From Octopus bimaculoides (Eukaryota), in contig NC_068992.1 in NCBI RefSeq assembly GCF_001194135.2, positions 46,115,122 to 46,171,706 of the forward strand: a stretch of 56,585 bases of DNA, read 5' to 3'. Below, piece after piece: positions 1 to 56,585 of the stretch. A model generated the notes under the pieces. It made no database searches and was not told the DNA's origin. It saw nothing but the letters and a program-made list of their open reading frames with translations. Position numbers and translations under genes: made by a program. Position 1 is the first letter of the stretch. Every line of letters begins with the position of its first letter.

Positions 1-111
1 AACACCAAATATACAGTGCGTGTGTTTTTATTGGCTAAACTGGCAATATGACCATCCCCAAGTACAACAACATCTGTTTCAACACACGATTTCACATAAA
101 AAATCTTGCAA

Positions 112-153
<42 letters not shown>

Positions 154-372
154 TGGATAGATAGATACATGTATAATTTACTATTTATTGTTTAATTGAA
201 AGCAACACATCCATTTCAAAGTAAGTTTAGCTTCACCTTTTTGATGTGATTCTCTATTCTTTACTGTTTTCTTCCTCCATCCTTCTGTAATTCCCATTTT
301 TCTCCCCACTCCCTCCTACACTGCTTTCTGTCTCTCTTTCTCTCCCTCTACTCAATAGTCTAATTTCTGAAT

Positions 373-583
373 ATCTTTTACTTGTTTCAGTCATTAGAAT
401 GTGGACATGTTGGGGCACCACCTTGAAGAAATTTTAGTTGAAACTATCGGCCTCAGGATCTATGTTTCGTTAAGCCTGGCACTTATTCAATTAGTCCCTT
501 CTGCAGAACCCCTATATTACAGGGATGTAAACAAACCACCACCAGTTGTCAACTGGTGGTGGGGGACCAACATAGACACAAAG

Positions 584-637
<54 letters not shown>

Positions 638-824
638 GCACATATATATATATGTATACAATGGGCTTTTTCAGCTTTCGTCTCCTACTTCCATTCACAA
701 AACTTTAGTCAGCCTGAAACAATAGTAGAAGACACTTGCCCAAGGTACCACACAGTGGGACTAAACCCAGAACCATATGGTTGGGAATCAAGCTTCTAAC
801 CAGACAGCCACACTTGCAGCTATA
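373..824 (-). mobile_element. SINE family S1 (tRNA-derived head, CORE-like segment, central microsatellite, 3' tail), older copy
   Basis: On the minus strand it has A/B-box-like motifs, then CCTTGGGCAAGTGTCTTCTACTA, a central (CA)n/(TA)n tract and the tail GACTGAAACAAGTAAAAGA. It aligns with the copies at 17358, 42367 and 52647. Confidence 0.8.
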
Positions 825-1026
825 TTTGATTTTTAATTATTTTCTTCATTCGTTTGCAAAAATACAAACATTCTCACACTGATGTGTAATTAATTAATAA
901 CAGTCGTTTAAACCAAATGTGTTATATTAAGAAAATATATGAAACCTTCCCATTACACACAGAGGTAGTTAACACACACCCTCACAAACACAACATCATC
1001 ACCATCACCATCAGCATTGTCCTCCT

Positions 1027-1070
1027 CATTATCGTTTTAACGTCTACATTTCCATGCTTGCATGGGTCAA
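1027..1070 (-). mobile_element. Short 3' tail remnant of SINE family S2
   Basis: cgttttaacgtctacatttccatgcttgcatgggt matches the tail of the S2 copies at 8485 and 56307. Confidence 0.55.
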
Positions 1071-1209
1071 AATTCACCGACTCTCACTCATAATGATGAC
1101 TGAGATGGGGATGGTGATGGTAGTGTTGGCATTGTTTTCTATTGAATAAAAGTGAATCTTGTCAATTATTAACTGCGTGCCTCATCATATGAGAGAAGTA
1201 AACAAGTAA

Positions 1210-1402
1210 TGTAAAGATTTTTTTTCTTCAGTGCAAACTAAAAATATTTGTCTGTTATATGTTGTCTGAGTGAATCTGTCAGTGCTGTACTGCTGTTTAT
1301 TTAAAAATATAACTGCTACTGTTTTGAAAAATAAAAAAGAAATTAAAAAAGAACTAACAAAAAAAAAACAATCTGACATTGAAAAATCAGCACTTATTAA
1401 TG
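1210..1402. repeat. Direct repeat, copy 1 (about 170-190 bp)
   Basis: gtaaagattt..cttcagtgcaaactaaaaatatttg..ctgttatatgttgtct..gaaaaatcag is repeated at 2082-2253. Confidence 0.85.
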
Positions 1403-1559
1403 AAAATATAAATCTTAAGAAAGTATGATCAGGTAAAGATAGTCATGTTGTGTTGGCACTGAAAATTATAGTTTGGCATCACTACCACCACCACCACCAC
1501 CGCCACCACCACCACCACCATAACCACCACCATCATCATCACGTATGTAGCAAAAAAGA

Positions 1560-2045
1560 TCGCTTCCATTAATAGACTGCTAGTGCATCAAAATGCAGAT
1601 GAATTTATAAAGGAAATGGGTACGGAAAATTTCACTAATGGATGGACTAACAGGTGAAAAAAATAGAAGAATACTGTGTAGAAATGGAGAAGGGAAATGT
1701 TTTCCTTTTTTGGTTTTATTCTTATATATACATGTATCAACTGAGATTAGGATTAAGACAAGATACTATTGAATTATTGCAGAATATTTTCCAGAAAGTA
1801 TTTTTAATTCAGATGAAAGAAGGATCTGTTTTATGTAATGCTCCAAAATAATTACTTGTTTAAAAATGAAAATGATTAAGAACTTAAATATTTGAAAGAG
1901 TGCATGTCTGTATTTTGTTATAGTAAAATGAAGACACAATCAGAAGTGCTCCAGGTGAATGGAAAAATAAAATCTCAGTATTTTAATGTTAGTCAAAAGA
2001 TTACCTGTTCAAAACTCTTCCAATGCAGTCACATGCATGGCTACA
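1560..2045 (+). mobile_element. pogo/Tigger transposase remnant, N-terminal part (CENP-B-type HTH and first DDE motif)
   Basis: Frameshifted translation gives ASINRLLVHQNADEFIKEMGTENFTNGWTNR (HTH), YFPESIFNSDE (cf. IFNADETGL) and KRLPVQNSSNAVTCMAT (cf. LPVxYxxNxKAWMT). Confidence 0.75.
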
Positions 2046-2081
2046 GTTATGTTTAACAACAACTTATTTAGCCCTAAATAG

Positions 2082-2253
2082 TGTAAAGATTTTTCTCTTC
2101 AGTGCAAACTAAAAATATTTGCCTGTTATATGTTGTCTCAGTGAATTTGTAAGTGCTGTATTGCTGTTTATTTAAAAATATTATTGCTACTAATTTGAAA
2201 AAAAAAAACCTACAAAAAACAATCTGGCATTGAAAAATCAGAACTTACTAATG
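2082..2253. repeat. Direct repeat, copy 2, inside the insertion that splits the Tigger remnant
   Basis: Aligns with 1210-1402. Confidence 0.85.
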
Positions 2254-2259
2254 TTTCAG

Positions 2260-2450
2260 GTCCTATGATATGAGCTTTCTGCTTAGGGTGATCCGAATTA
2301 AAACCTTCCATCAAAATTCAATGTTAATTTTATGTTCCAAACACCTGCTCAGTAATGACAAAGTTATTTTACTAAGGTTTAAATTTTTAAAAAATTAAAT
2401 GAAACAAAAGCAACATATTTCAACAGAACTATGGTAACAAAAGGGTTAGA
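2260..2450. mobile_element. Non-autonomous (MITE-like) repeat fragment inserted in the Tigger remnant
   Basis: It interrupts otherwise collinear transposase and ends in ggtaacaaaagggttaga, which resembles a TTAACCCTTT-type terminal repeat. The family assignment is from recall only. Confidence 0.35.
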
Positions 2451-2459
2451 GGAATTTGG

Positions 2460-3000
2460 AATTAGAGTGAAAAATTGTTTTCTTTGTTGACAGTTGTATG
2501 GAACATAGAAATATCTAGTCATTAAATGACACCAAAATTATTTTTAAGCCTTCAAATACAATGGTTAACTCATTCATGTGATCAAGCCATCATACAAGTT
2601 TTGAAGGCTTATTAGCAAAGAGAAATTTGTAGAAAAATTTAAACCAAACTTGATGATATTCAAAGCCAGTCTCATGCAAATTCAATTACAAAATGGTTTT
2701 CGTTCTTGATGAATTTTATATTCCAGCAATGTCAGGGAAGAAAGTCTCAGAGGGAACTATCCAAAATTGTGGATTCTCTAAAACAAGCACAAAAGCACCT
2801 TCTACTAAGGAATTAGAGGTTCTTGATAAAACTACTGACAACATATATTTGTTTTAGTATTGATGAATTTCAAATTCTAGCAGTGTCACAGAAGACAGTC
2901 CCAGGGGGAACTGTCCAAAACTGTTTCATAAAAAATGAGTTTCCTAAAACAAGCATAAAAATGCCACCAGTTCATATGGAATTAGAGATTATTACAAATG
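2460..3000 (+). mobile_element. pogo/Tigger transposase remnant, DDE C-terminal part with an internal tandem duplication
   Basis: KIVFFVDSCMEH..KIIFKPSNT..CDQAIIQVLKA (cf. LLLDNCxAH..FLPPNTTSxLQPxDQGII). Two copies of the TIQNC/TVQNCF segment follow. Confidence 0.8.
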
Positions 3001-3689
3001 AAATTCTCAACATAACTCTAAAGAGCATGCAAAAAGAAAAGTTTGGAAAATTGGTTTGCAACTAAAGTGAAAGTTCTGTTGGTGGTGTCAGAAATATGCC
3101 AAGCTATCTTAATAATGTCAGAAATATGGCAAGCTGTTACTGACGTAAAATTGAAAGAAAAAGATGAAATAAACCTTGAGAAGGAAATTAAAAATTTCCT
3201 CCTGTTTAGATGTGAGAATTCCAAAACATATTTAGTATTTACATACATCAATCAACAGACTTTCAAATGCATATGTATGTGACTAATTTATTAAACAAAT
3301 TACTAACACAAGAATTTTCAATAAGTTGTAGTAAATCAAATAAATAATGATTTCAAACCAATAATTATCAGAGTGACTACAGCCCTGAGATACTTTAACT
3401 TCTCTGCTTTCTCAGTGATGTTCTGCTAGCATGCAAAGTTCACTGGAAAGGTTTTCTTGAAAGGATCTATATCTCAGGCTTTGCAACACTAATTCTCATC
3501 CTTGTCTTGCAACTGCCTGCAGTGGACTGATTCACTGCTTACTGAAGACTACCTGCTGATGAGCTAAGTGCCACCATGTACAGCCAATATTAGCTGACTG
3601 ATCCTACACACACTGATTGAGATACCACTCAAACAATGGCTGTGTACAGTAATACAATAATTCCAGCATTCGATCTCCAAAGGAAAGAG

Positions 3690-3950
3690 ATTGGTAGAAA
3701 ACCAAATTCACTCTCTTCAATTTGGTTTTCATACCTGATCCTCACCTATGCTAATGAATGTTGGGTATTACCTGAGAAAGTATAATGGTAAATACAAGCA
3801 GCCAAAATAGGGTTTCTTTGAAGGATCTTTTGAGTATTTCTATTCAACTGAGTGTGTAGCTCAGAGATCAAATAGTCTCTTCAGGTTGAGCTGCTGCTTC
3901 ACCATGTTGAGAAGTCATTTTTCTGGTACTATGGGGATTACATTTACATG
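3690..3950 (+). mobile_element. RTE-clade LINE remnant (Expander/RTE-1-like), region after the RT
   Basis: KEIGRK-TKFTLFNLVFIP-ILTYANECWVL..IQAAKIGFL*RI..SSEIK*SLQVELLLHHVEKS matches the RTE pattern KLSIFKSVFVPILTYGHESWV..QASEMRFLRRI. It contains several stops. Confidence 0.8.
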
Positions 3951-5298
3951 CACCTTAGTTCAACAGGAGACTGGGTCCAGTTATTGCACATTGTGGAACT
4001 ATTGAGAGATATTACAGTGGACCTTCAAACCAAGGCTACATGCCGAAATACACCCATCTACAGATATATATGAATGCATATATAACAGGCAGTTACATAT
4101 ATTTTCCATCTCCCAAAATACACTCAAACGTTGCAGGTCACATCAGACCTCTAATAGAAGTTATTTCCTTTTGGTGCCACCAAATCCAAGATCATGTAGT
4201 TACAAAGCAAAGTTCATAATCACACAGCCATGCCTCTTTTTGACAAAGGATATTAATTAGTGGAACTTGTAGAAATCTACAGGACAGAAGATATAGTCAT
4301 GTTCCCAATAAATTTAGATAAATCCAGGAATATGTGTATTATTATGGAGGTATATGTTTGTCGCGTTATATGACAATTCACATTTTTAATTTGAAAGTCA
4401 GTGTATTTGGCACTTATTGGTTAAGAGTACATTTTTAACTCCATTCCTAACTTAATTTCCTTTCATTTCTGAATACAATATTTTGTTGTTTTGTTCTTTT
4501 TTTTTTTTAATCAGAAAACTAATTAAAGCGAGGTGGATTTTAGTTGCTTTCTGTTTTTGTTTTTAATGTCTGTAAATATAAAAGCAGTTATTCCACATAT
4601 ATTTGTGTGTTGTGTGCTAGTGTGTGCATGCTTGCATTTTCATTTGCATTTGAAGTGAATAAATATATTTTGTTTGAATTTATAATTTGTAATTACATTT
4701 CCATCGTTAATAAATCAGAAACAAAAGCAATTTTAATATGTAGAAAGTGAAACGGTACAATACTAATGCTTTCATTAATGAATCAACATTATTTTCATTA
4801 CTTTGAAAACTAATATCGTTTATTCACATTCTGTAACCATGTAATTATTATATAGATGCATTTATATAAAGCATTGGATTGAGATTCCTTATTATTGGGG
4901 TTTTTTATTAAATTATTTTATATTATTTTAAAATTTTATTTTTAATTTCTTGATTTTTATGTTAAAAATATAACACAAAAAATAAAAGATATATATTCAA
5001 TATGAGTTAGAGGTGGGAATATAAAAAAATCCATGATTAAAGTGTCACTAATTTTCCAAGGCTTTTGGTATTTGACAGAAGAAAGGACAATTAAAATCAA
5101 AAATAGCTTTATTACAAAATTACTTTATTATTTTTAAATTGCTTTTGAAATATAAATTTTAGTTTAATAAGGAGAAAGAAACAACTAAAACAAAAAGGAA
5201 AGTGCCAATTAAAATTGCTTAAAACATAAGTAACTTTTTGTAAATGAATTTTCTTTTTTTTTTTTTTTGTTCTCTCCCTTTCTCATTTTCTCTCTCTT

Positions 5299-6300
5299 GA
5301 TGGCAGCATGCTCAACTTGAGATAATTGCAGTTCACATACAAGACACAGGAACAAATCCTCTAGGAGCTACTTTTTTGCTGATGATACTGTATATGTTGC
5401 CAACATAAAATCAGCTCCACAGCATTTAATATCTTGCATTGCCATACTCTTCAGACTGAAGTTAGCTGGTAAAATATGGGAGTTCTCAATCAGTCTAGTT
5501 TTGAGGAAGGTTACCACCATCCTTGCATCAACATCTCAGCAACAGAGCTGAAGACAGTCCAGCAGATCAACTTCCTGCAGTAATAATGTCATCTGCTGCT
5601 TAGATTTGCAAAGAAGCTGATAACAGATGTACAAAAACCAAGCAGCACATTTGGCAAGAGACTGTAAAAGAACCCGAAACAACAAACACCTGAGCAAAGA
5701 CACCCCTCTACAGACCACCCTCCTCTACTGCTCTGAATTGTGGGTTATCTGGCATCATCAACTAGAACTACCTGATTGCATCCACTGGCACCACCTCCTC
5801 ACCATCCTGAACGTCCAGTGAAGTAGCTTTATTATCAACACTCTAAATCCTCAAATGTGATAGAAATCACTAATATTGAATCACTGAGCTGCACAGAGCA
5901 AGGCTTATTTCTAGAACAGAAGATAATTGGTTTTCCAAGTTAGTGCTGTTTGATAAATATCTACTGGCCACTGTGACAGAATGAGATACCAACAAAATGT
6001 TGAAAAGACTCTCTAACAAAATCCCTTGGTAACTGTCAAATCACTCATCGGTGATTTAATATTGAGTGATGTGAAGCTTGGTGACACACCATTCTCTTTT
6101 CTGTTTCTTTCTTTGGGAACACATCCAGGCCTAACCTTTGATAGAAAAGTATATTGAGAAAGAAACATGCCACTCAGAATGGAATCCTGCTGCAACTACT
6201 GCATCCTGTCTCCCATCTGTATATTAGCCTAACCAACAACTAAGAAGCTTGTAGCTGTTGTGGATGTCTCCCTTCATGGATCTTCATAATGCTAAGACAT
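5299..6300 (+). mobile_element. RTE/BovB-like LINE remnant, RT through 3' end
   Basis: DGSMLNLR*LQFTYKTQEQIL*ELLF-ADD and NNKHLSK..TTLLYCSELWVIWHHQLEL..TILNVQ* are collinear with BovB-like RT (DGKLFNLRRL..ELLFADD; NNKHL..TTLLYGSESW). Confidence 0.85.
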
Positions 6301-6619
6301 AATTGGGGATACAGACTATAGTCTGAATTCACTTTAGTTCATATATATTATGTTGTCTATTCACAGTAGAATGTATATTACTAAGAAAAATTTAGAATTG
6401 TTCAAAAAGGGAACTACAGTAGGGAAAGGAAAAAAAAGAGCTGTTGAGTACTATGAAACAACAAAGTTTTCTTGTAAATTAATCAACTATACAAGAAGCT
6501 GCTTGCTTATAAAATAGCCGAACATTAACAATTTTTGAAAATAGAATTTTTAACAGTCTCTGTATTTGATGCTGTTGATAATGTCTGCCTGGAATTAAAA
6601 GCAAATATTGAAGCCCTAT

Positions 6620-6960
6620 CTTTGTCAAGGTGAACTGTAGTTTATCACATTTATCCTATTTTGCAGTATCTGTTAGGACTTGAAGTCTTTTACCCCCATC
6701 TATTGCCAGTGAAAGTATTCACTGAGTATAAATGGGAGTCCCAACTTACATGACAGTAAAACTGCCTGAATTCATTCAAGGAAGTGAAGATCCTTTTGCA
6801 AATACTGAAGATTCACTGTCAGCTAAACTATTAACAGAATCTGCAATTGGCCAAGATTATTTGTATGATGAAGTTAAAACCTGTTGGGAAAATTTAGTTT
6901 GCATTGGAACAATTTGGCAAGCATTGCAACAAATGATGCACCTAGGTAAACAGGAGAACA
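6620..6960 (+). mobile_element. Possible decayed Penelope-type GIY-YIG endonuclease fragment
   Basis: VVYHI and ESAIGQDYL resemble the VVY..YIG and SAIGQHL motifs. The match is weak and there is no clear YIG. Confidence 0.3.
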
Positions 6961-7212
6961 TGCTGGCTTCATAAAATTGCTTTATGATAAAGAGAACGAG
7001 CATCTACTTCACACTGGGTTATTGTTCCATTACATTATCCATCAGGAAGGTCTGTGTAAATTTCTCTTGGACTTTAAATGTGTGATTGATACTGTGGTAT
7101 ATGCTATTAGCTTAGTAAGAACCAAGGATTTAAAACATAGATAATCTAAATGTTCTAGAATTACAGTCAATGTAAATAAGATGTACAGTATCATATCAAT
7201 GCACAGTTGAGA

Positions 7213-7500
7213 AAATTCCTGCATCATAGCAATGTAAGTTGTTTAACTATTAAACTTTTAGATCACTCTGTTAAATGTAATGCTTATTTATTCACATCCT
7301 TCATTAATCATGTACTATCTCATAGCTTCAAGATTTCAATGATGTGATCGTTTATTTTCAGAATGATATTGTAGTGTTGGGGCAAGAGGTCAGATATGAC
7401 CAGTTTAAATGCTGAAGGGACTGTTGGCATCGTAGCAATGTACATTGGTTAAGGCGAACGAACTTCCTGTATCATAGCAATGTACTTTGTTTAAGGTTGA
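7213..7500. repeat. Three copies of a ~25-nt motif GYATCRTAGCAATGTAnnnTGkTTAA
   Basis: Copies start near 7221, 7427 and 7469. The last two are tandem with a period of about 41 nt. Confidence 0.7.
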
Positions 7501-7789
7501 GCTGTTTTCTGGCTAGACTATCAGATTCTGAAAACAATTTTTTAATTAGAGTTGCTGCCCTCCTAAATAGCTTCAATGGCCACATCTTACTCATAAACAT
7601 TTAACTTTTAATTGCATTAATTCTAATTATGCTTTGGTGTCAAAATAACTTATATTTTGGTTTTCTGCTGAATGAAAACTACTAGAAAGCTTACAGATGG
7701 TTGTGTGTCTGTCAGGGAGAAACGTTTCTTCATTGCCATTATAGCTTACACACAGCATAATGTACGTACAGCCACATTGTATATATTAA

Positions 7790-8170
7790 ATTGTAGTCTA
7801 TATACAATATAATCTACATATAGTATTGTCCATACACAATGCCATATTATCTATAAGTTGTGTACTCTATACAATATATAGCATATCCTATGTAGGATGC
7901 ACTGCATAGGATAGTCTGTAATACAGCATATTCAGTACATAAGACTGTTTATAATGTGGTATAAACATTATAGTATATAGGTTGTGTAATGTGTGCATAT
8001 ATATATATATATACATAAGTTATGTATAGAGTATTAGCCTATACATATAATAGTCTATATACAATGTAGTCAATGAATTGTGTAGTCTAAATCCATCATA
8101 GCAAATATATATTTTATAATCTATACAAAGAAACGTCTATATACAATATAATCTACAAGTTCTATTGTAT
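7790..8170. repeat. Degenerate AT-rich minisatellite-like tract
   Basis: Recurrent gtctatatacaatataatctaca-like units. Confidence 0.5.
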
Positions 8171-8484
8171 ATATGCCACACAGGTCAGGATGTGTCCAAA
8201 AAGAAAGTAAGCTTTTTAAAAAATAAATATATTGCTTTAGTTTACTATTTAATCAGGTTTGCATTCTCCAAAATAATTGTTTCGATCAGATTTACCACTA
8301 CCAATGTTTTTGGTTTTTCTTTCCAGTTTTGGAATTGCAAAAGGAAAATTCATGTGAAACAGAAGAAATACACATATACATGCACATACCTGATAGTGTA
8401 GCATATAATATCGTACTACAGGTTAGTGTTGTAAGAGAAGAAGTGGTTCATTTGAATTTTGGACATGAGTGAGTTTTATATCGA

Positions 8485-8704
8485 ATCATCATCATCATCA
8501 TCATCGTTTAACATCCGCTTTCCACGCTAGCATGGGTTGGACGATTTGACTGAGGACTGGTGAACCAGATGACTACACCAGGCTCCAATCTGATTTGGCA
8601 GAGTTTCTACAGCTGGATGCCTTTCGTAACGCCAACCACTCCGAGAGTGTAGTGGGTGCTTTTACATGCCACCAGCACGAAGGCCAAGTCAGGCGGTACT
8701 GGCC
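8485..8704 (-). mobile_element. SINE family S2 (RTE-type tail with (ATG)n end), young 5'-truncated copy
   Basis: (CAT)n is followed by cgtttaacatccgctttccacgctagcatgggttggacg..ggatgcc..aacgccaacc. It is highly similar to the copies at 45500, 48629 and 56307. Confidence 0.85.
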
Positions 8705-9734
8705 AAGGTTTTGCTGTAGTATTCACATTTTCAAATAAGTCTGATCTGTTGTGGGAGAAACACGGTTTGTTAACTGGCAGTATTTTGCTTAAATCATTTT
8801 ATGGTTTGTGTATGGAGTTGACTGGATTCTATGACAAGAATATTTTTCAGCATGCTGTGCACACAAAGAGAGATGTCTTTAATGAATGGTGACCCAACAA
8901 ACTGACAGTTTATGGCAAACTTTAGGTGTTTTTACAAATTCTAACCTTGAGCATGTCTCTTTATTTCTACTTAACTCCTCAAATGTCACTTGAAGTATAT
9001 TGAGACAGTAGCTACCAATGATATTATATTCTCAATTGTTATATATCATTCACTTACGCAACTTTAAGAAGCTCTTCCTATTTTTATTTTTATATTCTAA
9101 TCCAAATTGCTTTCAAATACTCATAAAAAAATAAACAATGCACAATTTCATATGATAATAACACAAAAATACAGAATAACTATTAAAAATATTATATAAA
9201 AAATTAAAAAAAGATAATGATTCAATTTTAACAAATTTAAAAGTAAAATATCAAATTAAAATTTCAATATCAGACTCAATTTATTTGCAATTTTTGTACT
9301 TTTGTTTTATTGGCTTTTTGCATATTTTTCTCCCATATTTTCAAAATTGATCATTAAAATTAATTTCAACTGAAATCAAGAAGTGTTGCATTTTTAATGT
9401 AAAAGATATGAAAATGGTAAGATGATGACAAAGAATTAGCTGATGATGATGATTACTAAAAAAAAAAAGAATGTCAATAAATTCCAGTTAAAAGTCAACA
9501 TTGATGAATAAGCAGAATTCAGGAAAATTACATTTAAATAGAAAATATTTAGAAAAGAAAAAATTTTTAGATGATTAAAAACATTATATCTAAATACCAA
9601 TTAACAAATATAGAAGAGTTAGGAACGTCTGATAACGAGAGATAGTGGTCAGTAAGTTTAACTGGACAACATTGAGTGATAAAACTTGATTAAACAGAGG
9701 TTCTGTGGTGCCTATGTATAGCATAAAATAGTGC

Positions 9735-9880
9735 AGGATGCATGGTTAGTGGAGCAGCAGACTTGTGGGATTTAGTTACGTTCTAAGTTCAAATATCAGT
9801 GAGGTTAATTTTGTCTTTTGTCTTTCAGGGACAGATTAAATAAAGTAGCAGCTAGCTGTCAGGCTAGTTATAATCAAGTA
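9735..9880 (+). mobile_element. SINE family S3, degenerate copy
   Basis: tRNA-like B box (gttcaaat) followed by gaggttaattttgtcttt..gggacagattaaataaagtag. It matches the minus-strand copies at 40915-41560. Confidence 0.5.
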
Positions 9881-10094
9881 TGTTGTTTCTCTAAAGGTGT
9901 AACTGTGCCTAAATGAGAAATTATGATGAATTTTATCTTCCTGGATGAATAAGGTACCAATCAAATACTGGGTACTAATGCTTGCACATTAGAAATACTT
10001 TTCTCGTTAATTGCAGCCGCATCTAAACCGGGTGACCTGAGGTTGTTTAGCAAGTGACCTTGCTTCCAAGCTGACCTCACGCCACAAACATTCA

Positions 10095-10420
10095 CAACAT
10101 TCACAAGAATTCCTAGTGCTGTTAGCAGAGGTATGGTGACACTGCTGAGGAAGGATACCGACAATGGGCACATAGTAGAGAATTTTTGGCCCACAGAGTT
10201 TAATATTTTGACCAAGGTGTCAGTGAAAAGGCTGGTACTTGTTGTCGGTACCCTGGTCAGAGAAACGCAAACATGCACAATCCCTAGCAGGTCTATCCAC
10301 GACAATCTCCACCATATGCAATACATCATAGAGAGGGCTGGGATCACAGCTGGCTTCAGGGATGATCTGATAAATTTGGATCAATCAAAAGCATTCGACA
10401 GGGTCGACCGTCATGTTTTG
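10095..10420 (+). mobile_element. Tx1/L1-clade LINE reverse transcriptase fragment
   Basis: RIPSAVSRGMVTLLRK..NILTKVSVKRL..QTCTIPSRSIHDNL..INLDQSKAFDRVD matches Tx1-type RT domains (QTCxVPGRSIxDN..LDQEKAFDRVDH). Confidence 0.85.
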
Positions 10421-10918
10421 TTTTTGGGTTGATGGAAGGGATTGTACCCCGGGTCTTTGCAGACCCACCAAGATCAAGCACTTTGAGATTCAGAACTAGA
10501 TACCCAATATATAATCATTCTAAAGAAATGCAAACAGATTAAGAATTTTAACTAGTCAAATATTGTGGAGATTGGGGGTAAATTTGTGGGAGGTGTCATT
10601 TTAAAGGAGAAAGAAATTCTCAAATATTTAATTATATCGTTCTCATTTAATATAGTCTTACTTCCTTATATTATGTGGAATTTTGATGGAGAGCTGTCTA
10701 CAAGATCTTTCCATCTATTGTCTTGTTGCTGTTCCAACAGTAGCACTTCATGGCACTGAGGAATGGCAGGTTAAGAAACGATGAAGATGATGATGATTAC
10801 CATAACTTGTCAATGTCAAAGATAGATGAAATTCTATAAAAAGCAATTTTTAATTATGTCTCCAAGTTATGATAAGGTATTTTATGGTATTTAAGTGTCA
10901 GCTGTCATCTTTTATCAG

Positions 10919-10958
<40 letters not shown>

Positions 10959-12479
10959 GTTGTTGTTCCTGTTTTAGAGTTTTTATTTGTTATTTTTTGT
11001 TTGAGATTTTTTTTTATGTAGCTCTTGCCAAATATATTGGTAACTGCTGCTGCTGTGTAAATAACCATTCTCCTATTGTACTGTAGCTGACCTTCCTGTT
11101 AATCACTGCTAACATCTAATACACACATGTGCATGCACACACGTGCACATGTGCACGCACACACGCACAGACACACACACACACACAAGACAGTGGTCTA
11201 TATGCATAAATCAGACAGATATCTTATTTTGACATGGAAAGAAACTAAGTCCTGAATAAGTAATGTAAGATAAAATGGTACAGAAGATTTTACAGGAATC
11301 ACACGCACACACACTACCAATGCTTACATTAATGACTATTGTAGCTAGGTAAAATGTGAAAAATGTGTAAGAGCATGTTTGTTAGTGCAGTGTAGCCAAA
11401 TTGTTAAGTTCACTTAGCAATCATTTGGCCCTGATTTCAATTCTGATATGTTGTATCTTGAACAACAGTAACTTTTATAGCCTCAGCTCAGGTCATATCT
11501 TGAGAGTGAAAGTGGGTTCGCAGGAACTGTACAAAAAAAGCCTGTTGGGTGGATTACATCTGGAATTGAAGGGTCCACCCTTCTTGTCACACTGTGTGAC
11601 ATGCACTACTTCTGCCTCAGAATTAATTTGAGATTACCTAAAAACTATTTTCTCTATACACATCACCGATATCATTTAATGACCAGCTTCGATGCATTGA
11701 CAGGATCTGATATGCTACAGGCTTGCTCTGTGCTCCAATGATTCCTTCCTATAACTGGACGCTCTCTTTAATGTCAGTCCTTTACACTTTGTGCATGACA
11801 CTAACACTAATGAGGTCACTAATGAGGTCAACAATAAGAGCCCAAAGGGATCTCTTTAACCAACGGAAAATAGAAGGATGGTTCCATGATTCTAGACGGG
11901 ATAACAAAGGAGAGCAAAGGAAGATGTGAAGAACAGATTTGTAATAATAAGAGAGGTGGTATTGGAGAGCGTAATAGGGTAGGCATGACTAGGGGAGGCT
12001 ACATGACAGAGAAAAGAGGAAAAGGAAGTGATTAGTGTCAGAAATTAGTGAGAAAGGAAGGGATAGAAAGGAAAGGCAAATTGAGATGGGTAAGGCTGGG
12101 CTATCCCTTATTAAAAAGGTATGAAACTGTGAGGGAGAGAAGATGAGAAAAGAAGAAATAGATGAAGGGGATGATAATACAGAAGAGAGGCACTGGAGGA
12201 AAAACAGGTGCAGGGATTAGGGAGTATATCAGAGGGAGAGGTATAAGATGAGACGTTGAGAAGATAGAGATGTGAAGAAAGGAAAAAATAAAGTAGAAAA
12301 CAAATTTGGCTGAATCAGTAAGTTTAGATAACAACACTACAGAAATAGCCAAAGAGACAAAAATGGCATGAAAACAGATTAAAAAGAAAAAAACATACAA
12401 CAAAGGAAATGGAGAGAAGACCACTCTACAGCCAATACCCAACAAAGTTCAGCAGAGAGGATTAATGTTAAAAATGGTT

Positions 12480-13130
12480 CAAAATTTCTGACTAAAATCA
12501 GAAATGGAAGGATTGATTCTCCCTGTACAAGACCACTGTCTGGCATCAAACAATTATAAGAATAAGATAACGAAAACAGATCCTAACACCAAATGCAGAT
12601 TGTGCCATCAGCACCATAATATGGTTGACTGCATCATTTCTGGTTGCCTATTGCATGTCAAATCTGAACATCTACACAGATATAATTGAGTGAGTAGCTG
12701 TATCCACTGGGTAATATGCCAACATTTCAAAGTGAAAACAGACAAAAAGTACAAAAATGTACCAAACATGATATTTGACATGAACTTGATGACAGTCATC
12801 TGGAATGCATAGGTTGAGATTGAGAAAGAAATGAAGGCAAACTAAACATTATGAGGGAGAGGGAAATAGAAACCCACACCAAACAGATACCAGAATCCCT
12901 TCTGACTTAAATATTGCCTAAAAAGAAGTGGAAAAAAACTATCAAAATCCAAGGATCTTGATATCAAAATATTCAAGAAGTAGGAGATGAAGGTAAAAAT
13001 GGTGCCACTAATAATTGGAGCATTAAGCATCATACAAAACATGGAAGACATACGATGGCTTACAACACTACACACAGTCAAAGAACAACTCTACAAGTAT
13101 CAGTTCATATGCTGTGCAAGACATTTTTGA
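12480..13130 (+). mobile_element. R4/Dong-clade LINE remnant, C-terminal zinc knuckle and restriction-like endonuclease
   Basis: EGLILPVQDHCLASNNY..KCRLC..IISGC..HRYN*VSSCIHWVIC..KLSKSKDLDIKI..MVPLIIGALS matches the R4/Dong pattern. Confidence 0.85.
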
Positions 13131-13371
13131 TTCATTAGCTCAGCCCTGTCTCCACAACATAGACTTCATACACAACACACTCCCTCTATAATAAACACCC
13201 AAGGATGTGAAGCAACTTTACAAGATTAATTAATAACCAATAAAATAAAACAACTCTACATGCAATGGAACAAACACTAATATAACACACACAAAAAAAT
13301 GAATAACAAGTGAAAATCCATAACAATCAAACAATCTGAGGCAGAACACTATGTGTGTGTGTGTGTGTGTA

Positions 13372-13402
<31 letters not shown>

Positions 13403-15204
13403 AAAATGTGCAGTCTATAAGGAAGAGTCTATGCACCTCCAACCCCAACAAAAGATAAAATACACAATGCTTCATATACACACTGGGAACAAAGTGAAAC
13501 ATATAGTGCAGTGAAAACATCACCTGAAACCGTCAAAAACAGAAAAAATAATAGTAGTCATCACTGTTATCATCATCATCATCTTTATTAGTATTTGTAA
13601 AGAATCTAAGTAGATTTTTAGATGACATTTTCTTCTCCTACTTTCAAAGAAAATTCATTAATGAAATGAATGTTTGTTTCTTTCAGAATGAAAATCAAAA
13701 TAAAACAATTTATAAATCTGTTTTATAATTTCCAGAGAATTTTAAAGTACTCAGTATTTGAGAGATTTTTCTCAAGTGTGGCTTGCCTAATGTTTTTATA
13801 GAAAGGATTCTTTTAAAAGTTATTCCAGGACAATGGTTTAAGAAATTTGTTTTTCTACTAAAACTACAAATTGTTGAAACGAATTTTCAGATAAGAATGT
13901 ACTCCATATAATGTTCTTCTCATACTAATTACTAATTATATACCATTAGATAATATATATTGGATCATGGGTATTGAATATTATATAAACAGCAAACAAG
14001 TAAAATATAAAATACAATAAAACTAGTACCAGTTTAATCCTATGTCAGCTATGATTGAGCAAAAATATACCTAAAAGCTTCATTTTTGTTTCAGTCTTTA
14101 TCTAATAGAACATTATCCAATGCTGTCTTTTGATTTTTTGTTTTTTTATTTTGAAGCTGGTACTGTGTAAGTTAACTAAAATTTGGCTGCTATTTTCGGC
14201 AGTTGGAGCATCTCCGCAGGGGAACCTATCAAGGCTCATTGAGAATAATCTTGGTAACAGGAAGTGAACTACAGCTTGTTTTGCTGGTTATGTGATGTGT
14301 TAATGAATCACAAATATTCTGTGGGTAATTAAAACATCAGTTAAGCCTCTTCCCCTTTGCTATATCTCTGCTGTTATACCAATATACACTCGAAGATCTT
14401 TGAAAAACGTTTATATCACTATTATTTAATGAAGTTTTCAAATATGTAGAGAAATAGTGTTGTGTAGTCAAACTGATGAGTTTATGGATGTTTTCTTTTG
14501 ATGTAGAATTTGTTTAAAGAGAAGCATGTTAAAATCACTTTGATAAAATAATGTAAAATGTGTTCATGGAACTGTTAAAGAATTGGAAAGATTGCAGACA
14601 TTGTATTGTTATTTTTTTTTGTTTTTTGTTTTTTATTTTTATTAGTAGCATTAATCATAGCAAAATATGCTCTGAGGATTTTAAGTGTTCTTTGTTATCC
14701 AACTGTGGAATCTTTTATTCAATAAATAGAGCTTAAAAAGTGTAGTATGTCTTGAATGAAATATAATAAATGATAAATTTTTAAGGACATCTTAAAGAAT
14801 TACTTTAGCTTAGCAGCATGGTTGATCTGCTGAGGAAATGATGCTTTGAGGTAGAATGTATGTATGTGTGTATATTTCAAGAATATGGCAATCAGAGAGT
14901 ACTCTACATAATATGAAGAGAAGACCGCATATATTTTTCCATGCAACAGTGAGGTATTTTGAATAGATTTCATTGGCCATATTAATGTTACTGCACTACC
15001 CATGTACTGGGGGATCAATATGAACCTAAACCAATGAGCTGTTATTAGGGAAACGTAACTAGTTAGTTGTGAACACTTTGAAAGATATTTTTCAGAACAA
15101 ATTTGTCCAGAAATGACTTGAGGATGTTGGAATCATTGAATACACTGCTATGTTTGTACAAGTTAGTTATGCAATTTCAGTGGTATGATGTAACTACACA
15201 CACA

Positions 15205-15276
<72 letters not shown>

Positions 15277-16056
15277 TCACTAATGTACCAGGGTGCCAGA
15301 TTGGATAACGATGTCAGTGATACAATATATTTATATTTCTGTAGTGTTCATATTGATATTTCAATAGCATTTATTATCAGGGTGGCGGTGTATATATTCT
15401 AGTAATGCATCACGGATGAGACTGGTTAAGATTTAGATCAAACACTTGATATGAAGTACGTTCTAGGGAATCAGAATATATGCTGTGAATATTTCATGAT
15501 AGATTTGAGAAAAGATACCTTAGAGATTTGGCTTTTAGCTCTAGCAAATACTAAGTATCTCATTCTAGTCCTTGTAGAGTGAAAGTAAGGAAAGTAGGCT
15601 GGAATTTATGAAGACTATAGGCTTCAACTAGAATTCTCAACTGAAAACCTTGCACTTGACTTATACAACAGGTCAGCTTATATACCACATGTATAATTTA
15701 ATAATCATTAACAAGAATGATATTATTATTATTGCTGTTTGTAAATGCTTTAGTCTTTATTGCTATTTATAATACATATATATACAAAGATAACATATAT
15801 ATACATTCTCTCCAAGATCAGTGATAATTGCAGAACATACTTAAGTGTTATTTCACAGCTGGAAACCTACTTCACTATCAACTACTTTGGCATTAAATAA
15901 GAACATCAGGTTTCTGGAATGGTAATATTTCCATAGCAACACACTACCACCACAGCATACATACACATGAGTACGTGTACATGAGTCTGTGTGTGTGTTT
16001 GTGCATGTGTGTGTGCGTGTGTGTATATGTATGCATGTATATATAAACATATAAAC

Positions 16057-16116
<60 letters not shown>

Positions 16117-16519
16117 NNNNNNNNNNNNNNNNNNNNNNNNNNNNNNNNNNNNNNNNNNNNNNNNNNNNNNNNNNNNNNNNNNNNNNNNNNNNNNNNNNNN
16201 NNNNNNNNNNNNNNNNNNNNNNNNNNNNNNNNNNNNNNNNNNNNNNNNNNNNNNNNNNNNNNNNNNNNNNNNNNNNNNNNNNNNNNNNNNNNNNNNNNNN
16301 NNNNNNNNNNNNNNNNNNNNNNNNNNNNNNNNNNNNNNNNNNNNNNNNNNNNNNNNNNNNNNNNNNNNNNNNNNNNNNNNNNNNNNNNNNNNNNNNNNNN
16401 NNNNNNNNNNNNNNNNNNNNNNNNNNNNNNNNNNNNNNNNNNNNNNNNNNNNNNNNNNNNNNNNNNNNNNNNNNNNNNNNNNNNNNNNNNNNNNNNNNNN
16501 NNNNNNNNNNNNNNNNNNN
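16117..16519. other. Assembly gap flanked by (AT)n
   Basis: Run of N. Confidence 0.99.
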
Positions 16520-16552
<33 letters not shown>

Positions 16553-17129
16553 TGTACACACATACATGTATATATACAAACATATGTGTGTGTATATATA
16601 CACACATGCATAAATATATACACATGAATATATGTATAATATATATATATACATATATACAAGTGTATGTATGTATTAATATATATTAAGAGTGAGCAAA
16701 ATATAAAAGAAATATTCACAGAAAAAAAAAGTGTATAAAAAAATACTAGCTTGGAAATCTATAGCGGCGAACCATTAATAAGGTGTAAATAAAATTTAAA
16801 AAAAAGACAAATAGCATAAATTTAGAGAAATGTTCTTGAAATTTCTTTGAAATATTCTGTTAGCAGCCAAGAGGTTTTAGCATGTTCAAACAACACTGTT
16901 GGCAAAATATTTAACCAAGTTTGCAAAAGAGAAATGTGACAGCCATGTTATTTGAATACAGATTTATTCAGCTAACTTGGATGTCTTCTAAGGAATGGTG
17001 CTTCTAACCTTGGGACATATGGTTCTCTAATTTCGTTAACTTGGCAGAATTATCAGAAAGAATGAAGGTGATTTGTATAGTGTGACATCGTTGATTTATA
17101 TATGGTAGCTAATGACTGAGTTGCATACA

Positions 17130-17290
17130 TTAGCTGGCTGTTTAAAAAGTTGTTTTCACATCTGTGAGGTTTCAGGTTCAGTCCCACAGTACAGCACCTT
17201 GAACAATAAAACCTTTGGCCATCCAATGCATTTTGAGAGGATATGATAAAAAGTGTGTGTGCATGAAACTGTTTACAGTCTGTAAAGAGC
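17130..17290 (+). mobile_element. SINE S1 5' head, degenerate
   Basis: caggttcagtcccacagtacagcaccttgaac matches the S1 B-box/CORE junction. Confidence 0.55.
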
Positions 17291-17357
17291 TAAACCATGG
17301 ATGAGGATGTTTGCTGATATTTCCTCAGCAAAATCATCATCCAGTATGTAGATCATT

Positions 17358-17559
17358 ATCTTTATCATCGTCGACTTCTTTCAGTCCTTAGACTCTGATC
17401 GTGAAAGGGTACTGCCTTGGAGAGTATTCAATTGAATGGATCGACCCCCAGTACTTAATTTTTTAAACATGGGACTTATTATATTGGTCACTTTTCCTGA
17501 ACTGCTAGGTTACAGAAATGTATACAAACCAGCATCAGTTGTCAAGTGATGGTGGGAAC

Positions 17560-17613
<54 letters not shown>

Positions 17614-17780
17614 ATGGGCTTTTTTTTTCAGTTTCCATCCTCCAAATCCACTCACAAGGCTTTTGTTGGCCTGAGGCTAAAGTAGAAGACGCTTGCCCAA
17701 AGTGCCTCACGGTGGGAGAGAACCTGGAACCATGTGCTTGGGCAGTAATCTTCTTACCACACAGCCATACCTGCACCTAT
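17358..17780 (-). mobile_element. SINE S1, near full length
   Basis: Aligns end to end with the copies at 42367 and 52647 and has a central (CA)n. Confidence 0.85.
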
Positions 17781-18186
17781 AAGGTACCTTCAAAAATGAG
17801 TGAAATGAAAACTCCCTTACACAAAAGACAGGCAAGGGTTAATGATAGGAAGAGCAATTGTCCACAGGACTAATGCCTCTGTAACGTATTTGTCTAATTA
17901 AAAGAAATGGATGTAAAATATACAGAGGAAAACTGCCACAAACAATGGATTATGTTATATCTTTGACTTAATGCAGCTACATACAATTGCATTTCTTCTG
18001 TACACAGGAGGTAAATAAATGGATACTGGTTCAACTGTAAGCTTACTTCTGAGGGAAAATAGCAGCCAATCCAGGAGCGGTGGGTTGTCAGTACTACAAC
18101 TGGTCTCTCATTTTAAAACTATGGGAAACAAGGAACCAACATTGCTTTCATGATGGACTTGGAATTGTGAAATTTAAACTATGAAC

Positions 18187-18219
<33 letters not shown>

Positions 18220-18311
18220 TCACATGCCTTCTCTCTTTCCTGCTTGCTAACAGAGATAGTAACTCTCTAACACAAACATACACATTCTCACTCTCTCTCT
18301 CTCTCTAACAT

Positions 18312-18355
<44 letters not shown>

Positions 18356-18596
18356 TCTATCCCTCTCACTCAAACACATTTGTCTGAAGTGAAAATTGAA
18401 ACTGTACTTCACTCTAAAGTTACTCTTCTCTCCCCTTCTTCTGTTACCTTCCTCCTCCTCTCTCCTTCCCCTTCCTGCTCCTCTCTCCATCCTCCTCCTC
18501 AATCCCCCTCTCTTCTTCTCCTTCCCTCTCTCACTCACTCCCCTTTCTTTATCCCTCTCCCTTTTCTCAACAATTTTTGTGATTCCTCCAGCTTAC

Positions 18597-18661
18597 TGGA
18601 TCTTCAGCTGGTAATAACAGCAAAAGAGATTTTAGCAAATCTTTCATATATTTATTTTTCC
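18597..18661 (-). CDS. Candidate coding exon (xKNKYMKDLLKSLLLLLPAEDP), unknown gene
   Basis: Acceptor ttcttgattatctcag, donor gtaagc, one open frame. No homology recognised. Confidence 0.3.
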
Positions 18662-20259
18662 CTGAGATAATCAAGAATGATCAGTGAACCATTATGGAGA
18701 TTGAGAAATTGTGTAACAACAACAACAAAACAACAACAACAACAACAACAACATTAAAAAAGAAAGGAATGCAACAAGAAGAAAAGAATAAATGAAAAAA
18801 ATACTACTAAAATGGATGAATATTTATTAAGTAAGGCAATATAGAAAAATATAAATAACAAGAAAAGAGAATATGTTTTATCACTATTGGAAAAGTTGAA
18901 TATGAGAAGCGGAGAGCAAAATATCAACGAACATTAATGGAAGAAGAAAATAATATAAATAATGACCAAATAAACAAACAAACAAAAATAAATGCATAAA
19001 CAAATAGAGAGGGAGAGAGAGAATATTCAAATTAGATAGTTGAACTTGCATACAGAATTCAATGAGCCATGAAAAGCAGCTGTTATTAGAAAAATATCTT
19101 TAGCTTGGCGAAAAAATCAGCTATCCCAGGTGAAAATGGAGAGCAATATAGAAAGAGGTTTGTGTGAATAGATGGAAGAGCGAGACAACTTAACATTGGT
19201 TATAATAACAAGAACAGAGCAAAGTTAAAGAAACATCGAGATACATATAATAAACAAAATGAAACAAAACAAAAAAAAGAAAGAACAAAACTGGTGTGCA
19301 GTGTGTTCTATACTGGCAGACTTGTATTAACAACTGAAGTATTGTCTGGTTGACACATTATCTTGACAGACTCACTTTCTGATTGCTTGTTTAGTAATAT
19401 ATATATATATGTGTGTGTGTTGGGCAGCTGTAGTAGTAGTATTAGTAGTAGTAGTAGCAAACATACTTTGACATGAACAACAGGAGAAATTATTGTCTAA
19501 TTCCAAGGAGGTTGACAAAATATTAAGAAAAATGAAATGGAGGCAGAGGAATGAGGAAGATAAAGTAAATTGTAAGGAGAGGAAAACATAACTTTATGGA
19601 AATATACAATAAAACCAGTTATTTGAGGAGATCATAGGAATTAGAGATGACCAACGGATGAGAGGAAATAGGTGTATGGTCAATAATCTATTCAAGTTCA
19701 AAAGGACCAATTTACATCACCAAAAAATCATTCCACTGGCTACATTGCAGAGGCGTATCATCTATCAACAACACACACTTGCATTGAATACAGAGACAAA
19801 TGGACCGTATAGCTTGTTCCATGACCAATATCCAAAATTAATCAACTCTCACAGTAAAGTTGTCCTATATAAAATTCTTTGACCATGGTTTTGGAAGGAT
19901 GCCGGTGGTTCATCCTCCAGTTGAGGGTTTGGTTGATAAGTAAATCTATGCATTTCAAACAGAGCTGGGTAAACAGTAGGTGTCTTCGTGTTATTTTAGA
20001 AGTTAAACTAAGTGGGAAAGATCTCTAAAATGCTTGTTCCTTTACTTCTGTGACCAAAGACTTCCTGATATTAGGTTCTTCTTGGTAGGGGAGGGGTATG
20101 CTTAATCCAACAGCCAGTTCAACTTTCACCAATTGACTTTTTGGTGGTCTCCATAGTGGAGTTCACAATCTTGTAGGAGTTTGGACCAGGCAGTTGGCTA
20201 CCAGGAAGACATTGCAGGTGAAAGGTGTAAACTGTCACAATCAAACAATGCAAGGTCCA

Positions 20260-20604
20260 GAAAGGGTAAAGACTGCCTTCAGTCCTGAATGACCACGGGA
20301 TTGCATCTAGAAAGTTTCCCTCCAAGGCAAAGTCCAGGCAAGGCTGTTTATAGAAAACCAGCAGATGCTTGTGCATACCAGCCTCTGCCCTTCACACTGC
20401 TGATGTTATCCAAAGGAAAGGCAAAAGCCAATACAGCTTGGTACCAATGATGTCACAACTCATTTCTACAGCTGAAAGAACTGGAGCAACATGAAGTAAA
20501 GTATCTTGCCCAAGAACACAATACATAACCCGATCTGGGAATCAAACTTACTACCTCATGAGTGTGAGCCCAACACTCTAACCTCTGAGCCATGCACCTT
20601 CACA
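20260..20604 (-). mobile_element. SINE family S4 (tRNA head plus CORE-like domain)
   Basis: The minus strand reads GGCTCAGAGGTTAGAG..GTTTGATTCCC..TGTTCTTGGGCAAGATACTTTACTTC..CTGTAGAAATGAG, i.e. A box, B box and a CORE-like segment. It resembles the octopus OR-type CORE-SINEs (from recall). Confidence 0.7.
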
Positions 20605-21254
20605 ATGTAAAGGTCTAATATTGACAATGTTTGCTGCAGGAATGGCCATCTTTTAGAAGGCAGATAATACCCTAAAAATTGTACTGAGTGTCCCTACCCC
20701 TCTCTATAAATACAGTGTACAAATTATGCCCTTCCAAAACAAATATTTTTCCACATGTAGCAAATAATTCTAAGGGAAAAGTATTTTAGGAAAAGACAAC
20801 AAATTGTCTATGTATTCTATTTCATATTTCAGAGTATTGCATTAAATTAGAAATCTTAAATTAAACATTAATTGTGATTAATTTTGTGCAATTACACACA
20901 TTTGCGTACTTATATAATCTATTCCAGTCATGTATAATGCTATTATGGAAAAAATAATTAAAGTAAGAATCTTCCAAGTTTTATTTCAACTGATTTTTTT
21001 AATAAGAATAACTTCTTCTCTGCCAGCACGTGTGTGTGTTTCAGCAAAGTTTACAGAAAACTGGTTCATATAATTAAAAGAAAAGATCTTTACTAATTAT
21101 GGCACCAAATTGAAAACACAAAACTTCTCTTCTTTAAATACCCAAGAGATTTGCAACAATAAAATGCATCTTTTAATCAAAAATTCATTTTAAACCGTTA
21201 ACCAGTTTCTCGACTAATCATGTCACACTCATAAATAGCTTCCAAACCTAACAG

Positions 21255-21329
21255 ATTCCAATTAGTATATCCAATTCAAACAAATCGGAATTCGCACGAA
21301 ACAATAGAGGAAATAAAGAGACAACATAG
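21255..21329 (+). CDS. Candidate coding exon (FQLVYPIQTNRNSHETIEEIKRQH)
   Basis: ctaacag acceptor, AG|gtaaat donor, 75 nt, symmetric phase 2-2, locally CpG-retaining. Confidence 0.3.
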   Translation: MPISISNSNKSEFARNNRGNKETT

Positions 21330-21857
21330 GTAAATTCTTCACACTGATTCTATCAAATGGTCTCATGCCAGATTTTGAATGCATGGCCACAGACGTTGTG
21401 AGTCTGAATAGGTTTGTATACGTATATACTTTTGTATGTACATAGGTATCTATGTGTGTGTGTGTGTATGTGTGTGTATGTGTGTGTTTGTGTGTGTGTG
21501 TGCATATATACACATATATAGATAAATACTCATATACAGACACATTCAATGACTGCCATGCAGACATGCTACTCATAGGCACTTTCACCTCAATTTCTTT
21601 TAATTATGTAGTTTAAGTCCACTTTTAATTTGTGAAGTAGATGACAGACACACCAAACCCCTGGATAAGATGCTAATCTCTCATTGAAAACATTCTCTGA
21701 CCACCTCTACAGGGATAATTTAAAGTGTTCTAGAAGAAAGTATTGTCTGCAGAAATTTAACAAAATGAACCAATATGGTCTCTCCCTATGCTTAACAAAG
21801 AAACCTAATCTCCCTCAAATATCACTAAACCCTGTTAAACTGGAAGGAAACTGCCAC

Positions 21858-22220
21858 CATCATCATCATTTAATTACCATTTACCATGCTGACATGAGTT
21901 GGATGGTTTAGCAGAAGCTGGCAAGTAATAAGACTGCACCAAGCTCTAATGTCAGGTTTTGCATGGTTTTTGCAGCTAGATATCCTTCTTAATGCCAACC
22001 ACTTTACAGCATTTATTGCACCAATAAGAATGGTCATAGCTAGCTGGCTGAAAAATGCACCCAGTACACACTGTAAAGCTGTTAGTGTTGAGAAGGGCAT
22101 CCAGCTAAAGAAACCATGCCAAAGCAGACGTTGGAGTACAATGCAGTCTTTAAACACATTTGATCCTGTCAAAGTATCAAATCTGTGCTGGCATGGAAGA
22201 TGGGCCTTTAATGATGGTGA
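21858..22220. mobile_element. Head-to-head inverted dimer of older S2 copies
   Basis: Arms of about 21870-22010 and 22070-22215 are reverse complements, with a (CAT)n tail on the left and an ATG-type tail on the right. Confidence 0.8.
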
Positions 22221-22404
22221 ATATTGGTGCCTGCAGTGGATTTGAGCTCATGATTTCTTTAAGACAGTCGTTGTTCAATACACTTACCCATTCTTCCCAT
22301 TTAATTAACTTCAGTTCTCCTTTGTACATTCAAGTGAAACGTAAACCTTTCATAGCATTTGCAATGAAGACAGCTCTATAACATACACACATAAACGTCA
22401 AAAC

Positions 22405-22495
22405 TGAGAGAGACAGAGACAGAGTGAGAGAGAGAGAAAGAGACAAAGTGAGAGAGAGAAAGAGACAGAGTGAGAGAGAGAAAGAGACAGAGAAT
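22405..22495. repeat. 22-bp GA-rich minisatellite
   Basis: agtgagagagagaaagagacag-type unit, about 3 copies. Confidence 0.7.
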
Positions 22496-23119
22496 GTGTG
22501 AAATATGACACAGAGAAACCAGTATCACTTTACATAGAACTCATCATGTCTTTCAAAAGAAATAATGGTGTGAAGAATGCAGAAAAGAATATATTAGCAT
22601 ATTAACAGTCTGGACAGGTTGAGCACAATCTTATATACAAACACACACACGCACGTGTGCGCGCATGCCCATATGTATATATGTACATAAATACACATAT
22701 ATGAGTGTTTGTGTGAGTATGCATTTCACTGCACTTGGACATATGTAAATATATGTGTCTGCATGTATGTGTATATTTTATATTGCTATTACTTCAGTGT
22801 ATGCATACAAGTGTATAAGTGAGTGTATATGTATGCATGTCACTACACTTGGGTATATATGAATATATGATATATGACTGTATGTATATGCATATCAGGT
22901 ATTGTCATTACCACTATATTTATAAACACACATGATATAGCATATACATGCATACATGTGTCTATATAATTTAGGGTCCTGTCTATAATATTTCAGACGA
23001 CATCCTATCTTTTATTTATTATCACACAGAAAGAAGATGAGGAAATTAGTAACATTACACATGATAAGATATCAGTAATTGTGACAATACATGGAGTGGG
23101 TATGACTCGAAATACACAC

Positions 23120-23164
<45 letters not shown>

Positions 23165-23620
23165 AACGCTCTTGAAATACATGTACAAACATACATACAA
23201 ACACACACAATATCCACAGCCTCCTGTCTCAGGTAATTTGTACCTGATAACAGATTCTCATTAACATTTACTCTCAGCCAACATTTCATTTCTATCTGAT
23301 AGCATTAATGTTCTTATTATTATTTATGTACCATTATCATTTCATTTATCATTGTTACCATGATTATGTATATACAGAGAGCAAAAGGGGAATTCCAAGT
23401 GCATATCCCATCTTGGGTAGATCTTGTTTTTATCTATCTTTGGTGAATAAAATAATTACTACCAATTATGTCCAACAAATAATTAAATCAAGAATTAAAA
23501 TTTTTGTCCTAATATTTTTGGTGTATAAGGCAGCGGGCTAGTAGAGTTGCTAGCACACCGTAGAAAATGTTCTTTGATGTTTCTTTGAACTCTTAACTTT
23601 CTGAGTTCAAATTATAGTAA

Positions 23621-23664
<44 letters not shown>

Positions 23665-24270
23665 CTCACACATTAAAAACGATACATAAATGGAATTTTT
23701 ACCAGCTTAAACTCCTCTGGATTATACCTTGTTTTAAGTACTTTTAATGCTTTCTAAGAAAAGAATTCTGCTTTTAAAACCCTTTGCATAAAGTCTTTTA
23801 GCCCCTAAACATTGCTTTTGAATTTTGTGTAACTTATCCTCCATATTTCACACATTTTCCTTGCAAACCTCATGTTTTGTTCTACCTCTTAGAACCCCTG
23901 TGGCTAATACAGAAAACATTGCTGTTGCTATTACTGATTAGCCGATATCGTCCTTATTTCTTTGTCATTCATACATCAGTCCTTAATACGATATAATCTA
24001 AATGTGCATGTGTGCGTGTGTGTGAGTGTGTGTGTGCGTGTGTGTGAGTGTGTGTGTGTGTGTGTGCGTGTGTTATAGATATATTATAACAACCTTTCAT
24101 GGAAGTATATAGCATCAGTATTGAGTTACATTACATTGTATATCAAATTAAAGAATAAGATCCAGGAATCAATTATTTTGCACATAGATTTTGCCTTCAT
24201 TATTCCCAGAAATCATTGCTGTCATCATCACCATTCTCTTTATTGTTAATTTTGTGATTTGGTGATATAG

Positions 24271-24329
24271 TGTCCAGAAGAAATTGTATCAGACTCTGGT
24301 TTAGAAAAACATCCCTGTTCTCCCAACCG
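24271..24329 (+). CDS. Candidate coding exon (CPEEIVSDSGLEKHPCSPN)
   Basis: tag acceptor, CG|gtaatc donor, phase 0-2. Confidence 0.2.
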
Positions 24330-24595
24330 GTAATCAGCCATGGTCAAACCTGTAAGTGGATCTGTGTATGGACTAATGAAAAGATGATAAACTGAAACTG
24401 AGAGGGTCTTGTAAGTAATTAACGATAGGTGGGACCATTGTGTGAAGTGGGTGTTAGTGTCTTGAAATGGGGCGCCTTATTCTAAACTATTGATCCTTTC
24501 TTTTGTTCCTGGAACCTATCGTATATCCTGGCTGTCGTTTTGCATCTCGCAAATCTTTACAAGCACACGCACAAACACACACATACACCCATATA

Positions 24596-24647
<52 letters not shown>

Positions 24648-24810
24648 CATACACATATATGTGTATGTGTGAGTTGTGTATATATATAAGGATATATATG
24701 TGTGTCTATATACATGATGATCTCTAGTTTCTTGTCTCACTCTACAGCTTAATCATCCGTCTGTTTTAGATTTCAACAAATTTCATTGTTTTCCCTCTAT
24801 TATCAACACA

Positions 24811-24811
<1 letters not shown>

Positions 24812-24869
<58 letters not shown>

Positions 24870-24935
24870 CATCATCATCATCATCATTATTGTTATCATC
24901 ATCATCGTCGTCGTCGTCGTCGTCATCATCATCAC
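24812..24935. repeat. Compound trinucleotide microsatellite (TAT)n-(CAT)n-(CGT)n-(CAT)n
   Basis: Read directly from the sequence. Confidence 0.95.
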
Positions 24936-24986
24936 CAATATCGTCATGTATGGGTGCGTGGGTTTGTGTGTCTGCATTTCCTTCAG

Positions 24987-25059
24987 AAGTTCAAGTAAAT
25001 TATGTGTCATTGACAGAATAAAGAATTACTTCCAGAGACTGAATAATTCATTACAGTCA
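24987..25059 (+). CDS. Candidate coding exon (SSSKLCVIDRIKNYFQRLNNSLQS)
   Basis: tctgcatttccttcag acceptor, gtgaga donor, phase 2-0, compatible with 24271-24329. Confidence 0.2.
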
Positions 25060-25637
25060 GTGAGACAATGACTAAATAATCTCTCATAGTGAACACTCAA
25101 CTATTACATCACCACCACCACCACTGACACCACCATCAACACCTTAAGCTACACTGATGATGGAGCTTCTGTTGGTTTTGACAATGAGCACTGAGTTGTT
25201 CAATCAACTGAAATACTTCTTCATTAGATTATCACTTAAGTGGTTGAGTATTCCAAGAATAAAGCTATCCTTAACAAAATTCACAAGCCAAATGAGGGTA
25301 ACGCATTATGTAATAAGGCTGCACCTCTTAATTATATATATAATCCACCTGATCAGATTTCCCGCAGTTTCACTCCTAAGGCTGTGATTGATCCAACAAA
25401 ATAGTAAAAGACATTTGGCCTAAATGTCAAACAGCTGGATTGAACCCAAAACCTTGTGATTGTAATGCAAACTCATAAGCCTCTACAACACCACTAAAGA
25501 CTTAATCATGTATGTAGCATATCTAGGATCACCTCAGGTGGGCCCTTTGCTGATGGTATATGTTAGTAGCATCAATAAAGCTACCATTTTTGTGGAGTGT
25601 TTGTTAATCAGGCAATTTTCTGGGCAAGACATCACGT

Positions 25638-26055
25638 GGTACAGCTCCAGCTTCTGTGTTGAGTAGTTTAGGGATTGTCAAGTTACTCCTTAATTATCAC
25701 TACTCCTAAGTCCCATTTGGCCTGAGATGGCAGTATTGTTAAGGGCCTTAGTTATTGGGCAAATAGTGGGAGCTGATCTTGTGGCTAAGGCAAGCAGGAC
25801 TTGGAGAAGGACTGTCACACTGGACCACTGATGTTGAGCATGCTCTGATGTCATGTGAACCAGTACCACTCTGTAAAGATTATATACGCCCTGTAACTCA
25901 GAGGTAAGCTCAAGGAAGAAGGAAATTAGCAGAGTGTACTGTAAATAAACTGAAAGAGGGCAATGGCATAACTCTACTGTATCTTGTCCTTCCTTTATAA
26001 CCAGCACTAAAACAAACAAAAAAATAACTAGGAAGTTTAAGATTTTGATATAAAG
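25638..26055 (+). mobile_element. Probable decayed Gypsy pol (protease-RT junction)
   Basis: GTAPASVLSSLGIVKLLL..LLG, then EGLSHWTTDVEHAL..PV..YIRP..VNKLKEGNGI..GSLRF resemble Gypsy protease and the start of RT. Many stops. Confidence 0.45.
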
Positions 26056-26089
26056 ATTTCTGATTGCCGATGTCTGTAGTAATAACACA

Positions 26090-26147
<58 letters not shown>

Positions 26148-26482
26148 AAATGAGTGAGTGTGTGCGAGACAGGTTAACTAGGCAAAGCCCACAACCTTCT
26201 CTAAGCTATACTACTTAGAACAGAAGCTGAATAGTTGAATTCAACTCTCTAAATACTACAAAACAATCAATTTCAGAGAAGTACTTTAATTTTAGTAAGG
26301 AGTTGTTTAGGCTGAACCAGCAAAATGTCAGACAAGAAGACATGAACTGTTTATCCTTTGCAACATTATTATCAGTCTGAATATGTTTAATGCACGTTCG
26401 AACTGGGGAACAAGTTACTCACTGCATTTTGTCACGGAGAATATATCTCACTTGTTGACAAATGGTGTGCCACCTACTTAGA

Positions 26483-26530
26483 CTGTAAAATATTAACATT
26501 TCAGAATAGTTATCTCCTCATCAGTCACAG
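26483..26530 (-). ncRNA. Minimal type I hammerhead ribozyme motif, catalytic core intact
   Basis: The minus strand reads CTGTGA CTGATGA GGAG-ATAACTA-TTCT GAAA TG-TTAA-TA T T TTACAG. Stems I, II and III pair with G-U wobbles and the cleavage triplet is AUU. Confidence 0.75.
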
Positions 26531-26587
26531 ACACTAAGACAAATGGTGTGTATTCACCTAGATCAGCTTGCAGCGCCACCTTAGTGT

Positions 26588-26635
26588 CTGTGATTGATGA
26601 GGAGACAACTATTCCAAAATGCTAACATCTCACAG
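26588..26635 (+). ncRNA. Minimal type I hammerhead ribozyme motif, core mutated (probably inactive)
   Basis: CTGTGA TTGATGA GGAG-ACAACTA-TTCC AAAA TG-CTAA-CA T C TCACAG. The stems are intact and the triplet is AUC, but C3 is U and G12 is A. Confidence 0.7.
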
Positions 26636-28772
26636 TCTAGGTAGGTGGCACTGCGACCTGATCTAGGTGTATACATACTATTTGTCATCAAGTGAGATAT
26701 ATTCTCCATGATAAAATGTAGTGTGTAGCTTGTTCCCCAGTTCAAACGTGCATCAAGCGTGTTTGGACTGTTGATAACATTGCACTTTCAGTTATCAATG
26801 CTTAGTGCTTCTCCTCCATGTTTATCCTTTGTCCAGCAGTGAAGATGGCACAACTGTACATGACACTTACATTATTTTCTTATTCATCAAAATTCCACAT
26901 CTTTCTACATAACTATCACAGCACTTTACTATGATGTTTACATGCAGCAGGAATCATTGGGTGATTTATGCAAATATTTTGTTTGTTTTTTTTGTTCAAT
27001 AATCCAAATACATTGACTTCATTTTTCAAAATTGATCACCTCAACTATAATATAATTGATCAATATCGATTATATCTAGCCATGCTACCCTATACCAACA
27101 TCATATCCTACCACTTTCACATCTTACTGTATCCTCATCATATTTCACTCCATCACACTACAGAACATCACATCCCACCTTACACCCTGCCACACCACAC
27201 CCTTCCTCACTCAGCAACAACCAGTTCCACACTTCCTCATAGTTCAGTTCTTGTTTTAGTGATGATGCTTCTCTCATGCAACTACGTATCCTGAATCACT
27301 GATCAACTGTGTCAATATGAACACACACACACACACACACGTAGACACACAGGTCTTCCATGCAATTTCTGTCAACAAAATTCCATTCACAAGGAATTGG
27401 CTAAATAAGGTAGCAAAGACACTTGTCATGCTCTCATTTCTGGTAACTTCGGTAAATAGTTATTCTTTTATTAAACATGACTAGTCCGGGAATTTTTTGA
27501 CCCCACTTCGTATTTAATCAACTATACTATTTACTTCTTTCTTCATTTATGACTTTGTGTCAAAGTCTCAAATCCATGTATATGAAGCAGTAACAGTATT
27601 ATCAAAACAGAATTTAACAATGTGAATCCACAGTCTACATAAGTCAATTTTGCTTTCAGTGTCAATAAATGAAGACAGCAATATCTTGGACTCAAATTAC
27701 TTGTTTGTACCATCCTCCTAGCCCTTTTGTCTGTGTACTAGCATTGCTGTTACGTAGCCCCAGTTAACCATCTCCAGCAAGCTTTCACTCAAAGACATTC
27801 TAAGTCAATGGTTCTCAACAGCTTTGACATGGCCCTTGGAGGTCCACATATGATTCTGTTGCTAAAGTTTACATGCAATAAATTGGTTATACTTCTGAAA
27901 TACTCAAACTATTTGAAGAAGTTTTTTTTAATAGAATTCCTAATGATATTTAATTACAAAAACATAATGAGAGTTTTTAAACTTCCAATGGTTATGGAAG
28001 TCCAGCAGAGTAAAATATGAATTAAAGGGTTCCATGAGTAAAAAATGTTTGAGAAACACCTTTCAAAATCATCAGCACCATTAAATTATCAAATAATTCT
28101 CTTTCTGAAAGTGGCTTAATGTGATATGAAGAAAATTTGACTAATATTTTATTTGATTACAACAACTTTGATGTCTAATTTTGCCTTCGGCTAAAATCTG
28201 CAGAGAAATCCAACCTACATTTACATCATAGAATATTTAGCACAGTCATGTCACCAAAAACTGGCTTCATGTCTTTGTTGGCAACAACATCTGTTAATTC
28301 ATCACGAGACATTCTTTAGTTTGTAGTGAAAACAATATTTAATTTATAAGAAAGCAGGAATTAAATTCTGATATGCTTCTTTCCAAATAAGTGATCTCCT
28401 GTTGCCTGTAACTTCCGCTATATAAGAGTGATGAACTCTCCAGGCAGTTATTCACTGAACTAAATAAACTCCTAGTTATAAATTTAAACATGGCTAAGCA
28501 TTTAAATCAAAATAAACATATTTAATTTTTCAGTGTATGGTTGCACAATAGATATTAAACAGTTAACTAGCTACAATATTGGTCTTCTAATAAATAGGTT
28601 TTGTGTTCAAATCCACTGAAGGAGTACATCTACGATATATCTGGCACGGGGTAATATTTTTACCTGAAGATTTTTATCTGCATCAGACTAAGATATTTTT
28701 AGAACTGCCTTTCACATTTGTAGTCATTTTTCATCAGTTATCTAATCCTATCTATGTACATGTGCATATCTT

Positions 28773-28960
28773 TTATCTTTCACTCGTTTCAGTCATTAGG
28801 CAGCAGCCATGCTGGGGCACTGCCTTGAAGAATTTTTAGTCAAATGACTCCAGAACTTAATCTTTTTGCCAACCTGCTAAGTTATGGGAACATAAACACA
28901 CCAACATTGGTTGTAAAGTAGTGGTTAGGGACAAACACAGACACAAAGACACACACTAAG
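28773..28960 (-). mobile_element. SINE S1 3' half, running into a microsatellite and gap
   Basis: gtttcagtcatt..gccatgctggggcactgccttgaag..acaccaacattggttgt matches the S1 tail. Confidence 0.75.
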
Positions 28961-29017
28961 ACATATATATATATATATATATATATGAATATATATATAC
29001 ATATATATATATACATA

Positions 29018-29164
29018 NNNNNNNNNNNNNNNNNNNNNNNNNNNNNNNNNNNNNNNNNNNNNNNNNNNNNNNNNNNNNNNNNNNNNNNNNNNNNNNNNNN
29101 NNNNNNNNNNNNNNNNNNNNNNNNNNNNNNNNNNNNNNNNNNNNNNNNNNNNNNNNNNNNNNNN
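29018..29164. other. Assembly gap
   Basis: Run of N. Confidence 0.99.
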
Positions 29165-29768
29165 GTTCGAAATTATAAGGACACAGATTGTGTCGTGTAC
29201 CAGCTGGAGGGGATGTCTCCTGGAGCTAAATTACAGCAACATTCATCCTAAACCAGGACTGCCATGTTATGTTGGCAAACAATCTTTACTACAAAGCACT
29301 GTTGTGAATATCTTACGCTGTGAGATTTAAAAATAGTAATTTTCCAAATCAGCTCCCATTGAGAAAACCTATATAACAAAAGCATGCCAGGCATGACCTC
29401 TCTGTCTCTTATTTATTCTTGTATGTTGAATGACCGTATATATACAGAGGCTCCCTTGCTTGCTCACAGTTGAGAAGGGGTTCATTGCTGGGGTACCCAG
29501 TTGAGTTGTAAAATCTCCACTAATGACATATTGATACACAAATTAAATGATGTTACAACAGCCAATGTATATGTGCTGCCACCTTGTTGTATACAGTTGC
29601 ACTAGAGCCAACAAGAGGATTAACTATCAATATGGACCACTCATTTAAACTAATAATGCTATGATGGAGAGAGAGAGAGAGAGAGAGAGAGAAGTGGGTG
29701 ATCATCATTCACTACTGTAGTGATGATGTAATGATGTGTGTTATTGTTGCGGCTGGTTGTGCATACAG

Positions 29769-29906
29769 AGCTGAGATTTAATCCTCCTCTGGAGAAAGGA
29801 ACCGCTGAGATGCAAAAATTTGTCACACCAGTCACAATAATAAAGAGAAGAGAATTAAATGAATTATTGAAACAAGAACAACAACAGGCTAAATTCTGGG
29901 GAAACA
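29769..29906 (+). CDS. Candidate coding exon (ELRFNPPLEKGTAEMQKFVTPVTIIKRRELNELLKQEQQQAKFWGN)
   Basis: cag acceptor, gtaaag donor, 138 nt, symmetric phase 1-1, purine-rich open frame with protein-like composition. Product not recognised. Confidence 0.4.
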
Positions 29907-30116
29907 GTAAAGAATTGTATTTTTTTTTTCTATGTTCCAAGATTGCATTTCTTTGCAGTATAAAAGCATCAATATCTGACACTAATATTGAAGATTATTT
30001 GAATTGCAGAGTTAATGCTAGGGTTCTGGAAATATGTGTGATTGCTATAAATATAATATTGTAATAAATTTGTGTCATGTATTTTGGGAAGTCACATGTT
30101 CATGTGCATATGGACA

Positions 30117-30173
<57 letters not shown>

Positions 30174-30268
30174 GTTTGTATGAATATACATGTGTTTGTG
30201 AATATGTGTATGTTAGTATGTATGCATGTATATGTATATATGTATGTATACATACATACATATATATA

Positions 30269-30415
30269 NNNNNNNNNNNNNNNNNNNNNNNNNNNNNNNN
30301 NNNNNNNNNNNNNNNNNNNNNNNNNNNNNNNNNNNNNNNNNNNNNNNNNNNNNNNNNNNNNNNNNNNNNNNNNNNNNNNNNNNNNNNNNNNNNNNNNNNN
30401 NNNNNNNNNNNNNNN
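30269..30415. other. Assembly gap
   Basis: Run of N. Confidence 0.99.
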
Positions 30416-30453
<38 letters not shown>

Positions 30454-31710
30454 GCAGACACTTCATGTAGAGAGGTACTTCAAATTAAATAGTTGGTGAC
30501 CATTAAAATTAATTTGCTATTTTATCTCGAACAGATTTTCAAAGTTTAATAATATTCAAACCATAAATATAATATAAAGGAAAATTGTGAAGAAAGAACA
30601 ACAAAAACCATTCCCCACCTCCTTTGCCAGAAAAAAAAAAAAAGCACACATGCAAAATATTTTTGATAATTTTATGTCAAGAACAAATTTCCAATCCCCA
30701 AAAGACTATGGTAATATCTAATTCGTCTTTCTCTAGAATTATATCATGCTCGATGTACACGCTTGTTAAAATGTGTATTTCGAACAATGCAGTTGACATT
30801 TTCCATCCGAAAGATTGCATTAAATCTAGAAATCTTACAATAGCAATAAAAATATTTAGAAAATAAAAATCAATGTTTAAAAAGTATAATTCTGTTGTAG
30901 ATTACTCTCAGGAACAGAACGAATCGATAGATTTTTAAGATTTTATAGGATTTTACTGTTTTTCAGTTTGTTTCATCATTTTATTAATTTTACTTTATTT
31001 TTATTAGGGAAGATTTATTATTGTTATTGTTATTATTATTATCATCATCATCACCGTATTATTGTTGTTATGATTGTCATTATTATTGTTATTCTTATTC
31101 TTACTATGATTGTCATTATTACTGTTATCATTATTGTTTTCATTACTATTATTTTTATTAATTTTGTTGTTTATGTGTTTCTTTCCACAAGGTTATTTGG
31201 AAAAGTTTGCTTTTATTTATGATTTCTGAAACAAAGAAGTAGAGATCTTATAGCTTCTATTTACCTCTTATTTTTCCTTATTTTCTTTCTACTCCCTCCT
31301 ACATCCCTGTGTGTGTGTGTGCATGTGTCTGTGTGCATGTGTCTGTGTGTGTGTGTGTTTTGTTCTTGTTTGTATGTTTATTTTAGTGCTCTGAACTCTA
31401 CAACAAGCAGTCGTCCATCAATGAATTATGAACGCAATTATACTGCACTGAGAAAATGCAATCTGCAACGAAGGAACATAGAATGCATGCATGCTAGATT
31501 ACCTTTTTGCCACCCTATACTCCCACCATCACCCATATGTCTCCCTCTTCCTCCTCCTCCCCTCCTACCTCCACATTCTTCCTCCTCTTCTATTCTCCCC
31601 ACCTTTATCCCTACAACTCTCCCCTCTTTCTGTTCCTCTGCATAGTTCCAGTTTACTTGTTGCAAAAACAAGTCCAAGGAAATTCTAATTGAAAATCTGA
31701 TATGCCTCCG

Positions 31711-31746
<36 letters not shown>

Positions 31747-32959
31747 TCTCTCTCGCTCGCTCTCCCCCTTTTAAGGTGGAGTAAATGTGAGGTGGTTAAT
31801 GTAGTGGATTTGTCATGTATAGTTCAGCAGATCAAGCCGTCATTGCCACAAGCATCAGTGCACCATTGTGGAACTCCCTTATTTATGCATCTTTTCTTAA
31901 TCAACTTGCCTTATTTTCCTGAGTTCCTGCCTACAACAACAACCAAAAAGAAATCCCTGTAAAAAACAAGAGGAAGAGAAAAGAAAGAAAAATCACCTAG
32001 CGCTGAAAGCTAAACTAGTAAAATAGCTACAATAGCTACTGATTTCCCATTATATGGTTGAGTGGTTATTGCTAGGAAACACAACGAACTGTAAAAACAC
32101 CTGGCTTAACAATTCATGCAAATATTTAAGTGTGCAGAACCATCCTAGCAAGGAACAATGGAAAGAAAAATAGGAAATTTAAAATAAAAAGACAAAAGTG
32201 AAATAAAATTCTAAAAAAATATATAATATAAATTTAGAGGTAAAAAAGAAAACTTGATTTTGAATTTGCATGAAAGAGACATTAAAATTTAACCTCTTCA
32301 ATTTAGATTGAAAATACTTTTGAGACTTTTCCAGGTCGTCTAATCAATGTTGATAAAACTAAAAAGGGGTTATCTTGCCAGATCTTTTCAGATCCATCTT
32401 CATGCCATCAGTAACTCATTAGGAGTAATGTGAACATGTTTACCAAAGCAGCTTTGCTTCCAACTTCAAACTATTCAAGTTACCTGTTTTTACCTCAACT
32501 TACCTGTCTTTAGTACATTTCATATTACATTTTTTTGCCTTTACAGCACATCAAATTACCTGTCTTTAATCCCTTAACACCCTAGGTTCCCTGTCTGTCT
32601 ATCTCTACTATACATATTACCTGTTTTTCAACCCTTTCCACATGCCACATAACCTCCTTTTCAATGCTTTACCCCCCCCCCCCCTTTATTATCTTTCTAT
32701 CTCTTCTATAGACCATATTGCATATCTTTCTACCCCTCTGTACCAAGTCTCCAGTTTTTCAGCCTCCGAAGACAGAATGAAAACTACTTGCATTAAAGAC
32801 CACCACACTAACTAATAATGGTCAATCCTTTCTACAGGCTTTCACTGATACTTATGGATTAGAAAACCCCATGAATTAAAGTTTATTACTCACCCTCTCT
32901 TTATATTGAAGAGAATGTGGTGACAGCGACATAGATCTGTTAGAAACTGCAGATCAGAA

Positions 32960-33330
32960 TGTTCTGGACCACGCTACTACAATCATTAACCTCTTCACAA
33001 ACATCATAACTAAAATCTTAAACTCTGCATTCAGAGGAGATACAGGCCATAAATTGTTGATAATGTCTCTCTTGTTGGCAGCCTTCCTCAGCAGTGCTAC
33101 CGAACAAAGCTAGTAAATACTTTTACTTGGTTGCCAGTTGTAGCAGATGTCTGCCCAGAGAATGGCGAACCATTCTGGCATGTATCCATAAATCTGTTAG
33201 AATAGAATATCCAAAGCAGATGAATTGCTGCTTTCACAACCACTGGTTTCTGACTATGTCTGAGTTAGTTTTAGGTTTTTCACAACAATCCACCCTTTCG
33301 GCCACAAGCTGTAACAGACTTTTGACATAG
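32960..33330 (+). mobile_element. Possible highly decayed Gypsy RT fragment
   Basis: The order KLCI, SKYF, FWHVSI, IAAFTT across frames resembles RLCIDYR..KYFS.LDL.SGYWQV..TAFTT. Confidence 0.3.
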
Positions 33331-35167
33331 GCTCCGAACTTCATCACTATATGGTTCATCATGAGCTGGTAGTCAAATTAGTGCTAGAAAATCACACACA
33401 CACACAAACTCAGAATTAAGTAACTTCCTCTAAGTCCTAGTCGTAGTTTTGTTATGATGTACATCTGCCAACTGAATCCACCAAGCATCTTTTCTTGTTC
33501 TTGTGTCTAAGACAGAGAAATGTGGTTCTCCACTACCTTTCTTTCTTCTACACTTCTCCAACTTTTCAGAATAAAGAGCTCACAAGTGGCTCTTGTGACC
33601 ATAGGTATAACACCTTGGTTTTCAGCTTCGTATCATTAGTGTTGTGCTCTTTGTGTCAACATGGCAAAACTTTTTGTGGTCCTCCTATCTATCTAGAGCT
33701 TCAATTATCAAGAGCTTTAATTATGAACATACTCTACCCTGGCAACAATGACGATGATGACTCTCCTGTTATGCCTACTAACTGCTAAACTGACTGAATC
33801 ATCAAAAGTTAACTGTCTAAACTTCGGACAGATTGCAGTTTTGATGCAATGGTCTTTCGTGTTTTGTACATTACACTATTGACTCAACCATATCATATGT
33901 GTGTGTGGGCATGAAACTGTGTGCATTTTGGTCCTTTAGTTCAATTAGACTAATATAGCCAGGCTATACAAGACAGCACCATAATGTGTTTGTTTACACA
34001 CACACACACACACAAATATACATATGCAAACAGCTGTGTCTGTATACATATACTCAATCACGTGTATATTACATACATAAAGACTAAAATTCTAACCTCA
34101 CTGACTGGCAATATATTAAATTATCTGTAAATATAGCTTTATATTAGGTTTAATAATGGAGGAGTTGTGCTTTAATATTTCACATCAAAACTTCAGATTA
34201 ATTAACTTAAAACACCAGAAAGTCCTTAGTTGAGGTCAACTTGGTTCTGTTTCCCTTGTGACCTGCTGAAAACTAGTGAAGGTTTGAGATAATCTAATAC
34301 AGAAAGAGCAATGGTTGTTCCCAACTTTCATTTAAGTCACATTTGTTCATATTACGATAATTTAATTTTTTAACATTTGGTGTCTGTAAAACTAGAGAGG
34401 AAATTTGGCGCTTGAGTGAAGAATGAACAGTAAATTTTATAAATGTTTGTTGTTATGTGGCATCAAGGTTTTATTTGATCTCTAAGTTACATACATACAG
34501 CCACACATACACACATAATCACACACACACACACACATGGTGATGATGATGGTGGTGGTGGTGGTGGTGGTGGTGATGGTGATGATGGTGGTGATGGTGG
34601 TGGTAATGATGGTAATGATGGAGATGATGATGGTGATGATGGTGACGATGATGACGATGATGATGATGGTGTTGATGATTTGTATCATGAGTTCAAATCC
34701 AGCCAAAGGCATTCTTGCTTCTCATTATTTTGAGTATTGTTAAATTGAAGTTCCTGCAAGGAAGGTTGACCTTTCCCCACTATAACCTCCCCCCCACACA
34801 CACACACCCAAAAGGCCATGGCATTGTACATAAGAAATCACTATTTCAAGTAGTTTCAAGAATTCTTGCTTCTGTCCAACAACAATGACCCTTAAAAATC
34901 AATGGTGAGATCTTAATCTCGGTCCTCAGCCTTAATACAGCTTATATCATTTTGTTTCAAACATGAACCCATTGAGCACAATAAGGACACCCAATATTTC
35001 CAGCAAATACTTTTATAGTTGAGCTATTAAATGATTGCTTAATCCCTCTTTATCCTACCTAATACCATTCGGGATTTCCACTAAAATGGAACATTCTTCT
35101 CCAATGAAGGTATTACTCGACAACTTACAACCTACAACAATAGTTGAATGTGTCAGTTATCACTATC

Positions 35168-35226
<59 letters not shown>

Positions 35227-35759
35227 TATCTCCATTTCTGTTTCTTGGTCTGTTTCTTCATAATCCAAACCAACCTCCTATTATATTAAATTTCTCTCTT
35301 TGTTTACCATTTATTTTCTGCTTTCCTGATGTTTCCATTCTATTCCCTACTTTGTAAAACCATTCTTCTTGTCATCATAAACAACAGATATTCAAAGTGA
35401 GTTCTCCATTTTATCTGTATTCAATAGGAATGAATCAACTGTCGTAGTATTTAAAGTACTTTTCTATGTTAAATTATTTGCTGTTTTCAGCTAGAGAAAA
35501 CATACAGAAAGAACAAAATATATCTACAAAAGAACACAACAACAGAAATCCCAAGAAACAATTTGCTATCTCTCTTGAGAAAGAGAGAGAGAGAGAGAGA
35601 AAGAGCAAGAAAGAGAGAGAGAAAGAGATCTGAAGAGAGGATAACAACATCTTATTGAATCTGGGAAATTTAAAACATGTTGCAAACTATTTGTTAACAG
35701 ATTAGCAAATGAGAATGAATTTTGTTGCTAAAATCCACAAAGTACTGAATATTTTCTAT

Positions 35760-36353
35760 NNNNNNNNNNNNNNNNNNNNNNNNNNNNNNNNNNNNNNNNN
35801 NNNNNNNNNNNNNNNNNNNNNNNNNNNNNNNNNNNNNNNNNNNNNNNNNNNNNNNNNNNNNNNNNNNNNNNNNNNNNNNNNNNNNNNNNNNNNNNNNNNN
35901 NNNNNNNNNNNNNNNNNNNNNNNNNNNNNNNNNNNNNNNNNNNNNNNNNNNNNNNNNNNNNNNNNNNNNNNNNNNNNNNNNNNNNNNNNNNNNNNNNNNN
36001 NNNNNNNNNNNNNNNNNNNNNNNNNNNNNNNNNNNNNNNNNNNNNNNNNNNNNNNNNNNNNNNNNNNNNNNNNNNNNNNNNNNNNNNNNNNNNNNNNNNN
36101 NNNNNNNNNNNNNNNNNNNNNNNNNNNNNNNNNNNNNNNNNNNNNNNNNNNNNNNNNNNNNNNNNNNNNNNNNNNNNNNNNNNNNNNNNNNNNNNNNNNN
36201 NNNNNNNNNNNNNNNNNNNNNNNNNNNNNNNNNNNNNNNNNNNNNNNNNNNNNNNNNNNNNNNNNNNNNNNNNNNNNNNNNNNNNNNNNNNNNNNNNNNN
36301 NNNNNNNNNNNNNNNNNNNNNNNNNNNNNNNNNNNNNNNNNNNNNNNNNNNNN
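35760..36353. other. Assembly gap
   Basis: Run of N. Confidence 0.99.
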
Positions 36354-36388
<35 letters not shown>

Positions 36389-36497
36389 TACAATTATACA
36401 TCCATACACGTACATATACATACATGAGCACTGGGGTCAATGGAATTGACTTAGCTGCTCCTCTGAACTTACTAGCCTTGAGCCAAAATTTAAAATC

Positions 36498-36557
<60 letters not shown>

Positions 36558-36560
36558 GCC

Positions 36561-36632
36561 AGTGACATTTAAAAGGCACCTGTGACAGTGACACTTAACA
36601 GGCACCTGTGATGAGTGACATGTAAAAGGCAT
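36561..36632. repeat. Three ~26-nt tandem units agtgacatttaaaaggcacctgtgac, probably an S2 internal repeat remnant
   Basis: The reverse complement resembles the ttttacgtgccacc.. units of S2. Confidence 0.55.
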
Positions 36633-37173
36633 GATTTCATTTAAATAAAACCCTTCATTCAATAGCACCTTGTACAAACTCTATGCTTGGAATGACCAAA
36701 ATTAAATACTATTAGATTTTATTCACAAGGTATTGGAATCTTATATGTATACCATTCTGCGTAAATAATGGATCTACAATTGCAATATCCCTGCATATTT
36801 CACATCTATTTTCATTCTTCCACTCCACTCTCTATTTCGTATCTTATCTAAATTAACTGTTGCTTAACAATTTTCTCACACTGTCTCCAATGAAGAGATA
36901 TAATAAATATCCTGGAAACAGATGTAAGACCTTCTATTTATAAATGTTCTAAAATCTTCACAGCCTAGGTTTATAATCTCATTCTGAAAAAAAAAAATTT
37001 TTATTTATACACATGCTGATATATAGCCTATGTTGGACTCCTCATAAGCACAATCACCGAACCTGGAGCTTAACCATGGTCTGTTCATAGCACTTACTCA
37101 GCATTACCTGAAACCTTTGGGTCTTACTGACACCATTACCTCTCATAACCTATATATATATATATATGTGTGA

Positions 37174-37212
<39 letters not shown>

Positions 37213-37261
37213 TTAAACTGAACTAGTTTCAGCTCATGAGCTATCATTTGGTGTTGCTATG

Positions 37262-37340
<79 letters not shown>

Positions 37341-37947
37341 ATCAGCAGAAGTTACAGTATGACTTAAAACTAAGAATCTTGTACATAGGTACCAATGCAC
37401 AAAAATCTCAGCCCTTAAGTCACTGTAACTTCTGATGAGGTGTGTGTGTGTGTATACACACACACATTAGCTTTACCAGATTCAATTGAAATTATGCCAT
37501 TTATTTATTTTTTTCATTTTTGTATATTTGTTCCTAGATGTGTCGCTATGTTATTGACAGCAATTTAGTAAAAGATAAACATCAAGTAATTTGCATATAA
37601 ATTGTAAAACTACTCTTGTTTATATACTGCCCACCTGAATAACTTTGCTGTCTGAAGCCTATCAAAACATGAAAGCTTGTGTGAATGGAAAATTATGGTT
37701 AATGTTTGTCAATAGAAAATAATCACGTAATTATGTGACATTGATTATAATTATTGAAGAATCTATTCTGTGTAATATTTACATGTACAGTTTAGAAAAC
37801 TATAGCTGGCAGGAGATAATAAATTGAACGCTCAATGTTAATATAATATATATATTGTGTGTGAATCTTTTATATAATTAGTTCAGAATTGTGTTTAGAT
37901 TTTGTTGGCAACTAAATTAAATTGAATGAATGTTGAGAAAATCAAAT

Positions 37948-38270
37948 GCCATAATTACTTCTGCATAGTACAGTATCAGAAATAGAGAGATTGGTTTATA
38001 GTCATTAAACTTCTATATAGTACAGTATCAGAAATAGACGGATAGGCCCATAGCCATTAGATTTCTATATATACTGTATCAGAAATATAGAGATACACTT
38101 AAGTCCATTAACTTCTATAGAGTATAGTTTCAGAAATGCCCATACAGACTAATAGCCATTAAAGTTTTGTATTGTGCAGTATCACAAATGCTAAGACTGA
38201 TGCATAGCCATTAAACACCTTTCTTACTACAGTATCAGATATTGAAATGCAGATCAACAGCCATTAAATT
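37948..38270. repeat. ~50-53 bp minisatellite, 6-7 units with a conserved core and variable linker
   Basis: The core gccattaaacttctatatagtacagtatcagaaat recurs with about 17 divergent nt between copies. Confidence 0.8.
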
Positions 38271-38559
38271 TCAGTTTGGCTGTGAGGTACTTCGATGTCA
38301 GTTCAGAATGTGTTTATTGAGAAATGTAGGAATCCTCTTGTTGGAGAAACAATTCCTCTCCTAGTCATGATGATTGATTGACTCTTGGGGGGACAGTGAT
38401 GCAAACATGAACCAAGAGAGCCTACATCTTATGTTTACAGCTCATATTATGCGTGCTATGAGAATCTTGAGGATGAATACATGGCTGAAAAGGACAGAGA
38501 CATGATAGACTGCCAATGCCAAGTTGGACACCAATCAGAGGTAAATGAACTTCATGCGA

Positions 38560-38760
38560 AATCTGATAGCCTTTTAGTGTCACTGGAAATGATATTGCTG
38601 GTGATTTTCTCACACAAATGAATGGTGGCATTCTTCCTTACCAGATGGTCTTATTTGGCTTCCAGGTACTCTTGGATGGTTTTTGGGTGAACGAGTGAAC
38701 CAAAAATGTAGGCATCATCCATGCGAGTCAGCCAAATTTTGTTCAAGACAGATCATAATG
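38560..38760 (-). mobile_element. Penelope-like RT remnant
   Basis: NKIWLTRMDDAYIF..IQEYLEAK*DH resembles the PLE motif IWxRYxDDIFxIW..LxEFLxxLN. Confidence 0.4.
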
Positions 38761-38874
38761 CCACATCATCATCATCAAATTGATTACCATTTTAATTCAA
38801 ATTTATTTCCAACTTGGTTAAGTTTATCTTGAGTCCATGGAACAATAAGCCTAGTGTACGTTAATGAAATTACA

Positions 38875-39125
38875 GATTGATAAAGATTAATGTGATTGAT
38901 AGGGATTAAAGCAATTAATAGCAATTAATGAGATTGATCATGGTTTATGAAATTGATGGAGGTTAGTGAGATTGTTTGAGGTTAATGAGATCCATTCATG
39001 TTAATGAGGTTAATGATATACCAGATAGCAAGTGTGTTAGAGATTTTGAGAGCACTGAAGCTGATAGAGGTTAATGAAATAGGGGTTAATGTATCAAGGG
39101 TTAATGAATTTGATAGAGATTAAAG
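38875..39125. repeat. Degenerate ~18-bp minisatellite (gaggttaatgagattgata)
   Basis: Recurrent gttaatga units. Confidence 0.7.
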
Positions 39126-40789
39126 AGAAAACTCCTTGATATTTCTCTCTATACTTCTCTCCATAACTCTTCATTCAGTTGACACCTCTCACTTGTAACA
39201 TTAAAAAATAAAAATAAAATACCGTATTTACACACTACCCCTCAAGGGACAAATACTACTGTTAAAAGAATGTCTGGAAGGAGAAAAGAATTTAACAGCT
39301 GCTATTACCAAAAGTGTGGAAGAAGGAAATCCAAAAGATCTAGTCTTTAGTGATGTAATAGTTCTAATAATTAAAATAAAATATAGAACAGCTACTTCAA
39401 CAACCATTCCATTCAAGAACTCAATGTTACCATAAATATCCATTAAGAAACTGTGTCTTTTACAGCTCACCTCAATCCAATTCTAAGCAGCACCAATATT
39501 CTTCCATATATCTACCATTTCTTTCTCACTAGACCATTTCTGAAACTGAAGGATTAAATATTCTTCTCTAAAACCATATCCCATTGGAATGCAACACTTT
39601 CTCTTGTGTTCTTCAGTATTCCAATAATCTTGCAAAGCAAAATTTTCTATGTAACAAGCACAACATTCCTGCCACCATTTCAATCCAATTTTCTGCTCCA
39701 TATTGAATTCCTCAGGCGATAGCAGTAGACGGTATTCCCTTGTTGTGCACACACACACACACACACTCACACACACACACACACATACACACACACATCT
39801 GTAATTTGTATGTGAATGTGAGTGCACATTTACAGGGTATATACATATGTTCACAATTATGTGTGTGTATGTATGTGTGTATATATGTGTGTGTATATAT
39901 ATATGTATGTGTGTGTGTTTATGTGTAACTGTATGTGTAAGATTGCATATACATTATTACATTACTTATGTATATGTGTTTTTCTATATGTATATATGCA
40001 TGCATGTATATAATGTATACATAAATACATGCACGCATATACACACAAATACATATATAAAGATATACATATATATGTATGTATATATATATATATATAT
40101 AGACATGCGTACACACACACACACACACATGTCTATACACACATACATATATATAAATGCATACACTACACACACAGGGGAACAACACTTAGTACAGACA
40201 CTTGTATAGTTATGCATGCTTTTTAATTTTATCTATGTAGACATTTTACGAATGAGTGCATATGCATAACTGCACATTTGTATATATTATATGTATGTGT
40301 ATGTGTGTGTTAGTGTATGTGTATACACACACACATAAGTATATGTATGTATTTATATGCACAAATGCACATACACGCAGAAATGCCTACATACTTGTAT
40401 GAATATATCGATTAAACTGACATCATTAAATCACTTTCTCTCAATCTTTTCCAAATTCCTCACTTTCTCAGAACGGTAATTAAATCCAAAGACAGGAATT
40501 CTTTGTAGAATTAAAACCAGCAAGGAATAGTGCAAATCAAATCCCATGAAAAGGCTTACACATAGCCTCGAGTAGAAGTTAATGAAATTAATTGAATACA
40601 CAGAGAGGTGTCTGTGTGTCTTTGGTACTGTTTATGGCTTCCAGTTGGTTACTTTAAAGAAGAAACGTTGTTACTTTCCATTTCTTTGGTAACATCAGTT
40701 TTATGGTGCAACATTTGCTAACGATCTTAACATTACAGCACTTAGTCTTTAACAGTTGACCTACTAGTCTAATCTTTAGCTAATTAGCT

Positions 40790-40790
<1 letters not shown>

Positions 40791-40858
<68 letters not shown>
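40791..40858. repeat. Perfect (ACT)n microsatellite
   Basis: Read directly from the sequence. Confidence 0.95.
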
Positions 40859-40914
40859 AGTATTTGCCATCTAAGGTTTATAATAATGGCGATGATGATA
40901 ATAATCATAATAAT

Positions 40915-41560
40915 GTTTTCAAATTGTGGCACAAAACCTGCAATTTTCAGAGGTCGCTGTTAGTCAGTTATGTCAACTCCAGCACTTGGCTGGTATGTCC
41001 AACCCAGTGACAGTTCTGCCTTTTCACCGCCTTATTAAAATTAGCAACAACAATGGTTTCTGATTTAGGCACAAGGCCTGTAATTTCACAGGAAGAGGTT
41101 TGGTCAATGACAGCTACCTCAGTACTTTACTGGTACTTTATTTCATCGACCCTGTACTGGTGAAAGACAATCTTGATCTCAGCAGGATTTGAACTCAGAA
41201 TGTAAAAACTGGAATGAATGTCACAAAGTATTTTTTCCTGTTGTTCTAATAATTCTGCTTGTTCACCGCCTTGTAATAAGATGGCTGCTTTAGGCAAAAA
41301 GCCAGCAATATTAAAAGATGAGGAGTAGTCTTGGCACCATCAACCCCTGTTGTTGTCTCATGCTTTATTTTACTTACTCTGAAAGAATAAAAGGCAAATT
41401 TGTCCTCAGTAAGATTTCAAATTCACTGATTGTGGCTGAAAGTCACAAACTAGGTATTTGTATAGCAATTAAATCAACCACAAGACTTGACCTCTAGCTG
41501 CTAAATTGATCTCAGAAAAAGAAAGTTAAAGTTAACCTCGAGATGGGTTTGATCTCAGAA
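40915..41560 (-). mobile_element. Head-to-tail chain of 3-4 SINE S3 copies
   Basis: ggcacaa..cctg.aattt recurs at about 40929, 41068 and 41293. ttcaccgcctt marks heads at 41023 and 41262, and B-box complements (gatttgaactcagaa-like) occur at about 41187, 41417 and 41545. Confidence 0.7.
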
Positions 41561-41914
41561 CTAATACAGATATCATATAATTTCAGTTAGACCATACCAG
41601 TTAATCAGTTAATGATAATAATATAAAAAATCAAGCATTTGGGGCTACTGCATAGTTTGTGCTATTGAGCCAAGTCTTTCAAACGGTAATTATTTTAATA
41701 ATCCTGCTATTAAATGAGTCAAAGAGAGAAAATGTTCTGCAACCTGACAGAGGTGTGAACCAAATCTTTTAATCACTTTTTAAGACATAGAGGAAACATT
41801 AGATGATATTTGTCCTGGATGCAAACTACTTAGCAAAGAGATGGGACGCTTTTGATTGCTGAGCTGCTGGGGCATGCCTCACCTGTAACAGATTTCTTTT
41901 CTCGATGCAAATAT

Positions 41915-42070
41915 ACAAGTAATAGTTGTATGGCTAAGAGGTTCATTTCACAATCATGTTATCTTCAGGGTCAATTCCACAGAATGGTACCATGAGTATG
42001 TGTCTTCCACTATAGTCTTGGATGAAACAAGGTCTTGTGACTGATACTAGGTAAACAGAAACAAAGAAGG
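41915..42070 (+). mobile_element. SINE S1 5' part, degenerate
   Basis: gggtcaattccac..gtgtcttccactatagtc..acagaaac..aagaag matches the S1 head. Confidence 0.55.
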
Positions 42071-42366
42071 AAGTACATGTAGGGAATTTCATTCTTGATC
42101 TTGGATTGCCTGCTTTGATGTCATCACTGGGTCACGGGAATCCTTGCTTTAAGTGAGTTCACTTAATTGTAAGATTTTAAGGTGGGTCTCTGGTCTGAGG
42201 ATAACTTCCATCTTTTCACATCTGACCAACCATCATCGTCATCCTCACTACCATCATCATTACTGTCATCTTTCTTTTCCTCAGAATCCTTCTCTGCTTG
42301 CACCATTAAAAAGTAAAAAAAAAAAACACTTCAGAGGAAGAGATAACAACCAACACTAAATATATA

Positions 42367-42538
42367 CTCTTTACTCTTTTACTTGTATCAGTCATTTGAC
42401 TGCGGCCATGCTGGAGCACCGCCTTTAGTCGAGCAAATCGACCCCAAGACTTATTCTTTGTAAGCCGCTAAGTTACGGGGACGTAAACACACCAGCATCG
42501 GTTGTCAGGAGATGTTGGGGGGACAAACAGACACACAA

Positions 42539-42576
<38 letters not shown>

Positions 42577-42760
42577 CTATATATATACATATATAAGACG
42601 GGATTCTTTCAGTTTCTGTGTACCAAATCCACTCACAAGGCTTTGGTCAGCCCGAGGCTATAGTAGAAGACACTCGCCCAAGGTGCCATGCAGTGGGACT
42701 GAACCCGGAACCATGTGGTTGGTAAGCAAGCTACTTACCATACAGCCACTCCTGCTCCTA
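42367..42760 (-). mobile_element. SINE S1, young full-length copy
   Basis: CpG-rich, with intact A/B boxes, central (CA)n(TA)n and (AAAGAGT)n-type tail. Near-identical to 52647-53054. Confidence 0.9.
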
Positions 42761-42869
42761 TATGTCATAGTTTATTTTAATTACTACAAATTTAACATAA
42801 ATCATCCATACATCTAACTCTCTTCCCCTCTTCTTGTCTCTCTACTCTTGCACAGTTACAGTATTTCTT

Positions 42870-43070
42870 CCTCCTCCTAACAGCAGCAATCGAGATGCAT
42901 TTCACATTGCTACTCCAGCAATCATTATTCTCCATTAGCTTTGGTAGGTCCTCAGTTTCATGTTATGGGTCTCGGCCAACAAACCCAAATAATAGTCAAG
43001 GGATATATGTCCTTTATTAGGGTGCCAAAGCTGCCAAAATATAGCATCTGATATTGTCTGTTCTTCACAG
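42870..43070 (-). mobile_element. Possible RTE LINE 3' end remnant
   Basis: EQTISDAIFWQLWHPNKG..YYLGLLAET..S*WR resembles the RTE C-terminus ISDVLLWxPxHG..TYxDQL..DR..WR. Confidence 0.3.
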
Positions 43071-44440
43071 CCAAGAAAGAACCTAAAGTATATATTTTTT
43101 AATCTACATTGCCTATTTCGATTATTCCACAAATACTCAAATATATTCTTTCCCTGTCATTTTCCTCTTTGGATTATTCCACAAACACATTAAAATATAT
43201 TAACTGTCATTAAACTCAAAATGCTAAATCAGAGTCAGCGAAAAATTAATTTTTATTCTCTTCCTAGTTCTATCCATTTTTGTTTCTAATTGAAGAACAA
43301 ATAATTTTTGTTTTGATTTTTTTTTTTTTGTTTTAATATTTAGAATTAAGGAGAGAATGATGTGTTGGTGGGGTGGTGGAGTGGTTGTGGAGAAAAAGTA
43401 ATTTTATTTGCATTGTTTCTGTTTAGAAATTCTATTTGAAAGTCTCTGTTTCTCTACAATGCAACAATTTAAACAATTTTACCATTGTTTTTAGAGGCTG
43501 AGCTAAACTTTTACCCTTTTAAATGAAATTACGTGTTCAGAAAAAAATCATTTTTTTTTGTAGAAATATGAAATCTTGTTGCATTTTGGATTAATGAGAA
43601 GCATAATGCAATTATAAATATTAACTGCCCCCCCTCTTCCTAACATAGTTCATCATTTATGCTCTTTGGATAAACAAATATTTGGAAATAACGAAACAAA
43701 ATAAAGAACAGAATATTTGAAAATATTGGCACCAAGTGAAAAAGAAAAATGTGTTCAAATAGTTATCAACAATAAAGTTTCAATGTTAAAACAGATATTA
43801 CAATGACAACAGTGCTGTTGTTTTTAAGAGGTTTTTCTGTTAATGGTGGATGACCTACAGACTTTCACATCCGATCATCTTTCATGGCGCCAGCAATCAC
43901 ATCAACACCATTGCCATCAATACCACCACCACCATCACAATCAGTTTCTTTATAGTACAACCTATAGAAGTAGGGTACATCATTTGACAGGCACAAACTG
44001 GTGATAAGTTCCATGTATCATGAGTCTGCAATGAAAGCTCAATGCTTTCATCCCTTTCTCCTTATACCCATGACTCCAGCCATTTGTTAATAAGATGGAG
44101 TGTGTGTGTGTGAGAGAGAGAGAAAGCGAGAGAGAGTGAGAGAAGGAAATAGATAGATAGAAAAAGTGATTAGGACTTTTGTTTTGTAATGCAGAAATGA
44201 GGTATGTCGTAATGATGAACCCACAACATGCTAAGAAGTTTATAATGACTATTTCCCTGCATATTATTCCAAACAAGTATACCAATCAATATCTGGTACT
44301 TCCACATGACCATTCCATTGATAGGACAACAGGAAACCAAAAAATGGGCGAAGGTTGTGTGTCATGTCACAGATACTGCACTGTACCCAGGGTTAAAACA
44401 CTGTACTTTTAGCGGCCAAACACATATAAACGCAAGTATC

Positions 44441-44477
<37 letters not shown>

Positions 44478-44649
44478 GTAATTATAATCACCATCCTACT
44501 GGAAATAGGTAATGCTAGCTGGACACCATGATGGTTCTGTCTTTCGTCTCCCTGTCTCTGTCTCTCTCTCTCTTTCTCTCTCTCTCTGGCTGTCAATTCA
44601 ATATCTGCTGCTTTCTACAATGCTACATGAATTCTGTCAGCCTGCCGTT

Positions 44650-45150
44650 TGACACCTTCCAGTGAAATTGACAAAATAGTCAAATCAGTCAAAAGTCAGT
44701 TCAGTATAACACACATTCAGTTATACCCACAGGCAAAAAGCTCTGAAATCACTAACTCAAACCAGCAAACTAGATACACAGAACCCTACGAAGGTGGATC
44801 ACCAGTTGATACTAAAAACACAATAAATGATCATGTCTGCAATGAACTGTTAGATGGAATACTAGAACAATAGCTAATACAACTACGTCAACCTTTCCAC
44901 GAAAGAGCCCCATTTCCCAAAATTACTAATACTAATGAGAACAGAAAATTAATCAAAGAAATTGATCAAGCACTTGGAAACCTAATACAACAACTCTTTC
45001 AGAATAGTAGAGAGAATTCCCTCGGAGCAGATTGATCTGCTCATTCACTCAGCTGCTTATGTTGCAGCTCAGAAATGCGGTATTAAAATTTGAGATAGAC
45101 AATAAAAGTGCCATGTACACAAACAGCCTGCATGGAGGGAAAGAAAAAAC
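44650..45150 (+). mobile_element. R4/Dong-clade LINE remnant, N-terminal ORF region
   Basis: ERAPFPKI..IDLLIHSAAYVAAQKCGIKI..KQPAWR resembles the R4/Dong pre-RT pattern RxPLPKL..NxLxYxAAxV..G..PxWR. Confidence 0.55.
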
Positions 45151-45152
45151 CA

Positions 45153-45191
45153 GCAGTGCACTATCTCTCACAATGGGAGATAGTGCACTGC
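45153..45191. repeat. Perfect 15-bp inverted repeat with a 9-nt loop
   Basis: GCAGTGCACTATCTC-tcacaatgg-GAGATAGTGCACTGC. Confidence 0.95.
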
Positions 45192-45499
45192 CGCATCCAG
45201 ACATTTTTGGATAATACAAGTGAGAACTGGGTGCCATGTAAGACAAGCTGGTCTGAAAAGTAATTAGCAGCCTTTGGCTAAGGCACTCTCCTTCCTTCAC
45301 ATGTCATACACCAACATAGCTAAATACACCATACACAAGGCTACAAATTGGGGTGATTAAAGTCAACTATAACCATCTGTATATAATATACTTGATGCGT
45401 ACACGTTGCTATAGCATAGCTCAGTTGCTACAGTACTTTTGCTGAGACAACATCGGTTATAGACTTGCTGTACTAGAAACGCAATAAAAACCATCATCG

Positions 45500-46095
45500 T
45501 CATCATCGTCATCATCGTTTAACGTCCACTTCCATGCTAGCATGGGCTAGACAATTTGACTGAGGATTGGTGAACCGGATGGCTACACCAGGCTCCAATC
45601 TCATTTGGCAGAGTTTCTACAATTGGATGCCCTTCCTAACGCCAACCACTCCGAGAGTGTAGTGGGTGCTTTTATGTGCCACTGGCACGAAGGCCAGTCA
45701 GGTGNNNNNNNNNNTTTATGTGCCACTGGCACGAAGGCCAGTCAGGTGGTACTGGCAACGGCCATGCTCAAAATGGTGTATTTTACGTGCCACCTGCACA
45801 GGAGCTAGTCCAGTGGCACTGGCAACGATCTTGCTCAAATGTCTTTACATGTGCCATCTGGCACAAGTGCCAGGAAGGTGACGCTGAGCACAGGTGCTAT
45901 CACGATTTCACTTCTGCTTGCCCCAACAGGTCTTCGCAAGCCGAGTTTAGTGTCCATTGAAGGAGACGTTGGTATGGGTGCCGGTCGTCGAATTTAGTTC
46001 GATTTTGATTTCACTTGCCTCAACAGGTCTTCGTAAGCGGAGTTTAGTGTCCAATGAAGGAAGGTACGCATAAGTGGGCTGGCTACACCCCTGGC
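45500..46095 (-). mobile_element. Longest S2 copy, with internal tandem units and a 10-N gap
   Basis: S2 tail, repeated ~63-bp ttttacgtgccac..ggcaacg units, and a duplicated ~55-bp gatttcact..caacaggtcttcg..gagtttagtgtcca segment. Confidence 0.85.
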
Positions 46096-46689
46096 AGAGA
46101 TGAAAATTTATTTCAGGAGTGGACAGAGACAACATCAGTTATTTTTTTGCATTTTAGGGCTTTTTAGACAAAACTTTATTGAGGAAAAAATGAATCAAAC
46201 ATTCATTGATGTTGTGAAAAGCTACCCAGCTGTATAAAATTAAAATAGCCACTCAACTGTTAGTTAAATGTATGGATTAAATCGTGGACCATGACATAAA
46301 ACATCTGAGTTCAGATCCTGCTTAAGTTAAAACTATACCACATTCTTTCCTGAGTCAATGAAATATATACCAGTTATATTCTGGTTACAATAATTTGGTT
46401 GATTATCATATACTTCCAAACAATTCTGGTCTGTGGAAATGTAAACGCACAAACAAAAAAAAAAATCAGTATCTGAATACTATCTCATTAAAATAGTTAA
46501 TAAGCTTTCATTGTCATTCATTATGAGTTTCAAGGGAAGGGATAACCCCCATACTATATTATGGCATTTATAGGCCTTCCCAGAATAATGTTGCTCTCGT
46601 TCTGTAATTGGTGGTGGTAGTAGTAAGAGCAGAAACCCTTTGGGTATTCAGATATTAACTGAAACACCTGTGTCTATCTTCCCTAATTT

Positions 46690-46723
<34 letters not shown>

Positions 46724-46746
46724 CATATATTTATACATATATACAC

Positions 46747-46809
<63 letters not shown>

Positions 46810-47097
46810 NNNNNNNNNNNNNNNNNNNNNNNNNNNNNNNNNNNNNNNNNNNNNNNNNNNNNNNNNNNNNNNNNNNNNNNNNNNNNNNNNNNNNNNNNNN
46901 NNNNNNNNNNNNNNNNNNNNNNNNNNNNNNNNNNNNNNNNNNNNNNNNNNNNNNNNNNNNNNNNNNNNNNNNNNNNNNNNNNNNNNNNNNNNNNNNNNNN
47001 NNNNNNNNNNNNNNNNNNNNNNNNNNNNNNNNNNNNNNNNNNNNNNNNNNNNNNNNNNNNNNNNNNNNNNNNNNNNNNNNNNNNNNNNNNNNNNNNN
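46810..47097. other. Assembly gap between (AT)n and (AC)n
   Basis: Run of N. Confidence 0.99.
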
Positions 47098-47147
<50 letters not shown>

Positions 47148-47610
47148 ATGCACACACACACACGCACACATGCATGCAACATTATAAGGACTGCATTATA
47201 AAATTCATGATTTGCAATTTAAATGTTTCTTAGAGCAAGAATAATGACAACTTAATGACAATTGCTTAAAGATTTATGAGGTTTTTATGCACAGCACTTT
47301 GGATAATTTGGTGAAAACTGCTTAGGATATGTATTAACGTCTAGATTAATAACACTTGGTTTCTATGCACACACATACACCTACATGCACCTACATGCAT
47401 ATATATATACACACATACACACCTATATGATAGCTTAATGTAACTGTGTGTATAATTATGTGGTTATAAAATTGTATATGTATACATCCTAGATTAATAC
47501 CACTTGGTTTTTCTAATATGTCTATGCATATGCGTATGTTTATATATATATGTATGTGTGAGTGTGTGTATGTGTGTTTAGATATATATGTATGGACCCA
47601 CACACACACA

Positions 47611-47701
<91 letters not shown>

Positions 47702-47878
47702 GTCTATCTTCACGAACATCATTTGACATTCATTTGAATGTATGTTTGTGTAATAGGTATTTGAAATTATTTCGACCTGAGTGTTTATACGGATGTAGAT
47801 TTCTATGTATAAAGTTGCAGGGTATATATTCTAGCATAAGACAGTTTTGTGTGTGTGTGTGTTTATGCGTTCCATTAG

Positions 47879-47957
47879 CAGAAGGTCACGGATGTATAAG
47901 GGGGTGTATGCAGACAAACTGACAATAGAATCAGCAGATTTAACATCAGAGTTGTGG
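47879..47957 (+). CDS. Candidate coding exon (RRSRMYKGVYADKLTIESADLTSELW)
   Basis: ttccattag(cag) acceptor, TGG|gtatac donor, phase 2-0, in phase with 48282. Confidence 0.3.
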
Positions 47958-48281
47958 GTATACATAAGATGATGAATTGAACTGGTTCTATAAATTCACA
48001 AAATGAAATTGGTTTCTGTGTGGTGAGTGCCCTCTGTTAGTGAGGAGGTAAGAACTGGATTGAATAGGTTCAAATTGGATTTTACAGGGGGTGGGGGGGA
48101 AGATGATGATGATGAAATGATACTTTCGCAGAGAGAAAGAGGAGAGGGCACAGAAAATAGTTGAAAGAATTTAGATATAGAAATATTAATGCATATGTAG
48201 GAGTCATTTCACATATATATACATACATTTATGAACATAAATGAGCACATACATACACATACACATTCACAAATATTACAG

Positions 48282-48325
48282 ATAGCTACAGGACCAAGTA
48301 GACCATTTACCAAATTAAAAGACAG
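48282..48325 (+). CDS. Candidate coding exon (IATGPSRPFTKLKD)
   Basis: attacag acceptor, CAG|gtgagg donor, only one open frame. Confidence 0.35.
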
Positions 48326-48628
48326 GTGAGGAGGAAGATGGAGTGTGAAAGGTAAAGATATAGCAAGTAACGGGCTTAAAGATAGGTAAAAGATGGATAT
48401 GAAAGGAGTCACCAGGTGCAAACTAAATTCATTGAATAGTCTACAAACAATGACTGGAAAGTGAGAGATTTTTTTCAAAAGAGCACTTCATTTCCGCCAG
48501 GTAACAACTGAATGATAGATAGCATAGGATTAAATCTTAAGGCCAGGATGGTATAAAAGATACAGTATGGCATCTAAGGAAAAACATATTTGAATGTTCA
48601 ATCCAGATAAGCGATGGGAACAGAGAGC

Positions 48629-48762
48629 ATCATCAACATTGTTTAACGTCCGCTTTCCAAGCTAGCATGGGTTGGACGATTTGACTGACGACTGGTGAAC
48701 CAGATGGCTACACCAGGCTCCAATCTGATTTGGCAGAGTTTCTACAGCTGGATGCCCTTCCT
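48629..48762 (-). mobile_element. SINE S2, young truncated copy
   Basis: Near-identical to the copies at 8485 and 56307. Confidence 0.85.
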
Positions 48763-48849
48763 GGATTTCAACATAAAACATGTGGAATATTTTGGCCAGA
48801 TATGGTCGGTTTAAAAGTTAAAAGGTTTATATAGCACTAGAATGAATTT

Positions 48850-49430
48850 CTGACTGGTTTGGGATGATGAGTTTGGCATACTAGTCGACTGGTTTAGAAG
48901 GTGATGATGTATGCACATCTGGTGGTCCAGTGTATGCCTGGGTGAATATATGGGTTAATTCACTGGTTGACTACTTTTGACATTGATGGTGTATGTCTAT
49001 CTGTTGGTATCAGACAGTTGTTGACAAAAGCAAAATGTCAATATGTGAATCCACATTTGAGTCACTGGATTAGGTAGCAGAAATAAATTTGTATTTCTTA
49101 CTTTTGTAATCCTATGTAAAGAAGTAGAGCCAATGCTCTGATTTATCTTAGAAGTCTAAGTCTTTGTTATGGCAGAGTTAATGATACAGTGAGAACAATG
49201 GCAGATTTGATAGATGTCAGATGTGAAGAAGAACAGTTAAGATAGAATGTATAAGTTTGAGAGTGAGCGTGGGTGTAGTCAGTATTAAGAAAGATGTCAA
49301 GGAAGCTGACATAAGAGTCTGAGATAGTGAAATTCCAGTGAAAGGTGGAAACTGTTGATGAAAGAGATAAAATGAGCAAGTAGTTCTCTGGAGAAGTAGA
49401 TGGCATTGATGCAGTTAACAAAAGTTGGGG
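48850..49430 (-). mobile_element. Penelope-like element RT remnant
   Basis: CINAIYFSRELLAHFISFINSFHLSLEF-TISDSYVSFLDI..YLNCSSSH..KSAI matches the PLE RT pattern DDCIG..SREEL..F..FVNSFHPALxFT..SDTSLPFLD..YL.YSSSHP. Best support is at 49170-49430. Confidence 0.75.
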
Positions 49431-50129
49431 CCTTTTTAGGAGAAAAGATCAATGAGAGTGATCAACCATTGACAAATGTCCTAACATATCTGAAAACATA
49501 CTGAACTACAATCTCATAAATTTCTGGTTCAAATCCATTGTAAATATCTTGTTGTTGGTTATTTAAACATTACACTGTATTCCACATTACCACAAGACTT
49601 CTTGATATCAGGAAGAAGTACCACCAGATCCTCTCATAATATTGTCCATAACGGACGTGTTGTTTCCACTGGGTGATTATTTATTATTCCTCCATCGATC
49701 CCTTGTTATGGAAAGGTCCATACTCTAACCTCCTTCTCTCTCTTTCACTCCCTCTCTCGCTGCTCATACTTTATATGAAACTTACTGAAATTGCTTAAAA
49801 TTGTATTGATTCATGAAGGAGTGTTACCAACAATGGACTGGTGTCATATCCATGAGGAGATTTATTTGCTAGCCACTTCACATAAAAAGAAAAAAAATCT
49901 AAGATAAAGTGGAGGTGGTGTGAGCTTAGAGATGCTTTTGCATTTAGAATAACAATAGTGTAATCATTTTCATCATGATGATCAATTAAAGATCAAATAT
50001 AACTAGATGAACAGTCAAACGAAAATAATAAAACAAAAATAAAATGAAGAATAGATGCAAAAAACAACTAAAATAGGAGTTTAAAAAAATGAATTAACGA
50101 TAAAACAGGAAAACTGTTGTAGCTGTTGA

Positions 50130-51070
50130 TGTAGATGATGATGTTGACGACGACAATGGCGACAACGACGATGATGATGATGATGATGATGATGATGAAG
50201 GTAGTCTTGATAAATGATGGTGATGATGATGCTAGTGATATTAATGGTGGTGATGGTGGTGGTGGTGGTGGTGGTGGTGGTGCTATGATGCTGAAGATGA
50301 TGGCAGTGATGGTGGTAACAGTGAGTGTTAATCATGGAAGCAAATAGCAACAATCGCTGGTGGTGTTGGGTATGGCAGGGGTTAATGGTCGACGGTGATG
50401 ACAGTAATGCTGAAGGCCATATGATGGTGGGTTGGCAATAATGATGAGTGGTGGTGGAGGTGGTGATGATAATGATGATGATGGTGGAGTAGTGATAAAT
50501 GTAATGAGGAAATAAAGCTCTTGTGAGCTGCATGGTAACCTTACAAGGGGAAAATGTACTCAGTTTGTTCTGTAAAGGGACTGGCATTCGGTAGGGGATC
50601 CAGCTGTAGAAACTATGCCAAAATCAAATGCTGGAGCACAATGTTGTTTGCAAACATGTTGGATTCTATTACATTTTGTCAAACTGCTTGACCCATGCCA
50701 GCATGGAAGATGGGCAATAAAAGATGATGATAATGATGGCAGTAGTGTTGGTGGAGAACATGATGATAATGATAATGGAAATGGTGATAATGATGAAGAT
50801 GAGGTAACAGTAAGATAATGTTGATGTTGTTGATGGTGGTGATGATGATAATTATTGCGAACAAAAAAAAAAGATTAGAAATGAAGCAGGACTGATTTAA
50901 GAAATGAACAAGAAAAAAAGATAAAACTTGATGATAAAGATGATGAGGATGATGATGATGGTGGTGATGACGACGACGACGGCGACGACGACGGCGACGA
51001 CGACGACAAAGACGATGACGTTTATGACAATGATGGTGGTGGTTGTGATGATGATGATGATGATGATAAC
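50130..51070. repeat. Mosaic (GAT)/(GGT)/(GAC)n low-complexity region around an older plus-strand S2 copy (50580-50730)
   Basis: Trinucleotide mosaics, plus ccagctgtagaaactatgcc..gacccatgccagcatggaagatgg, which is the S2 tail. Confidence 0.8.

Positions 51071-56585: not shown

What the first reader, a model, noticed from the sequence alone, without database searches (positions are those of the whole stretch)
26359..26784. Palindromic element carrying two back-to-back hammerhead ribozymes
Seen: a 426-bp inverted repeat with a 48-nt hammerhead near the centre of each arm, one per strand, both reading outward. Comparing the arms suggests the ancestor CTGTGA-CTGATGA-GGAG(ATAACTA)TTCC-GAAA-CGTTAACG-TC-TCACAG, with several differences at CpG positions. 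Established: minimal type I hammerheads with a very short, self-complementary stem III occur in the terminal repeats of Penelope-like elements and retrozymes and typically cleave as dimers; PLE terminal repeats can be inverted. Inferred: this is a non-coding PLE/retrozyme-like unit. A transcript from either strand would carry one ribozyme and could also fold into a ~190-bp duplex. Because the two motifs are on opposite strands, they cannot form the usual cis dimer, so activity would need a monomer fold or trans dimerisation. It may be an undescribed cephalopod ribozyme-bearing palindromic family.
Basis: partly seen in the sequence, partly recalled or inferred. Interest (0 to 1): 0.9.

Follow-up and report, generated by a model that had tools for sequence, protein, structure and literature searches.

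The report
Decayed head-to-head hammerhead retroelement pair
Two old, mutated copies of a short hammerhead-ribozyme-carrying retroelement sit head-to-head and form a 426-bp palindrome; this layout is already known for Penelope-like elements and retrozymes, so it is a real but fairly ordinary genomic fossil.

Summary
Bases 26359-26784 form an imperfect inverted repeat: 85% identity over 179 alignable bases, with a 25-bp deletion in the left arm. Each arm carries one 48-nt type I hammerhead motif, on opposite strands and reading outward.

The minus-strand copy (26530..26483) is the only sequence in the window that fits a strict hammerhead descriptor; 300 shuffles gave no hit. The plus-strand copy (26588-26635) has two inactivating core changes, C3U and G12A.

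The motif is the canonical metazoan type I form: a 6-bp helix I, a 4-bp helix II, and a 3-bp helix III with a palindromic tetraloop. This is the form found in non-LTR retrozymes, not the minimal form found in Penelope-like elements (PLEs).

The palindrome is asymmetric. The right unit (247 nt) places its hammerhead at the tip of a 149-nt hairpin. The left unit is cut off 7 nt upstream of its hammerhead.

I read this as one complete and one 5'-truncated copy joined head-to-head, 3' ends outward. That is a documented PLE insertion pattern. The arms differ mostly by transitions (24 of 27), and 9 differences are CpG-type.

I found no second copy, no tandem array and no RT/GIY-YIG ORF. No Rfam hammerhead model matched. 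A palindromic family and a cephalopod origin remain untested. It is a new member of a known kind, of modest interest.

The parts
26359..26784 (.). Whole imperfect palindrome: two head-to-head units with their 3' ends outward
   Evidence: As RNA it folds into one long hairpin: -257.1 kcal/mol, z = -21.9. GC is 39.7%.
26538..26784 (+). Right unit, 247 nt, apparently complete: rcX - TAGTGT - hammerhead - TCTAGGT - X - A
   Evidence: My dissection. GC is 42%.
26538..26581 (+). Central 44-nt segment (rcX). It is the 5' arm of the long closing stem of helix I of the plus hammerhead and is the only unpaired-in-symmetry piece of the palindrome.
   Evidence: pair I3: 86% complementary to 26643-26686, 6 of 44 differences.
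26588..26635 (+). Plus-strand type I hammerhead relic: CTGTGA-TTGATGA-GGAG-ACAACTA-TTCC-AAAA-TGCTAACA-TC-TCACAG. Core changes are C3U (26594) and G12A (26616). The former cleavage site lies between 26629 and 26630.
   Evidence: It needs 2 core mismatches in the relaxed descriptor. It is the top hit, full length, of a model built from four published retrozyme hammerheads: 14.0 bits, E about 0.09.
26643..26686 (+). Segment X, the 3' arm of the closing stem
   Evidence: pair I3. The stretch 26538-26686 folds as a 149-nt hairpin: -77.8 kcal/mol, z = -11.8.
26687..26784 (+). Segment A, the 98-nt 3' tail of the right unit. It contains a 14-bp hairpin (26738-26751 / 26757-26770).
   Evidence: -29.5 kcal/mol, z = -3.5 against mononucleotide shuffles.
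26359..26537 (-). Left unit, 179 nt, truncated at its 5' end: TTAGTGT - hammerhead - TCTAAGT - X with a 25-nt deletion - A
26483..26530 (-). Minus-strand type I hammerhead with an intact core: CTGTGA-CTGATGA-GGAG-ATAACTA-TTCT-GAAA-TGTTAATA-TT-TTACAG. G10.1-U11.1 is a wobble pair and H17 is U. The predicted cleavage site lies between 26489 and 26488.
   Evidence: It is the only strict-descriptor hit in the window, against 0 in 300 shuffles. Model R1 gives 11.5 bits, E about 0.5, full length. The hammerhead fold costs +2.0 kcal/mol, against an MFE of -4.0.
26457..26475 (-). Left copy of X with a 25-nt internal deletion between short CAC repeats
26359..26456 (-). Left copy of segment A (98 nt)
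26356..26359 (.). CTTT, a possible target-site duplication (left copy; the last T overlaps the first base of the palindrome)
   Evidence: A 4-nt flanking match with +/-1 slack has a chance frequency of about 4.5%, so this is weak evidence.
26785..26788 (.). CTTT, a possible target-site duplication (right copy)

Best explanation
This is a fossil of one retrotransposition event of a short, non-coding, hammerhead-bearing retroelement of the PLE / non-LTR-retrozyme kind.

The unit, about 250 nt of RNA, has a canonical type I hammerhead. Its helix I is closed by a roughly 44-bp stem, and a 98-nt structured tail follows.

Two copies lie head-to-head with their 3' ends outward. The right copy is complete (26538-26784). 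The left copy is truncated 7 nt upstream of its hammerhead (26537..26359).

The most likely origin is target-primed reverse transcription from nicks on both target strands. Each cDNA would start at the RNA's 3' end, and the two 5' ends would meet in the middle.

Since then each arm has drifted by roughly 9%, mostly through transitions and CpG decay. The drift killed the plus ribozyme (C3U, G12A) and weakened the stems of the minus ribozyme. One 25-bp slippage deletion also occurred.

Today the locus most likely has no ribozyme function. Any read-through transcript would form a long hairpin.

What is shown: the sequence anatomy, the match to the hammerhead descriptor, the decay pattern and the folds. 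What is inferred: the retroelement nature, integration by priming on both strands, and past self-cleavage.
For: 1. Hammerhead identity. The strict descriptor hits once in 113 kb of both strands, at the minus copy, and 0 times in 300 shuffles. All conserved core residues are present. The two arms together imply an ancestral G10.1-C11.1 pair (TTCT|GAAA versus TTCC|AAAA, both derivable from TTCCGAAA).

2. Retrozyme-type architecture. Helix I is 6 bp, helix II is 4 bp, and helix III is 3 bp plus a palindromic tetraloop. An internal loop and a closing stem lie beyond helix I. The published coral and mussel retrozyme hammerheads have the same layout (supplement of PMC7229834).

3. Independent model. 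A covariance model built only from four published retrozyme hammerheads ranks the two copies 1st and 3rd in the window, full length and in register.

4. Unit properties. The unit is 247 nt, GC 42% and highly self-paired. This fits the published range of 170-400 nt, GC below 45-50%, 'highly self-paired' (PMC7229834).

5. Head-to-head layout. This matches the 'inverted 5'-truncated copy adjacent at the 5' end' described for PLEs (PMC8557442). It also matches paired hammerheads on opposite strands 100-700 bp apart (PMC4209133). A purified PLE protein nicks and extends both target strands in vitro (PMC11167929).

6. Age. The three X copies differ from one another about as much as the arms do (6/44 versus 27/179). 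This fits a single time of origin.

7. Flanks. CTTT flanks both ends, which is weak support.
Against: - No Rfam hammerhead family matches either copy, even at E <= 10 on a 62-nt slice.
- The scores from my own model are marginal (E about 0.09 and 0.5).
- No other copy of the unit was found anywhere. There is therefore no family consensus, no covariation and no evidence of mobility.
- No RT or GIY-YIG coding remnant lies within about 2 kb, and none was seen among the window's long ORFs.
- There is no tandem arrangement, which is the defining layout of non-LTR retrozymes.
- The central segment can also be read as a direct repeat of X upstream of the minus hammerhead. This locus alone cannot exclude that reading.
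- The flanking 4-nt repeat has about a 4.5% chance expectation.
Confidence: 0.6

Rival explanations
1. A single solo unit (26538-26784) was inserted first. Later, a local inverted duplication copied its hammerhead-X-A part to the left, for example by replication template switching or fold-back repair. On this view the palindrome is not a product of integration.
For: The final structure is identical to what is observed. The junction lies immediately next to a sequence able to form a strong hairpin, the kind of place where fork switching occurs. The flanking repeat is weak evidence for a single event.
Against: Divergence between the arms (15%) is about the same as between the two X arms inside the right unit (14%). 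A duplication would therefore have to be nearly as old as the insertion. Head-to-head truncated copies are a known regular outcome of PLE integration (PMC8557442), so no extra event is needed.
Confidence: 0.2
2. The palindrome is a MITE or foldback-type DNA transposon whose arms happen to contain a captured hammerhead-bearing fragment.
For: The inverted repeat runs nearly the full length. The termini are sharp (TGCAAC...GTTGCA), and there is a possible short flanking duplication. Below-threshold hits to miRNA hairpin families in Rfam reflect the long hairpin shape of the locus.
Against: There is no second copy in 56 kb, whereas two other repeat families each occur about 5 times. From my own knowledge, a 3-4 bp CTT(T) duplication and these termini do not match the usual MITE superfamilies. 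The central asymmetry equals a piece of the unit itself, which is what truncation of a retro-copy would give.
Confidence: 0.08
3. One reading: the palindromic form is itself the unit of an undescribed ribozyme-bearing family, and its hammerheads act as monomers or as dimers in trans.
For: Nothing excludes more such loci elsewhere in the genome. The minus copy keeps an intact core.
Against: The evidence is a single locus. One ribozyme is dead. The other ribozyme's hammerhead fold is unfavourable: +2.0 kcal/mol against an MFE of -4.0. In a full-length transcript the ribozyme is buried in a duplex of -257 kcal/mol. The arms are unequal in length at their 5' ends, as expected for independent truncation.
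Confidence: 0.07
4. The hammerhead-like motif is a chance match inside an unrelated palindrome.
For: No Rfam hammerhead hit. The scores from my own model are marginal. The isolated 48-mers do not adopt the hammerhead fold as their MFE structure.
Against: None of 300 shuffles of the whole window gave a strict-descriptor hit. Features not required by the descriptor also fit: the ancestral G10.1-C11.1 pair, the palindromic helix III, and the internal loop plus closing stem beyond helix I.
Confidence: 0.03

Closest known systems
Metazoan non-LTR retrozymes (Cervera & de la Pena 2020, PMC7229834)
   Same: Both have a canonical type I hammerhead: a 6-bp helix I, a 4-bp helix II, and GAAA followed by a short helix III with a palindromic loop, then UC. 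Both have an internal loop and closing stem beyond helix I. The unit size of about 250 nt, the low GC, the non-coding sequence and the high self-pairing also match. The helix III layout equals that of the cloned coral unit Amil224.
   Different: Retrozymes are defined by head-to-tail tandem repeats. Here there are two inverted copies and no tandem. No circular RNA evidence is available. The sequence is unrelated to the published examples apart from the ribozyme core.
Penelope-like elements: pseudo-LTRs with hammerheads, and the 'inverted 5'-truncated copy' structure (PMC8557442, PMC4209133, PMC11167929)
   Same: Truncated copies lie head-to-head with their 3' ends outward. The hammerhead sits a little over 100 nt from the 3' end of the copy. 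Paired hammerheads on opposite strands 100-700 bp apart have been reported. An extra piece of some 40 nt is present on one side only, reminiscent of the 30-40 bp 'tail'.
   Different: There is no RT/GIY-YIG ORF nearby. The hammerhead is not the PLE minimal type: helix II is 4 bp rather than 6-8, there is no bulge after A9, and helix III has a loop. The nearest microsatellite is about 210 bp away, not at the junction.
MITE-derived or hairpin-RNA loci (long inverted repeats that give small RNAs)
   Same: The locus is a perfect-hairpin-like inverted repeat of about 190 bp. It draws sub-threshold hits to miRNA-precursor models.
   Different: All hits are far below the gathering scores (70 versus 110 bits). 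There is no copy-number or small-RNA evidence. The arms are retro-copy-like, with unequal 5' ends.

Membership tests
Hammerhead ribozyme, type I | Conserved core: C3 U4 G5 A6 N7 G8 A9, G12 A13 A14, the A15.1-U16.1 pair, and H17 | tested here: met
   The minus copy 26530..26483 has every core residue. The plus copy fails at C3 and G12. Both failures are single transitions, and the G12A change lies at an inferred CpG.
Hammerhead ribozyme, type I | Three helices around the core with helix I open; a G10.1-C11.1 pair; a short palindromic helix III | tested here: met
   Helix I has 6 of 6 pairs and helix II has 4 of 4, with wobble pairs in the minus copy. TTCC in the plus copy preserves C11.1. Helix III is 3 bp plus a tetraloop.
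Hammerhead ribozyme, type I | Match to the curated Rfam covariance models | tested here: not met
   There is no hammerhead family at the gathering score in the window. There is none at E <= 10 on 551 nt or on 62 nt. A model built here from 4 published retrozyme hammerheads gives only 14.0 and 11.5 bits.
Hammerhead ribozyme, type I | Self-cleavage at the predicted site | not testable with these tools
   This needs in vitro transcription or RNA end mapping. Thermodynamics suggest the present copies are poor: the hammerhead fold is +2.0 kcal/mol for the minus copy.
Hammerhead ribozyme, type I | Covariation in the helices across family members | not testable with these tools
   No further copies could be retrieved. 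With only two arms, only C-to-U changes giving wobble pairs are seen.
Metazoan non-LTR retrozyme | Canonical (not minimal) type I hammerhead | tested here: met
Metazoan non-LTR retrozyme | Unit of about 170-400 nt, low GC, non-coding, highly self-paired | tested here: met
   The right unit is 247 nt with GC 42%. It has a 149-nt hairpin (z = -11.8) and a 14-bp hairpin in the tail. It has no Pfam match and no protein homologue.
Metazoan non-LTR retrozyme | Head-to-tail tandem repeats, dimers to multimers | tested here: not met
   There are only inverted copies. No direct repeat of the unit appears in the repeat finder, TRF or self-BLAST.
Metazoan non-LTR retrozyme | Expression as linear and circular RNA | not testable with these tools
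   No transcriptome data are available.
Penelope-like element (PLE) | ORF with a telomerase-like RT and a GIY-YIG endonuclease | tested here: not met
   Stop-free stretches of at least 40 aa between 24.5 and 28.3 kb have no RT or GIY-YIG match in Pfam. The only RT-like piece in the window is a weak RVT_1 fragment at 10058-10429, 16 kb away.
Penelope-like element (PLE) | Terminal repeats that may be inverted; an inverted 5'-truncated copy abutting the 5' end | tested here: met
   The units lie head-to-head with unequal 5' ends and their 3' ends outward. The feature is as described in PMC8557442.
Penelope-like element (PLE) | Minimal hammerhead: helix II of 6-8 bp, helix I of 4-5 bp, an extra nucleotide between A9 and 10.1, and little or no loop 3 | tested here: not met
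   Helix II is 4 bp, there is no bulge, and helix III has a tetraloop. A minimal-hammerhead descriptor finds nothing in the window.
Penelope-like element (PLE) | A 30-40 bp 'tail' present at one end only; insertion into microsatellites | tested here: inconclusive
   The one-sided 44-nt central segment could be analogous, but it lies at the 5' junction. The nearest microsatellite, (AG)n at 26093-26147, is about 210 bp away.
MITE / foldback DNA transposon | Terminal inverted repeats, a fixed-length target-site duplication, and many copies | tested here: inconclusive
   The inverted repeat is trivially present. CTT(T) flanks have 4.5-14% chance expectation. No second copy exists in the window, and genome-wide copy number is not testable here.

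The most novel reading that the evidence does not exclude
The palindromic arrangement may be a recurrent product rather than a one-off. In that case a retrozyme-like family in this genome would regularly yield inverted pairs. Their read-through transcripts would be long hairpin RNAs. These could be substrates for small-RNA production or for A-to-I editing, and could feed back on the hammerhead-bearing family itself. The ribozyme might cleave co-transcriptionally, before the antisense arm is made.
Probability: 0.06. Interest if true: 0.6.

Novelty: new member of a known kind. Interest (0 to 1): 0.27.

Why it matters
If the source is a cephalopod, this would add one more lineage to those carrying canonical type I hammerheads of the retrozyme kind. 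I found no description of these in cephalopods in the literature I could search. The locus also shows such a unit in the head-to-head layout typical of PLE integration. That fits the recent proposal that animal retrozymes are non-autonomous PLE derivatives (bioRxiv 10.64898/2026.07.22.740005). As a single decayed locus it does not test any open question by itself. Its practical value is as a seed sequence for a genome-wide census.

Tried and rejected
- **Rfam.** The whole window at gathering thresholds gave no hits. Permissive searches of 551 nt and of 62 nt gave no hammerhead family. They gave only sub-threshold miRNA-hairpin hits, explained by the long hairpin, and weak C/D-box snoRNA hits, explained by UGAUGA plus CUGA.
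- **More copies in the window.** BLASTN of one arm with word size 7 found none.
- **More copies elsewhere.** An exact-pattern scan for TGATGAGGAGAYAACTATTCY found 4 hits in metagenome contigs, none followed by GAAA and unrelated in sequence, so I take them as chance. It found 0 hits in viral contigs.
- **Translated search.** I searched the 68-aa stop-free antisense frame of the right arm against 5.8 billion proteins, hoping to fetch other copies through called ORFs. No candidate was found.
- **Coding potential.** The arms have no Pfam match, and I saw no sign of coding constraint when I compared the two arms' translations by eye.
- **Organism.** The RT fragment at 10058-10429 has only three unnamed Logan relatives. 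One is on a 2.2-kb contig of run SRR11869391, which no held paper mentions. The source organism therefore remains unknown.
- **MFE folding of the isolated 48-mers.** This does not return the hammerhead fold. That is uninformative for small hammerheads, so I scored the fold explicitly instead.
- **Relaxed descriptor.** It gives 7 start sites against about 2 expected. The five extra ones each have two core mismatches and no other hammerhead features, so I rejected them as noise.
- **PMC522041** (Penelope endonuclease paper) is not held.
Full report
**1. What is there**

Bases 26359-26784 form an imperfect palindrome. The repeat finder reports three collinear inverted pairs: 111 nt at 83%, 72 nt at 88%, and 44 nt at 86% complementarity. 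When both arms are read outward they align over 179 positions with 27 mismatches (85% identity) and one 25-nt gap in the left arm.

The window has 33.5% GC and a CpG observed/expected ratio of 0.29. It is full of microsatellites and assembly gaps. It looks like a CpG-depleted, hence probably methylated, eukaryotic genome (my inference). I could not identify the organism.

**2. Anatomy**

The palindrome is not symmetric. Reading the plus strand, it contains:

| Coordinates | Content |
|---|---|
| 26359-26456 | rcA |
| 26457-26475 | rcX with a 25-nt deletion |
| 26476-26482 | 7-nt linker |
| 26483-26530 | reverse complement of a hammerhead |
| 26531-26537 | 7-nt linker |
| 26538-26581 | a single rcX |
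| 26582-26587 | 6-nt linker |
| 26588-26635 | hammerhead |
| 26636-26642 | 7-nt linker |
| 26643-26686 | X |
| 26687-26784 | A |

The simplest reading has two units. The right unit is rcX-hammerhead-X-A (247 nt). The left unit, on the minus strand, is hammerhead-X-A and breaks off 7 nt upstream of its hammerhead.

In the right unit, rcX and X pair. The hammerhead therefore sits at the tip of a 149-nt hairpin (-77.8 kcal/mol, z = -11.8). Its helix I (6 bp) is followed by an internal loop (UAGUGU / UCUAGGU) and a long closing stem. Segment A has its own 14-bp hairpin.

An alternative reading cannot be excluded from one locus. In it, the central segment is a direct copy of X upstream of the minus hammerhead. 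That reading would leave the minus hammerhead without a closing stem.

**3. Are these hammerheads?**

The minus copy reads CUGUGA-CUGAUGA-GGAG-AUAACUA-UUCU-GAAA-UGUUAAUA-UU-UUACAG.

It satisfies a strict type I descriptor: 6 of 6 pairs in helix I, CUGANGA, 4 of 4 pairs in helix II, GAAA, U16.1 and H17. It is the only such site on either strand of the window. None appeared in 300 dinucleotide-preserving shuffles.

The plus copy has UUGAUGA and AAAA, that is C3U and G12A. It is found only when two core mismatches are allowed.

The arms differ at TTCT|GAAA versus TTCC|AAAA. This is the signature of two independent decays of one CpG, and it implies an ancestral G10.1-C11.1 pair next to G12.

For helix III the ancestor could be UGUUAACA (2 changes needed) or CGUUAACG (6 changes, all at CpGs). 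Either way it gives A15.1-U16.1 plus two more pairs, closed by the palindromic tetraloop UUAA.

**4. Database models**

No Rfam hammerhead family matches. This holds at gathering scores, at E <= 10 on 551 nt, and at E <= 10 on a 62-nt slice around the intact copy.

As an independent test I took four hammerheads from published retrozyme clones (coral Amil224, mussel Mg353, axolotl Ax353 and Ax330; supplement of PMC7229834). I aligned them, built a covariance model and scanned the window with filters off.

| Copy | Rank | Score | E-value | Alignment |
|---|---|---|---|---|
| Plus | 1st | 14.0 bits | about 0.09 | full length, in register |
| Minus | 3rd | 11.5 bits | about 0.5 | full length, in register |

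The 2nd-ranked hit is a truncated local match. This is supportive but marginal. The model rests on only four sequences, and both targets are decayed.

**5. Which kind of hammerhead?**

The architecture matches the canonical metazoan type I hammerhead of non-LTR retrozymes. It has a 6-bp helix I and a 4-bp helix II. GAAA is followed by a short helix III with a palindromic loop and then UC. An internal loop and closing stem lie beyond helix I.

The coral clone has the same helix III layout (GAAAC-AGUACU-GUC). The hammerhead of that cloned monomeric copy is reported to self-cleave efficiently (PMC7229834).

It does not match the minimal hammerhead of PLEs, which has a long helix II, a short helix I, a bulge after A9, and little or no loop 3 (PMC4209133). 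A descriptor for that type finds nothing in the window.

**6. State of preservation**

Of the 27 differences between the arms, 24 are transitions and 9 are plainly CpG-type. The K2P distance is 0.18, or about 9% per arm.

The hammerhead fold of the minus copy now costs +2.0 kcal/mol, against an MFE of -4.0. The CpG-restored ancestor gives -6.3 for the same fold.

A transcript across the whole locus folds into one hairpin of -257 kcal/mol, which would bury the ribozyme. I conclude that the locus is a fossil.

**7. How it arose**

The hammerheads read outward, so both outer ends are 3' ends and the two 5' ends meet at about 26537/26538.

[quoted passage not shown] It is also the arrangement reported as paired hammerheads on opposite strands 100-700 bp apart in Schistosoma mansoni (PMC4209133).

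A purified PLE protein nicks and extends both strands of its target in vitro (PMC11167929). I infer that this explains head-to-head pairs; the paper does not say so. A 2026 preprint argues that animal retrozymes are non-autonomous PLE derivatives (10.64898/2026.07.22.740005).

The three copies of X differ from each other about as much as the arms do (6/44 versus 27/179), which fits one time of origin. CTTT flanks both ends, but the chance expectation is about 4.5%.

**8. What is missing**

- No other copy of the unit in the window.
- No relatives in the metagenome or viral collections.
- None by translated search.
- No tandem repeat.
- No RT or GIY-YIG remnant within about 2 kb.

Family-level conservation, covariation, copy number and expression therefore could not be tested. 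The local-duplication and MITE rivals stay open at low probability.

**9. Verdict**

The interpretation as a PLE/retrozyme-like non-coding unit is supported. The claims of a new palindromic family, of a need for dimerisation and of a cephalopod origin are not supported by anything I could test. The arrangement is already known, so novelty is limited to a new member of a known kind.

Noticed in passing
window 374-838, 17374-17781, 28769-29007, 42360-42776, 52646-53061 (minus): A dispersed repeat family of about 400-450 bp with an internal (CA)n/(TG)n tract. The five copies are 68-79% identical and look SINE-like. ARAGORN finds no tRNA in the window.
   Followed up: partly
window 8485-8703, 45496-45702, 48628-48762, 56305-56523, 22053-22136 (minus): A second dispersed repeat family of about 210 bp. 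The five copies are 77-97% identical. There is also a short local re-duplication at 45748-45800.
   Followed up: partly
window 10058-10429 (+): A stop-free 124-aa stretch with a weak RVT_1 match (16.8 bits, below the Pfam cut-off) and an NLDQSKAFDRV-like motif. It is probably a decayed non-LTR (LINE-type) reverse transcriptase. Its only relatives are three unnamed Logan contigs, one from run SRR11869391.
   Followed up: partly
window 26584-26787 (minus) and 26311-26534 (plus): The strand antisense to each hammerhead unit is free of stop codons for 68 aa in the right arm. In the left arm it is free for 56 and 48 aa on either side of the deletion. It has no Pfam match and no homologue among 5.8 billion proteins, and its differences look mostly non-synonymous by eye. 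I take it to be chance.
   Followed up: yes
window 26359-26784: The two arms differ by 24 transitions and only 3 transversions (8:1). Only 9 of these are visibly CpG-type. The excess may reflect doubly decayed CpGs. Another possibility is editing or reverse-transcriptase error in the RNA templates. This was not resolved.
   Followed up: no
window 26481-26637, both strands: Rfam miRNA-precursor models score well below their gathering cut-offs: MIR4371 at 70 and 60 bits against 110, plus mir-4477 and MIR8742. The scores appear to come from the long hairpin geometry. The E-values are not meaningful for a palindrome.
   Followed up: yes
window 16117-16519, 29018-29164, 30269-30415, 35760-36353, 45705-45714, 46810-47097: Six runs of N (assembly gaps). 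Most are flanked by (TA)n or (CA)n microsatellites, which suggests gaps caused by simple repeats.
   Followed up: no
window 26093-26147: An (AG)27 microsatellite lies about 210 bp upstream of the palindrome. PLEs are reported to favour microsatellite targets, but this one is not at the junction.
   Followed up: partly
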